The position numbers and the translations under genes are program-made. A stretch of 64,000 bases of DNA. It comes from Gammaproteobacteria bacterium UBA3067. Its GTDB lineage: Bacteria; Pseudomonadota; Gammaproteobacteria; Pseudomonadales; UBA3067. Numbering within the stretch: position 1 is the stretch's first letter; each line of letters begins with the position of its first letter. Location: the NCBI GenBank assembly GCA_002366835.1, contig DFBZ01000060.1:83011-147010 (forward strand). The letters are read 5' to 3'. This document shows, piece after piece, positions 1 to 64,000 of the stretch. The notes below the pieces were generated by a model, which saw nothing but the letters and a program-made list of their open reading frames with translations, was not told where the DNA came from and did not search any database.

Positions 1-852
1 AATTTTGGCGACATCTCCACTCTGTTCTTCCATGTGCAGGTGATGCCCCCCGGGCAAATATTCAACACGAAGGTCTTTATGCGCATCAATCCGCTCTTGC
101 ATTTCCGCTTCATCACGAGGAACCCCCTCCTCTGCTAAAACCAAACAACTAGGCGCAGTGACCAAGCGAATATAGGAACAAAACTCATGATGACTCGCCG
201 CAGAAGAGGAGATAAAGCGCAAACGCGGATCAGAACGAAAAACCAGCCCTTCTTTATCTTGCTGCGAACCACGCTCACAAAGTAGTCGCGCTGCAGATTC
301 TTCTATTTTAAAAAAACCATTTACACGCGCTTTTGTTGCGGCATCCAAGTTCGGATAAATAGGCGCCTTTTTATGCCGCAAACCAATAGTTTTACGAAAT
401 GCCGTTTGCGCAAGAATCGGAATAGTTTCTGCTGAAACCATACTCGGAGCACCAAAACCTTCCAGCAGCATCAACTTGTTCACCAAGGTCGGCTCGGTAC
501 CCGCTGTCATTAGGGATATATGAGCACCCATGGAGTGCCCCATTAGACTGAATGTATCCCAAGATAGCTGGTTGGCGAGTTCTAGAACGTCGAACACGTA
601 CTCATTAAAATAATAATGCCCCCAACCAGGACGATGGCCACTTAAACCATGGCCTGCCAGGTCAATGGCGCAAATTCGAAGCTCAGGTAACTGGGCCGCC
701 AAAAGATCAAAGCTGGCGGCATTGTCCAGCCAACCATGAAGAGCGATCACCCGCTCTCCATCCTCCGGCCCCCAAACTTTGGCATGAATTTGTAGCCCGT
801 TTACATTAAAACTCTGTGCTTCCCAGCTCGGCCTATCACAACTTTTAGTCAT
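1..852 (-). CDS. alpha/beta-fold hydrolase, paralog 2 (C-terminus runs off the window start)
   Basis: Not in the ORF track because it has no stop in the window. My own translation of the minus strand from the ATG at 852-850 gives MTKSCDRPSWEAQSFNVNGLQIHAKVWGPEDGERVIALHGWLDNAASF...GHSMG...EYLPGGHHLHMEEQSGDVAKI, open to base 1. It has a GxSxG nucleophile elbow and is collinear with the upstream paralog. Confidence 0.75.
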   Translation of the reverse strand, partial: MTKSCDRPSWEAQSFNVNGLQIHAKVWGPEDGERVIALHGWLDNAASFDLLAAQLPELRICAIDLAGHGLSGHRPGWGHYYFNEYVFDVLELANQLSWDTFSLMGHSMGAHISLMTAGTEPTLVNKLMLLEGFGAPSMVSAETIPILAQTAFRKTIGLRHKKAPIYPNLDAATKARVNGFFKIEESAARLLCERGSQQDKEGLVFRSDPRLRFISSSAASHHEFCSYIRLVTAPSCLVLAEEGVPRDEAEMQERIDAHKDLRVEYLPGGHHLHMEEQSGDVAKI

Positions 853-861
853 TTGTTTTTA

Positions 862-1713
862 TTAATCCAAAAAATCATTAATCAGCGCGGCTACCTTTCC
901 TGACTCACCTTCAAGGTGAAGGTGATGCCGACCAGAAAGGGCCTCGATCCTTAGATCAGCGAGCTTATCTTTTCGTGTTTCCAGGCCCAAAAAAGATCGA
1001 GGAATGCCCTCTTCGCCCAGTATCAAACAAGTCGGCGCTGTTACTGCGCTAATCAAAGATTGAATCTCTTCCTCGGGGAAGCGCAGCGGAGAAGAATAGC
1101 GCAAACGCGGATCAGAGCGCCAGGCCCAGCCATCTTCGACCTCTTTCGTTCCACGCTGACACAATATCTCGGCAGCTTGGCGATTCACAACCGTCCCCCC
1201 AACCATGCGTTTTTTCACAATGGTATCCCATGCCCCATAGACTAACTGGCGCTCTGGGCGGTATGTTTTCATTTTCGCAAACGCTGAGCGCAGCTGGGAT
1301 GCAGCTACGGAAGCAGGTCGAGTATGGGGGCCGAAGCCTTCAATTAATACCAACTTTTTTACCCTCTCGGGGAAAACGCCCGCCAGCATAAGGGCGACAT
1401 TCGCACCCAAAGAATGGCCAATCAGATTAAAAGAGGGCCAAGCCAAGCTATCAGCAACGGCAATAGCATCAGCGATATAATCAGTAATGTAATAATGCGA
1501 ACCGAGGGGGCGATGATCACTAAACCCGTGCCCAGCCATATCCATGGCACGGAAATCCAAATCATTCAATTCGGGGGCTAGTTTATCGAAGGTTCCAGCA
1601 TTATCCAGCCAACCGTGTAGACCAAGGGTAGGCGTACCATCAAGCGTCCCCCAGTTCTTTAGCCCGAAATTCAAACCATTCGCACAAATTGTTTCCTCTT
1701 GGCAATTTGCCAC
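862..1713 (-). CDS. alpha/beta-fold hydrolase, paralog 1
   Basis: 283 aa. Contains HGWLDN (oxyanion region), GHSLG (GxSxG) and a C-terminal H in GRHHLHLE. GTG start preceded by AAGGAG 8 nt upstream. Only 9 nt separate its stop from the next paralog's ATG. Confidence 0.8.
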   Translation of the reverse strand: MANCQEETICANGLNFGLKNWGTLDGTPTLGLHGWLDNAGTFDKLAPELNDLDFRAMDMAGHGFSDHRPLGSHYYITDYIADAIAVADSLAWPSFNLIGHSLGANVALMLAGVFPERVKKLVLIEGFGPHTRPASVAASQLRSAFAKMKTYRPERQLVYGAWDTIVKKRMVGGTVVNRQAAEILCQRGTKEVEDGWAWRSDPRLRYSSPLRFPEEEIQSLISAVTAPTCLILGEEGIPRSFLGLETRKDKLADLRIEALSGRHHLHLEGESGKVAALINDFLD

Positions 1714-1992
1714 CCCAGCACACTCCTTCTAACAAGCAGAACAAAGCCGCCAAGTGTAAACATAAGAGCCATCCAGTAAAAGAGGCCAATGACATTTAAG
1801 ACCCCGAACAAGACGCTTCCAAATCAATACCTTGCAAACCTTGTCTGTTATTTTTGTCATGCTCCAGATAATAAAAGGCCGACCCGCTCACATATAATTT
1901 TTTACAAATCGCTATGCTAAACAGCTGCGCCATAAACTAACATTAAAACTATCGAGGGCTAGCGAGCCCACTTTGTCCTTTTATCTTTCCAC

Positions 1993-2139
1993 CTAGCAGG
2001 CTGTTAAAATTCGCTGAGTTGAGCCAGATACAAGGAAAAATTAAGCGAAAAAGCGGAGTTTACACCTGTAAATGAGCACTTTGAGCGCGATTTTTACGCT
2101 GTAGATGGCCAAGTCAGTAGAATTTCAACAACCTGCTAG
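1993..2139. repeat. Structured intergenic repeat, copy A (147 bp, MITE/ERIC-like, no ORF)
   Basis: Outer arms are CTAGCAGGCTGTTAAAATTC and GAATTTCAACAACCTGCTAG (18/20 complementary). Imperfect pairing extends to about 39 bp per arm. About 90% identical to copy B at 51018-51186. Confidence 0.85.
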
Positions 2140-3052
2140 AAACCAAATACAACAAATACACTCATACAAATCAACTGCGGACCCCCTATCAGTGAGCTCA
2201 AGTGAACTATTAACCGCCAACAAGCTAGTCGAAAGAATAGACATCCCCTCCCAACCCGAACTACTTATATCTATAAACTTAGAGGCGCAAAAGGAGCGTT
2301 GTAATTTTGATCTAGTGGCTGAAATGATCAGCAATGACATTAGTATCGCTTCCGAAGTACTGAAAACGGTTAACAGCCCGCTCTTTGGCTTACGCAAAAG
2401 TGTCACGTCCATTCAGCAGGCGGTTGGCCTGATGGGCTTACACCGGGTTATCGGACTGGTTAGAAATGTCTCTCTGAGGAAGAGCGTTAGCAAGGGCCTG
2501 AATCTCGAATCCTTCTGGCAGTCTGCTACGAAGAATGCCCAAACCTGTGCGCTAATTGCAAAAAAAACAAATCTTATTGATGCCGAAGAGGCCTACACCT
2601 TCGGCCTGTTTCACGATGCAGGCATCCCCATCCTGATGCAAAACTATTCCGACTATCAAAGCAGCCTAAAAGACGCATCAATGCAGTCAGGCTTAGAAGG
2701 CACCAAAGCAGAGGACACTATTTACAAAGTGAATCACGCCACTGTTGGCTACTACTTGTGTGACAAATGGTTTCTACCCGAGCATATCTGTAAAGCCGTG
2801 TATTACCATCACCGTAGCCATTTCATGTTCAATAAAACAAAAGCTTACGACAGCCCATTCATTATTTTATTGTCGTTACTGGTAACATCTCAGCATATTA
2901 TTGGCGCGAAGAGTCAAGTCGAAGCTGAGAGGGAATACCCAAACCTATGGAATGAAATGCAATTCCCGTTACAGGAAATATTTAAGCTTGATGAAGAAGC
3001 GTACAGCGCCCTTATCGCCGACATTAACGAACAGCTAGAAGCCACGAATTGA
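2105..3052 (+). CDS. HDOD-domain signalling protein (start uncertain)
   Basis: HDOD-type N-terminal region: LPSQPELLISINLEAQKE...DLVAEMISNDISIASEVLKTVNSPLFGLRKSVTSIQQAVGLMGL, then FGLFHDAGIPIL. The first 12 codons lie inside repeat copy A, so the ORF-track ATG at 2105 may not be the real start. Confidence 0.7.
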   Translation: MAKSVEFQQPARNQIQQIHSYKSTADPLSVSSSELLTANKLVERIDIPSQPELLISINLEAQKERCNFDLVAEMISNDISIASEVLKTVNSPLFGLRKSVTSIQQAVGLMGLHRVIGLVRNVSLRKSVSKGLNLESFWQSATKNAQTCALIAKKTNLIDAEEAYTFGLFHDAGIPILMQNYSDYQSSLKDASMQSGLEGTKAEDTIYKVNHATVGYYLCDKWFLPEHICKAVYYHHRSHFMFNKTKAYDSPFIILLSLLVTSQHIIGAKSQVEAEREYPNLWNEMQFPLQEIFKLDEEAYSALIADINEQLEATN

Positions 3053-3054
3053 GA

Positions 3055-3077
3055 TATTTGCGAAAATATCGCAAATA
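3055..3077 (+). terminator. Hairpin immediately after the HDOD stop (terminator-like, no U-tract)
   Basis: TATTTGCGA-AAATA-TCGCAAATA forms a perfect 9-bp stem 3 nt after the TGA at 3050-3052. No T-run follows it. Confidence 0.3.
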
Positions 3078-3280
3078 ATCGACGAAGGGGGGCTTACTAA
3101 GCTTGTGAGCTCCTCTACTACCATTCCCAACGCCTACCGCCGAGGCATTATTTCCAGCAAAACAGCCCCTTCAGAACATATCACCACAAGCCAAATCTCA
3201 TGTTACTGTCGCGCGCGATTCAATGTTTCATCAAATTTATTAGCGGAGGAATTTCCCATAAACGGCACCCATCATCCATA

Positions 3281-3352
3281 ATCCTAGAAACCGCAGTTGA
3301 AGTACAAAATTCTGTACAAGCTCTTGCCGCACCCAACTGAGGCTTCTAGGAT
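3281..3352. repeat. Structured intergenic repeat, copy F (72 bp), same TIR family as 60248-60414
   Basis: Arms are ATCCTAGAAACCGCAGTTGA and CCAACTGAGGCTTCTAGGAT (17/20 complementary). The right arm's reverse complement matches the left arm of copy E at 18/20 positions. Lies upstream of asnS. Confidence 0.6.
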
Positions 3353-3394
3353 AATCACTGTCAGTTGCTTAATAACAAAATATGGATGAACGCC

Positions 3395-4795
3395 ATGAAA
3401 CAAGCCATGATCAAACAGATACTTGCGGACAAATTTACCGAGGATGAAACCATCACCATCAAAGGTTGGGTCCGCACCCGCCGCGATTCAAAGGGTGGCT
3501 TTTCATTTCTCAGCATCAGTGATGGCAGCTGCTTTTCACCGTTACAAGTGATTGCAGACAATAAACTCGACAACTACTCCGATGAACTATTGCACCTTAC
3601 CGCTGGGTGCAGCGTCATTGCCACGGGAAAGCTGGTTCGCTCTCAGGGGAAAGGCCAGAGTTACGAGATTCAGGCCAGCACGATCACGGTTACTGGCTGG
3701 GTCGAAGATCCAGAAAGTTATCCCATCTCTCCCAAACATCACACCATGGAGCATCTGCGCAGTGTTGCCCACTTGCGCCCCCGCAGTAATACCTTTGGTG
3801 CGGTAACCCGTGTGCGTCACCACTTGGCTCAAGCCATTCATCGTTATTTCCACGAACAGGGTTTTTACTGGGTAAATACCCCCATCATCACAGCCAGCGA
3901 CTGCGAAGGCGCGGGGGAAATGTTTCGGGTGAGCACGCTAGATACGGCAAACCTTCCTTTCACGCCAGAAGGACACGTGGACTACAACCAGGATTTTTTT
4001 GGCAAAGAAGCCTTCCTGACAGTTTCGGGCCAACTTAACGTAGAAAGCTATTGCTTGGCCATGTCCAAGGTATATACCTTTGGCCCCACCTTCCGTGCCG
4101 AAAACTCCAACACCAGCCGACATCTGGCAGAATTTTGGATGGTGGAACCGGAAATAGCCTTCGCCGACCTGTCCGATGTCTCCAACCTGGCGGAATCCTT
4201 TCTCAAATACGTTCTGGCTGCCGTACTTGAAGAGCTACCTGATGACATGGACTTTTTCGCCAAGCGCGTTGATAAGGAAGCCGTCACTCGCATTGAATCG
4301 GTGCTGAATACCCCCTTTGAAAGAATTGAGTACAGCGACGCCATCAACATTCTCCAGCGCGCGAAACACAAGTTTGAATACCCTGTGGAATGGGGCATAG
4401 ACCTACAGTCAGAACATGAGCGTTATTTGTGCGAAAAACATGTCAAAGGCCCGACTATCGTAATGAATTACCCCAAGGATATTAAAGCGTTTTACATGCG
4501 CCTCAACGATGACGAGAAAACCTGCGCGGCCATGGATATTCTTGCGCCAGGTATTGGCGAAATTATCGGCGGCAGCCAGCGGGAAGATCGCCTGGATATT
4601 CTCACCCAGCGCATGCTACAAGCTGGGCTTAAGCCCGAAGATATGGCTTGGTACCTCGACCTGCGCCGTTACGGCAGCGTACCACACGGCGGATTTGGAC
4701 TAGGCTTTGAGCGCCTGATTAACTATATCACCGGCCTGGAGAATATTCGTGATGCGATTCCTTTTCCAAGAACCCCAAAGCATGCGCCTTATTAA
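3395..4795 (+). CDS. asnS: Asparagine--tRNA ligase
   Basis: Collinear with E. coli AsnS as I remember it: [41 protein letters not shown] and GFGLGFERL. The ORF opens at TTG 3365. The ATG at 3395 gives the N-terminal spacing seen in E. coli. ATG 3386 is an alternative. Confidence 0.95.
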
Positions 4796-4873
4796 AGAGA
4801 ATGAAGACAAAGCGGTGAGCAAACGCGATTCCCGCTTTATTTTACAAAAAATCGAAACGATTCAGCGAGCTCT

Positions 4874-4994
4874 GTAACTATTCATATCGCGCTCAAATTT
4901 GCGCAGAACAAGGCGAAAGATGTGAGTTTATAAGTATAAATGATCATTTTTTAACACAATTATGTGCAAATTTGAGCGCGATATGAATAGTTAC
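4874..4994. repeat. Structured intergenic repeat, copy C (121 bp, 32-bp arms)
   Basis: Arms are GTAACTATTCATATCGCGCTCAAATTTGCGCA and TGTGCAAATTTGAGCGCGATATGAATAGTTAC (31/32 complementary). Lies between convergent asnS and the NlpC/P60 gene. The central 57 nt carries the core shared with copies A, B and E. Confidence 0.8.
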
Positions 4995-5000
4995 AAAAGA

Positions 5001-5510
5001 TTATAAGCGGCGGGCCACCCAGTAGGAGGATTTCCAGTAAGGGTTATCCAAACGCGAAACCGTTACGCCTTTGCTAGTAGAAGCATGTAAAAAACGCCCG
5101 TCACCCATATAAATTCCAACGTGACGAGTGAAAATAGCCGTTTTAAAAAATATCAGATCCCCCGCCTGGATATTTTTTTGGCGAATCGACTTACCCAGCG
5201 AGACCTGCAGCTCTGCAGTGCGTGGTAGGTTGATGGCAAATTTATCGCGAAATGTCAGCATGACAAAACCCGAACAATCCACGCCCGACTTTGACAAACC
5301 ACCTAAGCGGTAATTCACTCCACGCCAATGAGAATATTGCCCCCGAAGTCGAGATTCAATCTGTCTGGCATTTAAGTGAGTCCATTGTTCAACACCGTCT
5401 CCCCTTAGCTTTGGGCTACTCAAGGGCACGCAGCCAGAAAATAGAAGCAAAAAGAATAATAGCCTCCCTTTCCAGCTCACAATTACTTCCGATAAAAACT
5501 TAATAGTCAC
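5001..5510 (-). CDS. NlpC/P60 (C40) peptidoglycan endopeptidase lipoprotein
   Basis: Lipobox LFSGC. Catalytic Cys context GVDCSGFV, followed by HVGIYMGDGRFLHAS, as in Spr/MepS-type enzymes. Confidence 0.85.
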   Translation of the reverse strand: MTIKFLSEVIVSWKGRLLFFLLLFSGCVPLSSPKLRGDGVEQWTHLNARQIESRLRGQYSHWRGVNYRLGGLSKSGVDCSGFVMLTFRDKFAINLPRTAELQVSLGKSIRQKNIQAGDLIFFKTAIFTRHVGIYMGDGRFLHASTSKGVTVSRLDNPYWKSSYWVARRL

Positions 5511-5746
5511 TTAGAAATTATTTCATCCATCTTGTGTTGCCCTGTGCTGAGGCTAGAAATACTTACTCATAAACGAGTATAACAGCCCCCCTTTTGGGCA
5601 CCTCAATACCCTCAGCTATCGCAAGGAAAGCAGCGCTCTACTAAACCCATGACAGCATTCCATGCTATCGCCTTTTTCCGAAACACCCGTTAGAATGATC
5701 AACGCTGCAACAGTTACCCACCTCTAAAAAATGTAAGGAGAACACC

Positions 5747-6328
5747 ATGAGCTTTGAACTTCCCCCACTACCCTACGAAATTGATGCGCTTGAGCCACAC
5801 ATCAGCAAAGAAACCTTGGAGTTTCATTACGGCAAACACCATCAAACCTACGTAACCAACCTGAACAATCTGGTGGCCGGAACTGACAACGAAGGTAAAC
5901 CTCTGGAAGACATCATTAAAAACTCCAGCGGTGGGGTTTTTAACAATGCTGCTCAAATCTGGAACCACACTTTTTATTGGAATTGCCTCAGCCCCAATGG
6001 CGGCGGTGAGCCAACAGGAGCATTGGCTCAGGCTATTAACGATACTTTTGGTTCTTTTGCAGAATTCAAAGAACAGTTCAGCAAAACCGCCATCACTACT
6101 TTCGGTTCTGGCTGGGGCTGGTTGGTTAAAAACAGCGACGGCAGCCTGGCATTAACCAGCACCAGCAACGCCGGCACACCGCTTACTGAAGGCCAAACGC
6201 CTCTACTGACTTGCGATGTATGGGAACATGCCTACTACATCGATTTTAGAAACGCGCGCCCCAAGTACGTTGAGACTTTCTGGAATCTTGTAAACTGGGA
6301 ATTTGCTTCTCAAAATTTTGCGGGCTAA
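5747..6328 (+). CDS. sodB: Iron superoxide dismutase
   Basis: [36 protein letters not shown] and [27 protein letters not shown] upstream. Confidence 0.95.
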
Positions 6329-6338
6329 TCGCAAAAAC

Positions 6339-6364
6339 AGTCAAAGGGCCTTGGCCCTTTGACT
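6339..6364 (+). terminator. Strong hairpin after sodB
   Basis: AGTCAAAGGGCC-TT-GGCCCTTTGACT forms a perfect 12-bp stem 11 nt after the stop. The U-tract is weak. Confidence 0.5.
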
Positions 6365-6372
6365 CATTCCCC

Positions 6373-7467
6373 ATGTCAAAAATCACTCGCTTCCAAAGCC
6401 CCTCCTCTTCTACGTCTTATTCACGTTTTTTCTACCCTCTTTTTTTCCTGCTCATACTGACGTACAACTCCTCTCTTCATGCAGAAGAACATAAGCCGGG
6501 CAATACCCACTTTGCACTGTGGCAAACCAATGCAGGGGGTAACGATGTTCATATTTATGACATCCAAAACCATCAGCTGATTAAACGCCTGCAAGTCGGC
6601 CCCCAACCCCACGGCATCGCATATGCTGCTAAAACAAAACAAGTGCTCATTACCCTGGAGAAAAAACAAGAAGCCTACGGGGAGCTACTGTGGATTAACC
6701 CCTTTAATTTTGAAATCACCCATCGAATTAAAGTTGGCCGAAAACCCCAGGCTTTGGCCGTTACGCCAGATGGAAAGTGGATATATATTCCCTGTAGAGA
6801 CGGCAACTACTGGGTTATAGATGGAAAGCGAAAGACGCTATTCAAAAAAATTCACACCGGCGGGCTACCCCATAACACCATTATCTCGGCCGATGGCCGC
6901 TTTGCCTATTTATCCCCCATGGGCACACGCCATCAAGTGAGCATTGTCGATATCAAAGCCGATCACAAGCTGCTGGCTACCCTGCCATTTTCTGAATCTC
7001 TGAGGCCATCTGCGTTAAGCGCCAATAGTCAGCTGTTCTTTCAGCACGTGGATAAATTAAATGGTTTTGAAGTGACAGACATCCCCAGCAGAACACTCAA
7101 GAAACGCGTGTATCACGAAAATAGCCTGGGTATTTATACTTCCATTGGCCCGCTGGGCTGGCTCAGCCAGTTTGGCTTCCAGCGCTGCCATGGTTTAGCT
7201 ATACGCCCTGACCAACAGGAAATATGGTCCACCTGCGGCAGGAACCTCAATATTCACCAACTAAGCCCTCCTTTTAGGCAGACACATACCATGCCTTTAT
7301 CGGGAAAAGGCTACTGGCTGACCTTTTCACCCGACAGCAGGCTTGCTTTTATCGCTTTAAAGGATAAAAAAACCGTTACCGTTATAGATGCGAGTTTGAA
7401 AAAAGTAATACAGCATTATCAGGCTGGGGAAAAACCAAAACGGAATATTGTTATTCCTCTGCTGTAG
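6373..7467 (+). CDS. Secreted YVTN/YncE-like beta-propeller repeat protein
   Basis: N-terminal signal peptide. Repeated ~40-aa units such as ALAVTPDGKWIYIP, NTIISADGRFAYLSP and WLTFSPDSRLAFIALKDKKTVTVID. Confidence 0.6.
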   Translation: MSKITRFQSPSSSTSYSRFFYPLFFLLILTYNSSLHAEEHKPGNTHFALWQTNAGGNDVHIYDIQNHQLIKRLQVGPQPHGIAYAAKTKQVLITLEKKQEAYGELLWINPFNFEITHRIKVGRKPQALAVTPDGKWIYIPCRDGNYWVIDGKRKTLFKKIHTGGLPHNTIISADGRFAYLSPMGTRHQVSIVDIKADHKLLATLPFSESLRPSALSANSQLFFQHVDKLNGFEVTDIPSRTLKKRVYHENSLGIYTSIGPLGWLSQFGFQRCHGLAIRPDQQEIWSTCGRNLNIHQLSPPFRQTHTMPLSGKGYWLTFSPDSRLAFIALKDKKTVTVIDASLKKVIQHYQAGEKPKRNIVIPLL

Positions 7468-7669
7468 CAATTTTGCACTGTAGCATCATCATAAAAACAT
7501 TCACCATGCTTTAACCCAGCCCACTGTTGCACTAAGACACCCTTGTACCCCAATACACTCCCTGCCCCGTTCGGTGCAATATTGCAGCTAAAGCCTGTAG
7601 CATTACAGAAAGCATGCTTTCCACTTAGACTTTACACGCTCAACTTTAAGGAGCTACTCGCCATGGCCT

Positions 7670-10114
7670 CTAAACCTCCTGCTTGTTTTTTGGAAGTATC
7701 CAGCAAGCTAAAGCCGGTAATACAATAATAGCCCCCACCATATTAATCAAAAACATAAAGGTTAATAGCACCCCCATATCTGCCTGAAACTTTAATGCTG
7801 AAAATAACCAGGTAAAAACTCCTGCCGCCAGTGTAAGACCGGTAAAAATAACCGGCTTGCCTGTAAGTCGCATCGCCTGGTAATAGGCCTCCTCAAGAGG
7901 CAAGCCCTGCTTTAGAAGCCCGTTTAAACGGCTATAAATGTAGATACCGTAGTCCACGCCTATCCCTACTCCGAGCGCAGCAACGGGCAAGGTAGACACC
8001 TTCAGACCAATATCCATTACCGCCATCAGTGCGTAACATAAAATGGAAACCAGACCCAAGGGAAGAATAATACATAGGGTTCCACGTACACTTCTAAATG
8101 TAATAAGACACAATAGGAAGATGGCAACGTAGACATAAAGCATAATGGGTAATTGTGCTTCTTCAACCGCTTCATTGGTTGCCGCAATAACGCCTACATT
8201 CCCGCTAGCCAAATTCAGTTTGAACTTTTCTTCACTTAAACCTGAGTCGAATTCTTTTATGGCCGCCATAATAGATTCCACCGTTTCGGCCTGATGATTC
8301 CGAGTAAAAATTAATACTGGCATCGCATCACAAACGGCATTTAATAAGCCAGTTTTGGTGGTAATAGGTGAAATTGATTGCGAAATCACATAACGGTTAC
8401 GTGATAGCACCTGCCATTTTGGACTGCCCTCATTGTATGCAGCATTAATTTGTTTTGCCGCAACCGGAAGGGATATCACCGATTGCACACCTGGCAAGTT
8501 GCGTGCGTACCAGCTAAAGCGATCGATTGCATCCATCACTTCATAATTAATACAACCATCTTGTTCAGTGCTGACGATGATAGATAATACATCCACGCCA
8601 ATTTCAAAATTATCGGTAATTGCACGCGTATCGAGGTTATAGCGTGAGTCTTCGTGCAACTCTGGAACGCCTTGCTGTAAGTCACCAATTTTTAAGTCCT
8701 GACTTTTCCAATACCCGGCACCCAATAATAAAGCTGTCACTATAAGAGTTGCTATAGACCAACGTGGCCGAGTAAATTTTGCCAACCAATGCCATAGCTT
8801 ATCTCGCTTATCCTCGGCTATACGCCGAGACTGCCTATAGGAATCAATATTTTTAATTTGGGTATAAGACAGTAAAACAGGCAGTAAAATAAGATTTGTG
8901 AGAATAATAACCGCCACCCCTATACTAGCAGTAATGGCCATTTCACGAATAATACCAATATCAATCAGCATGACGGTTAAAAAACCGATGGTGTCACTCG
9001 CCAGCGCCAAGGTTCCCGGAATAATAAGGCGGGCAAAAGTGCGCTTCGCTGCATCCATACTTCCTATACCGGACGTGGCATCATTAATAGCCACGAAAGC
9101 GTGCCCTTCATCTGTATCACCGCCATATAGCACTTCCCCCATCCAGCCGCTAATCATCTGTACGCCATGACTAACACCGATAGCAAATACCAGAAACGGC
9201 ACCAATATACTCATGGGGTCGATGCCATAACCCAAAAACGTGAGTAATCCAATTTGCCAAACCACAGCAATGGTAGAACAAAACAGAGGGAGAACGGTTA
9301 GGCGCAATGAGCCAGAGTACCCAAAAAGAAGCAACCCGGTAATTACAAACGCCAAGCCAAAATATAGTACGACACTTTTTACACCATCCGAAATATCGCC
9401 CACAACCTTGGCAAAACCAATGATATGAACATCAAGCTGTTGTGTTTGATACTTCTCACGAATATCCTTTTCAAGGGCAGCGGCTACCGCTTGGTAATCA
9501 ATTTTTTCTCCGGTTTCAGGGTCTCGGTCCAATAGCTCAGCCGTTATTAGCGTGCCACTGAAATCTTGAACAACTAAACGTCCAAGCTGCCCCGATTTAA
9601 TAATGTTTTGCCTTACTTGTTCGAGCATCTCATTGCTCGTATTAAAGCGCGAAGGGATAACCGGCCCACCATTAAAACCATCTTCTACAACTTCGGTGAA
9701 ACGTACATTTGGTGTAAACAGTGATGTAACGCGTGCTTTATTAATACCGTTTAAAAAGAAAACCCCGTCGGTTACATCCTTTAAGGTGTCAAAGTATTCC
9801 GGCGTAAAGATATCACCCTCTTTTTGAATAAGCGCAATAATAATCCGATTGCCTCCTCCAAACTCATCCCTGTAGTCCAGCAGGGTTTGAATATAGGGGT
9901 GCTTAAGCGGCAACATTTTTTCGTACCCAGCATCCACCTTTAAATGGGTTGCCTGGTAGGCCAGAAAAAGGCTGGTTAATACAAACATCACCAACAGAAG
10001 AGGACGAAAAGAGAACACCAGTTTTACAATCATTTCTTTTAATTTTTTTTCTAGCATCGCATTAACACCATTTACTAAGGAGGTGAATAGATAAGAAACT
10101 ATGTCGAATATCAA
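7670..10114 (-). CDS. RND/MMPL-superfamily inner-membrane transporter
   Basis: 814 aa with two blocks of ~6 hydrophobic helices, each preceded by a large soluble loop (SSD/MMPL-like topology). TTG start abuts the upstream gene's stop. The ATG at 10057 is an alternative start. Confidence 0.8.
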   Translation of the reverse strand: MIFDIVSYLFTSLVNGVNAMLEKKLKEMIVKLVFSFRPLLLVMFVLTSLFLAYQATHLKVDAGYEKMLPLKHPYIQTLLDYRDEFGGGNRIIIALIQKEGDIFTPEYFDTLKDVTDGVFFLNGINKARVTSLFTPNVRFTEVVEDGFNGGPVIPSRFNTSNEMLEQVRQNIIKSGQLGRLVVQDFSGTLITAELLDRDPETGEKIDYQAVAAALEKDIREKYQTQQLDVHIIGFAKVVGDISDGVKSVVLYFGLAFVITGLLLFGYSGSLRLTVLPLFCSTIAVVWQIGLLTFLGYGIDPMSILVPFLVFAIGVSHGVQMISGWMGEVLYGGDTDEGHAFVAINDATSGIGSMDAAKRTFARLIIPGTLALASDTIGFLTVMLIDIGIIREMAITASIGVAVIILTNLILLPVLLSYTQIKNIDSYRQSRRIAEDKRDKLWHWLAKFTRPRWSIATLIVTALLLGAGYWKSQDLKIGDLQQGVPELHEDSRYNLDTRAITDNFEIGVDVLSIIVSTEQDGCINYEVMDAIDRFSWYARNLPGVQSVISLPVAAKQINAAYNEGSPKWQVLSRNRYVISQSISPITTKTGLLNAVCDAMPVLIFTRNHQAETVESIMAAIKEFDSGLSEEKFKLNLASGNVGVIAATNEAVEEAQLPIMLYVYVAIFLLCLITFRSVRGTLCIILPLGLVSILCYALMAVMDIGLKVSTLPVAALGVGIGVDYGIYIYSRLNGLLKQGLPLEEAYYQAMRLTGKPVIFTGLTLAAGVFTWLFSALKFQADMGVLLTFMFLINMVGAIIVLPALACWILPKNKQEV

Positions 10115-11083
10115 TCACTTTAGAGAAAACCGATTGACCCCTCGCGTACCCACGATTAACAGTTCATTTTTTTCAGTTACAACGCTAGCAACCAGATCAT
10201 GAAAGCCAGGGAATTCCAATTTTTTATAATTCTTATTCTGCGCGGTCTTTTGCAATACCACGCCTCCTTGGCCCAGTAAAACAGAACCTCCATCTGCTAA
10301 CTGCACATGCCCCATTAGTCCATTGATGACCGATACAGGTTCTTTTTCCCAGTTCGTACCAAAATCCGATGAGCGATACACCTGCCCTCTAAGCCCGAAA
10401 GTGATCAGTTCGCTATCTGTCGTTTGGGACAAACCGAACATTGATCCACCATAAGGTAAGTGAAGTGTTTCCCAAGTTTCCCCGTGATTATTAGAACGAA
10501 GGAAAGTACCACTTTCTCCTACTAGAAATAACCACTCATCCATTACGAGCGCGGCATTGATATGGCGATCAAATTCATCCGGTAAGGTGCGCTCTTGCCA
10601 ACTAAGACCATGATCTTTTGTTTCCAACATTAGGCCATAAGCACCCACGGCAAAACCACAACAAGCATCATAGAAAACGATGTCTAACAGCGGGCTTTCT
10701 TTTTCTGGTGCAGCATAAACAATTTCCCAGCTTTCCCCCGCATCGCTACTTTTTAGTATCACCGCATCATGCCCCACCAACCACGCTGTATTTGCATCGC
10801 TAAAATAAATTGCGGTAAGGGTCGCTTGTGAAGGAACTGGCATTTGCTGCCAGTTTTCACCATCCTCAGAGCGGATCACGATACCCCACTCTCCTGCAGC
10901 AAAATAATTATCACCACTTTTGGTGATATCCAGCAACAATGCTTTATCCGCTAAAGGGGCAGTAATAGCAGGGCGTTGTGACGGAAATTCACTCACATTT
11001 TCGCCATAAGACCCCAAAGGGCTTACTGCAAAAAAACCAGCAAGCAAATAAGAAAGTGAGTTTTTAAATTTAAGGAAATCCAC
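10115..11083 (-). CDS. BNR/Ycf48-like beta-propeller protein (secreted)
   Basis: Signal peptide. Five SxDxGxxW (BNR/Asp-box) motifs: SEDGENWQ, SSDAGESWE, TKDHGLSWQ, SNNHGETWE and SSDFGTNWE. Confidence 0.75.
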   Translation of the reverse strand: MDFLKFKNSLSYLLAGFFAVSPLGSYGENVSEFPSQRPAITAPLADKALLLDITKSGDNYFAAGEWGIVIRSEDGENWQQMPVPSQATLTAIYFSDANTAWLVGHDAVILKSSDAGESWEIVYAAPEKESPLLDIVFYDACCGFAVGAYGLMLETKDHGLSWQERTLPDEFDRHINAALVMDEWLFLVGESGTFLRSNNHGETWETLHLPYGGSMFGLSQTTDSELITFGLRGQVYRSSDFGTNWEKEPVSVINGLMGHVQLADGGSVLLGQGGVVLQKTAQNKNYKKLEFPGFHDLVASVVTEKNELLIVGTRGVNRFSLK

Positions 11084-11122
11084 TGCACATCTCCAAACTT
11101 GGGTGTCGGAAAAAGAGGGCTA

Positions 11123-11205
11123 CTATAAGCCACTGCGACAGAGAATCACAACGGCTTATAGGAAGAATAGATATTCACGAAACCACACTATTTGGCTTCG
11201 TGAAT
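11123..11205 (-). terminator. Two intra-operon stem-loops between the DUF1329 and BNR genes (attenuator or mRNA-stability element)
   Basis: Plus-strand sequence. Hairpin 1 at 11123-11161 is CTATAAGCC...GGCTTATAG (9 bp). Hairpin 2 at 11173-11205 is ATTCACGAAACC...GGCTTCGTGAAT (11/12 bp). On the transcribed strand the second hairpin is followed by AUCUAUUCUUCC. Confidence 0.4.
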
Positions 11206-11220
11206 GGGGTAATGGAATGG

Positions 11221-12594
11221 CTAGCGAATGCCTTTTGATCGCAAACGGTTAGGCGTCCAATAAGAGGCAGGTTTTTTAAAGGTGAAATTTCGTGGCTTAT
11301 AGGCGTTATCCAAGCCTTCCACTGAGTAGCGTCCTGACTGCAAGTCGTAGGTTGCTTGTACTGTAGTAGTCATAATGGGCAAGGTGTACAGGTTGAAAAT
11401 CTGACCATCCTGATAACGCCATAGTTCACCCTGATTATCATAGATATCTACCTGTGCAATAGTCCAGCTATCTTCATCAATATAGAAAACACGCTTGGCA
11501 TAAATATGGCGCTCTTCAGGTTTAACGGTTGCTTCTACTACCCACACTCGATGTAGCTCATAACGGCACAAGTCTTGATTAATATGCCCTGGCTGAATCA
11601 TCGCATCGGTGGCAATCTCGGATTCATCCACTTGGAAGTTATAACCGTTATAGCCAATATACATTTCCCGCTTGCCCAGCAACTTCCAGTTGTAACGATC
11701 CAGCGAGCCACCAAAACCATCGGTTTGATCTCGCGTCATTAAACCATCAGCAGAGGGTGCATCATATGAGTATTCAGGCGCACGCCGAACCCGCCTTTGC
11801 CCTGGGTTATAAATCCACGCTTTCGCAGGCTCTTTTGCTTGGTTAATCGTGGCGAGAATGAGGTTCATACTGCCCGCTATCCTTGCTGGCGCTTCAGTAC
11901 GCTGAATTGCCTGCACACTAATATTACCAAACTCTTTTGGATCAGAATTAAGCTGGCCATATCCATAAGTCAATTCACGATACTGCACATTCAGCACGTA
12001 CTTACCATCAGGTTCAACAATGGCTTGGTTTGCATAGTAAATAGCACCGTCGCCACGATAGCGAATAGTATGATTCCAAATTGCCTCCGCGCCATTTTGA
12101 GGAATGGGAAAAGGAAACCCAGTGCCCACAACATTTTGTAAGCCGTAATTCCCATCGTCGCTTAACTCAACCTGTGTTGCACTTTGCAGTGTTCGGTCAT
12201 ACACATTTTGAGGGTAAGATGCAGATCTCCTTGTCGTATAAATGGGCATTTTGAATGTTTCGGGGAACTTTTTAAACATCGCTTTCGCACCTTCGGAAAG
12301 CTGCTCTTCATATTTTGAATAGTTACTGGCATCGATGGTAAAAAGAACCTTATCGTCAGCAAATTTATTCTTATGCCGCTCCCCCGGTGGCACTGTTTCC
12401 TGAGGAATTCCTCCTTGCCACGAAGGAATAGTTCCTGCCGCGTTACCCGCTTTTTCTGCACCGACTGGCGTTAACTCTTGCCCCAGCTTAGCCGATTCTT
12501 CCTGGCTGACTTTGCCGTATGCGGGCATTGTTGCAGTGAATGAAATTAAGGAGGAACCTAGTATTGTACTTGTAATTATTGTTTTAATTTTCAT
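11221..12594 (-). CDS. DUF1329-family (LolA-like) periplasmic or outer-membrane protein
   Basis: Signal peptide. The C-terminal region YELHRVWVVEATVKPEERHIYAKRVFYIDEDSWTIAQVDIYDNQGELWR is characteristic of DUF1329 as I remember it. Sits next to a DUF1302 gene. Confidence 0.75.
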   Translation of the reverse strand: MKIKTIITSTILGSSLISFTATMPAYGKVSQEESAKLGQELTPVGAEKAGNAAGTIPSWQGGIPQETVPPGERHKNKFADDKVLFTIDASNYSKYEEQLSEGAKAMFKKFPETFKMPIYTTRRSASYPQNVYDRTLQSATQVELSDDGNYGLQNVVGTGFPFPIPQNGAEAIWNHTIRYRGDGAIYYANQAIVEPDGKYVLNVQYRELTYGYGQLNSDPKEFGNISVQAIQRTEAPARIAGSMNLILATINQAKEPAKAWIYNPGQRRVRRAPEYSYDAPSADGLMTRDQTDGFGGSLDRYNWKLLGKREMYIGYNGYNFQVDESEIATDAMIQPGHINQDLCRYELHRVWVVEATVKPEERHIYAKRVFYIDEDSWTIAQVDIYDNQGELWRYQDGQIFNLYTLPIMTTTVQATYDLQSGRYSVEGLDNAYKPRNFTFKKPASYWTPNRLRSKGIR

Positions 12595-12608
12595 AGAAAT
12601 ATATCCTC

Positions 12609-14135
12609 TTAGAATGCGTATTTGGCATCAACGGTAATAATATCGCGGTCTTCATAAACACTGTCGCCAAAATAGTCGACGTAGCTGATGCTTGTTGACC
12701 AGGTGTCTACAAATTTTGCCTCAAGGCCCACTTTTATTTTTTTACTGTTATCACTAAACGGCCCCAATGTACCCTTTAGATTCCAGTCATAAGACACATT
12801 GGGCGCTAACGTGATGCCTTCATAGACATCATAATAATCCACCGTCACTAAGCCCGTCACACTCCAAGCCTCACCATCAATACCAGGATTTACGGCATCA
12901 CCTTCAAGCCAGGCCACACCCGCTTCTGCTACGACGGTGATACGGTCAGAACCGAGTACATTATTGAAAAATCGGGTTGCTGTTGTCTGCGCCTGGTAAT
13001 ACCCCATACGCTCATGGGATACCGCAGGTTGTCCAGTTAGTAACGCACCAAAAATACTCGATGATGGCATTGCTACAACAAAATTGGGACGATAGGAGAC
13101 CTCCCCTTGTAATGCTGCTTCTCCTACTTGGTAGTTATAACTTATGCCGTATAAACGTGTTTTTTCCGGATATTCCCAGAAATATGAGGCTGTACTTAAT
13201 ACCGGCACAGGACCCGCAGCAAAAGCAGTCACCGGGCTACCATTTAAGACCGGCGTTTGATTATGGTAGCGTACAAAATAAAAACCAAATTCGGCATAAT
13301 CAAGCTTTGGTATCACTGTCGAAAGCCGTATTCCGAATTGACCGTCATCACTTCCGGTATTATCGGCACCCTTCGGCACACCCCCTAACATTTCATAACC
13401 GGGAATAAACAAATCACCACCATCGCCTTCACCTAGGAGGTCGCTTGGGCTAAAGAAAGTACCCACTGGCGGCAGCTCTGTTTCATCCCATTCACTTTGG
13501 TAATAAAACTCTAAGCCGGTATAGGGAAGGATGTCAGGAAAAGAAAACCAGGCAATCGGCGCAGGAAGCAATCCTTCCTTAACCTCAGAGCCAGGCATCA
13601 GCAAACGCCCTACATCAAGGGGATTAATGGAGTTTATTCCTCCTTGAATAAAAGTACTTTCACCCCAGCTAACCACCTGATTACCAAGCCGCGCCTCAAG
13701 GGTTTTCTCTCCAATCATAAATGTTGAGAACAAGAAAGCATCCAGCAAGCGTAAATCATGGCCAAGGCGACCTTTTGCTTGTTCGGGAATTTCCGCATCA
13801 CTTTTATCTTCAATAGCTGAGTCATAAAGATAGGTGAAGCGAACAAAGGCACCACGTGTATCGTTGGCAATTTTAATATCGTTACTGCCTTTTATAGGCG
13901 AAGAAACGATGTCATTTTTTTCAAAGTTAGCGTCTCCTTTCGAGCCTGCAGCCAACACAGGATCTGGGTCTGTAGTGCGTACGCTAATACCGGCTGAAAG
14001 GCTGGTATCTATGTTTGCTTTGTAGCTGCCAATATCCATCTCAAATGAATATGCAGAGCCTGATGCAATACTCATCGTTGCCATGAACACCGCCGTCTTA
14101 AGCCTGGAAGTTGTTTTTATCGTTGTTTTATTCAT
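12609..14135 (-). CDS. DUF1302-family outer-membrane beta-barrel protein
   Basis: Signal peptide ending SAYS/FE. Alternating beta-strand pattern. Terminal ...VDAKYAF with a C-terminal aromatic residue, the OMP sorting signature. Confidence 0.75.
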   Translation of the reverse strand: MNKTTIKTTSRLKTAVFMATMSIASGSAYSFEMDIGSYKANIDTSLSAGISVRTTDPDPVLAAGSKGDANFEKNDIVSSPIKGSNDIKIANDTRGAFVRFTYLYDSAIEDKSDAEIPEQAKGRLGHDLRLLDAFLFSTFMIGEKTLEARLGNQVVSWGESTFIQGGINSINPLDVGRLLMPGSEVKEGLLPAPIAWFSFPDILPYTGLEFYYQSEWDETELPPVGTFFSPSDLLGEGDGGDLFIPGYEMLGGVPKGADNTGSDDGQFGIRLSTVIPKLDYAEFGFYFVRYHNQTPVLNGSPVTAFAAGPVPVLSTASYFWEYPEKTRLYGISYNYQVGEAALQGEVSYRPNFVVAMPSSSIFGALLTGQPAVSHERMGYYQAQTTATRFFNNVLGSDRITVVAEAGVAWLEGDAVNPGIDGEAWSVTGLVTVDYYDVYEGITLAPNVSYDWNLKGTLGPFSDNSKKIKVGLEAKFVDTWSTSISYVDYFGDSVYEDRDIITVDAKYAF

Positions 14136-14421
14136 CCAGCATTCCTCTCATTATTAATCTTAAAGCGAGCAGGCAAACAAACACCTGAGAAACTTTTCCT
14201 GATATTCATAAAGTATAATTATTACTTATAATATTGAAAGTTCAAGAAAAAAACTATTTTTCAAAGGAAAACTTCCAGTATGAGTAAAGCTTGTAGTGTA
14301 ATTGGCTAGCTCATAGCCCACGAAGAGTGCTTGGTATTACAAAAACCAGCACTAAAGCCTGGCGCTTCAACCATCAAGGATTTTATTTACGAGTTTTGCA
14401 GGGGCTGCTTAATGGAAAAAG

Positions 14422-16029
14422 CTATTTTCCGAACGTAATACCTTGCGCGAGAGGCAGTGTATCGCCGTAATTTATGGTGTTCGTTGTCCGGCGCATGTAA
14501 TTTTTCCAGGCGTCTGAGCCAGATTCTCGACCGCCTCCTGTTTCTTTTTCGCCACCAAATGCTCCGCCAATTTCTGCACCAGAGGTGCCTATGTTCACGT
14601 TGGCGATGCCACAATCAGAGCCTGCGGCAGAGAGAAATAATTCTGCTTCTTGCAACTTGTCAGTAAAAATTGCGGAAGACAAACCTTGAGGAACATCATT
14701 ATGAATGGCTAAGGCCTCGTTAAAATTTTCGTATTCAATTAAATAAAGCAGGGGCGCAAAGGTTTCTTGTTTTACGACTTCTGCACTGGCGGGTACTTTT
14801 ACCAAACCGGGCGTACAATAAACACCCTTCTTACCGACTCCCTCTTTATAACGGGAAGGACGGATAAGAATTTCTCCCCCCTGACCTACCGCTGCATCTA
14901 AAGCCGCTTCCATTTTCTGAAAGGCCTGCTCATCGATAAGCGGCCCGAGCAAGGTATTTTCCAGCCGGGGGTCACCGATGCAAATATGTTGATAGGCTTG
15001 TTTTATTTTCGCCACGCAGTTTGCAGCAATAGACTGGTGGGCGACCAGACGGCGCAGCGAGGTACAACGTTGCCCCGTGGTGCCGATTGCTGAAAAAACA
15101 ATACCCCGAATGGCCAATTCCATATTGGCGGAAGGGGTCAGCACGATGGCATTATTACCGCCCAACTCAAGCAGATAACGGCCCAGGCGCCCAGCAACTG
15201 TTTGTGCGACTGCACGCCCCATAGGGATAGAGCCGGTGGCTGAAATCAGCGGCACTTGAGGGTGGCTGGCCAATGCCTCGCCGGTGGGCTTTTGCCCCAG
15301 CAGCACAACAGACAAACCCTGCTTCACTTGGTCTGGAATTTCAGGCACTTTTTCCATTGCTTGAATCAACACGCTCTGACAAGCCAAGGCGCAAAGCGGC
15401 GCTTTTTCAGAGGGTTTCCAGATAAGCGAATCGCCACATACCAGGGCCAGCATGGCATTCCAGGCCCACACGGCCATAGGGAAATTGAATGCCGTGATCA
15501 CCCCCACCGGCCCAAGCGGATGCCATTGTTCCATCATACGGTGATCAACACGCTCGGTGGCGATGGTGAGGCCATATAACTGGCGGGATAAACCCACCGC
15601 AAATTCACAGATATCGATCCACTCTTGCACTTCACCCAGCGCTTCTTGTTTGATTTTTCCCACTTCCAGAGTAATTAATTCCGCTAGGGGTTCTTTATTC
15701 TCTTTTACCACCTGCGCTATCGCGGCCACCAGCTTACCCCGCTGAGGCGCGGGCAAACATCTCCAGGTTTTAAAGGCGATTTGGGATTGCTGAACGCCAA
15801 GGTTCACCGCCTCATTAGGCAAAGCAGAAATTTCTGCCAGCTGAGCCTTATCTATGGGAGAGCGAACGATCGCATTCTCGACGCCACTAGGAGTTGAAAC
15901 AAGAGGCTCTCCCAAGCCGTTAATGCTGGAGAGATAAACACCCTGATGTTTAAACCGGCTAAGCTGCAGTTTTTCCTCTAGCTGCAACAATGACTGTGCG
16001 CTTGATGCTTGTTCCTGTGTTGTAGACAT
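14422..16029 (-). CDS. amaB: ALDH7-type alpha-aminoadipic semialdehyde / piperideine-6-carboxylate dehydrogenase
   Basis: The C-terminal GGEKETGGGRESGSDAWKNYMRRTTNTINY matches the antiquitin (ALDH7) signature. ELGGNNA and the catalytic Cys context GQRCTSLRR are present. Confidence 0.85.
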   Translation of the reverse strand: MSTTQEQASSAQSLLQLEEKLQLSRFKHQGVYLSSINGLGEPLVSTPSGVENAIVRSPIDKAQLAEISALPNEAVNLGVQQSQIAFKTWRCLPAPQRGKLVAAIAQVVKENKEPLAELITLEVGKIKQEALGEVQEWIDICEFAVGLSRQLYGLTIATERVDHRMMEQWHPLGPVGVITAFNFPMAVWAWNAMLALVCGDSLIWKPSEKAPLCALACQSVLIQAMEKVPEIPDQVKQGLSVVLLGQKPTGEALASHPQVPLISATGSIPMGRAVAQTVAGRLGRYLLELGGNNAIVLTPSANMELAIRGIVFSAIGTTGQRCTSLRRLVAHQSIAANCVAKIKQAYQHICIGDPRLENTLLGPLIDEQAFQKMEAALDAAVGQGGEILIRPSRYKEGVGKKGVYCTPGLVKVPASAEVVKQETFAPLLYLIEYENFNEALAIHNDVPQGLSSAIFTDKLQEAELFLSAAGSDCGIANVNIGTSGAEIGGAFGGEKETGGGRESGSDAWKNYMRRTTNTINYGDTLPLAQGITFGK

Positions 16030-16031
16030 TC

Positions 16032-17132
16032 TTATATCCCCCTCCCGTTTCCCACTTGGTAATATTGACCAAAACGGTTGGCCATAAACGCATCAAAGCT
16101 CACCTGCTCCTGACGCACAAAACCCTTGGCCGGTAATTCTCCTTGCGTATGCAAATCAAGAATCGCGCACAAAGAGGCGGCAGTGGTGATCTGAATGGAA
16201 CTCCAGGGTTCATCAAAAAGTTTTCGGTTGTACACTTTTCTGACATTGCTTTCCTGCTCATAAACTCCGTCGCGCCAACCGTCTACCTCGCAGGCCACCA
16301 GCACCACATCCTGCTTGGTAATAGGCACTGCCTCTTCCAGGATTTCTTTCAGCAACTCTCTGCGGCGATTCAGCTTTAAACTACGGGTAAGAAAAGACAT
16401 CAAGTAACAATGCCCCTGGTAACGCACGGTTTTGTAATCCAGAGAAGAAACTTTACCCTCCAGGGTTTCGCACAGCGTGCCCAAACCACCCGAGGTGTTA
16501 AACGCCTCGTAATCAATACCGTCGAGGGAAAAACGCTCGAGTCCTTCGAGTGACTGAACCATCACCCTTTCACCATCGAGAATGGCTTCGCAGGGATTGC
16601 AGTATTCGTTAATCAGACCATCCGTAGACCAGGTCAGGTTGTACATCATCATATTGGAAGGAAACTGGGGTAAGGCACCAACGCGCATTTTGACTTTTGA
16701 TACGCGTTCAAATTTATTGAACATATGGTGCCCCAAAATACCGATAAAACCAGGCGCCAAACCGCATTGCGGCATAAAGACCTGCCCTTCTTTGGCCTCT
16801 CGAGCTAGTTGACGAATAGAGGTCGTGGTTTCAACATCTTCGGTCAGATCAAAATAGCTGACCCCTGCCTTGAGGGCAGCTTTGGCAATACCATGACTAA
16901 AGTTAAATGCACAGGCGGATACCACCGCATCGTGCTGGGAGAGAGCTTCGACCAAGGCTTTTTCATTTGCCACGTCGAGTATTTTTTTGCAGATCGCAAA
17001 GCGGTCTTCGAGGCGGTCTAGCGCTTGCTGCTCGGCATCCACCAGTGTCACGTGATAATCACCACACTCAGCCAGCAGTTTCGCGATAGACGTACCGATT
17101 TTCCCCGCTCCAAGAACAATGACACGCTTCAT
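16032..17132 (-). CDS. Saccharopine dehydrogenase-family enzyme (probable L-lysine 6-dehydrogenase)
   Basis: Rossmann motif VIVLGAGKIGTSIA. 366 aa. Only 2 nt upstream of the ALDH7 gene. Confidence 0.7.
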   Translation of the reverse strand: MKRVIVLGAGKIGTSIAKLLAECGDYHVTLVDAEQQALDRLEDRFAICKKILDVANEKALVEALSQHDAVVSACAFNFSHGIAKAALKAGVSYFDLTEDVETTTSIRQLAREAKEGQVFMPQCGLAPGFIGILGHHMFNKFERVSKVKMRVGALPQFPSNMMMYNLTWSTDGLINEYCNPCEAILDGERVMVQSLEGLERFSLDGIDYEAFNTSGGLGTLCETLEGKVSSLDYKTVRYQGHCYLMSFLTRSLKLNRRRELLKEILEEAVPITKQDVVLVACEVDGWRDGVYEQESNVRKVYNRKLFDEPWSSIQITTAASLCAILDLHTQGELPAKGFVRQEQVSFDAFMANRFGQYYQVGNGRGI

Positions 17133-17408
17133 AATGGATACCTCTTATTGTTTTAGTGGGCATAACCAACACCCTCGTTAAACAGGCGATTTGCGGTCTT
17201 ATTTATGAGTTTAGCAGTTCGTAAAACCTCTTCATGTTACAGCAGCTTATCGCATTGCAAACAAAGCCTTGCTTCCTTAGCCCCCTACAAAGAAGCTGGA
17301 CTGAAAATTTCATTACGGTTACAGTTAAGGGCTATTTAGACAATCAGGTCATCAGACACTTGCGCCGCAAGAACACATGCAGCGCAAATAATAAAAAAGG
17401 AGTAGTGA

Positions 17409-19331
17409 GTGTCCCACTTACCCGTCATCGTAGGCCTTGGTGGCATTAACGCAGCAGGCAGGTCTTCATTCCACAATAGCTACAAGCTGGTGGTTGCCGA
17501 CAAGCTCAGCAAAGAAGACCGGGAAAACACCTACACGGGCCTCGCATCCATGATGGGCCTAATCCGCTACGAAAATGGCGGTTTCGTTGATAATCAAGGC
17601 AATAGCATTGCGCCGGACATGATTGAAGAGCGCTTTGGCCAACATATTTCTGAAAACACCCGCCTTCGCAAAATTAACGATGAACACTATGACCCAGACA
17701 AAAAACCCTTCCAGCAACGAGCCAGCTTAAGCAATCAGGGCGAAGCCATCACCTTCACCCTTAAAACCCGCAACCTGCCCAGCACCCTACCTGATAACTG
17801 GCAAGTCAGCGCTATTGACAAGGTAAACAGCGAAGTACGCATACAAGATGGCTTGGACGTATTATTCCCCGATGGCCAAGTCTCAAAAGTTTCTACCGGC
17901 GGGCAACTCCCTACGGGCATGAAACTAAACAAGCTGTATCAATCCCGTAATCATCCGCGCGGCTTACAAATGACCGTGTACGGGTGCTCCGATGCACTGC
18001 GCTCGGTGGGAATTGACTGGGAAACTATCCAGCAGCACATTCGCCCGGACCAAGTGTCGGTCTATGCCAGTAGCGCCATGGGGCAAATGGATGAAAATGG
18101 TGGCGGTGGTTATATGTCTGCGGCCATGCGCGGCAAACGCGCCACATCCAAACAACTTCCCCTTAGCTTGGCAGACATGCCTGCTGACTTTATCAATGCT
18201 TATATTCTAGGCAGTACCGGCAATACGGGTGCTAGCCTGGGGGCCTGTGCCTCCTTTCACTACAACCTGGCGAACGGCGTACGGGATATCCAAAGTGGCC
18301 GTGCCCGCGTGGCCATCGTGGGTTCAGCGGAAGCCCCTGTAACGCCTGAAATTATCGAAGGTTATGGCGCTATGGGCGCACTGGCCACCGATGATGAAAT
18401 TGCTGAACTCGACCAATCCACAACAGGCCCAGATCGCGCACGCGCTTGTCGTCCTTTTGGTTATAACTGTGGTTTCACCATGGCCGAATCTGCACAGTTT
18501 TTTGTTTTGATGGATGATGAACTGGCCCTGGAGCTCGGCGCCAAAATCTACGGCGCAGTGCCCGATGTTTTCGTAAATGCCGATGGCTTTAAAAAATCCA
18601 TCTCCTCACCCGGCGTGGGCAACTACCTGACTTTATGGAAAGCCGCCGCTCTGGGAGAAAAACTACTGGGCCGAAAAGCTCTGCAAGAGCGTAGCTTTGT
18701 CCATGCCCACGGCACCGGCACCCCTCAGAACCGAGTAACGGAATCCCATGTTTTTAATGAAGTAGCAAAAGCCTACGACATCAATAACTGGCTGATCAGC
18801 GCCATTAAATGCTACGTTGGCCACTCACTGGCAACAGCCGGAGGCGATCAACTTAACTTCACCCTCGGCACCTGGCAACATGGCCTAGTACCTGGCATCA
18901 CCACCCTTGATGAAGTCGCAGAGGATGTACACCAATCCAACCTGCGTTTTGAACGGGAACACACAGAAGTTGGCCAAGAAGGCATGGATATGGCCTTTCT
19001 AAACTCCAAAGGTTTTGGCGGCAACAACGCCACAGCTCTGGTACTCGCTCCTCATGCAGTAAAGAAAATGCTGGCCAAAAAACACGGCAAAGAAGCCCTG
19101 CAACAATACGAAGAACGCAGCATTTCGGTTGAGGAAAAAGCCAAGCAGTACGAAACAGAGGCAACTCGGGGAACCGCGAAACCCATCTACCACTTTGATA
19201 ACAATGTATTGGTCGGTGATGACCTCGAAATCACCGATGAAAGCATTACCGTTCCCGGCCAGACGAACAAAGTTAGTTTCACGGATACCGGGCATTTCGA
19301 CGATATCTGCCTGAGTGATGGAGAGTTATAA
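17409..19331 (+). CDS. fabY: FabY-type beta-ketoacyl synthase (KAS I/II-domain initiating condensing enzyme)
   Basis: GTG start after AAAAGGAG. (M)SHLPVIVGLGGINAAGRSSFH, HPRGLQMTVYG, GACASF (active-site Cys), FVNADGFKKSISSPGVGNYLT and HAHGTGTP are collinear with P. aeruginosa FabY (PA5174) as I remember it. Confidence 0.8.
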   Translation: MSHLPVIVGLGGINAAGRSSFHNSYKLVVADKLSKEDRENTYTGLASMMGLIRYENGGFVDNQGNSIAPDMIEERFGQHISENTRLRKINDEHYDPDKKPFQQRASLSNQGEAITFTLKTRNLPSTLPDNWQVSAIDKVNSEVRIQDGLDVLFPDGQVSKVSTGGQLPTGMKLNKLYQSRNHPRGLQMTVYGCSDALRSVGIDWETIQQHIRPDQVSVYASSAMGQMDENGGGGYMSAAMRGKRATSKQLPLSLADMPADFINAYILGSTGNTGASLGACASFHYNLANGVRDIQSGRARVAIVGSAEAPVTPEIIEGYGAMGALATDDEIAELDQSTTGPDRARACRPFGYNCGFTMAESAQFFVLMDDELALELGAKIYGAVPDVFVNADGFKKSISSPGVGNYLTLWKAAALGEKLLGRKALQERSFVHAHGTGTPQNRVTESHVFNEVAKAYDINNWLISAIKCYVGHSLATAGGDQLNFTLGTWQHGLVPGITTLDEVAEDVHQSNLRFEREHTEVGQEGMDMAFLNSKGFGGNNATALVLAPHAVKKMLAKKHGKEALQQYEERSISVEEKAKQYETEATRGTAKPIYHFDNNVLVGDDLEITDESITVPGQTNKVSFTDTGHFDDICLSDGEL

Positions 19332-19377
19332 ACAAACGCTCACCCTGTCACACCAGCACTAACCAAGCACCTCATAA

Positions 19378-19410
19378 GGCGGACTATAGCAATATAGCCC
19401 GCCTTTTTTA
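19378..19410 (+). terminator. Rho-independent terminator of fabY
   Basis: GGCGGACTATA-GCAA-TATAGCCCGCC followed by TTTTTT. Confidence 0.7.
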
Positions 19411-19667
19411 TGCCGAATGCACCCACACTAAGCCCTTATTGAACTTACCCCCGTCTGACTCGTCTATAATTATAGTGTGCGGAAAAGCCCATAAGGCGTC
19501 CTCCATCACTCTGAACTCAATGCTCACAAAGCATAACTGGCTTTATTGATACACCACCCCAGTATCAACAAAAGCACCAAGCTTGGCCCTGCCCTCGGTA
19601 GTTGTCGCTGTATCGACTACCCAGACACTGACGCTGCAACCGAAGATGTTACCCCCTAGCAAAGGAC

Positions 19668-20429
19668 GTGAGTTACAAAGCCGCGCTGGCTAAACGCATG
19701 CAAATCGACCTCGACACCATACAGTCCAGCGGAGAACATGGCTTAATTACCGCAGAAGATGTAGAACACGCAGCACAACTTCACGATGAAAAAGGCGCAT
19801 TAATCAAGCTGCGCGGCGTGCGTCGATCCATGGCAAAAAACATGGCTAGAGCGCATGCAGAAGTAGTTCAAGTGACTATTTTCGACGACGTAGATGTGCA
19901 TGAATGGGGCGAGGGGAACGACCCCACCATGCGCCTCGTAAGAGCTATTGCCGTCGCCTGCGAGGCAGAGCCCTTTTTAAACGCATGGTATGATGGTAAA
20001 ACAATGGCGTTAAGGCCGCTAAAAACCATCGACTTGGGCATTGCTGTCGATACGCCTGACGGACTTTTTGTACCGGTTCTCAGGGACATTGGCAACCGCC
20101 CCATAGAAAACCTCCGCAAGGGCCTGGGCAACCTTAGATCTGCCGTTAGATCCCGCGCCATTCCACCATCAGAGTTAATTAATCCAGGTATCACCCTTTC
20201 TAATTTCGGAACCATCGTGGGCAAATACGCTAATCCCGTCGTTGTTCCTCCGACCGTTTGTATTATTGGCTCTGGAGCAATACGCGAAGCGGTCACAGCC
20301 GTAAATGGTTCTGCACAGGTACGCCGCATTATACCCATATCCTTAAGCTTCGATCATCGTCCCATTACCGGAGGTGAAGCTGCGCGCTTTTTTAGTGCAT
20401 TCCAGGACGACCTAAAATTACCTGAATGA
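19668..20429 (+). CDS. 2-oxoacid dehydrogenase E2-type acyltransferase: E3-binding and catalytic domains only, no lipoyl domain
   Basis: GTG start. PSBD-like AALAKRMQIDLDTIQSSGEHGLITAEDVEHAA. Catalytic core with ITLSNFGTIVG and SLSFDHRPITGGEAARF (DHRxxxG motif intact). Confidence 0.7.
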   Translation: MSYKAALAKRMQIDLDTIQSSGEHGLITAEDVEHAAQLHDEKGALIKLRGVRRSMAKNMARAHAEVVQVTIFDDVDVHEWGEGNDPTMRLVRAIAVACEAEPFLNAWYDGKTMALRPLKTIDLGIAVDTPDGLFVPVLRDIGNRPIENLRKGLGNLRSAVRSRAIPPSELINPGITLSNFGTIVGKYANPVVVPPTVCIIGSGAIREAVTAVNGSAQVRRIIPISLSFDHRPITGGEAARFFSAFQDDLKLPE

Positions 20430-20714
20430 TTTCACCGTTTCACTTGATGCAAGTCACAGGCTCACCTAAAAAGAGCCTGTAAAAAACATATTAGCCATAA
20501 ACCCTCCTACAATTAATAAACACAGTGTTAATTTCTTTCTAAGTGCTGCAAGCAAGGAAACCTGATCGACCTGCTACATTTGGTAACCGAGAAGAACAGC
20601 ATCGTTACTGAATGATCTGCTCACCTATGTAATAACCTTATTTATTCTTGTGCAACGATAAGATCAAAAAATATCTGTCCGTCGCGTTACCTTAAGGAAG
20701 CTCTAAAACAAGCC

Positions 20715-21833
20715 ATGATAGATCAGCAGCGCACCCATTCCACGGCAGCAGATCATACGATACCTGATCATGTTAATTCGATGCTGGCACGCGCTAAGCG
20801 AGATGCCATATTGCAAGCAGCGAGCGGTGCGCTTATCGTGCTGGATGCCAATGGCACTATTATTTCTTTCAACAGCCGTGCCGAAGAACAGTTTGCCATA
20901 CCAAAAAGGAAAGCAATCGGGGCGCAAGTTGATAAAATTCTGAATGTATGCGAATTAACAAGTAGTTCGTTCTACGAGTGGATCAAATTACTGGATCTGG
21001 AAACCGAAGTTGCACATAACGTGGTACTGAATTTTAATAAAGCCGATGGTTCCACAGAGATGGCGGAGGTCACTGTCGGGAAAGCTCCCCTGGAGAGTTT
21101 CACTGTAGAAAAAAGTACCGAAAATTCATCCGCAGCAAAAGGCCCATGCTATCAATATATTTGCGTCATCCGACCCGTCTCCACCTTTAAAGACAGTCAA
21201 ATTGAAGATGCCTTAAAATATCTAAGTCATACCCTCAAAACACCTTTATTCGGAATGCTTGGTCTCATCTCGCTTGCTCTCAGCGAAAAGCGCCTACCTG
21301 CTCGTTCGAGGCGTTACCTTGAGCGGGCAAACAAATCGGGCGAGGCGCTTGCCCAAGTTATTGAGCGCACGCTGAATAAACTTCAAGCCCACCCCCCCAA
21401 CCAGGATGCAGCCCAGAACAAGGCAGAACAGGCTGAAGACGAGCTTGCTTACAAAGGAAGGTTTAGCGGGAACAATATTCTGGTAGTCGAAGACAACCTA
21501 ACCAACCAAATTATTGCCAAAGGCATGTTAAAGAAATTTGGGGTAAACCCCCACACCGTAGAAAACGGCGAGGAAGCCATTGCCGAGATAAAAAGAAACA
21601 ACTACGACCTGATTCTGATGGACTGCAACATGCCTGTTATGGATGGTTATACTGCAGCAAAAATGATTCGCGAATTGCCTGCACCAAAAAGCAACATCCC
21701 TATTATCGCTATCACTGCGACACAGGTCTCTGACAAAGAAACATTTTGCAAAACAAATAAAATGGACGGTTATATTGCGAAACCTTACCGCCTTGACGAC
21801 ATCTATCACACGCTCCATCTTTGGCTAAGCTAA
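20715..21833 (+). CDS. PAS - HisKA(DHp) - receiver protein lacking a HATPase catalytic domain
   Basis: PAS-like LIVLDANGTIISFNSRAEEQF. H-box LSHTLKTPLFGMLG. Receiver domain ILVVEDNLTNQ...DLILMDCNMPVMDG...IIAITA...YIAKP. Only ~80 aa separate the H-box from the receiver, and no N/G1/G2 boxes are visible. Confidence 0.7.
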   Translation: MIDQQRTHSTAADHTIPDHVNSMLARAKRDAILQAASGALIVLDANGTIISFNSRAEEQFAIPKRKAIGAQVDKILNVCELTSSSFYEWIKLLDLETEVAHNVVLNFNKADGSTEMAEVTVGKAPLESFTVEKSTENSSAAKGPCYQYICVIRPVSTFKDSQIEDALKYLSHTLKTPLFGMLGLISLALSEKRLPARSRRYLERANKSGEALAQVIERTLNKLQAHPPNQDAAQNKAEQAEDELAYKGRFSGNNILVVEDNLTNQIIAKGMLKKFGVNPHTVENGEEAIAEIKRNNYDLILMDCNMPVMDGYTAAKMIRELPAPKSNIPIIAITATQVSDKETFCKTNKMDGYIAKPYRLDDIYHTLHLWLS

Positions 21834-21863
21834 AAGCATAATTTCTAACTTATTCACTATTGT

Positions 21864-23015
21864 TCAGCCAGAGCTTTTACTTTTCAATATCTCTAACTTT
21901 TTAATCACTTTTTTCACCCTATCAACATACTCTCGTGCTTGCTTATGATTCGGTTGTAGCTTGAGCGCAGCCTGCCAGATATCCAGCGCTTTTTGATAGT
22001 GCTCCCGTTTATAGTAGGAATAACCCAGCTCAAGCTGAATATCGACGTGATTGGCAAGTTTCTCCTGAAAACTCGCTTCTTTTTCGTCTAAATCCTGGGG
22101 TTTCCACGTATTCTTTTTCAGCAAAGACAGGGTTTTTTTCGCGTCGCTATAATTATCCTGTGACAAAAAATCATTATATTCCGACAGCAAAGCTTGCCCT
22201 CGCTGCTTTGCCTTCCTTATCTTTTTCTTCTGTGCATATTCCAACGCGGCGTTTTTCTTCTTATTCCGGAGCTTAATGCTTACTAATACTCTTGATTTCA
22301 GCGCACCTGCCTGTTCACTAGGATGAAGTCGATAGGCTAAATTGGCCATTTTTTTAGCTCTATTTAGTTCCTTTTTTTCAAGGTCTATTTCAGCAAACAC
22401 CAATAACTCAGCAGAGACTTTTTGGGCTTCGATTGTTTTATCTTTTAAATTTTCTGTAATGCTTACGTTACGAGGATCAACCTGAGATAGCTCACGATTA
22501 TAGGAAATCTCTTTCTCCAACATTTCGCCTTTCGCAAACAGCACTTTTTGCTCCGCCTTATGGATCTTGATTTTTTGCTTTGTAACGATATTATTATATT
22601 CGGCAGTTAAACGCTGGCTCTTTGGTAGTTTCTTTAGGGCAATATCATAACGGTCCAATACCGCACGCCAGTTATTGCGACGCACGTCTTTCTTGCCTAC
22701 CTCTATAACTTCATTTTCATATTCTTTTGCCAGGCCAGATATGCTTATACGCTTTTTTTGGATGTGCTTATAACGTGGATTTTCTTTATCCACTGAGTCG
22801 ATCGCCACCAACGCCTTACCATACTCCTGCTCTCCCACCCAGCGATCAATGCGGCCCTCTAGATCTGTTCCCACGCCACTGGTGGAAAGGCAGCCAGACA
22901 GAATGACCAACAGAACGCCTAATAAGGCATAGGGAGCCATAAACAAAAGTTGATGTACGATGGTGTCTTTTAATGGCACTAATACGACTAGTTTAGGCTC
23001 TGAAGTTTCATCCAT
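21864..23015 (-). CDS. Lys-rich coiled-coil / TPR lipoprotein
   Basis: Lipobox ILSGC. Long K/E-rich helical region. C-terminal TPR-like YYKREHYQKALDIWQAALKLQPNHKQAREYVDRV. Starts 18 nt downstream of the cyclase stop. Confidence 0.5.
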   Translation of the reverse strand: MDETSEPKLVVLVPLKDTIVHQLLFMAPYALLGVLLVILSGCLSTSGVGTDLEGRIDRWVGEQEYGKALVAIDSVDKENPRYKHIQKKRISISGLAKEYENEVIEVGKKDVRRNNWRAVLDRYDIALKKLPKSQRLTAEYNNIVTKQKIKIHKAEQKVLFAKGEMLEKEISYNRELSQVDPRNVSITENLKDKTIEAQKVSAELLVFAEIDLEKKELNRAKKMANLAYRLHPSEQAGALKSRVLVSIKLRNKKKNAALEYAQKKKIRKAKQRGQALLSEYNDFLSQDNYSDAKKTLSLLKKNTWKPQDLDEKEASFQEKLANHVDIQLELGYSYYKREHYQKALDIWQAALKLQPNHKQAREYVDRVKKVIKKLEILKSKSSG

Positions 23016-23032
23016 GCTTTATGCGTTTTTTC

Positions 23033-24706
23033 CTATTCATTATCGGCGAGAAGCTCCTTTATTCTCTCGAGCATTTCGTGCCGAAAGGGATCGCTTATAT
23101 TTTCAAGAGAAAAAATACGACTGGGTTTCGATTTCCCTCTGAGTTGAATTTCACCACGGGCACTTGTCGCTATTTTGTCGCGTACTGAACGGTGAGCAAG
23201 CACCTCACTCGTTAAAATAATTTCTCCTGAGCCTCCGGCATGAGATAAACGCGATGCCAGGTTGACGGCATCGCCCACCACTGTATATTCCATGCGGTTT
23301 TTAGAGCCAATATTGCCCGCCAACATTGTCCCGCTGTTCGCACCAATGCGGAACTCCACTACTGGTAAACCTTTCGCTTTTCGAACCGCGTTGATTTGCT
23401 CAACCACTTGCAGAATCATCCAGGCACAACTTAGTGAATTAAAACGATGATCATCCACCTCATAGGGAACACCAAACACAATCATTGCGCAGTCCCCCAT
23501 GTATTTATCGATATAACCGTGGCAAAAATCAGAAGTTTTTTCAATCAATGAAAAATAATAGTTCAGTAGCTCGCTCACCTCATCGGCTGGCATACTTTCT
23601 GACAAAGAAGTGAAGCCAACGATATCCGCAAACAACACACTGGCATCAATATGTTTTCCACCCAGCTTTACTTCTTCCAAGCTGGTGAGATCACCAATGG
23701 CCTTGCGTGCAACTTGCGGCGATACATAACGGGAAAACACCTCTTCAACCTGCTGTTTCTGTAAAAGACCTTGCCCCATCTGATTCATTGAGCTCATTAA
23801 AATACCAAGCTCATCATTTCTACGCTCCGAAAGATTCACATCGTAACGCCCTTCTGAGATGGCCTTACTCGCATTTAAGATCTGATTAATTGGTTTTGTC
23901 AGCCAATAACTTAAATACACAGACACCAGCATTCCACTCAACGCCATTAAAACGGTCACCAACGTTATGGTAAAAATAGTGTCGCGCCGCGCCTTGGTAA
24001 GATTGGATTTATCAAATACCAGCAAGACATAACCCGCGATCAAATCTTTGGAATAAATGGGATAAAGGTATGCAATGGTCGCTTGTTTCGCGAACGCATC
24101 TTGCTTTTGCGGCAGGATAAAGAACTCAGCACCACCGCTGTGCTTTAAGCCCAGCACGACCTCTTCCACAGAAGTGGAAGCCTGTTTCCCCGAAACAGCC
24201 AGAATCAGACCGTCGTCATCATAAATTGCAGACCCTTCGATTCCTTCATGCTTCGTCACGCCATGGGTAATCATATCCAAGCTTAATTTATCACCCGCCA
24301 GCAAAGGCTCTTTTGCCGAGTCAGACATTTGTTGCAATAAAGTCAGTGCAAATTTATTCAGCTCTGCCTCCAACAAGCGAATCTGATTAGTTCCCACTGT
24401 AATTCCCACCACAAGAATACCCAGCGTCACCAAGCCGGTGATCGCTATAGCCAGCTTTGAGGCAATAGGAATGTATTGTGGTAGTTGCTTTCTTATTACC
24501 TGATAGGCGTCAAGTGGTTCCAACTTAAAAAACGCGGCGGCACTCGTGCAGTATTTTTCGAGCGCCAAAAGCTGCTGCCGCGAAGTGCGCGGCGTGACAG
24601 GGGCACTTTTTTTCAAGTTTGGGTTCCAAACCATGGATTTCTGCTTATGCGCAATACGTAAATTTATATAGGATTCAACCGTGACAACGCCATTTCGGCG
24701 GCACAC
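23033..24706 (-). CDS. Membrane-bound class III adenylate/guanylate cyclase with periplasmic sensor and HAMP domain
   Basis: Two TM segments flank a ~140-aa periplasmic region. HAMP: WLTKPINQILNASKAISEGRYD...NDELGILMSSMNQM. Cyclase: ASVLFADIVGFTSLSE...DKYMGDCAMIVFG...IGANSGTMLAGNIGS..MEYTVVGDAVNLASRL. The ATG at 24634 is a likely alternative start. Confidence 0.8.
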   Translation of the reverse strand: MCRRNGVVTVESYINLRIAHKQKSMVWNPNLKKSAPVTPRTSRQQLLALEKYCTSAAAFFKLEPLDAYQVIRKQLPQYIPIASKLAIAITGLVTLGILVVGITVGTNQIRLLEAELNKFALTLLQQMSDSAKEPLLAGDKLSLDMITHGVTKHEGIEGSAIYDDDGLILAVSGKQASTSVEEVVLGLKHSGGAEFFILPQKQDAFAKQATIAYLYPIYSKDLIAGYVLLVFDKSNLTKARRDTIFTITLVTVLMALSGMLVSVYLSYWLTKPINQILNASKAISEGRYDVNLSERRNDELGILMSSMNQMGQGLLQKQQVEEVFSRYVSPQVARKAIGDLTSLEEVKLGGKHIDASVLFADIVGFTSLSESMPADEVSELLNYYFSLIEKTSDFCHGYIDKYMGDCAMIVFGVPYEVDDHRFNSLSCAWMILQVVEQINAVRKAKGLPVVEFRIGANSGTMLAGNIGSKNRMEYTVVGDAVNLASRLSHAGGSGEIILTSEVLAHRSVRDKIATSARGEIQLRGKSKPSRIFSLENISDPFRHEMLERIKELLADNE

Positions 24707-24967
24707 CTTCCACTAAAGTATAGAAGCGGCTACTAAAGAACATAGGACAGAATCGCCGCTGTTAAGTTACAAGATGTCAGCGAACGGTTGCGCCATTCAC
24801 GAAATGAATACCAGATATAGCATTCATTAGCTGTATAAATTATGGGAATAGTTTTATTATAGCGCCCGTCTTAATCAGGAGTTAGCCCTCCTTATTGAGG
24901 AAAGCGAGCACCACTGAAGAATATGGCGCTTGTTTACGAATCAAATTTCACTTTTTGAGGACCGATC

Positions 24968-26560
24968 ATGTCACAGTACCAAAAAGATATCGAAGCAGTA
25001 GCCGCTTTGCGCGAAACCAATGGCAGCGCCTGGAATGCAATCAATCCAGAATCAGCAGCTCGCATGCGATTACAAAACCAGTTTAAAACAGGCCTGGATA
25101 TCGCCAAATACACTGCCGGCATCATGCGTGCAGATATGGCAGCTTACGACGCTGACCCTTCCCAGTACACCCAGTCCCTGGGCTGCTGGCACGGTTTTAT
25201 CGGTCAACAGAAAATGATCTCCATCAAAAAGCACTTTGAAAACACAGACCGTAAGTACCTTTACCTTTCTGGTTGGATGGTTGCTGCGCTGCGCTCTGAC
25301 TTTGGCCCACTTCCTGACCAATCAATGCACGAAAAAACATCTGTTGCTGGTCTTATCGAAGAGCTATATACCTTTCTTCGTCAAGCAGATGCGCGTGAAC
25401 TAGGCGGCTTATTCCGCGCCCTAGACGCAGCGAGAGAAGCTGGCGACGCAGCGAAAGAAGCTGAAGTTCAAGCTTCTATCGACGGCTACGTAACACATGT
25501 AGTACCTATTATTGCTGATATTGATGCTGGTTTTGGTAATGCTGAAGCGACTTACCTAATGGCTAAGCAAATGATTGAAGCCGGTGCATGCTGTATCCAG
25601 ATCGAAAACCAAGTATCTGATGAGAAGCAGTGTGGTCACCAGGACGGTAAGGTAACCGTTCCTCATGAAGACTTCCTCGCTAAAATCCGCGCTGTTCGTT
25701 ACGCCTTCCTTGAGCTAGGTATTGATGACGGTGTTATCGTCTCACGTACTGATTCACTGGGTGCCGGCCTTACTAAGCAAATCGCTGTAACGAATGAGCC
25801 AGGCGACCTTGGCGACCAATACAACGCTTTCCTTGATTGCGAAGAAGTGACTGCCGACAATATGAGCAACGGCGACGTTGTTATCAAGCAAGACGGTAAG
25901 CTGGTTCGCCCTAAGCGTTTGCCTTCTAACTTATTCCAGTTCAAGAAAGGCACAGGTGAAGCTCGCTGTATTCTAGATTGCATCACTTCCTTGCAGAACG
26001 GTGCTGATCTTCTTTGGATTGAAACCGAGAAGCCGCATGTGGCACAAATCGGCGGCATGGTTAACGCTATCCGCGAAGTAGTTCCTAACGCCAAGCTTGT
26101 CTATAACAACTCTCCTTCTTTTAACTGGACGCTTAACTTCCGTCAGCAAGTATTTGACGCAATGCAAGAATCCGGCAAGGATGTATCTGCATACGATCGC
26201 GCAGACTTGATGAACGCTAAGTACGACGACACTGACCTGTCTACCGAAGCTGACGAAAAGATCCGCACTTTCCAAGCAGATGCTGCTCGCGAAGCTGGAA
26301 TCTTCCACCACTTGATCACTCTACCTACTTACCACACTGCAGCCTTGTCTACTGACAACCTCGCAAAAGAGTACTTTGGTGAGCAAGGAATGCTGGGTTA
26401 TGTTGCTGGCGTTCAGCGTAAAGAGATCCGTCAAGGCATCGCTTGCGTTAAGCACCAGAACATGGCTGGATCTGACATGGGTGACGATCACAAAGAGTAC
26501 TTCTCTGGTGATGCGGCTCTGAAAGCATCTGGTAAAGACAACACAATGAACCAGTTCTAA
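24968..26560 (+). CDS. aceA: Isocitrate lyase (long, Pseudomonas-type)
   Basis: 530 aa. ICL signature EKQCGHQDGKV. The N-terminus MSQYQKDIEAVAALRE...SLGCWHGFIGQQKMISIKKHF resembles P. aeruginosa AceA as I remember it. Confidence 0.95.
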   Translation: MSQYQKDIEAVAALRETNGSAWNAINPESAARMRLQNQFKTGLDIAKYTAGIMRADMAAYDADPSQYTQSLGCWHGFIGQQKMISIKKHFENTDRKYLYLSGWMVAALRSDFGPLPDQSMHEKTSVAGLIEELYTFLRQADARELGGLFRALDAAREAGDAAKEAEVQASIDGYVTHVVPIIADIDAGFGNAEATYLMAKQMIEAGACCIQIENQVSDEKQCGHQDGKVTVPHEDFLAKIRAVRYAFLELGIDDGVIVSRTDSLGAGLTKQIAVTNEPGDLGDQYNAFLDCEEVTADNMSNGDVVIKQDGKLVRPKRLPSNLFQFKKGTGEARCILDCITSLQNGADLLWIETEKPHVAQIGGMVNAIREVVPNAKLVYNNSPSFNWTLNFRQQVFDAMQESGKDVSAYDRADLMNAKYDDTDLSTEADEKIRTFQADAAREAGIFHHLITLPTYHTAALSTDNLAKEYFGEQGMLGYVAGVQRKEIRQGIACVKHQNMAGSDMGDDHKEYFSGDAALKASGKDNTMNQF

Positions 26561-26622
26561 TTACTGGTTTTAGTAAGATACGCTGATGGAACCCTGCTTA
26601 GATAGAGGGTTTCATTAGAAAT

Positions 26623-26656
26623 AAAAACGGCCGCATTTGCGGCCGTTTTTATTTTA
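26623..26656 (+). terminator. Rho-independent terminator of aceA (bidirectional geometry)
   Basis: AAAAACGGCCGC-ATTT-GCGGCCGTTTTT followed by ATTTT. Confidence 0.8.
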
Positions 26657-26764
26657 GTTTTAAGCTTTAGATGGCTTCAAGGTAAAGGCACCAGGAACTA
26701 CATCTCCCTAAAGAAGGAGTCTAAACCAGTTGTTGCATCTACCTCCCACCAGTGAGCGGGGTTA

Positions 26765-29700
26765 TCAGGGCAGCTTGAAAAAAGGATCCAGATAATAGGC
26801 CCCCAAGCCGGAAGTCACATCTTTCTCCCACCAGATGTTAAACATATAGACCTCTTCTTCCCTATCCTCATCTGAATCAAAGTCTCCGCTGTCTGCCGTA
26901 ATACTCTCCAAAGAGTACATCTTAGGACTTGTTCCACCCAGATCAACACTGATGTAATCTGTCGTTAAGTCAATTGTCCACGCACCTGCTTCCTCAACAG
27001 AGCCGTTTGACAACCACTCATAGGTGTTAGGCGAGCCTTGAGCAAAGAGCATACGTTCCGTTTGACCCCATACGATTGCAAATTCCCCCACAATGTCTGC
27101 CTCTGCTGTGATATCAACACCATTCGCCGATTCTGCTATGAACGCATCGAAGGGAACGAGACGTAAAGTTAAATAAGAGAGATCCATCGCACCGTTTTGA
27201 ATCACCACCACCTCCGGATGATAAGTATCATTAAACTCAGCCAAGGCAATTTGGTGCTTATCACCGCTACTGGCAATAGTAATTTGCAGGTTTCCATCCC
27301 CATCCACCAACCATGTCATCGCTTCATCTATCGAACCATCATCAGCCCCGTTAGAAAGCAACTCTTGCTCACGCACCCATCGACCACCATCACCGCTGCC
27401 ATCAAACACGTAGTTATCAATAACGAAATGGATATCCGTAACAAACTCTCGTCCAATTCCAAAACCCGCCACACCAAAGCTGCTACCACTGGTTATTGTG
27501 CTATTGGCAGCAAAATCAACGCCGTTACCACTGGCTGCAAGAAATTCGGCAGGCAAAGGTGCTGGTGCCGTGTAGCTAAAGGCTGTTTTAAACTGATCCA
27601 GCGCAACAGTATTGAACATCAGATCCTGCTCAACCGATCCCGCTGCAAAGACGGCTCCGCTGCGAACAATATTTCCGTATCCACCGAGCTCAGTAATGGT
27701 ATCCACAAAGAAGAAATGCTTAAGATCGCCATCCTCAATATCAACATTACTTAGGTCAACCACTGCCTGCGGCGTAACGAACTCAACGACCTCTACGCCA
27801 CCTTTGTGTATCACTTCGTAGCTAACGGTAATACCTGTGTCGACATAGGAGTTTTTGTAGAAGCGCACCGTGGGGTTGGCCCCAGCCACCGTACCATCGC
27901 TTGAAACAAGGTAAGCATTAACGTCATATTCATTACTACCATCATTGCCACGACCGACCCATATACCCACTCCATTACCGTTAGCTGGGTCGAAACTGGC
28001 AGAGCTGCTTATAATGTCACTCAATGTGGTTGCCGGCACAGGCTCCCAGTTACCACTGCCAACAGGCTTTTCTAACTGGTCTACGGGCACAATACCTTCG
28101 CAGGAAAGTCCCGTTTCATCAAACCAGTCATCCCAACGACTCCAGTTATTGTCACACCAAAAAATATAGGCCTCAGCAGTATTACTTTCGCTTGCTAGGT
28201 AAGCTCGCGCACCTGTGGCAAAGGAGGGGTTTCCAGGAAGGCCATCTGCAAAATTACCGTCGAGAATATCCAGCATGATCCTGTCTTCAATGTTGTATTC
28301 CTCAAGGTCTACATGCCTTATTAGGTGATCAACAATTACTCCAGATTTTGTTAATTTCAGAACAGCCGTTTCAGGTGCTGCGGCATAACCATCAATTTGT
28401 AATATGTCGTCGGCAATATCTACATCTCCACTGCTGCTCAGATAACCTTCTTCGCCCACCGCATTCGCTGTTGAGTCGACCCATACCGTATCGATCTCAT
28501 CCCAGGAGAACTGGGTTTCCAGAGCATCGGAAATAACTCCGTATTTAAAACCCCAGTCTCTATCAGCTTCCAGCCAAACAATGCCACTGGCACCAATGGG
28601 CTGCTCTCTGACGTCTACTGGCAGGGTCGCACTGACGTTAAATATTGCCGTACACGCTGAGCCGCCAGTATTCGTATTGCCGGTCCAAGTTCCGGTAAAT
28701 TTGCCAGCGCCCTCGCTGAATGTTCCGGTAAAGCTGTCTGAAACATTAGCCGTAGCATCCACGCCCGAAAAGGTAAAAGTGCCATCAGGCTGTATGGTTC
28801 CTGTGTATAGCCAGTCATCATTCATGTTACTAACGGTCAGAGCAGTACCAACCTGTTCAAACTGCCAGAACTCGGAACCGCTTTCACCAACAACACTCAG
28901 GCAACTACTACTGTCGACATCCCACTCGGTGCCCGAATCAGCACTGTAGTCTTGCAGGTAAATACCGCTCATGTCAGGGATTGCTGCTTCACAGGCATCG
29001 CCTATGCCATCGCCGTCATCAACACCGTTGGTATCTAGCTGATCTGAGTTAGAAACTAAAGGACAGTTATCAGTAGCATCACCGACGGTATCGCTGTCGG
29101 TATCTTCATTAAACGGGTCGGTGCCTAGACCTAGCTCATCAACATCCAACACGCTATCGTTGTCGTCATCGGCATCACAGGCATCGCCTTCGGTATCACC
29201 GTCGTTGTTAACCTGGTTAGTATTGGCAATCTCTGGGCAGTTATCCAGATCATCAATCACTGTGTCTAAGTCAGTGTCCAATTCACATGCATCGCCTATG
29301 CTATTTGAGTTCAAATCAGCTTGATCTGCATTAGCTGTAAATTGACAGTTATCAGGGGCAGCATCCAGCACGCCATCATTGTCATCATCGGTATCACAGG
29401 CATCACCTTCGGCGTCGCCGTCGTTGTTAGCCTGATCGGTGTTTGCATCAACCGAGCAGTTATCACCATTGTCGCCCACGGTATCGCTGTCGGTATCAAC
29501 TGTTTCAGCTGGATCTGCTGGGAAGGCATCAGCATTATCACCCACGCCATCGCTGTCAGTATCCGTAGTTTCAGCCGGGTCTGCTGGGAAGGCATCGGCG
29601 TTATCACCTACACCATCACTGTCGGTATCAGTTGTTTCAGTCGGATTTACCGGGAAAGCATCGGCGTTATCACCTACACCATCGCTGTCGGTATCTGCAG

Positions 29701-31696
29701 TTTCAGCTGGATCTGCTGGGAAGGCATCAGCATTATCACCCACGCCATCGCTGTCGGTATCCGCAGTTTCAGTCGGATCTACCGGGAAGGCATCGGCATT
29801 ATCACCCATACCATCGCTGTCGGTGTCCGCAGTTTCAGCTGGATCGGCTGGGAAAGCATCAGCATTATCACCCACGCCATCGCTGTCGGTATCCGCAGTT
29901 TCAGTTGGATCTGCTGGGAAGGCATCAGCATTATCACCCACGCCATCGCTGTCAGTATCCGTAGTTTCAGCCGGGTCTGTTGGGAAGGCATCTGAATTGT
30001 TGCCCACGGTGTCGCTATCTGTATCTAGGGCCTCTAAAGGGTCGGTGGGGAATTGATCTACACCATCAGAAAAACCATCCGAGTCTGTATCCCACAGTAA
30101 AGGATCAGTTCCATCCAAACCTTCCTGGGTATCAGAAACACCGTCTCCATCTTTGTCGGTGTCACTGTTATCGCCTATATTATCACCATCCAAATCGCTG
30201 TCTTCGGCACTATCCAAGGGAAACAAATCATCTACATCGAGCACACTGTCCTCATCATCATCGCCATCACAGACATCACCACCGTCGCCTAAACCATCGG
30301 TGTTCAGCTGGTCAGGGTTAGCGTTCAATGGACAGTTATCTGTACCGTCATTGATAACGCCATCGCCGTCGGCATCGTTTGAGCAGGCATCGCCTTCGCC
30401 ATTCGCATCCGTATCTATTTGATCCGTATTGGCAGCCAATGGACAGTTATCAACTCCGTTATTTATAGTATCGGAATCACGATCCAGGGCTGGATCTAAA
30501 AAGGCACTGTTATCAAGGGGGTAGTCATCATCATTATCCGCCCAACCGTCATTATCGTCATCAGTGTCGGCATTGTTACCAATAAAGTCTCCATCCGTAT
30601 CAAGCTGTTCGGCTGGATCTTCTGGAAACGCGTCATCAGCATTTAGCACTGAGTCGCCGTCAAGATCAGAGTTTGTTTCTGCTGGCTCTGACTCCACATT
30701 AATCGTGTCAAGCGCGGTAGTGTCTGTTGTTTCTCCAGTAACGGTAGTTTCGTCTCGCAACTCTTGCTCAATATCAGCAACCAGAATAGTCGTGTTAGGA
30801 ATGGTCAAAGTTGCTGGATCCTGGCTTAACACGTCTAGTGCAGGTGCTTCGTAGACCGTACTCGCAACTCCACCGACGGTTCCATCAATTTCACCATCGG
30901 CCAAATCATTGGCCAGCTCAGTTAAAATTTCACCTGTATCACCAGTAACAGATAACTTTTGCATCTCATAAGCTATAGCCGTTAATGCTTCTATAGCAGT
31001 TCGGTATGCGGCCACGGAAGCCTGCTCTTCTGTTGTGTCAGTCGTACTGTCAATCAAAGGAGGCGTATCAAAAATATCAACCGTTTCATCCAAACCAAAA
31101 CCCATGGTGGATTTGACCTGAGAAGCAGCGGTAAGCAAGGCGGCTTCAAAAGAAGCGCCATCAAGCGAAGCTGGGTCTGCAATGGCAATATCCACCGCCA
31201 TGGTTGTCAGCGGTGTTGCATAAATCTGTTCACCGGAATCCAGCAATGCCTGGGTTACCACCGTTCGCATAGTAGTGATAACAGGCGCCAGACCTGTAGT
31301 AATGTCGGTTGTATCAGTATCGGAGGTAACTTCTAGAATATAAGGAGGGGCCAAAGGAAAAGCTAAAGATAGATTCTGTATCTGCGCCTGTGCATTGGTA
31401 GAGCCGCTTCCTGCAACACTGCCTTTCATTCCAGGCCCTGATGGTTCAATGTTGTAGACAGTCACCACGGCGTTGGCCAGCGGCCCTTTAATGCCACCCC
31501 CTGTTAGTGCGAGTGTCGCGGTATCGGCGTTGGTATTACCGCCAGTATTATTCGTACCGTTTTCTTCTGCAGCAGGATCATTGCGGTGCGAATCGCTACA
31601 CCCTGCGAAAAAAGAAAGCAGCACTAGATAAGTAATTACGTGAACCAGACTGCGGGTTGGTACACATTGAGCTAGGCGCATTATAAATCCCCTCAC
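26765..31696 (-). CDS. Giant (1643 aa) surface lipoprotein with thrombospondin type-3 (TSP3) Ca-binding repeats and an uncharacterised ~780-aa C-terminal region
   Basis: Lipobox LSFFAGC followed by S. Dozens of DxDxDGxxDxxD motifs, both the cysteine-containing form (DNCPLxxNxDQxDxDxDGxGDAC) and a Cys-free form (DTDSDGVGDNADAFPADP). Confidence 0.8.
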   Translation of the reverse strand: MRGFIMRLAQCVPTRSLVHVITYLVLLSFFAGCSDSHRNDPAAEENGTNNTGGNTNADTATLALTGGGIKGPLANAVVTVYNIEPSGPGMKGSVAGSGSTNAQAQIQNLSLAFPLAPPYILEVTSDTDTTDITTGLAPVITTMRTVVTQALLDSGEQIYATPLTTMAVDIAIADPASLDGASFEAALLTAASQVKSTMGFGLDETVDIFDTPPLIDSTTDTTEEQASVAAYRTAIEALTAIAYEMQKLSVTGDTGEILTELANDLADGEIDGTVGGVASTVYEAPALDVLSQDPATLTIPNTTILVADIEQELRDETTVTGETTDTTALDTINVESEPAETNSDLDGDSVLNADDAFPEDPAEQLDTDGDFIGNNADTDDDNDGWADNDDDYPLDNSAFLDPALDRDSDTINNGVDNCPLAANTDQIDTDANGEGDACSNDADGDGVINDGTDNCPLNANPDQLNTDGLGDGGDVCDGDDDEDSVLDVDDLFPLDSAEDSDLDGDNIGDNSDTDKDGDGVSDTQEGLDGTDPLLWDTDSDGFSDGVDQFPTDPLEALDTDSDTVGNNSDAFPTDPAETTDTDSDGVGDNADAFPADPTETADTDSDGVGDNADAFPADPAETADTDSDGMGDNADAFPVDPTETADTDSDGVGDNADAFPADPAETADTDSDGVGDNADAFPVNPTETTDTDSDGVGDNADAFPADPAETTDTDSDGVGDNADAFPADPAETVDTDSDTVGDNGDNCSVDANTDQANNDGDAEGDACDTDDDNDGVLDAAPDNCQFTANADQADLNSNSIGDACELDTDLDTVIDDLDNCPEIANTNQVNNDGDTEGDACDADDDNDSVLDVDELGLGTDPFNEDTDSDTVGDATDNCPLVSNSDQLDTNGVDDGDGIGDACEAAIPDMSGIYLQDYSADSGTEWDVDSSSCLSVVGESGSEFWQFEQVGTALTVSNMNDDWLYTGTIQPDGTFTFSGVDATANVSDSFTGTFSEGAGKFTGTWTGNTNTGGSACTAIFNVSATLPVDVREQPIGASGIVWLEADRDWGFKYGVISDALETQFSWDEIDTVWVDSTANAVGEEGYLSSSGDVDIADDILQIDGYAAAPETAVLKLTKSGVIVDHLIRHVDLEEYNIEDRIMLDILDGNFADGLPGNPSFATGARAYLASESNTAEAYIFWCDNNWSRWDDWFDETGLSCEGIVPVDQLEKPVGSGNWEPVPATTLSDIISSSASFDPANGNGVGIWVGRGNDGSNEYDVNAYLVSSDGTVAGANPTVRFYKNSYVDTGITVSYEVIHKGGVEVVEFVTPQAVVDLSNVDIEDGDLKHFFFVDTITELGGYGNIVRSGAVFAAGSVEQDLMFNTVALDQFKTAFSYTAPAPLPAEFLAASGNGVDFAANSTITSGSSFGVAGFGIGREFVTDIHFVIDNYVFDGSGDGGRWVREQELLSNGADDGSIDEAMTWLVDGDGNLQITIASSGDKHQIALAEFNDTYHPEVVVIQNGAMDLSYLTLRLVPFDAFIAESANGVDITAEADIVGEFAIVWGQTERMLFAQGSPNTYEWLSNGSVEEAGAWTIDLTTDYISVDLGGTSPKMYSLESITADSGDFDSDEDREEEVYMFNIWWEKDVTSGLGAYYLDPFFKLP
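29475..30046 (-). repeat. In-frame 66-bp tandem repeat, about 8.5 units (22-aa unit DTDSDGVGDNADAFPADPAETA)
   Basis: Units begin at 29475, 29541, 29607, 29673, 29739, 29805, 29871 and 29937, an exact 66-bp phase. Most are roughly 85-95% identical at the nucleotide level by eye. Confidence 0.9.
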
Positions 31697-32049
31697 TTCT
31701 TTCCTTAAAAATGAATTTTAGATAGCCAAAAGCATTAACGCTGCCCACATTAGAGCGAACGCCAGCAGCCTTAGACTAGATGATAAAATGGACTTTTCCA
31801 GAGTTTCTATAAAGTTTTCTTGTTTCTAAAAAGCGGCGTCATTTTAGTGACTCATTACCCTTCAACATGCGATATAAAATTGACACATGAAACCACTCCT
31901 TGCCTCCGCGTAACGAAGGCAGATCAAGCGAAGCTATACCCCTTCTATAAAGCATCGTGCTAGAATGCGCCGTCGCGCTTGACTCAGGCTTTCATAATGT
32001 GAAAAAGCTAGGGCACCTCGCGACAGCGTGCGATTAAAGTGGAAACAAT

Positions 32050-32247
32050 ATGGAATTTATGGACTGGCGCCTTTTTGGAACTGCCATAGGCTTAATGTTT
32101 ATTTTTGAGGGCATCATGCCTTTCCTGATTCCTAATAGACTTCGTGGAATGGCTCTAATGGTACTTAAATTGGGCGATAACACCATTCGCGGCATGGGCT
32201 TGTTCAGTATGGTCATGGGCTTGATTATCCTGTCATTAACGAGATAA
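32050..32247 (+). CDS. DUF2065 (YjeT-like) small membrane protein
   Basis: 65 aa with two hydrophobic helices. The pattern FEGIMPFLIPNRLR...DNTIRGMG resembles E. coli YjeT. Sits immediately upstream of hisZ-purA, as in Pseudomonas. Confidence 0.6.
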   Translation: MEFMDWRLFGTAIGLMFIFEGIMPFLIPNRLRGMALMVLKLGDNTIRGMGLFSMVMGLIILSLTR

Positions 32248-32319
32248 CAGCCTCACTTTAAAACTAGCGCACAACGAACACCCTTCTCACCCCAACAACA
32301 CAAATTTCGAGTTATATGC

Positions 32320-33495
32320 ATGGCGACAGCGGATCAGTGGTTACTCCCAGATGGCATTGAAGAACTGTACCCCAAACAGGCAACTGCCATCGAAGCACTT
32401 AGAAGAGAGCTTCTCGACCTCTATCAATCATGGGGTTATGACTTAGTCCTGCCACCACTTCTGGAGTATCTTGAGTCGCTCAACACCGGCATGGGAAATG
32501 ACTTCAAACTACAAACGCTGAAAGTAACAGACCAGTTAAGTGGTCGCCAAATGGGCTTGCGAGCCGACATCACCCCGCAGGTCGCTCGTATTGATGCCCA
32601 CGGGTTAAAGAACGAAGGGCCCACTCGGCTTTGTTATGCGGGCTCTGTTCTCCATGCGAAGCCCAACCTTTCCGGCTCTCGATCATTAATCCAGGTGGGT
32701 GTTGAACTTTTTGGTCACGCCAACACCGATAGCGATACGGAAGTGATCGAGCTCATGCTTCGCACGCTGCGAGCAGCAGGCTGCACTTCTATCACCCTGG
32801 ACCTCGGCCATGTGGGTATCTGCCAAAGTCTGCTGGAAAAAAGCGAACTACCCGAAGAACAAATATCACGCTTATTCGATATTTATCAGCGCAAAGCGAC
32901 CGTTGAGCTGGATGATTTTCTGGGAGCTCATGTCCACAACCAGGAATTAGGCAACATCTTGCAACGCCTGCCAAAACTCTCTGGAAGCGCGGAGTGCCTA
33001 GAAGAAGCCCGCCAACTGTTGAGCGTCTACCCTGAAGCAATCACCGCGGTGAACGAGCTGGAAGTCATCGCACAGCAAACCAAAGCGGCTTTCCCAGAAA
33101 TCAACATCTACTATGATCTGAGCGAACTACGGGGCTACCGTTATCATACTGGCGTGGTTTTCGCAGCTTATACACCCAGCCACGGCCAGGCCATTGCCAA
33201 GGGCGGGCGCTACGATGACGTCGGCGAAAAGTTCGGTCGCTCGCGCCCAGCCACCGGCTTCAGCACAGACATCAAAACATTGGTAAACCTGACACAATAC
33301 CGGGCAAACCCCGTAAGCAAAATTTTTGCACCCTCCGACACCGACCCAACGCTGCGAGATAAAATAAATAGTCTTCGTAGTGATGGTGAAGTGGTTATCA
33401 AAAGCCTGCTAGGGCAAAAGGAAGGTGCTAACGAGTGTGGCTGCAACCGTCAGCTGGTAAACAGGAACGGTCAATGGGTTCTGGAAGAACTTTAA
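32320..33495 (+). CDS. hisZ: ATP phosphoribosyltransferase regulatory subunit
   Basis: HisRS-like catalytic core without an anticodon domain: LPDGIEELYP, LRADITPQVARI, GGRYDDVGEKFGR. Located upstream of purA. Confidence 0.9.
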   Translation: MATADQWLLPDGIEELYPKQATAIEALRRELLDLYQSWGYDLVLPPLLEYLESLNTGMGNDFKLQTLKVTDQLSGRQMGLRADITPQVARIDAHGLKNEGPTRLCYAGSVLHAKPNLSGSRSLIQVGVELFGHANTDSDTEVIELMLRTLRAAGCTSITLDLGHVGICQSLLEKSELPEEQISRLFDIYQRKATVELDDFLGAHVHNQELGNILQRLPKLSGSAECLEEARQLLSVYPEAITAVNELEVIAQQTKAAFPEINIYYDLSELRGYRYHTGVVFAAYTPSHGQAIAKGGRYDDVGEKFGRSRPATGFSTDIKTLVNLTQYRANPVSKIFAPSDTDPTLRDKINSLRSDGEVVIKSLLGQKEGANECGCNRQLVNRNGQWVLEEL

Positions 33496-33538
33496 GCGCA
33501 CACCCAGTTTTTGTTTGTGCAAAGTTTCTAATTTATAG

Positions 33539-34828
<1,290 letters not shown>

Positions 34829-34967
34829 TTAAACCACGCTTCTGGTGGGTTTTATAAACGCCGATTAGCAGCTAAGCTATTTGTATCAATCATGGATACA
34901 CATGCCTCACAGAGACTCATCTGCTGAGGCAGTCCCCCCTCTAAATCGCCCTCAGAAGTTCACAACT

Positions 34968-37166
34968 ATGAGCACCACCACACCTCGTCTTTTAAATGAT
35001 TACCCAAAATATTGGGCAGAGTGCTACGGCACTGCGCCATTTCTCCCTACCTCAAAAAAGGAAATGGAAGAGCTAGGCTGGGACAGTTGCGATATTATTA
35101 TGGTGACAGGGGATGCCTACGTCGACCACCCCAGCTTTGGCATGGCCGTGATTGGTCGCACACTTGAAGCTCAAGGCTTTCGGGTCGGCATCATCACCCA
35201 ACCCGACTGGCAAAGCAAAGAACCCTTCCAAATTCTTGGCCGCCCAAACCTCTACTTTGGTGTCACCGCTGGCAACATGGACTCCATGATCAACCACTAT
35301 ACGGCTGATAAGCGTATTCGCAGTGATGATGCCTACACACCGAACAGTGAAGCCGGCAAACGACCCGATCGGGCAGTAAACGTATACTCCCAACGCTGCA
35401 AAGAAGCCTACAAAGGTGTAACAGTTGTGATTGGCGGCATCGAGGCCAGCTTACGCAGAATCGCCCACTACGATTACTGGTCAGACAAAGTTCGCCCCTC
35501 TGCCCTGCTGGACTCCAAGGCCGATATATTGCTTTACGGTAATGCGGAAAGGGCCATGATAGAGCTCAGCCACCGCTTGGCCCGTGGCGACAATATTAGT
35601 GACATTCATGACTTGCGTGGCAGCGCTTTTATTCCCAAGGAGCTACCCGCAGACTGGCTGGAAGTGAACTCAAGCAGCGTTGACCTCCCTGGTGTCGTTC
35701 CACCTATATCAAACCCCTACGATGTACCCCATGACCAGCAACAAGATCCCGCTAGCTGCGAACAAAACCCAAGAAATAATACGCCAACAGAGGAAGCGCC
35801 TCAGCCTCTGCGAATTATTTCCTCACACAAGGCAGCAAAGGCAGGTAAAAAGAGCTACATTCGCCTTCCTTCCTATGAAAAGGTGAGAAATGACAAGGTT
35901 CTCTATGCTCATGCCTCCCGTGTGATGCATCAAGAAACAAACCCCCACAATGCGCTGGCTTTAGTGCAACGACATGGTCAGCGTGAGATTTGGATCAACC
36001 CGCCGCCCATCCCTCTCAGCACAGAGGAGCTGGACAATACCTTTGAACTCCCTTACCAGCGAGTGCCGCACCCCAAATACGGTGATGCAAAAATCCCTGC
36101 CTACGAGATGATTCGGTTTTCCATCAACATTATGCGTGGCTGCTTTGGCGGTTGTACTTTTTGCTCTATTACAGAACACGAAGGGCGTATTATCCAAAGC
36201 CGCTCCGAAGAAAGCATACTGCGTGAGATCGAAGCCGTTCGCGATAAAACCCCCGGCTTTAGCGGAAATATTTCTGACCTTGGTGGCCCCACAGCCAACA
36301 TGTACCGCCTTAACTGCAAAAGTGATGCAATACAAGAAGTTTGCCGCCGCCCTTCTTGCGTTTTTCCTAAAATCTGCGAGAACCTGATTACCGACCACAG
36401 CCCCACCACCCAGCTTTATCGTAAGGCGCGGGCAATACCTGGTATCAAACGCATTCTGATTGCCTCAGGCTTACGTTACGACCTTGCCGTACGGGACCCT
36501 GAATACGTCAATGAGTTAGTCAGTCACCATGTGGGCGGCTATCTTAAAATTGCGCCAGAGCATACCGAAGCAGAACCCCTTAACAAAATGATGAAACCAG
36601 GGGTCAGTACTTATTATGAATTCAAAAAAATGTTTGATCACTTCTCCAAAGAAGCAGGCAAACAGCAATTTCTGATCCCCTACTTTATTGCCGCCCACCC
36701 AGGTACTCGCGATACAGACATGCTAAACCTTGGCTTATGGTTAAAACGAGAAGGGTTTCGCCTTGATCAAGTGCAAAATTTTTACCCCTCCCCCATGGCC
36801 CTCGCTACTACCATGTATCACTCGGAAAAAAATCCTTTAAAGAAACTGGGCTATAAAAGCGAAGCCGTTCTCACCCCGCGTAAAGGCCGACAACGCCGTT
36901 TACATAAAGCATTTTTACGTTATCACGATGCTAAAAACTGGCCAGAGATTCGCGAAGCTCTTAAAAAAATGGGCCGGGCTGATCTTATCGGCTCGGGCAA
37001 AAACCACTTAGTTCCAGAAGAAAGTAAAAGCACACAACACAAAAATAGTCGGCCGCTTAAAAAGGAACAACCCGGTTCAAAAAATACAAACCGCAGGAAA
37101 GGCTCTGTTCAAGGAAAAACCGGAAGTAAAATAAGACGCTCACCTACAACACGAAAAAGAAAATAA
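34968..37166 (+). CDS. ygiQ: YgiQ-family radical SAM protein (UPF0313)
   Basis: [40 protein letters not shown]. Radical-SAM cluster motif CFGGCTFCS. Basic K/R-rich tail. The ORF opens at 34881 and the ATG at 34968 is the more plausible start. Confidence 0.85.
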
Positions 37167-37217
37167 CCGAGACTGGTCTTTCAGATAACTGCACATCAGC
37201 AGACAGGAAAAATTCGT

Positions 37218-37259
37218 GCAAAACAAAAACTGAGTTTAAGCTTGTGAAATAAACGGCAC
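37218..37259. repeat. Core-only copy (H) of the intergenic repeat core
   Basis: GGAAAAATTCGTGCAAAACAAAAACTGAGTTTAAGCTTGTGAAATAAACGGCAC aligns, with gaps, to copy A's GGAAAAATTAAGCGAAAAAGCGGAGTTTACACCTGTAAATGAGCAC. I saw no convincing flanking inverted repeat. Confidence 0.35.
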
Positions 37260-37310
37260 CACTTAAGCTTGCCGTCTCACTGTTCAGGTTTGGAAGAAGG
37301 CGAATTATCC

Positions 37311-37781
37311 ATGATATCAGCAGACACCTTAATGCAACTCGCTATCGATGCGGCAAAACAGGGAATCACCAGAGGTCAAAGCCCCTTTGGCTGCGCTATC
37401 GCCATTGGTGAAAGGGTCATCACCGCCACCCATAATCATGTATTAGCGCATACGGATATCACCGCCCACGCGGAAATACATGCCTTGCGCTTGGCTTGCA
37501 AAGAAGAGAATAGTATTTTTCTTGAGAATGCGCATGTCGCCGCCACCTGCGAGCCCTGCCCCATGTGTATGGCCGCGCTCCATTGGGCACGGGTCGATAC
37601 CGTCTACTACGGTGCCAGCATCTCTGATGCAGAAAAGGCCGGGTTTAATGAGTTGAATGTGCCTGCCCAGCAATTGCTACAACTAGGGAATAGCCCTGTA
37701 AAACTCATTAAGAACATTCGCCAGGAAGATTGCAAAGCGCTGTTTACCGAATGGCGTCACAACACGCCAATGCCTTACTAA
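37311..37781 (+). CDS. CDA-fold zinc deaminase, guanine deaminase (GuaD)-like
   Basis: TAHAEIHALRLACKE and CEPCPMCMAALHWARVDTVYYGASISDAEKAGFNE (H-A-E / PCxxC zinc site). The tail resembles B. subtilis GuaD more than TadA. The ATG at 37311 is chosen over the TTG ORF opening at 37269. Confidence 0.7.
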   Translation: MISADTLMQLAIDAAKQGITRGQSPFGCAIAIGERVITATHNHVLAHTDITAHAEIHALRLACKEENSIFLENAHVAATCEPCPMCMAALHWARVDTVYYGASISDAEKAGFNELNVPAQQLLQLGNSPVKLIKNIRQEDCKALFTEWRHNTPMPY

Positions 37782-37805
37782 GCCTGAGCACCTCTGAGTA
37801 ACTTT

Positions 37806-37947
37806 AGGGCACCTCTAAAAATTGCCTTTTTACCCGATAGCGGCGTCAGTTCCATACTCAACTCCTCATGTAGCCCTTGTACACTGAGGGTTTCCGTGCG
37901 GTGCTTCCTTGCTCTCGAATAAAAGATCTAATTTTTAGAGATGCCCT
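37806..37947. repeat. Structured intergenic repeat, copy D (142 bp, 18-bp arms)
   Basis: Arms are AGGGCACCTCTAAAAATT and AATTTTTAGAGATGCCCT (17/18 complementary), separated by 106 bp. Fills the gap between convergent genes. Confidence 0.6.
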
Positions 37948-37953
37948 TGATGA

Positions 37954-38745
37954 TCAAATAGCCAAAGCAAGCCGGTTTAAACCATTACTTTTAATAATAC
38001 TGCGTATAGCGAGCACATAGCTTTTACCCATTTCCGAATAGCTGCTTAGGCCATCGGCGAGCTCTTCGCCGGAAACCACTTGGTTTTTCAACGTATACTG
38101 ATGACGCAGCTCACGTAAGCGAGCATAGGCAGGATGACTGTTGATGTTTTTCATATAAGCCCGCACCGATTCAGCCGGGCTGGCAAAGCGGCGCACTTCA
38201 TGGTTTTTACCTTCTGCTCGGTTCTTAGGCACTAGGCCACAACCCCTCTTAAAGCACCACTGCCCAAAGTAATTATTGATTTCGCTAGCAAACCTGGATG
38301 TCCCCCAAGAGCTTTCCATTGCAGCCTGCGCCAAAATCAAATCAGCGGGCAAAACATCCACATGAAGTAACAGTGCCTCAACCAGCTGCCGCTCATCTAA
38401 GCCATTAGCTCCCACACGGTATTCCTCGGCCAACCTTGCCAGAAAAACACGATCATACTCCGCCAGGGAGGCTTTCCTTGTCATTAACAAAAGCGTGGCC
38501 CGTTCCGCGAGAACAGCATTATTTTCCCGTTTAATGAGGGGCAACAAAGATTGAATAAAGCGCTGTTTGCGCCCAGACAAAGCAGGAGCTATCTCTTGAG
38601 AAACATTTAATTCAGCATGACTTGATTTTTCCCGGTTATCTGGCAGCGCCTTGGCATAAGCCGGCTTCCCCCCCAAATAGAACCCACCTACACTCAATAC
38701 CGAAACTCCCAGCAGAGACGCAGTAAAGATAAGCTTATACAGCAT
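37954..38745 (-). CDS. Bax-like glucosaminidase-domain protein
   Basis: N-terminal membrane anchor. ILAQAAMESSWGTSRFASEINNYFGQWCF matches the mannosyl-glycoprotein endo-beta-N-acetylglucosaminidase (FlgJ/Bax) motif. Confidence 0.7.
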   Translation of the reverse strand: MLYKLIFTASLLGVSVLSVGGFYLGGKPAYAKALPDNREKSSHAELNVSQEIAPALSGRKQRFIQSLLPLIKRENNAVLAERATLLLMTRKASLAEYDRVFLARLAEEYRVGANGLDERQLVEALLLHVDVLPADLILAQAAMESSWGTSRFASEINNYFGQWCFKRGCGLVPKNRAEGKNHEVRRFASPAESVRAYMKNINSHPAYARLRELRHQYTLKNQVVSGEELADGLSSYSEMGKSYVLAIRSIIKSNGLNRLALAI

Positions 38746-38977
38746 TGCCCCCTCCTCTATTTCAAGAATGCATAAAAATCAACCTTTCAAATCAAAATCA
38801 TCTAAAAGGAGCTTTTTCGTTATTTATACCTCCTCACAAATGAACATATACTTAACACTACGTTTTTAATAAGAATTTATGTTACGCCGGTAGAATTAGA
38901 ACCTTGCGACTTTATAGAGCCCCCCGAAAAGCGCCCTATTAACAAGAAAAAAACCGACGATACAAGGGACTGTTATT

Positions 38978-39193
38978 ATGAGAAATACATCTTCCGCCAT
39001 ACGCGTTGGCAATAAGACTTATAAAACCAATGAGATGATTAAGCGCGTCTCTGAAGAGATTAACCTCTTAGGCTCAAGACTTGAGGAGGTTGATTCCTAT
39101 GGCCCTTGCTCAAGCGAGCAGCAGGGCAAGATTGTGGACATGATCAAGATACGGTGCGAGCTGCTCGGCTCACTGTCCAAGAGTTTCGATTAG
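38978..39193 (+). CDS. Hypothetical 71-aa protein
   Basis: Stand-alone ORF with its own downstream hairpin terminator. Predicted helical. No family recognised and the RBS is weak. Confidence 0.3.
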   Translation: MRNTSSAIRVGNKTYKTNEMIKRVSEEINLLGSRLEEVDSYGPCSSEQQGKIVDMIKIRCELLGSLSKSFD

Positions 39194-39262
39194 CCAAAGC
39201 TTCACCCTGAAGCAGGCAAAATGAAGATGCTGACGTCAGCTTAAAATTTACAGTCATCCACA

Positions 39263-39312
39263 AAAAAGCCACTCAACCAAGCGTAAAACTACGCATAGCA
39301 GAGTGGCTTTTT
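39263..39312. terminator. Bidirectional terminator-like nested hairpin
   Basis: AAAAAGCCACTC...GAGTGGCTTTTT (12-bp stem with A- and T-tracts on both sides), plus an inner GCGTA-AAAC-TACGC stem. Lies between convergent genes. Confidence 0.6.
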
Positions 39313-39327
39313 ATTGCTGAATAAATA

Positions 39328-39349
39328 ATCCTAGAAACCGCAGTAGGAT
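39328..39349. repeat. Minimal 22-bp derivative (copy G) of the copy-F/E repeat
   Basis: ATAATCCTAGAAACCGCAGT at 39325-39344 is identical over 20 nt to 3278-3297. It then jumps directly to the right end, ...TAGGATAA. Confidence 0.5.
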
Positions 39350-39354
39350 AACAA

Positions 39355-40263
39355 CTACTTATTCATCGCCTGTATCATCAAGCCCATTTCTTCAGTGGCG
39401 TTCCCAGGAACGATATAACCCTCTTCGTTTCTGATTTGCGCAAAGTTATCACGAACTTTTTCAGCCGTTAATTCTTTATCAAAAATACCCGGAGTAGCGC
39501 CGATAAATACACGCCCCACTCGGCCTGCCGCAGCAGAATAGATTTCTGATGATACGGGGCAGTCTTCATGCGCAAGATATGCAACAATCGGCGTAACCAA
39601 AGCAGGGTCCATATCAAACTGATCTGCCATGGGGCCCAGAAGATCTTTGGTCATGCGCGTTTTAGCGCCAGGTGCCAATATGTTTGCCTTAATGTTGTAT
39701 TTTGCGCCTTCAAGAGCAACAACATTGGTAAAACCAACAATACCCATTTTTGCGGCACCATAGTTAGCTTGACCAAAGTTACCGAAGATACCAGCAGCAG
39801 AAGACGTATTAATAATACGGCCATAGTTCTGCTCACGCATGATTTCCCAGGCTGCCTGAGTAACCCAGACCGTTCCCATTAAATGCACAGCCATAACGGG
39901 ATCAAACAATTCTGGCGTCATATTGCGAAATGATTTATCACGCAGGATACCGGCGTTATTAATCACAATATCTACACCGCCGAAGTTATCAACGGCAGTT
40001 TTAATAATTGCAGCGGCAGAATCCCTATTGGCAACGTTATTTCCGTCAACAACCGCTTCGCCACCCGCCTCTTTAATTTCAGCAACAACTTGCTCAGCAG
40101 GGCTAACAGATCCGTCTCCTGATCCGTCAACAGAGCCACCCAAGTCATTCACTACAACTTTTGCACCACGTGATGCAAGAAACAAGGCGTGAGAACGACC
40201 CAAGCCTCCGCCGGCTCCAGTTACTACTGCAACTTTGCCATCATATCGTAATTCGTCAGACAT
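39355..40263 (-). CDS. SDR-family 3-hydroxyacyl-CoA dehydrogenase-like oxidoreductase (MFE-2 N-terminal type)
   Basis: VAVVTGAGGGLGRSHAL...VVVNDLGG, NNAGILRD, and the YGAAK catalytic YxxxK. Confidence 0.85.
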   Translation of the reverse strand: MSDELRYDGKVAVVTGAGGGLGRSHALFLASRGAKVVVNDLGGSVDGSGDGSVSPAEQVVAEIKEAGGEAVVDGNNVANRDSAAAIIKTAVDNFGGVDIVINNAGILRDKSFRNMTPELFDPVMAVHLMGTVWVTQAAWEIMREQNYGRIINTSSAAGIFGNFGQANYGAAKMGIVGFTNVVALEGAKYNIKANILAPGAKTRMTKDLLGPMADQFDMDPALVTPIVAYLAHEDCPVSSEIYSAAAGRVGRVFIGATPGIFDKELTAEKVRDNFAQIRNEEGYIVPGNATEEMGLMIQAMNK

Positions 40264-40324
40264 GCTTCCCTCTCCTAATGAGTCGTTTGGGCAGAATATC
40301 TACCCAAACAGCTTGTATTTATTA

Positions 40325-40726
40325 TTATGCAATTTCAAAAACAGGCAGGTTTTTGCCGCTACCGGCATCTTCCCAGGCTACTTTTACTTTATCGCCAACC
40401 TTTGCTGTATGCACATCCTCCAAACCAACAATATTGGTCATCATGCGAGGGCCTTCAGCAAGATCAACAAGTGCTACAGCATAAGGGACGGATGCAGCCA
40501 TAGTGGGTAAACCAGGCTTATGACAAACCGTTATTGCGTAGATAGTGCCCTCACCTGAGGCATCTTTCCACTCTAGGTTTTCACCATGGCAATGTGGGCA
40601 GAAGTTACGTGGGTAGTGGTGCGCTTTACCGCAGTCTTTGCAGAACTGTACACGTAATATTTTTTCTTCAGTGCCTTTCCAGAATGGCTCAGCTACTTGG
40701 GATGTTCCCATTAACATGCGACTCAT
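40325..40726 (-). CDS. DUF35 Zn-ribbon / OB-fold protein
   Basis: Zn ribbon CKDCGKAHHYPRNFCPHCHG, then an OB-fold region. Its ATG at 40726 overlaps the thiolase stop in an ATGA arrangement. The ORF-track start at 40783 would overlap the thiolase gene. Confidence 0.8.
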   Translation of the reverse strand: MSRMLMGTSQVAEPFWKGTEEKILRVQFCKDCGKAHHYPRNFCPHCHGENLEWKDASGEGTIYAITVCHKPGLPTMAASVPYAVALVDLAEGPRMMTNIVGLEDVHTAKVGDKVKVAWEDAGSGKNLPVFEIA

Positions 40727-41919
40727 AGTGCATCCTCCGTTCCAAGAATCAGTGTAGAAGTACAGGAAAGAACGCCACCACAACCGTGAGCGACAGCGAT
40801 ATTAACATCATCAACTTGACGGTCAGCTGCCTGGCCAGATACCTGACGAGCGGCTTCAACCAGCAAGAACATACCGTACATACCAGGGTGGGTATAAGAA
40901 AGACCACCGCCATTGGTGTTTGTTGGCAGTGCACCGCCAGGCCCTAAGCGACCATCAGCGACAAATGCACCCGCTTCACCTTTTTCGCAGAAGCCAAGAT
41001 CTTCAAGAGCCAAGGCAACTGTAATGGTAAAGGAGTCATAAGTTTCAACAACATCCACATCATTGGGTGTAACACCCGCCATGCTGAATGCCTCACGACC
41101 GGAAATTACTCCAGGAGTTGTACAGATATCAGGCATTTCAGAGATCATCATTGAATGATCATGTGCTGTACCCGCACCCAATACATAAACAGGCTTTTGC
41201 TTGAGGTCTTTTGCGCGTTCAGCGGAAGTCAGAACCACTGCACCAGCACCGTCAGTAACCAAGCAGCAGTCAAGACGACGCAAAGGTGTTGCTACCATAG
41301 GCGAATCCAGTACGTCCTGGACTGTAATAGGGTCTTGGTGCCGCGCGTTAGGATTTTTTGATGCCCAGTCACGAGTTGAAACGGCAATCTGAGCCAGTTG
41401 CTCAGAAGTAGTGCCGTACAAAGCCATATGGCGGCTTGCTGCCAAAGAATATGCACCAGAAGGCATAAGGTTTCCGTAAGGAACTTCCCACTCAACCATC
41501 GGCATTGGGTTCTTGGGATCCATCATACCCATCATGGCAGACATATCACCTAAGCCTTTTCCGCGAGCACGTGGAGTCGAAGCAAAATATACCACCGCTA
41601 CTTCACACATACCTGCAGCGATAGCTAGAGCAGCATGCTGAACATGTACTTCAAAGCTCGAACCGCCAGTCATAGTACTGTCTGTATAACGTGGAGTAAT
41701 GCCCATGTGCTCTGCAAGCTCCATGGTTGGCATCATCATACCTGTACCAAACAGGCCGTCTACATCAGATACTTTTAAGCCTGCGTTATCCAATGCCCCT
41801 TTTACCATTTGCACTTCAAGGTCGCGTTCGCTAATCCCTAGCACACCGGTGGGGGATACGGCATCGATTGCGCCGACAATCGCCACCTTTCCTCTAAAAT
41901 CGCTCGGTTTATATGTCAT
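40723..41919 (-). CDS. Thiolase-fold protein of the DUF35-associated (SCP-x / Ltp-like) group
   Basis: GKVAIVGAIDA, VQHAALAIAAG, NTNGGGLSYTHPG and VAHGCGGV. No Cys is visible where the thiolase nucleophile is expected (see findings). Confidence 0.85.
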   Translation of the reverse strand: MTYKPSDFRGKVAIVGAIDAVSPTGVLGISERDLEVQMVKGALDNAGLKVSDVDGLFGTGMMMPTMELAEHMGITPRYTDSTMTGGSSFEVHVQHAALAIAAGMCEVAVVYFASTPRARGKGLGDMSAMMGMMDPKNPMPMVEWEVPYGNLMPSGAYSLAASRHMALYGTTSEQLAQIAVSTRDWASKNPNARHQDPITVQDVLDSPMVATPLRRLDCCLVTDGAGAVVLTSAERAKDLKQKPVYVLGAGTAHDHSMMISEMPDICTTPGVISGREAFSMAGVTPNDVDVVETYDSFTITVALALEDLGFCEKGEAGAFVADGRLGPGGALPTNTNGGGLSYTHPGMYGMFLLVEAARQVSGQAADRQVDDVNIAVAHGCGGVLSCTSTLILGTEDAL

Positions 41920-42070
41920 GATCTTCCTACTCTGTTTTCATGATTATTGTTTACTGGTAACCCCACCCCCTAACCAATACTAAAAGCTGGAGCTAGCAGC
42001 GAGGAATTTAGGTTCTGGAATATATCTATTCCTAAGATAGAAACCAGGGGACCAGAATCTCTAATAATTA

Positions 42071-42092
42071 CTTTCAAACGTTTGTTTGAAAG
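42071..42092. promoter_or_regulatory. Candidate operator palindrome upstream of the thiolase operon
   Basis: CTTTCAAAC-GTTT-GTTTGAAAG forms perfect 9-bp arms about 150 bp upstream of the thiolase ATG, inside the 447-bp gap after the AraC-family gene. Confidence 0.3.
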
Positions 42093-42366
42093 CTGAGGGC
42101 GCAGGCTACGGGATATTTATTCTAAAGACAAGTAGGGTAAGTAAATCTCTAGTGACAATAGATGCGACATGAGACGACAAAACGCAAATATAACGCGCCA
42201 AAAAAAGAGAGGGAAATATATTATCAAGCAAATTCAATTATTTATAACTTTGTCGCCACAGCAAAGCAGCCAAACCATAAGTCCAACCACGGAGTTTCAA
42301 TAGCGGCTACTTCCTGTAGAAACAGGACCGTACCCACCTTTATTGAGCCGATCTTTAGAGCCCAAA

Positions 42367-43404
42367 TTATGACTGAAGCTCCAACTCTCGCCCATTAATA
42401 AAGTGTTTACGATATCCGCCAGGAGAAACCCCTTCCCAACGCTTAAACGCATGATAGAAGGTCGAAGCATCTGAAAATCCAAGCCTGGAGGCCAACACCC
42501 CCATGCTAACACTGGAGTTCTGCAGCTGGGTCTTCGCCAGCTCATGGCGAAGCTCATCCCGTAATTCGGCGAAAGAAGCGCCTTCCTGTTTTAACTTCCG
42601 TTGCAGGGTGCGCGACGTCATATTGAGATGGCTTGCGACATATTCAACACCCACCGCACCGCACCCTATGTTCGTATTAAGGTAGTCCACCACCTGACGC
42701 GTAATCTTATAACCGGCAGCTAGTCTATTTAACTGCTCCTCAGCCATCAGCCCTACACGCTCATGGTATTCAGGAAGGGAGCCAGACAACGGCAGATCAA
42801 GCACATCTTTCCTGAATATCAGCTCATTATTGGCACAATTAAAATAGACGGGAACCTGAAAAACACGGTTATATTCATTTATATAAATAGGCTGGGGGTG
42901 AGAGAAGCGCACCTCTTCCAAAGGAAAATCCCCGCCCGTCAACCATCGGAAAATACTGAATAGGCGAGATATAACCAGCTCATTAAACGCAACCTGATTT
43001 TCACGCAAGGAGGCAAGCCCCGACTGGTAAGAAAGGCTTGCTTGCTTATCACCTACGACAAGCTGGAATTGCGCACTGGGGGCAAGCAGGTCTTTAAACT
43101 TCACCAGCTCTCTCAGAGCCTCTCTTAGTGTGCGCGCAGAATAAACCAGCTCCATCACAGTGGAACGGCTGTTATAGCGCGTATTTTCACCAAAATGAAG
43201 GCCAAAAGCGGGATCACTTGACGCCTTAATTAAGGCCGTCAGTAAATTTTCAAACTGCTGCGAGGTCAGAAATTCGTCCTGAGATCCGACAAATGCCGGA
43301 TCTATATCTGCACTAGCCAGCAGCTCTTCCATATTTAGCTGCTTACTCACCGCGAGATCAAAAACACCTGACAATATCGATGCAGGAATTAGTTGTTGAT
43401 TCAT
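42367..43404 (-). CDS. AraC-family transcriptional regulator
   Basis: C-terminal double HTH: VEYVASHLNMTSRTLQRKLKQEGASFAELRDELRHELAKTQL...SRLGFSDASTFYHAFKRWEGVSPGGYR. Confidence 0.85.
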   Translation of the reverse strand: MNQQLIPASILSGVFDLAVSKQLNMEELLASADIDPAFVGSQDEFLTSQQFENLLTALIKASSDPAFGLHFGENTRYNSRSTVMELVYSARTLREALRELVKFKDLLAPSAQFQLVVGDKQASLSYQSGLASLRENQVAFNELVISRLFSIFRWLTGGDFPLEEVRFSHPQPIYINEYNRVFQVPVYFNCANNELIFRKDVLDLPLSGSLPEYHERVGLMAEEQLNRLAAGYKITRQVVDYLNTNIGCGAVGVEYVASHLNMTSRTLQRKLKQEGASFAELRDELRHELAKTQLQNSSVSMGVLASRLGFSDASTFYHAFKRWEGVSPGGYRKHFINGRELELQS

Positions 43405-43947
43405 TTTTATTGTACCGATTCTTGTCTCTTACCTACATTTTATATCTAGGCGAAAAGACATTTATTTTTTTTATGTAAGGTACATCCTTATCCAATAAGC
43501 GCTGCTCTGCTCGCCTACCTTCTAATTACGCAGACCCCACCCAACGCGACAAATTAAGTACTTTATTATTTTTATGCGCTGGACAAAATTAAAGCAACTT
43601 GCGTTATTCTTATTGCCTATCACCCTATTGTCAATCAAATCTCTTCATGTTTAACAAAAACTGCTTATGCGAACTATTTCACCACACCACAAATGTCACA
43701 TTTTCACACATGGCAATCAACTAACGCCCATTTCTCCATAACTAGTGATTAAACAAACCTGCACTATCACAACTAAACAGATAAATAACTCGTATTCAGC
43801 AAACTCAATATAATATATGACAGGTGAAGGCACCCCGATTAGACTATGCCAACTTAATCTACGCTACAAAATAGCCTGTAAAGATCAGTAACAACAAACT
43901 GACACCCAGACAATAGCATCCACATACGCACTTAAAGCATCGCTCAT

Positions 43948-47975
<4,028 letters not shown>

Positions 47976-48116
47976 AAAGAGCTTAACGTTATAGAAAATA
48001 ACAATTGCCAAATTAATTACCGCCTAGATCAGCAGGTTAGTAAAAGCACGCAAGCCTTCATATAAGCTCTAACATAGCTAGGCTTGCGCCTCCCCTGTGT
48101 GCAACAAGGATGTTCA

Positions 48117-50978
48117 ATGCAAGCACATGTTCAGCCCCCCACACCACAACACTTAAGCTATTCCCCCCGCTCACTCCAGCTCCGTCTTTTTATTTTTTTA
48201 GCGTTACTGCCTTGTCTGCTGCACCCAACAAATAGCCATGCAATTGATCCACGACTAGACTGGTTTAGCTTAGCAACGCCGCATTTTATTATTCACTTCC
48301 CTGAAGAAAACGAGGCGCTTGCTGAGCTTATTGCCGAAAGAGCCGAGAGCGCCCACAAAGAACTCTCCCCCTGGTTTAATTGGCAGCCAAAAGAAAAAAC
48401 CCACATCGTCCTTAATACGAGTGAAAGCCGAGCAAACGGTTCCGCTTTCGCCATCCCTTATAATCGCATCGAACTAAACATGGTCATTCCCGAAGCAGGA
48501 GGCAACCTGTCAGACTTTGCTGATTGGTGGACACTGCTAATCACCCATGAGTACGCACACATCCTCCACCTAGATAAAAAAGTGGGAGTTCCTCTTTTCC
48601 TGCGCCAAACCCTTGGCCGTGTTCCAGCATTTTATCCCAACCTGTTTCAACCTCGCTGGATTATTGAAGGCCTCGCCACCTATATTGAAACCGATAATGA
48701 AAATCAAACCGGCCGCGGCCAAAGCAGCGCCTTCAATATGATGATCAACGAAGAACTCGGCCAGGGTTTAAAATCACTGCGCCAAATCAACATTCATGAA
48801 AGCAACTGGCCCTACAGCAGCGCCTACCTGTATGGCAGCTATTTTTTTGAATTTCTTGAACAGGAATATGGTGAAGAAAAAACCAAAGCCTTTATTGCTG
48901 AATACAGCAACAACATCATCCCCTTCGCACTGAATACCACCAGCAGCACTGTTTTTGACAAATCTCTTTACAGCTTGTGGAAAGACTATGAACACTATTT
49001 AAAAACCAATATCGCCATCCCCGCCTTAGCTGGAGACAAACAACAGGCGCTTACCGAAAAAGGATACCTACAAGGCCCATTACAAAGCGACAATGACAGG
49101 GCGCTATTATTTATTCAAAACAATGGTGAACGTCACACAGCACTATGGAAAATAAACCAACAGGGAGACAAAGAGAAAATAACAGAACTGCAATCAGGTG
49201 CATCCTTCGACTTCCACAAGCGCGGTGGTTTCATCATCAGCCAAGCGGAAGTCTGCGAAGAATATAACGTATATTATGACCTCTTTATTCTCACCAAGAA
49301 CGACACTACTCCACAACAAATTACGCACTGCGCACAATACCACTACGCCAGCTGGCACCCATCGGGAAATAAAATTGCAGCCATAAAGGTAAACCCTTTA
49401 TACAGCCAAATCGACCTACTTAAAAAAGATGGCTCCTTCATAAAGACCCTCTGGAAAAGCAATAAAAACGAGCGCCTCAGTGCTTTAGACTGGAATCAAG
49501 ATGGCAGCAAAATAATCACCTCTTTACATAAAACTAATACTGGATGGAACCTTTATGAGCTAGATACTAACAAAGGCTCTATGCGCAGCCTGACAAATGA
49601 CTGGGCGGAAAAGTCTGCGCCACGGTACCAGAAAAATGGGCACATCATCTATTCCGCCGATTACGATGGCGTGAGTAATATCTATAAAATAAATTCGACA
49701 AGCGGAAAGGTTTTAAAACTTAGCCAGGGAAATAAAGGCAAATTCCACCCCCTATTGACTGAAAAAAACGAAACGTCACACCTAAGCTATATGCAATATG
49801 GCCCCACAGGCCTCAACATATACCAACAAAAAGAAATCATCGCTAATGCCTACACCGTTAAACCTGATTTACGGATAACAGAAAATAAAAAGGCAACAGA
49901 AAAAGTTACGCCATATTCACCAGCAAACACAGCACAGGGCTACTCCCCATGGCCATCTTTAATCGCACCCAGCTGGATACCGAATTTTTTTGTTTCCAGT
50001 GATCAAAGTTTTATTGGAGCGATACTTATGGGTGCCGATGCACTGCAAAACCATAAGTACGAAATCTCCCTCGCCTACGAGGCGCAATATGAACAGCTCT
50101 ACAGCAATATAAACTATCAATACAATGACCGCCTATTTATCAACTATGAACATGATAAGCGTTATTTTTTCTCACAGGAAAGGCTCGACTTCATTCTCAA
50201 CACAGACCAGATCGAAGCTTACTACCTCGTCCCAAGTTCAACACTGGAAGCACAATGGAATATTCTGCTCGGTGGCGAGTTTATTTATAATTCATGGGAT
50301 CAATTCTCACCTTTTTTTATTAAGCCGGATTCATCACGAAGCCAGCTACTTGGCGTTGCTGTTTTATACAACAGTAGCCACCGCTATTTACGAGGTATTA
50401 GCGATACTGAAGGGCGACAAGTTTATGTGGCGGCGGAAAATATCCGTCTATTTGACAATAATATCCGTGGCGATAGCCTGACATTTGACTGGCGCGAATA
50501 TATCCCCCTTAGCGACGCTCACACTCTTGCGTTGCGTGGCGTCCATGCCCGAAGCTCCTCACCCAGTGTTCGCTATTTTCTTGGCGATGATTTCAGCGAT
50601 CCTTTCAATAATATCGGCAACATATTCAATCGCCAAGATTACCCCTTAAGGGGATACGATCAGTCTCTCGAAAAACTCAGCGGGAATCGCTTATTCCTAG
50701 GCAGTGCCGAGTGGCGCTTCCCCATTACCAATATCGAACGCACACTTATGTCTCCTCCGGTGGGAATACAAAAAGTACATGGCAAGCTGTTTATAGAATC
50801 TGGCGCAGCCTGGACAGCGGGTATCAATGAGAGGGAGTTCTACAGCAGCAGGGGCGTCGAACTAATCGCTGAAGCAAGATTATTTTATTACTACCCCGTT
50901 AATCTGCGCTTGGGTTACGCAAAAACAGAAGAAAAAGACGGGGATAACTTTTATGGCAGTCTTGGGGTATCCTTCTAA
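48117..50978 (+). CDS. Predicted outer-membrane protein: HExxH metalloprotease-like region, TolB-like beta-propeller and Omp85-type barrel
   Basis: Signal peptide ...PTNSHA/ID. THEYAHILH with a downstream IIEGLATYIE. WD40-like/TolB repeats (SWHPSGNKIAAIK, DWNQDGSKIITS, YSADYDGVSNIYKIN). DYPLRGYD, an Omp85 L6-like (V/L)RG(F/Y) motif. C-terminal ...GSLGVSF. The ORF opens at TTG 48084. Confidence 0.6.
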   Translation: MQAHVQPPTPQHLSYSPRSLQLRLFIFLALLPCLLHPTNSHAIDPRLDWFSLATPHFIIHFPEENEALAELIAERAESAHKELSPWFNWQPKEKTHIVLNTSESRANGSAFAIPYNRIELNMVIPEAGGNLSDFADWWTLLITHEYAHILHLDKKVGVPLFLRQTLGRVPAFYPNLFQPRWIIEGLATYIETDNENQTGRGQSSAFNMMINEELGQGLKSLRQINIHESNWPYSSAYLYGSYFFEFLEQEYGEEKTKAFIAEYSNNIIPFALNTTSSTVFDKSLYSLWKDYEHYLKTNIAIPALAGDKQQALTEKGYLQGPLQSDNDRALLFIQNNGERHTALWKINQQGDKEKITELQSGASFDFHKRGGFIISQAEVCEEYNVYYDLFILTKNDTTPQQITHCAQYHYASWHPSGNKIAAIKVNPLYSQIDLLKKDGSFIKTLWKSNKNERLSALDWNQDGSKIITSLHKTNTGWNLYELDTNKGSMRSLTNDWAEKSAPRYQKNGHIIYSADYDGVSNIYKINSTSGKVLKLSQGNKGKFHPLLTEKNETSHLSYMQYGPTGLNIYQQKEIIANAYTVKPDLRITENKKATEKVTPYSPANTAQGYSPWPSLIAPSWIPNFFVSSDQSFIGAILMGADALQNHKYEISLAYEAQYEQLYSNINYQYNDRLFINYEHDKRYFFSQERLDFILNTDQIEAYYLVPSSTLEAQWNILLGGEFIYNSWDQFSPFFIKPDSSRSQLLGVAVLYNSSHRYLRGISDTEGRQVYVAAENIRLFDNNIRGDSLTFDWREYIPLSDAHTLALRGVHARSSSPSVRYFLGDDFSDPFNNIGNIFNRQDYPLRGYDQSLEKLSGNRLFLGSAEWRFPITNIERTLMSPPVGIQKVHGKLFIESGAAWTAGINEREFYSSRGVELIAEARLFYYYPVNLRLGYAKTEEKDGDNFYGSLGVSF

Positions 50979-51017
50979 AGTACCAAGGTATTGAGAACAG
51001 GGAAACAAGCTTTTCTG

Positions 51018-51186
51018 CTAGCAGGCTGTTGAAATTCGCTGAATTGAGTCAGATATAAGGCAAAATCAAGCGAAAAAGCGGAGTTTACACGTGTAAATGA
51101 GTACTTTGAGTGCGATTTTACCGAGAGTAGGCGCCTTAAGCGACGCAGTAGATGGCCAAGTCAGTAGAATTTCAACAGCCTGCTAG
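51018..51186. repeat. Structured intergenic repeat, copy B (169 bp)
   Basis: Perfect 20-bp arms CTAGCAGGCTGTTGAAATTC and GAATTTCAACAGCCTGCTAG. About 90% identical to copy A, plus a ~22-nt internal insertion (CGAGAGTAGGCGCCTTAAGCGA). Confidence 0.85.
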
Positions 51187-51220
51187 AAAAGCCCTGTGGT
51201 TTATTAATAGAGGAAACAAA

Positions 51221-51913
51221 ATGCTTAACTGGCAAGACATTGATACCGTATTACTGGATATGGATGGCACCCTGCTGGATTTGCACTTTGACAACTATTT
51301 CTGGCTTCAGTACCTGCCTGAAAAATATGCCTCGACACAAAACATTTCACTGGATGACAGCAAAGAAGCGCTGCGGCAACGCTACCAGAGCCAAAGTGGC
51401 AAACTGAATTGGTACTGCCTTGATTTTTGGGGCAAGGAGCTGGCATTAGATATTCTGGAGCTAAAACGAGACATTCGCCACTTGATCGCGTTCCGGCCCC
51501 ATACCGAACACTTTCTGAAGCACTTAGAGGCCAACAATAAAAAGCGCATTTTACTCACTAATGCACACCCAGATAGCCTGCAGCTCAAGCTCGAACACAC
51601 CCAGCTGCATGAATATCTGGACGTCATACATAGCAGTCATCACTTCAACAAACCCAAAGAAGACCAGCAATTCTGGCCAGCTTTCCTAAAAAAAGAACAC
51701 CTGGATATTTCCCGCACGCTGCTTATCGATGACAGCATCGCGGTACTGGATAACGCCCGCGAATTTGGCTTTCAACACCTCCTTACAATAGGCCAACCGG
51801 ATAGCCAGCAAGCGCCAAAATCCAACGAAAATTATAAAACCATTCACTGTTTTACCCATATCACGCCAAACACTGGAGATAGCCTGCCTGTCCAGAAGCC
51901 AGCATCCCAATGA
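51221..51913 (+). CDS. yrfG: HAD-family GMP/IMP nucleotidase
   Basis: From MLNWQDIDTVLLDMDGTLLDLHFDNYFW... to RILLTNAHP and LLIDDS, collinear with E. coli YrfG as I remember it. The ORF-track start at 51152 lies inside repeat copy B and is rejected. Confidence 0.75.
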   Translation: MLNWQDIDTVLLDMDGTLLDLHFDNYFWLQYLPEKYASTQNISLDDSKEALRQRYQSQSGKLNWYCLDFWGKELALDILELKRDIRHLIAFRPHTEHFLKHLEANNKKRILLTNAHPDSLQLKLEHTQLHEYLDVIHSSHHFNKPKEDQQFWPAFLKKEHLDISRTLLIDDSIAVLDNAREFGFQHLLTIGQPDSQQAPKSNENYKTIHCFTHITPNTGDSLPVQKPASQ

Positions 51914-52314
51914 CAGAAAAAAACAACCCAGAAACAAGCTCTGTTCGCATCGACAAATGGCTATGGGCAGCCCGTTTCTTCAAATCCCGCTCCATCGCCC
52001 ATGATGCCGTCACCGGAGGCAAGGCCCACCTCGCTGGACAGCGCGTCAAAGCCAGTCGGGCCGTACGAGTCGGCGATACCCTGCAAATACGCCAAGGCTA
52101 TGACGAAAAAACAATTATTGTCACCGGGCTTTCAGAAAAACGCGTATCAGCCACACTGGCCGCATTACTTTATGAAGAGACCTCAGAAAGCATCAGTAAA
52201 AGAGAGTCCGAGCGGCAACAGCGCCAATCCCTACCTAATCACTCGCCCAGCAAAAGACCAAACAAAAAAGAACGCCGACAGATAAAAGGCTTTCGCCAGA
52301 ACAACCAGGACTAA
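51910..52314 (+). CDS. hslR: Ribosome-associated heat shock protein Hsp15 (S4 domain)
   Basis: VRIDKWLWAARFFKSRSIAHDAVTGGKAHLAGQRVK...LLYEETSESISKRE. ATGA overlap with yrfG. Confidence 0.85.
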   Translation: MTEKNNPETSSVRIDKWLWAARFFKSRSIAHDAVTGGKAHLAGQRVKASRAVRVGDTLQIRQGYDEKTIIVTGLSEKRVSATLAALLYEETSESISKRESERQQRQSLPNHSPSKRPNKKERRQIKGFRQNNQD

Positions 52315-52490
52315 GTCCTTCAAGCTCGAAAACAGTGTCGTCCAGGCAAATAATCGGGGGGATTAATCCTCCTCAGCATCTGTGTCCGTTACAAAAAACA
52401 GCCGCGTATTCACAGCCTGCACGTTTATCAAACAGTCTAATTTTGGTAGCATCCCTTCCCCCGAAATGAGATCAGATTTGCATTTATCTT

Positions 52491-53390
52491 ATGAACAACA
52501 AAGACTACAGCCAGCGTTTTATTTTTGAAGACCTCGATATCAGAGGAGAGTTTGTTCACCTAGAGAGCAGCTATCAGGCCGTCCTGTCAAATGGCGACTA
52601 CCCTGAAGTCATACAGCGTCTGCTGGGCGAACTGGTCTGCGCATCTGTTCTGCTCAGCTCCATCCTTAAATATGAAGGTCGTCTCGCGATTCATGCCCAA
52701 AGTGAAGGCCCCGTAAAGCTCCTGGTGGCAGAATGCAGTGATAAAAACGGCGTCAGAGCCATCGCACACTTTGATGAAGAGCGCCTGACAGACTTCGATC
52801 AAAACACCCCTTTAAGCGCCTTAATTACCGGCGGACAACTCGCCATCATGATTCAGCCCGCCAAGGGAAAGCAGTACCAAGGTATCGTCCCCCTTAGTGG
52901 TAATACCCTTGCGGAATGCTTAGAAGGTTACTTCGAGCAGTCCGAGCAGCTGCCAACCCGAATTTACCTTGCAGCGGATCAACAAAAAGCCGGCGGGCTC
53001 TTGCTTCAACAACTACCCGGGAGCCCTGACGGCGTAACGGAAGAAGCCAGCAACCAGTGGGAACACATCACCACACTGGCAAACACTACCCGCTCCCAGG
53101 AGCTAACCGAACTCTCTGCAGACACCCTGCTCAGCAGGCTATTTGTAGAAGAAAGCATTCGCGCCTTTGAAGTTCAGAGTGTCAACTTCCAGTGCCGTTG
53201 CTCAAAAGAAAAAACCCGCTTTGCACTTTCCGCCATGAAGCGCCAAGAGCTGGAGGATATTCTTGAAAAGAAACAATGCATTGCAGTGGACTGCCAGTTC
53301 TGCACCACCCGATACGAGTTTACACGTGACGACCTGAAGCTCCTGGATCAACAAGAAGCACCTCAGAACCAGACTGCCACCCTCCACTAA
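52491..53390 (+). CDS. hslO: Redox-regulated chaperone Hsp33
   Basis: RFIFEDLDIRGEFVHL. C-terminal zinc centre CRCS...CQFC. Confidence 0.9.
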   Translation: MNNKDYSQRFIFEDLDIRGEFVHLESSYQAVLSNGDYPEVIQRLLGELVCASVLLSSILKYEGRLAIHAQSEGPVKLLVAECSDKNGVRAIAHFDEERLTDFDQNTPLSALITGGQLAIMIQPAKGKQYQGIVPLSGNTLAECLEGYFEQSEQLPTRIYLAADQQKAGGLLLQQLPGSPDGVTEEASNQWEHITTLANTTRSQELTELSADTLLSRLFVEESIRAFEVQSVNFQCRCSKEKTRFALSAMKRQELEDILEKKQCIAVDCQFCTTRYEFTRDDLKLLDQQEAPQNQTATLH

Positions 53391-53786
53391 AACCCATTCA
53401 GGCAGGGTACATACTGCCACCCTGAATATGGAGGAGTAAAAGCACCTACAGATGCCAATGCACTAAGATTAAGCAAACCTTGTCTTCTTTAGCAATTTCC
53501 AATTTTTTTTGGCATAATAAGCGCCCATTTAAACAGATCAAGCGGTCGTGGTGTAAAGAGAACAGCCTTGAATCTCGGCCACGCGCCTTAACAGGCAACG
53601 AAGACCACTATCCAGGTTAGCGCTAGCAGTCTCAACACTGCATAGGAAGTATTCGGGTTAACACTCACATGGCCGCAAAAATCACCCCAAAATGGTTTGC
53701 TCAGCACCTGCACGGAGCAAGCGTTACACGACTTGACCACTCAACCGTAAAATATAGATAGCTCAAAGCTAAAGGATCAAATCGCA

Positions 53787-55340
53787 ATGACTCGTCACTC
53801 AGAAACCCCTTCTGTTTACCAAGATCTCAGCCCAGCGCAGCTTCAGGAACTAGCCATCTTGCGCGGAGAAGGACGCCTGTCCGACACTGGCGCATTGGTT
53901 GTAAATACCGGCGCTCGTACTGGTCGCTCACCGAAAGACCGCTTCATCGTTGACGAGCCAAGCACTGCCGAGCACATTCACTGGGGCCCAGTAAACCGTC
54001 CTTTCCCAACTGACAAATTTGATGCTCTTTGGGAGCGCGTTGAAGAGTTCACCTCCGCAGACACTGTTTTTAAGGCAGACCTCCACGTCGGTGCCGACCC
54101 TGATCACTACCTGGCCGTTAAGGTCAGCACCCAAACTGCTTGGCACAACATGTTCGCCCAAACCATGTTTATTCGCCCAACGCATTTCAACCCGAAAGGT
54201 AAAGAGCCGTGGCAAATTCTGCATGCACCTGAATTCATCTGCGAGCCAGAGCGCGATGGCACCAACAGCGAAGGCTGCGTCATCATCAACTTTGCCCAGC
54301 GCAAAGTACTGCTCGCAGGCATGCGATATGCTGGCGAAATGAAGAAAGCCATGTTCTCTGTACAGAACTTCCTCCTTCCCGAAAAAAATGTTTTGCCAAT
54401 GCACTGCGCAGCAAATGTTGGCGAAGATGGCGGGGTTGCATTGTTTTTTGGACTATCAGGAACCGGAAAAACCACCCTTTCGGCAGACCCTGAGCGCTAC
54501 TTGATTGGTGACGATGAGCATGGCTGGGACAAAGGCAGCGTGTTCAATATCGAAGGCGGCTGCTATGCAAAGTGCATTAACCTAAGCAAAAAAAATGAGC
54601 CTGTAATCTGGGACGCCATCAAATTCGGCACCGTACTTGAGAATGTAATCGTTGATGAAGAGGCTCGCACCTCTGATTATAACGATGTATCCCTCACCCA
54701 GAATACCCGCGCTGCCTACCCGCTTGAGCACGTAGAAATGCGCCAGGAGGCCAACCGCGCAGGTGAGCCCAAGCACGTTATCTTCCTGACATGCGACCTG
54801 ACCGGCGTACTTCCTCCCGTATCCAAGTTAAGTAATGAAGCTGCGGCTTATCACTTTCTGAGTGGTTACACTGCGCTAGTTGGCAGCACTGAAATCGGCT
54901 CATCTGCCGAAATCAAATCCACCTTCAGCACCTGCTTTGGCGCACCCTTCTTCCCCCGCCCTGCCAAAGATTACGCAGAGTTACTGATAAAACGTATCAC
55001 TGAGTTCAACTCCAGCGTATTCCTAGTAAATACTGGCTGGACTGGCGGGCCCTACGGCGAAGGTGAGCGCTTCGACATCCCCACCACACGAGCCATTATT
55101 CGCGGTATTCTTACCGGCACCCTTGATAATGTAAAAACCACGCACATTGACAAAATAAACCTTGATGTCCCGGTTGCGGTGCACGGTGTAGAAACGGAAT
55201 TACTGATTCCTCAGAACACCTGGAAAGACCCGAAAGCCTACGAAGAAAAAGCGAACGACCTGGCCAAACAGTTCCAGGAAAACTTCGCGAAATACGACGT
55301 ACCTGAAGAAATCGTTAAAGCCGGCCCTCAAGTCGACTAA
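53787..55340 (+). CDS. pckA: Phosphoenolpyruvate carboxykinase (ATP)
   Basis: [35 protein letters not shown]. Confidence 0.97.
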
Positions 55341-55362
55341 AAACAAGCTCATCAGCGACCCC

Positions 55363-55400
55363 AAAGCTGCTCATACATAATGAGCAGCTTTCCCGCCTTT
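55363..55400 (+). terminator. Terminator hairpin after pckA
   Basis: AAAGCTGCTCA-TACATAA-TGAGCAGCTTT followed by CCCGCCTTTT. Confidence 0.65.
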
Positions 55401-55730
55401 TATATCCAGACAAAACATCCCAAGCACCTCCTCGAATCAATCACACGCCTTCAGAAAAAACCCTTCTCGCGCCGCCAAGTTTCGTTAAAAAATCATAAAA
55501 CCCCCTTGCAGCTATTATTAGCCTATAACACTCCGGCTTACACCCCGTCCTTTTTTCAACCCCATTTTGTCAGCAACTACCCCACTGCAACCAAGATACC
55601 TACACCCGTTCGCCGAATATCTCCCTTCGATGACACTATTACTGACTGACCCCAGGAAAGGCTTACGCTATAATCGAGTCGCTCACCTCAGGCACCCGCA
55701 ACCCCCGTTAACTTAATAAGTGTTTTCCAG

Positions 55731-58073
55731 ATGACAAGTATCCCTCAGCAAATTGCCCAAGAATTACAAGTTTCCGAAAAACAGGTCAATGCGGCCATCA
55801 AACTCCTCGATGAAGGAGCCACCGTTCCCTTTATCGCTCGTTACCGCAAGGAAGCAACAGAGGGCCTAACAGACACCCACTTACGCCACCTAGAAGAACG
55901 CCTCGTATACCTTCGCGAGCTAGAAGAGAGAAGACAGAGCATTCTCAAAAGTATCGATGAGCAAGGCAAGCTTGATGACAGACTAAAGAACGAAATTCTT
56001 AACGCTGATACAAAAACCCGCCTAGAAGACCTCTACCTCCCCTATAAACAGAAGCGCCGCACCAAAGCACAAATTGCCCGCGAAGCAGGGCTCACTCCCT
56101 TGGCAGAGGCCCTTTACCAAAATCCAGACCTCAGCCCCGAACAAGAAGCAGAGAAATATCTCAATAAGGAAATGAAGATAGAAGACACGACTGCTGCACT
56201 CGCTGGCGCCAAGCAGATCCTTATGGAAAACTTTAGTGAAGATGCAGACCTGCTGGAAAAATTAAGAAATGAGCTAAAGGAATGTGGCCAGGTTATCGCT
56301 AAAGGCGTTAAAGGAAAAGAAGAAGAAGGGAAGAAATTCAGCAACTACTTCGACCATATTGAGGCGGTGAATAAAGTACCCTCCCACCGTGCGCTTGCCA
56401 TGTTTAGAGGCAGAAAGGCCGGTTTTCTACAAATCAGCATCCAGCACAAAAACCTGACGGATAGTAGCGACCCCTGCATCGGCCTAATCGCCCAGCACGC
56501 ACAAATTTCTGACCAGGGCAGAGCAGCTGACGCCTGGCTAAATGAAGCGGTACTCTGGACATGGAAAGTCAAACTACACAACCAGATAGAAAGCGAGCTA
56601 CTCTCCCAGATCAGAGAACGCAGTGACGAAGAGGCCATCAAGGTTTTCGCCAAAAACCTTGAAGACCTCCTTATGGCCGCTCCTGCTGGTGGGCGCGCCA
56701 TACTCGGCCTCGACCCTGGTCTAAGAACAGGCGTAAAGGTAGCCGTCACCGACACAACCGGCGAGCTGCTGGCACACAGCACTATCTTCCCCCACGCCCC
56801 GAAAAACCAGTGGCAGCAATCCATTGATAAGCTTGCCCAACTGTGTAAAAAACATCATGTCGACTTAATCAGCATTGGTAACGGTACTGCTTCGCGGGAA
56901 ACAGACAAGCTGGCCGGAGATCTCATAAAACAACACCCCGATCTCAAACTGAAAAAGGTCGTTGTCAGCGAAGCTGGCGCATCGATTTACTCTGCTTCCG
57001 AATATGCGGCAAAAGAGTTTCCTGATCTTGACGTTAGCATCAGAGGTGCCGTATCCATCGCCCGGCGCTTGCAAGACCCACTTGCCGAGCTGGTGAAAAT
57101 TGATGCGAAATCCATCGGTGTTGGACAGTACCAGCATGACGTTAGCCAGTCTCGTCTCGCTCGCTCTCTCGACGCAGTGGTTGAGGACTGTGTAAATGCT
57201 GTCGGCGTTGATGTGAACACTGCCTCAGCCCCGCTTATGAAACGCGTGGCCGGCCTAAGCCAAACCATTGCCAATAACATCGTCACATTCCGTTCCAAAA
57301 ATGGCCCCTTTAAAAATAGAGCGCAGCTGAAACAAATCCCCCGTTTTGGTGAAAAAACCTTTGAACAATCTGCCGGTTTTCTACGCGTTATAAATGGTGA
57401 GAACCCACTGGATGGCTCCGCTGTTCACCCCGAAAGTTACTCCATCGTAGAAAATATCGCCAAATACTGTGAGCGCCCCGTTGAAAACTTAATCGCCAAC
57501 GGTGAGGCACTTAAAGCCCTTAACCCGGATGAATTTACAACAGAGAAATTTGGCCTGATCACTGTTCAGGACATTCTCTCTGAGCTTGAAAAGCCCGGCC
57601 GTGACCCAAGGCCAGAGTTCAAAGCACCTGAGTTTAAAGAGGGCGTTGAAACCCTCAAAGACCTCAAAGAAGGCATGATTCTAGAGGGCGTAATTACCAA
57701 TGTCACAAACTTTGGCGCGTTCGTTGATGTCGGCGTACATCAAGATGGCCTAGTACACATATCTGCACTGGCGAATAAGTTTGTAAAAGACCCAAGAGAA
57801 GTCGTCAAAACGGGGGATATCGTTAAAGTAAAAGTACTTGAGGTGGATATCTCACGCGCTAGAATCGCTCTCACCATGCGCCTAGAGGAGCAGCCAGAAC
57901 AAAAGGTTTCAGGCAAACCCGCACAAAACACCAGACCAACCGGAAATAAATCTCGGCCAAACAAAGCTGGTAAAAGCCAGACTAATACAAATAAGAGCCA
58001 CACATTACCACCCGGAAAAACCGGCACCATGGCAGACCTTTTTGCCAATGCAAAAACATTAAAGAAAAAGTAA
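55731..58073 (+). CDS. tex: Transcription accessory protein Tex (YhgF), C-terminal S1 domain
   Basis: IAQELQVSEKQVNAAIKLLDEGATVPFIARYRKEATEGL, a YqgF-like region GLDPGLRTG, and an S1 domain GMILEGVITNVTNFGAFVDVGVHQDGLVHIS. Confidence 0.93.
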   Translation: MTSIPQQIAQELQVSEKQVNAAIKLLDEGATVPFIARYRKEATEGLTDTHLRHLEERLVYLRELEERRQSILKSIDEQGKLDDRLKNEILNADTKTRLEDLYLPYKQKRRTKAQIAREAGLTPLAEALYQNPDLSPEQEAEKYLNKEMKIEDTTAALAGAKQILMENFSEDADLLEKLRNELKECGQVIAKGVKGKEEEGKKFSNYFDHIEAVNKVPSHRALAMFRGRKAGFLQISIQHKNLTDSSDPCIGLIAQHAQISDQGRAADAWLNEAVLWTWKVKLHNQIESELLSQIRERSDEEAIKVFAKNLEDLLMAAPAGGRAILGLDPGLRTGVKVAVTDTTGELLAHSTIFPHAPKNQWQQSIDKLAQLCKKHHVDLISIGNGTASRETDKLAGDLIKQHPDLKLKKVVVSEAGASIYSASEYAAKEFPDLDVSIRGAVSIARRLQDPLAELVKIDAKSIGVGQYQHDVSQSRLARSLDAVVEDCVNAVGVDVNTASAPLMKRVAGLSQTIANNIVTFRSKNGPFKNRAQLKQIPRFGEKTFEQSAGFLRVINGENPLDGSAVHPESYSIVENIAKYCERPVENLIANGEALKALNPDEFTTEKFGLITVQDILSELEKPGRDPRPEFKAPEFKEGVETLKDLKEGMILEGVITNVTNFGAFVDVGVHQDGLVHISALANKFVKDPREVVKTGDIVKVKVLEVDISRARIALTMRLEEQPEQKVSGKPAQNTRPTGNKSRPNKAGKSQTNTNKSHTLPPGKTGTMADLFANAKTLKKK

Positions 58074-58186
58074 ATAGCGCGAGCAGTCTATCGGGGTTTC
58101 TCACTGGTATTTCTGTTAGCACCCATTTTTTCTGCGAGAGTTCTTCTCTCGCGCCCACCCTTTGGCATTGTTAACGAGTAAATGAT

Positions 58187-59758
58187 TTGAGCGACTTATT
58201 TGATCAATATATCAACGGGCTGAGCCAAACGCGGGGCCTGCAGTCTATCCAGGGCATTCGTCGAGGCATTGAAAAAGAAAGTCTGCGGGTCAGCCCTGAT
58301 GGACACCTCGCTCAAACTCCCCACCCTCGCGGACTCGGCTCAGCACTCACCCACCCTGCCATCACCACCGACTACTCCGAAGCACTGCTGGAGCTGATTA
58401 CACCAGCATTCACACGCATTGAGGAGACCCTGGGCTATCTTAAAAACACGCATATCTTTACCTATCAAAACATCCCTGATGAATTACTATGGGTAAACAG
58501 CATGCCCTGCATTATGGGTGAAGAACATACAATTCCCATCGCGCAATATGGCTCCTCCAACATTGGCAAGATGAAAAGCATTTACCGCAAAGGCCTTGGT
58601 CACCGTTATGGGCGTTTAATGCAAACCATATCAGGCATCCACTATAATTTTTCTTTTCCAGAAGAGTTTTGGCTTCACTACCAGGACGTACTGAAAAACC
58701 GCCAGCCGCTGGAAAATTTCACGTCTCAGCAGTACTTTCATTTAATCAGAAACTTTCAGCGCTTCAGCCCACTGCTTATTTATCTTTTTGGTGCCTCACC
58801 AGCAGTATGCGCATCCTTCCTTTCCGGGCGTAGCCATACACTTCAGCAGCACACGTCTCCCGGCACCTTATACCAACCATTCGCAACCTCATTACGCATG
58901 AGTGACCTCGGTTACCAGAACGATACGCAGTCAGGTCTTAATATTTCCTATGACTCAGTACAGGACTATGCCGCCACGCTACGCGCTGCCATGGGCACGC
59001 CCTACGCTCCTTATGAAAAGTTAAATGCAGGTATCGGGCAAACACCCCAACAACTCAGCAGCCATATTTTACAGATTGAAAATGAATATTATGGGCAAAT
59101 CAGGCCAAAACGAAACGCAAAAAGTGGCGAGCGACCCACGACGGCACTGATGCAACGAGGCGTTGAATATATTGAAATGCGTTGCATCGACCTTAACCCC
59201 TTCCTGGACGTTGGGATTGACGCCGAGCAAATGCGCTTTTTAGACAGTTTTGCGCTGTATTGCCTGCTGCATCCCAGCCCCCCTTTTGATGCACAAGAAC
59301 TGAAAGACATTAAGGCAAACAACCAACAGGTCGTCCTGGAAGGTCGAAATCCGCAGGCAAACTTCCTACTTAACGGAAAACAAAGTTCTATCACAAGCTG
59401 GGCGAAAGGAATCTGGCCAGAGCTGGAGGGTATCGCTGAACTGCTCGACCAGGCCCATGATAATGGCGAGTTGTACCGCTCTGCCCTGAAAGCCCAACAT
59501 CAAAAGCTGGAAAACCTTGAGTTAACACCCTCCTCAAGAATTTTGAGAATACTAGAGGAGGAGAACATCAATTTTTTTGATTTCGCCATCGACAGGGCAG
59601 CCCAGAGTGCCAAGGCCTTTCGAGCAAAAAAACTTAAGCCCGGAGATCAGGCGTATTTCGAGCAATTGGCAAAGACTTCACTCGACCAGCAAGATCTGCT
59701 GGAACAACAGAATGAACCACCCTTCGAGACTTACTTACACAACTATCTTAATACGTAG
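58187..59758 (+). CDS. gshA: Glutamate--cysteine ligase
   Basis: GIRRGIEKESLRV, GSALTHPAITTDYSEALLELITP, MQTISGIHYNFS. TTG start. Confidence 0.9.
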   Translation: MSDLFDQYINGLSQTRGLQSIQGIRRGIEKESLRVSPDGHLAQTPHPRGLGSALTHPAITTDYSEALLELITPAFTRIEETLGYLKNTHIFTYQNIPDELLWVNSMPCIMGEEHTIPIAQYGSSNIGKMKSIYRKGLGHRYGRLMQTISGIHYNFSFPEEFWLHYQDVLKNRQPLENFTSQQYFHLIRNFQRFSPLLIYLFGASPAVCASFLSGRSHTLQQHTSPGTLYQPFATSLRMSDLGYQNDTQSGLNISYDSVQDYAATLRAAMGTPYAPYEKLNAGIGQTPQQLSSHILQIENEYYGQIRPKRNAKSGERPTTALMQRGVEYIEMRCIDLNPFLDVGIDAEQMRFLDSFALYCLLHPSPPFDAQELKDIKANNQQVVLEGRNPQANFLLNGKQSSITSWAKGIWPELEGIAELLDQAHDNGELYRSALKAQHQKLENLELTPSSRILRILEEENINFFDFAIDRAAQSAKAFRAKKLKPGDQAYFEQLAKTSLDQQDLLEQQNEPPFETYLHNYLNT

Positions 59759-59814
59759 CAGGAATGGAGCTCTTAACTGCCATGGCAGGCCGGGTATTCC
59801 GCTCAGCCTTTGCA

Positions 59815-60207
59815 TTACTTCTGAATTATAAAGTTGGTAAAGAGCAAATCCTCAATCATAGGAGCCCCCTCTTCCTCCTGCAACACTTTCTGAACCGCTT
59901 CTAAAGCCTGCTGCCGAAGCCCCTCTTTACCCTCCCTGGTTGTGAGTGCCGCCTCATCCTGCCGACTAAACAAGGAAACCAACTCACTGCGAATATAGGG
60001 TAAATGCCACACCACTCTTTCTTTATCCGAGCTTACAATACGCAGGGATATATCCGACTTGAAATAACGCAATTTCCCCACCCCACCATAATTGGTGACA
60101 ATGGACGGTTTAACCTCCAGATAAGAGGTGCTTACTTTTTCTTCTTCCGCCATAGCAATAGTGACAAAAACAAAAAAACACCCCAAAAGAACAACTATTT
60201 GTCGCAT
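59815..60207 (-). CDS. FliL-like membrane protein (orphan)
   Basis: From MRQIVVLLGCFFVFVTIAMA (one TM segment), then YLEVKPSIVTNYGG...RYFKSDISLRIV...LFTNFIIQ, resembling the FliL pattern. The ATG at 60207 is preferred over the ORF opening at 60237. Confidence 0.5.
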   Translation of the reverse strand: MRQIVVLLGCFFVFVTIAMAEEEKVSTSYLEVKPSIVTNYGGVGKLRYFKSDISLRIVSSDKERVVWHLPYIRSELVSLFSRQDEAALTTREGKEGLRQQALEAVQKVLQEEEGAPMIEDLLFTNFIIQK

Positions 60208-60247
60208 ATCTATCCTCCAGCTAGCACCCCGCCCCAAACAAACCTTA

Positions 60248-60414
60248 AACCTAGAAACCTCAGTTGGGCGCGAAAAAGATGTGCAAGATATTGGCGTGAA
60301 TAGGGAATTTTAAAAATTCGTGTTCACCTTATTGGTGATGAGAACTTTTTAAAATTTTCTAGATGCGTCAAGGGCTTGTACAGACTTTCGTGATCCAACT
60401 GAGGTTTTTAGGTT
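60248..60414. repeat. Structured intergenic repeat, copy E (167 bp, 20-bp arms)
   Basis: Arms are AACCTAGAAACCTCAGTTGG and CCAACTGAGGTTTTTAGGTT (19/20 complementary). The arms are related to copies F and G. The interior carries the GCGAAAAAGATGTG... core shared with A, B and C. Lies in the divergent fliL-like/dsbB promoter region. Confidence 0.7.
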
Positions 60415-60547
60415 AAACCTAGCGGGATAATGAACTGTAAGCATAGTTACAATTACAGAATCCTTCCTTACACTTCGTCCCTTAGAAAGCTTGTCACCGA
60501 GTTAAAATTATCTTAATGTCATTATTGATGTTAGATGAGGATTAAAA

Positions 60548-61066
60548 ATGAAAGCTCTTAGTTGCCGCTCCTGTAACTGCTTGGCATTTTTTGCCGCAGT
60601 AGGTGCCATGGCATTTGCTCTGTACTTAGAACACGTCGATGGTTTAGAACCCTGCCCACTTTGCGTATTTCAGCGGGTAGCAATGATAGCAACCGCCCTT
60701 ATTTTTCTTACTGCCTTTGCTCATAACCCAAAAATCATTGGGCAGCGCATCTATTCCGTGCTTGCGATCATTGCATCGGGCACTGGCGTCGCTATTGCCG
60801 CAAGGCATTCTTGGTTGCAACACCTCCCTCCTGATGAAGTCCCTGCCTGTGGGCCTGGGCTGAACTACCTGCTCGAAGCCTTCCCCATGGTAGATGTGTT
60901 TCAAATTGTTTTTAACGGTTCGGGGGAGTGTGCGTCAATTAGCTGGCGTTTTCTTGGGCTGACCCTACCAGAGGCAACTTTGCTTGTTTTTGTTAGCTTT
61001 ATTCTCTTTGCCGTATTCCAATTCTTTTACACAAAGGTTTGCCACTTAAAGGAAACAACCCAGTAA
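60548..61066 (+). CDS. dsbB: Disulfide bond formation protein B
   Basis: Four TM segments. CPLCVFQR (CxxC) in loop 1 and a second Cys pair (C...C) in loop 2. Confidence 0.9.
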   Translation: MKALSCRSCNCLAFFAAVGAMAFALYLEHVDGLEPCPLCVFQRVAMIATALIFLTAFAHNPKIIGQRIYSVLAIIASGTGVAIAARHSWLQHLPPDEVPACGPGLNYLLEAFPMVDVFQIVFNGSGECASISWRFLGLTLPEATLLVFVSFILFAVFQFFYTKVCHLKETTQ

Positions 61067-61085
61067 GTATTTTTGACGAAATTCT

Positions 61086-61112
61086 AAAAAAGCCGCTTAG
61101 AGCGGCTTTTTT
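61086..61112 (+). terminator. Rho-independent terminator of dsbB
   Basis: AAAAAAGCCGCT-TAG-AGCGGCTTTTTT. Confidence 0.8.
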
Positions 61113-61122
61113 ATTGCTTTAT

Positions 61123-61152
61123 TAATATGCTGTACCTATAGGCAGCATATTA
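61123..61152. promoter_or_regulatory. Perfect 10-bp inverted repeat upstream of rsd (operator or second hairpin)
   Basis: TAATATGCTG-(10 nt)-CAGCATATTA, located 11 nt after the dsbB terminator and ~190 nt upstream of rsd. Confidence 0.3.
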
Positions 61153-61343
61153 CCTAATATCTAGTTCCTTCATTTTCTTAGATAATAATCTACTTTGATG
61201 TGAAACCTTTTTTTGTCTATCTTGAAGCCTAGTGCTGACAAATATGAGCCAGCGACAAAGTTCCTGCATATCAATTCAGGAAAATGAGTGCCACAGACGC
61301 CTCTAATATAAACGGGTTAGACAAACCAGAAGGAAAACTAATC

Positions 61344-61820
61344 ATGCTAAATATGGAAAAACCAGCTAACGAAATTTGGGAAACTGTCGATAGTCACATT
61401 GTACGCTGGCTTGAGGAGCGACAAGCACTCATTAGCAGCTACTGTGATTTAAGTGGCGTAAAAGCCTACAGCAAGTCCAGCTCCCCCAGCTATCGCAAAC
61501 TGCAAGCCTTCTGTGAACAGCTCGTAGACTACGTTTCAAAAGGCCATTTTGAGATCTATCAAGAGCTTCAATTGGAAGCCCAAGCATTTAGCCTCGACCA
61601 AAGCCAGCTTCAACACATCTACCACAAGATTGAAATTACCACAGAGATCGCACTTGAATTTAACGACAAGTACGATGCTGAACCAGAGCACCTTGTTCAA
61701 GTCATCTCCAGCCTCACGCGAGACCTTTCAAAGCTTGGTGAAGCAGTTGCTCTGAGATTTGAACTTGAAGACCAGTTAATCGATCTTTCACACAAACAAA
61801 ATACCAAAAAAGTTGCCTAA
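61344..61820 (+). CDS. rsd: Anti-sigma-70 factor Rsd/AlgQ
   Basis: MLNMEKP...IVRWLEERQALISSYCDL...FCEQLVDYVSKGHFEIYQEL...ALRFELEDQLI is collinear with E. coli Rsd as I remember it. The ORF opens earlier, at 61284. Confidence 0.8.
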   Translation: MLNMEKPANEIWETVDSHIVRWLEERQALISSYCDLSGVKAYSKSSSPSYRKLQAFCEQLVDYVSKGHFEIYQELQLEAQAFSLDQSQLQHIYHKIEITTEIALEFNDKYDAEPEHLVQVISSLTRDLSKLGEAVALRFELEDQLIDLSHKQNTKKVA

Positions 61821-62010
61821 TAGGTCACCTACTTTTATCCCGCGACTACGAATTAGACGAGCCACTTCATGTGGCTCAGTTCTCTCACGTACTGAGTAAA
61901 AAGTCATACACCTTACGCCCCAACCCCTTTCACAGGAGCAGTTAAACGAGAGCCTCCAGGGTATACAGATTCCTTCTCAGCCACAGAAAAACATTATTAG
62001 CCATTCTAAA

Positions 62011-62169
62011 ATGGCACTAGAGATTAACGAAAGCCACAAAAAACTGGGCGGTAAATCGGCAAAAAACATCGAGTGGGAGAATTACGGCGAAGAAATCCTG
62101 GAATATATGGGGCTAAGCCACTACGACTTCGAGACGCTTAAGGACAATATTCTCGAACTCGCCGGATAG
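62011..62169 (+). CDS. Possible 52-aa small protein (not in the ORF track)
   Basis: My own translation: MALEINESHKKLGGKSAKNIEWENYGEEILEYMGLSHYDFETLKDNILELAG*. No convincing RBS and no family recognised. Confidence 0.2.
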   Translation: MALEINESHKKLGGKSAKNIEWENYGEEILEYMGLSHYDFETLKDNILELAG

Positions 62170-62204
62170 CCTAGCCCACTCTTTGCTTACGTCAGCCAGC
62201 CTCT

Positions 62205-63695
62205 TTACGTTTTGTTATTTTCCCACACCAGATCCAGCTCCCTGGCCGCCTTCACGTCATCAAGCCGGTTTACAGGCTGGGTGTAGGGTGCCGCCCTGAC
62301 CATATCGCCGTCCGTTTCCGCTTCCTGCTGAATGGCGGCCATCGCGTTAATAAAGTTATCCAGTTCCGCCTTCGTTTCTGTTTCGGTGGGCTCAATCAGC
62401 AGGCATTCAGGGATGAGCAGTGGAAAGTAGGTGGTGGGGGCATGTACACCGTAGTCAAGCAGGCGTTTCGCAAAGTCCATGGCGGTCACATTGAGCTCTT
62501 TCGCCTGCCGACTCAGCGTCACGATAAACTCATGGGTTGCGCGTCGCTCTGGATACGCAAGCTGAAAACCCGCTTTCTCAAGCTGAATAGCCATATAGTT
62601 GGCATTCAGTGTGGCGTATTCTCCAACACGATGCATACCATCACGGCCTAAAGTACGTGCGTAAAAATAGGCGCGCAATAGAACACCAGCATTTCCCATA
62701 AAAGCAGAAAGACGGCCAATGGTCTGAGGAATATCGTCCTTATCCAACCAATGATAATTTTTTTCACCGCCACTTTCTTCCATACCCACCACGGGACTTG
62801 GCATGTAGGGCAATAAACGCTCACCCACACCAATTGGCCCGGCGCCGGGGCCACCACCACCGTGAGGGGTGGCAAAGGTTTTGTGTAAGTTCATATGCAG
62901 AACGTCAAAGCCCATATCTCCCGGTTTTACTTTTCCGAGAATGGCATTCAGATTTGCGCCATCGTAATACAACAAACCGCCTGCATCGTGTACCGTTTTG
63001 GAAATCTCTTCAATTTGGCGCTCAAAAACGCCACAGGTAGATGGGTTGGTCATCATAAGGCCCGCAGTTTGCGGCCCAACTGCGGCCTTTAAGGCATCAA
63101 GGTCTACATCACCCTCACTGTTTACAGGCAGCTCTTTCACTTTATAACCACACATCACCGCCGTAGCGGGGTTTGTGCCATGGGCCGCACTGGGAATCAA
63201 AATTTCCGTACGCTCATTATCATCACGCGCCTCATGGTACGCACGAATCATCGCGACACCGGCGAACTCCCCCTGAGCTCCGGCCATCGGCGTGAGGGAA
63301 ACGCCTTTCATACCCGTCACATCCTTAAGGATTTCCTGCAGCTCGTAAAAACAAGACAGCAAACCCTGACTATGGCTTTCAGGAGCGAGAGGATGCCGCT
63401 GCTGAAAACCCGGTAAACTTGCTGCCTTATGGGCTCCCCGCGGGTTATATTTCATTGTGCAAGAACCAAGGGGGTAAAAATTCGTATCGATGGAAAAGTT
63501 CTTACGCGATAGCTGTGTATAGTGACGCACCACCTGCATTTCCGAAACTTCCGGAAGATCAGCCGCTTTTTTTCGAAGCAAAGAAGAAGGAATTTCTGAT
63601 TTAATATCCTCTTGTGTCGTGACGTTCTGTGCAGTTGCTCGACGGCCGTGACGGCTCTGTTCAAATATCAACATGTTATCTTTTGCTCCCGACAA
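62205..63695 (-). CDS. gcvPB: Glycine dehydrogenase (decarboxylating) subunit 2
   Basis: [13 protein letters not shown] and [19 protein letters not shown] (the PLP-Lys region of the P-protein C-terminal half). Confidence 0.93.
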
Positions 63696-64000
63696 CTACT
63701 TCACTTGCTTGCGCCGATAGTGCAAAGGCCAAGGCCTCTGCAAAGCGAGCAATATCCGCATCGGTTTTTGTTTCCGTGACACAGACTAAGAAAGAATTAT
63801 CCCATCCGTAGTCTGCCGCCAGTTCGTAACCACCCAAAACCCCCATTCCAGCCATTTTCTCCAGCACCTGTTTGGCAGGCTGATTGAGCTCCACCACCAA
63901 TTCGTGGAAACCCGGCGTAGAAAAACGCAAGGCTGCTCCTTCTGTCTGAGCGATTGCCTGCTTTAACTTTTGCAGGTTTTGATGGCTAGATAACGCCACC
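63676..64000 (-). CDS. gcvPA: Glycine dehydrogenase (decarboxylating) subunit 1, C-terminal fragment (continues beyond the window)
   Basis: ...[60 protein letters not shown]. 20-nt overlap with the gcvPB start. Confidence 0.85.

Follow-up and report, generated by a model that had tools for sequence, protein, structure and literature searches.

The window, meaning the whole stretch of DNA analysed here (64,000 nucleotides), holds two copies of one short palindromic repeat, each lying on the forward strand just upstream of a gene in the same orientation. Copy A precedes a gene for an HDOD-domain protein, and copy B precedes yrfG, which encodes a GMP/IMP nucleotidase of the HAD family. The features on which the argument turns are listed below.

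1993 to 2139, + strand: copy A of the repeat, a probable MITE; 147 bp including CTAG at each end; left inverted repeat 1993-2012, right inverted repeat 2120-2139
2105 to 2107, + strand: element ATG of copy A, in the right arm; false start of the 315-aa longest ORF
2192 to 3052, + strand: gene for the HDOD-domain protein; true coding sequence of 286 aa, starting at GTG 2192, 52 nt downstream of copy A
51018 to 51186, + strand: copy B of the repeat, a probable MITE; 169 bp including CTAG at each end; left inverted repeat 51018-51037, right inverted repeat 51167-51186
51152 to 51154, + strand: element ATG of copy B, in the right arm, with TAG directly 5' of it; false start of the 253-aa longest ORF
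51187 to 51220, + strand: native leader of yrfG, 34 nt, with ribosome-binding site GAGGA at 51210-51214; identical in the element-free contig L004 and unchanged by the insertion
51221 to 51913, + strand: yrfG (GMP/IMP nucleotidase, HAD family); true coding sequence of 230 aa, starting at ATG 51221

Structure of the repeat and the N-terminus shared by two genes

The element is bounded by perfect terminal inverted repeats of 16 bp (CAGGCTGTTGAAATTC ... GAATTTCAACAGCCTG), with CTAG flanking both sides. The 5' end of either window copy reads CTAGCAGGCTGTTRAAATTC and the 3' end is the reverse complement of CTAGCAGGCTGTTRAAATTC; taken as 20-nt arms that include CTAG, the ends are complementary at 100% of positions in copy B and 90% in copy A. 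Beyond the perfect repeats, imperfect pairing continues over ~35 nt, with about 31 pairs. The two copies are 89-96% identical, copy B corresponding to the common 147-bp form with a 22-nt internal insert that copy A does not carry. A search of the window for the 20-nt end motif CTAGCAGGCTGTTGAAATTC returned four occurrences, all of them at copies A and B, compared with 0.02 expected by chance. A fifth match, at 45789, has three mismatches and falls within the coding region of a 972-aa ORF, and it was set aside as a chance match; positions 4873-4995, considered as a diverged third copy, were likewise rejected, their core similarity being non-significant (E = 0.18 and 1.3).

The right arm carries an ATG that lies 35 nt before the element end and directly 3' of a TAG, and its frame is the sole one that stays open through to the end of the element. 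Read from this point, the arm runs TAG-ATG GCC AAG TCA GTA GAA TTT CAA CAR CCT GCT AG and then, across the element boundary, N. Residues 1-11 (MAKSVEFQQPA) are accordingly element-encoded, and codon 12 is made up of the terminal AG and the base next to the element; at both window copies this base is A, giving R. A sequence-only reading of the window had observed that the ORFs at 2105 and 51152 open with the same MAKSVEFQQPAR, supplied by the right arm of the repeat, and the ORF translations bear this out: the longest ORFs, 2105 to 3052 and 51152 to 51913, share MAKSVEFQQPAR as their first 12 residues.

Native start codons and an empty insertion site

For yrfG, the same reading had placed the true start at ATG 51221, and this placement held. 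Against the NCBIfam profile NF011564 the extended ORF scores 247 bits (cut-off 189), with residues 24-240 aligning to profile positions 4-220 of 225; residue 24 is the ATG at 51221, and GAGGA stands six bases upstream of it. The exact 230-aa YrfG is called on eight public contigs, one of which, L004 (JGI 3300027852), is without the element. This contig shares the upstream gene end and has an identical yrfG; its site is empty, with CTAG present once, and reads ...GCTTTTCTGCTAGAAAAGCC... (longer form ...AAGCTTTTCTGCTAGAAAAGCC...), while the filled site, in the window and in contig L003, reads ...TTTTCTG-CTAG-[165 nt]-CTAG-AAAAGCC.... Comparison of the two states indicates that the whole unit is an insertion with a duplicated CTAG, or with a duplicated TA within CTAG, and the suggestion that the repeat is mobile is thereby borne out. 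At the empty site, no start codon comes between the in-frame stop and the equivalent of ATG 51221.

The HDOD gene had been described, correctly, as having no ATG until codon 74, with a GTG near 2192 as a possible start, and here too orthologs and element-free loci agree. Within the extended ORF, the in-frame GTG at 2192 is codon 30 (V30), and the nine closest orthologs (P0001-P0009, 61-95% identity) all begin at this position; HDOD orthologs are mostly 286 aa long, with lengths of 283 and 288 aa also seen. The element is absent from two orthologous HDOD loci (L007 and L008), both of which keep the GTG and the 35 nt upstream of it and have no ATG, GTG or TTG between that GTG and the upstream in-frame stop. 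A third locus (L010) also keeps the GTG and 35 nt upstream; its contig begins 43 nt upstream of the GTG, placing the insertion site off the contig. The Pfam HDOD domain starts at residue 47 of the extended ORF. In protein look-ups, forms starting from codon 71 or 74, or a 286-aa form with V for M, gave no match. The comparison with orthologs that the sequence-only reading had named as a refuting test thus came out on the side of the native starts, with repeat-free orthologs being without the MAKSVEFQQPAR extension, and the true start codons of yrfG and the HDOD gene can be regarded as settled.

Protein records point the same way. Exact look-ups of the extended 315-aa and 253-aa proteins in a collection of ~15 billion proteins returned no match, whereas the native-start forms of 286 and 230 aa are present and stand on the NCBI record, on the same contig that carries other window proteins. 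The shared N-terminus had been called false from the outset, and with the extended forms off record and the native forms recorded, it is a product of the longest-ORF listing and not of public annotation.

We then consider the element ATG itself. Direct reading found no ribosome-binding site 5-10 nt before it in copy A or copy B, and in the minimum-energy fold of either copy it is predicted to be base-paired. A scan for sigma-70-like promoters, confined to that class, gave no site in or around the two copies; a TTGAAA-19 nt-TATAAG arrangement, seen by eye in copy B within the left arm, matches a promoter poorly, has too long a spacer and is not conserved in copy A, and it was discarded. Across the family the codon varies, with GTG, CTA and ATA in other copies and TTG in a relative from P. 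veronii. Translation from the element ATG would be unlikely, as it has no ribosome-binding site, is predicted to lie paired within a hairpin whose folding energy is -61 to -70 kcal/mol, and is followed by intact native ribosome-binding sites and starts 34 and 52 nt past the element. Its use would be excluded on comparative and sequence arguments only.

A dispersed family and its probable mode of transposition

Scanning metagenome contigs with an exact 21-nt core pattern yielded 46 loci, and a profile search was then used to find copies. The search gave 49 strong copies, which occupy about 44 distinct insertion sites, in the 46 marine metagenome loci; as the metagenome copies were chosen by core match, core conservation within the family is biased upward. 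A contig end truncates about half of the metagenome copies, which a multi-copy repeat would lead one to expect; 25 are full length, and the 147-bp form is the commonest. Several related strains or species are probably represented among these copies. The sample identifiers give the habitat as 'marine' and nothing finer. Among 185,579 species-representative genomes, the right-arm 20-mer was found in one copy, upstream of mgtE in the Cellvibrionales MAG NORP45. Element length ranges from 147 to 205 bp across the family, and the longest internal reading frames, by direct sequence reading, span ~10-30 codons, the element being too small to hold a transposase gene.

The end tetranucleotides are CTAG, TTAA, CTAA or TTAG, and all ends fit YTAR. 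The same tetranucleotide stands at both ends in 12 of the 16 copies for which both ends are available (nine CTAG/CTAG, three TTAA/TTAA), and three end pairs with a single-base mismatch all differ at the outermost base. Palindromic CTAG and TTAA targets fit a 4-bp duplication, a TA duplication or a YTAR-adjacent insertion that leaves no duplication.

Taken together, and apart from a partner IS, the repeat has the properties by which bacterial MITEs are recognized: it is small, has no transposase gene, carries terminal inverted repeats, occupies many unrelated sites and is present or absent between near-identical strains, with one CTAG at the empty site and two at the filled site. We consider it very probable that the repeat is a non-autonomous DNA transposon (MITE) whose ATG falls in frame by chance and so produces false N-termini. 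Such an element would be moved in trans by a DDE transposase that recognizes its terminal inverted repeats and inserts it at YTAR. Going by the duplicated site only, the enzyme is most likely of the IS5 family, with a 4-bp duplication; an IS630-type enzyme duplicating TA within CTAG is an alternative that fits the target data equally well. The element ends may also resemble those of the IS5 family.

No autonomous IS with the same terminal inverted repeats was found in ~414 kb of retrieved loci, in a plasmid collection searched with blastn or in viral contigs. The single viral-contig match to the terminal repeat lies inside a coding sequence and was discarded as chance, and an IS630 transposase beside the P. 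amygdali relative was rejected as a partner, since it belongs to another IS that has ends of its own and sits in the TA flanking the MITE. Compared by description, the element comes closest among documented ones to MITEPsy1 of P. syringae pv. phaseolicola, an IS5-family element derived from ISPsy2 that inserts at CTAG or YTAA with a 4-nt duplication, as shown experimentally (PMC3189936). Like the present element, with its ends of CTAG, TTAA, CTAA or TTAG, MITEPsy1 is a small gammaproteobacterial element with terminal inverted repeats and no transposase gene, and it alters reading frames and gene ends on landing near genes. It differs in being 100 nt long, in its 18-nt repeats (GGAAGGTCTGAAAAAGCC) and in having a known partner IS, whereas the window copies measure 147 and 169 nt and have other repeats.

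Orientation relative to neighboring genes was counted with crude gene calls, made by a longest-ORF heuristic with the elements masked. By these calls there are 13 sites where the right arm points to the start of a gene and 18 where it points to the end of one, and the 19 sites with genes on both sides divide into six tandem co-oriented, five tandem opposed, seven convergent and one divergent. The family as a whole does not favor gene 5' ends. Landing immediately 5' of genes in the same orientation, as had been suggested, stands for the two window copies, both of which lie in 5' leaders, and does not extend to the family. Four of the 13 co-oriented sites are in frame (spacing 1 modulo 3), matching the one-in-three expectation and indicating that frame coincidence is at chance level. 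Three of these are open, namely the two window copies and L001, and the last has the codon CTA in place of ATG.

A longest-ORF rule extends a gene back to the element ATG whenever a copy precedes it in the same orientation, the spacing is 1 modulo 3 and the stretch in between is free of stops. Copies A and B satisfy the spacing, orientation and open-frame conditions by chance, so that the HDOD gene and yrfG come by the same spurious MAKSVEFQQPAR. The shared N-terminus is an ordinary annotation artefact, left by what is very probably a MITE with an accidental ATG in its open exit frame.

Relatives of the element occur on plasmids. In blastn searches, the element as query matched by its centre only, while a Halomonas relative as query matched by the centre and part of the right arm; the relatives are palindromic elements of ~145 nt flanked by TTAA or CTAG. 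A replicon of Halomonas sp. PA16-9 carries them at up to six places, depending on the query, and the relative on a P. veronii plasmid, with terminal repeat CAAGCCGTTGAAAAAC, is clearly of the same type. Further relatives were found on plasmids of P. amygdali, P. tremae, P. cerasi and P. syringae and on a Candidatus Fukatsuia plasmid. A centre of ~60 nt (...CAAGGCAAAAA..CGAAAAAGCGGAGTTTAC-N4-5-TGTAAATGAGCAyTTTGAG...) is conserved better than the terminal inverted repeats and is 77-88% identical among the marine Cellvibrionales lineage, Halomonas, several Pseudomonas species and the aphid symbiont. A centre more conserved than the arms is unusual for MITEs. Literature searches on the terminal-repeat and core strings found no description of the element, which very probably represents a MITE family of uncultured marine Cellvibrionales that had not been described before; it has an exact empty site, and relatives in Halomonas and Pseudomonas.

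Alternative readings of the hairpin, the centre and the ATG

Both copies are predicted to fold into a single long hairpin, of -61.2 kcal/mol (z = -7.4) for copy A and -70.5 kcal/mol (z = -6.9) for copy B. If transcribed, the copies would add a long stem to the 5' leaders of both genes, and it is plausible that this could alter mRNA processing or stability. A further step would be to suppose that the MITE has been retained at both sites as a regulatory 5'-UTR module, acting as a target of RNase III or RNase E, as an mRNA stabilizer or as a translational attenuator. Such a module would bear out the rewiring of 5' UTRs that the sequence-only reading had suggested, in spite of the false N-terminus. 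Besides the very stable predicted folds, the position of the copies speaks for such a module, as they would separate any promoter further upstream from the native ribosome-binding site, the starts being 34 and 52 nt away, and Correia and ERIC elements have effects of this kind (PMC10969869). A few arm positions also co-vary with pairing kept, the pairs 28/179 and 32/175 having changed on both sides; paired changes of this sort are, however, equally expected from both terminal inverted repeats having to bind one transposase. Against retention, strains with an empty yrfG site exist, indicating that the element is dispensable there, and the family shows no bias of orientation or position toward gene starts. 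Overall, we regard a retained regulatory module as unlikely.

Searches for known RNA elements and signals were negative: the covariance models of Rfam 15 gave no match at gathering score across the whole window and none at E <= 1 in 50950-51260, and a scan for intrinsic terminators found none within either element copy. A candidate IHF site (WATCAANNNNTTR) in the core was rejected, since on direct sequence reading the TTR part is not matched by AATCAAGCGAAAA.

Correia elements (CREE/NEMIS) of Neisseria resemble the present element in being palindromic MITEs of ~100-160 bp that occur in multiple copies, mostly between genes and often near gene starts, in forming co-transcribed long hairpins (here predicted) and in giving rise to annotation ambiguities. 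Unlike it, they duplicate TA and have sigma-70 promoters, an IHF site and RNase III sites, whereas our element has no promoter match, no IHF consensus and no sequence similarity to Correia. Similarly, the ERIC/IRU elements of Enterobacteriaceae, at 127 bp not far from the 147 bp of the present element, are imperfect palindromes that lie between genes and are transcribed with their neighbors (here predicted). The centres, GGAGCTTACATAAGTAAGTGA versus GGAGTTTACACGTGTAAATGA, look alike by eye only; homology to ERIC was rejected, as local and global alignments reached z <= 2.4 against dinucleotide shuffles, which is non-significant, and a profile of the six-genus family ranked a real ERIC copy no higher than 500 shuffled copies.

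The conserved centre invites readings of its own. What is kept in it between genera is GGAG, a hairpin and ATG AGC AYT YTG, and the frame further downstream is not kept. A small peptide read from the core ATG (MSTLSAILTP*) was accordingly dismissed, neither its frame nor its length being kept between genera, and the stretch was classed as non-coding. The centre may be a relic of the 5' region of a parent IS. It could also be a selected functional module of a superfamily of hairpin elements, or itself a mobile unit that settles into palindromes, a pair of possibilities that we hold to be distinctly unlikely; as a module, it could be a small RNA, a mimic of translation initiation (GGAG-hairpin-ATG) or an assembly site for a host factor or transposase.

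Movement by a different enzyme class was weighed against the DDE transposase assumed for a MITE. The repeat might be a hairpin repeat, of the REPIN or palindrome-associated kind, whose single-stranded DNA a Y1/HUH transposase of the RAYT or IS200/IS605 type inserts beside a particular tetranucleotide, with no target duplication. The whole element forms one long hairpin, the right arm contains a GTAG motif, and the filled site can also be read as an insertion 3' of CTAG of an element that itself ends in CTAG; moreover, the divergence of the arms across genera around a maintained centre suggests that structure matters over terminal sequence. However, the end tetranucleotides change together (CTAG/CTAG, TTAA/TTAA), for which a target duplication is the simplest explanation, with some doubt left by the palindromic targets; the experimentally mobile IS5-type MITE has exactly this target and duplication, and the element ends in 16 nt of perfect inverted repeat, a feature of DDE transposons. 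No RAYT or TnpA gene was noticed in passing. We consider such an origin very improbable.

The repeat had finally been credited with possibly donating the start codon or promoter, but a functional 5' cassette of this type, resembling Neisseria REP2 and with the MAKSVEFQQPAR extension translated, can be given next to no credence: each window copy shares orientation and frame with the gene downstream of it, many family copies lie only 17-53 nt from a start codon and the native HDOD start is a GTG with a weak ribosome-binding site, yet the extension is missing from the same proteins in orthologs and in strains that lack the element, the element ATG has no ribosome-binding site, sits inside a predicted stem and is replaced in several copies (CTA and ATA among them), no sigma-70-like promoter match was found, only four of 13 co-oriented copies are in frame, gene ends are faced more often than gene starts, and the extended proteins are absent from the 15-billion-protein collection.

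Fusions between repeats and ORFs have been reviewed before, including repeats that donate promoter, ribosome-binding site and ATG, such as Neisseria REP2 (PMC3184786; PMC10969869). [quoted passage not shown] Rickettsia palindromic elements (RPE) are comparable in adding an in-frame peptide of their own to unrelated proteins, but RPEs lie within coding sequences and are believed to be translated, whereas the apparent fusion described here is upstream of the true starts. The mechanism is hence not new, as repeat-ORF fusions, MITEs targeting YTAR and hairpin MITEs in 5' leaders are all documented.

For a repeat that is very probably a MITE with a chance ATG, the practical consequences concern annotation and assembly. 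Longest-ORF or otherwise naive start calling gives unrelated proteins of this lineage a shared bogus N-terminus wherever the element faces a gene in frame. In addition, the element breaks metagenome assemblies exactly at gene starts: three other yrfG contigs begin inside the right arm of the repeat, as would be expected of assemblers breaking at a repeat.

Relatives of the MITE in other gammaproteobacteria

Elements related to the MITE were found in plasmid or replicon records (L057-L061) of other gammaproteobacteria, each a palindromic element of ~145 nt.

MITE cores in the window and related elements elsewhere
Window 2022-2087 and 51047-51112: MITE core in the two window copies
L057 1461-1608: relative, Halomonas
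L058 2479-2622: relative, P. amygdali
L059 2508-2648: relative, P. veronii
L060 ~1467-1606: relative, P. cerasi
L061 ~1475-1628: relative, Ca. Fukatsuia

Conservation resides in the central ~60 nt, at 77-88% across four orders of gammaproteobacteria; the arms of the inverted repeat, by contrast, are divergent. The cores of the relatives retain the arrangement GGAG-hairpin-ATGAGCAyTyTG, but not the reading frame downstream of it. TTAA or CTAG/TAGG flanks accompany the Halomonas, P. veronii and P. amygdali relatives; the ends of the P. cerasi and Ca. Fukatsuia copies are placed only approximately. No parent insertion sequence was found in the loci fetched, the plasmid collection or the viral contigs.

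The P. amygdali relative, on plasmid pCOR2250 of pv. aesculi, has an IS630-family insertion sequence as its neighbor (L058 1266-2480, two tandem copies), and the pair adjoins the relative precisely at the CTAG that flanks the latter (...CACAC-TA-GGGTCTG...). IS630 favors the TA within CTAG as its target; the duplicated site of the MITE therefore seems to serve as a target for IS630.

A subfamily with an altered right arm

In one group of copies on metagenome contigs, the right arm reads GTAGAAAAGCAAC in place of GTAGAATTTCAAC, which breaks the pairing with the left arm.

Copies with the altered right arm
L014 326-469
L022 10976-11122
L028 2526-2671 and 6890-7036
L039 177-323
L051 448-594

Just beyond the left end, most members carry a conserved TTCAGAGGTTCC or TAATCAGAGGCTCC, and this outside stretch is similar to the Halomonas-type terminal repeat. 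These copies may be chimeras, or one element nested in another.

Other repeats in the window

Window 4873-4995: inverted repeat separating two convergent genes, 3365..4795 (+) and 5001..5510 (-)
Window 28986-30484: tandem 66-nt (22-aa) repeats within ORF 26765..31696 (-), 1643 aa

The arms of the inverted repeat, 36 nt each and 94% complementary, lie 51 nt apart. By eye its centre resembles the core of the MITE (CAGAACAAGGCGAAAG..GAGTTTATAAGTATAAATGATCATTTT), yet the similarity was not significant (E = 0.18 to 1.3), and we rejected the stretch as a third, diverged copy of the element. At the orthologous locus L008 (12724-12795), diverged arms are kept and the 51-nt centre is absent. A short motif, TAAWCCTAGAAACCKCAGTWG, occurs at three apparently intergenic places (window 3278-3307, 39325-39354 and 60245-60274). 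It may represent an operator or promoter element, or the footprint left by a different repeat.

There are at least nine of the tandem repeats, and they code for aspartate-rich DxDxDGxxDxxD-type motifs (reverse complement of ATCAGCATTATCACCCACGCCATCGCTGTCGGTATC), a pattern that suggests a calcium-binding, thrombospondin-type-3-like repeat protein.

Features of the HDOD and pckA genes

Window 1956-1969 (+): G+C-rich hairpin, then a T-rich stretch (GGGCTAGCGAGCCC ACTTTGTCCT)
Window 53787-55340: pckA (PEP carboxykinase)

The hairpin lies in the divergent intergenic region 5' of the HDOD gene and, together with the T-rich stretch, is also kept at L007 and L008, the orthologous loci that lack the MITE. 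The hairpin may serve as a leader or attenuator element, or mark the end of a small transcript.

Within the 90%-identity cluster of pckA, two members measure 556 aa as against the usual 517 aa; some metagenome gene calls may here again have placed the start codon too far upstream.
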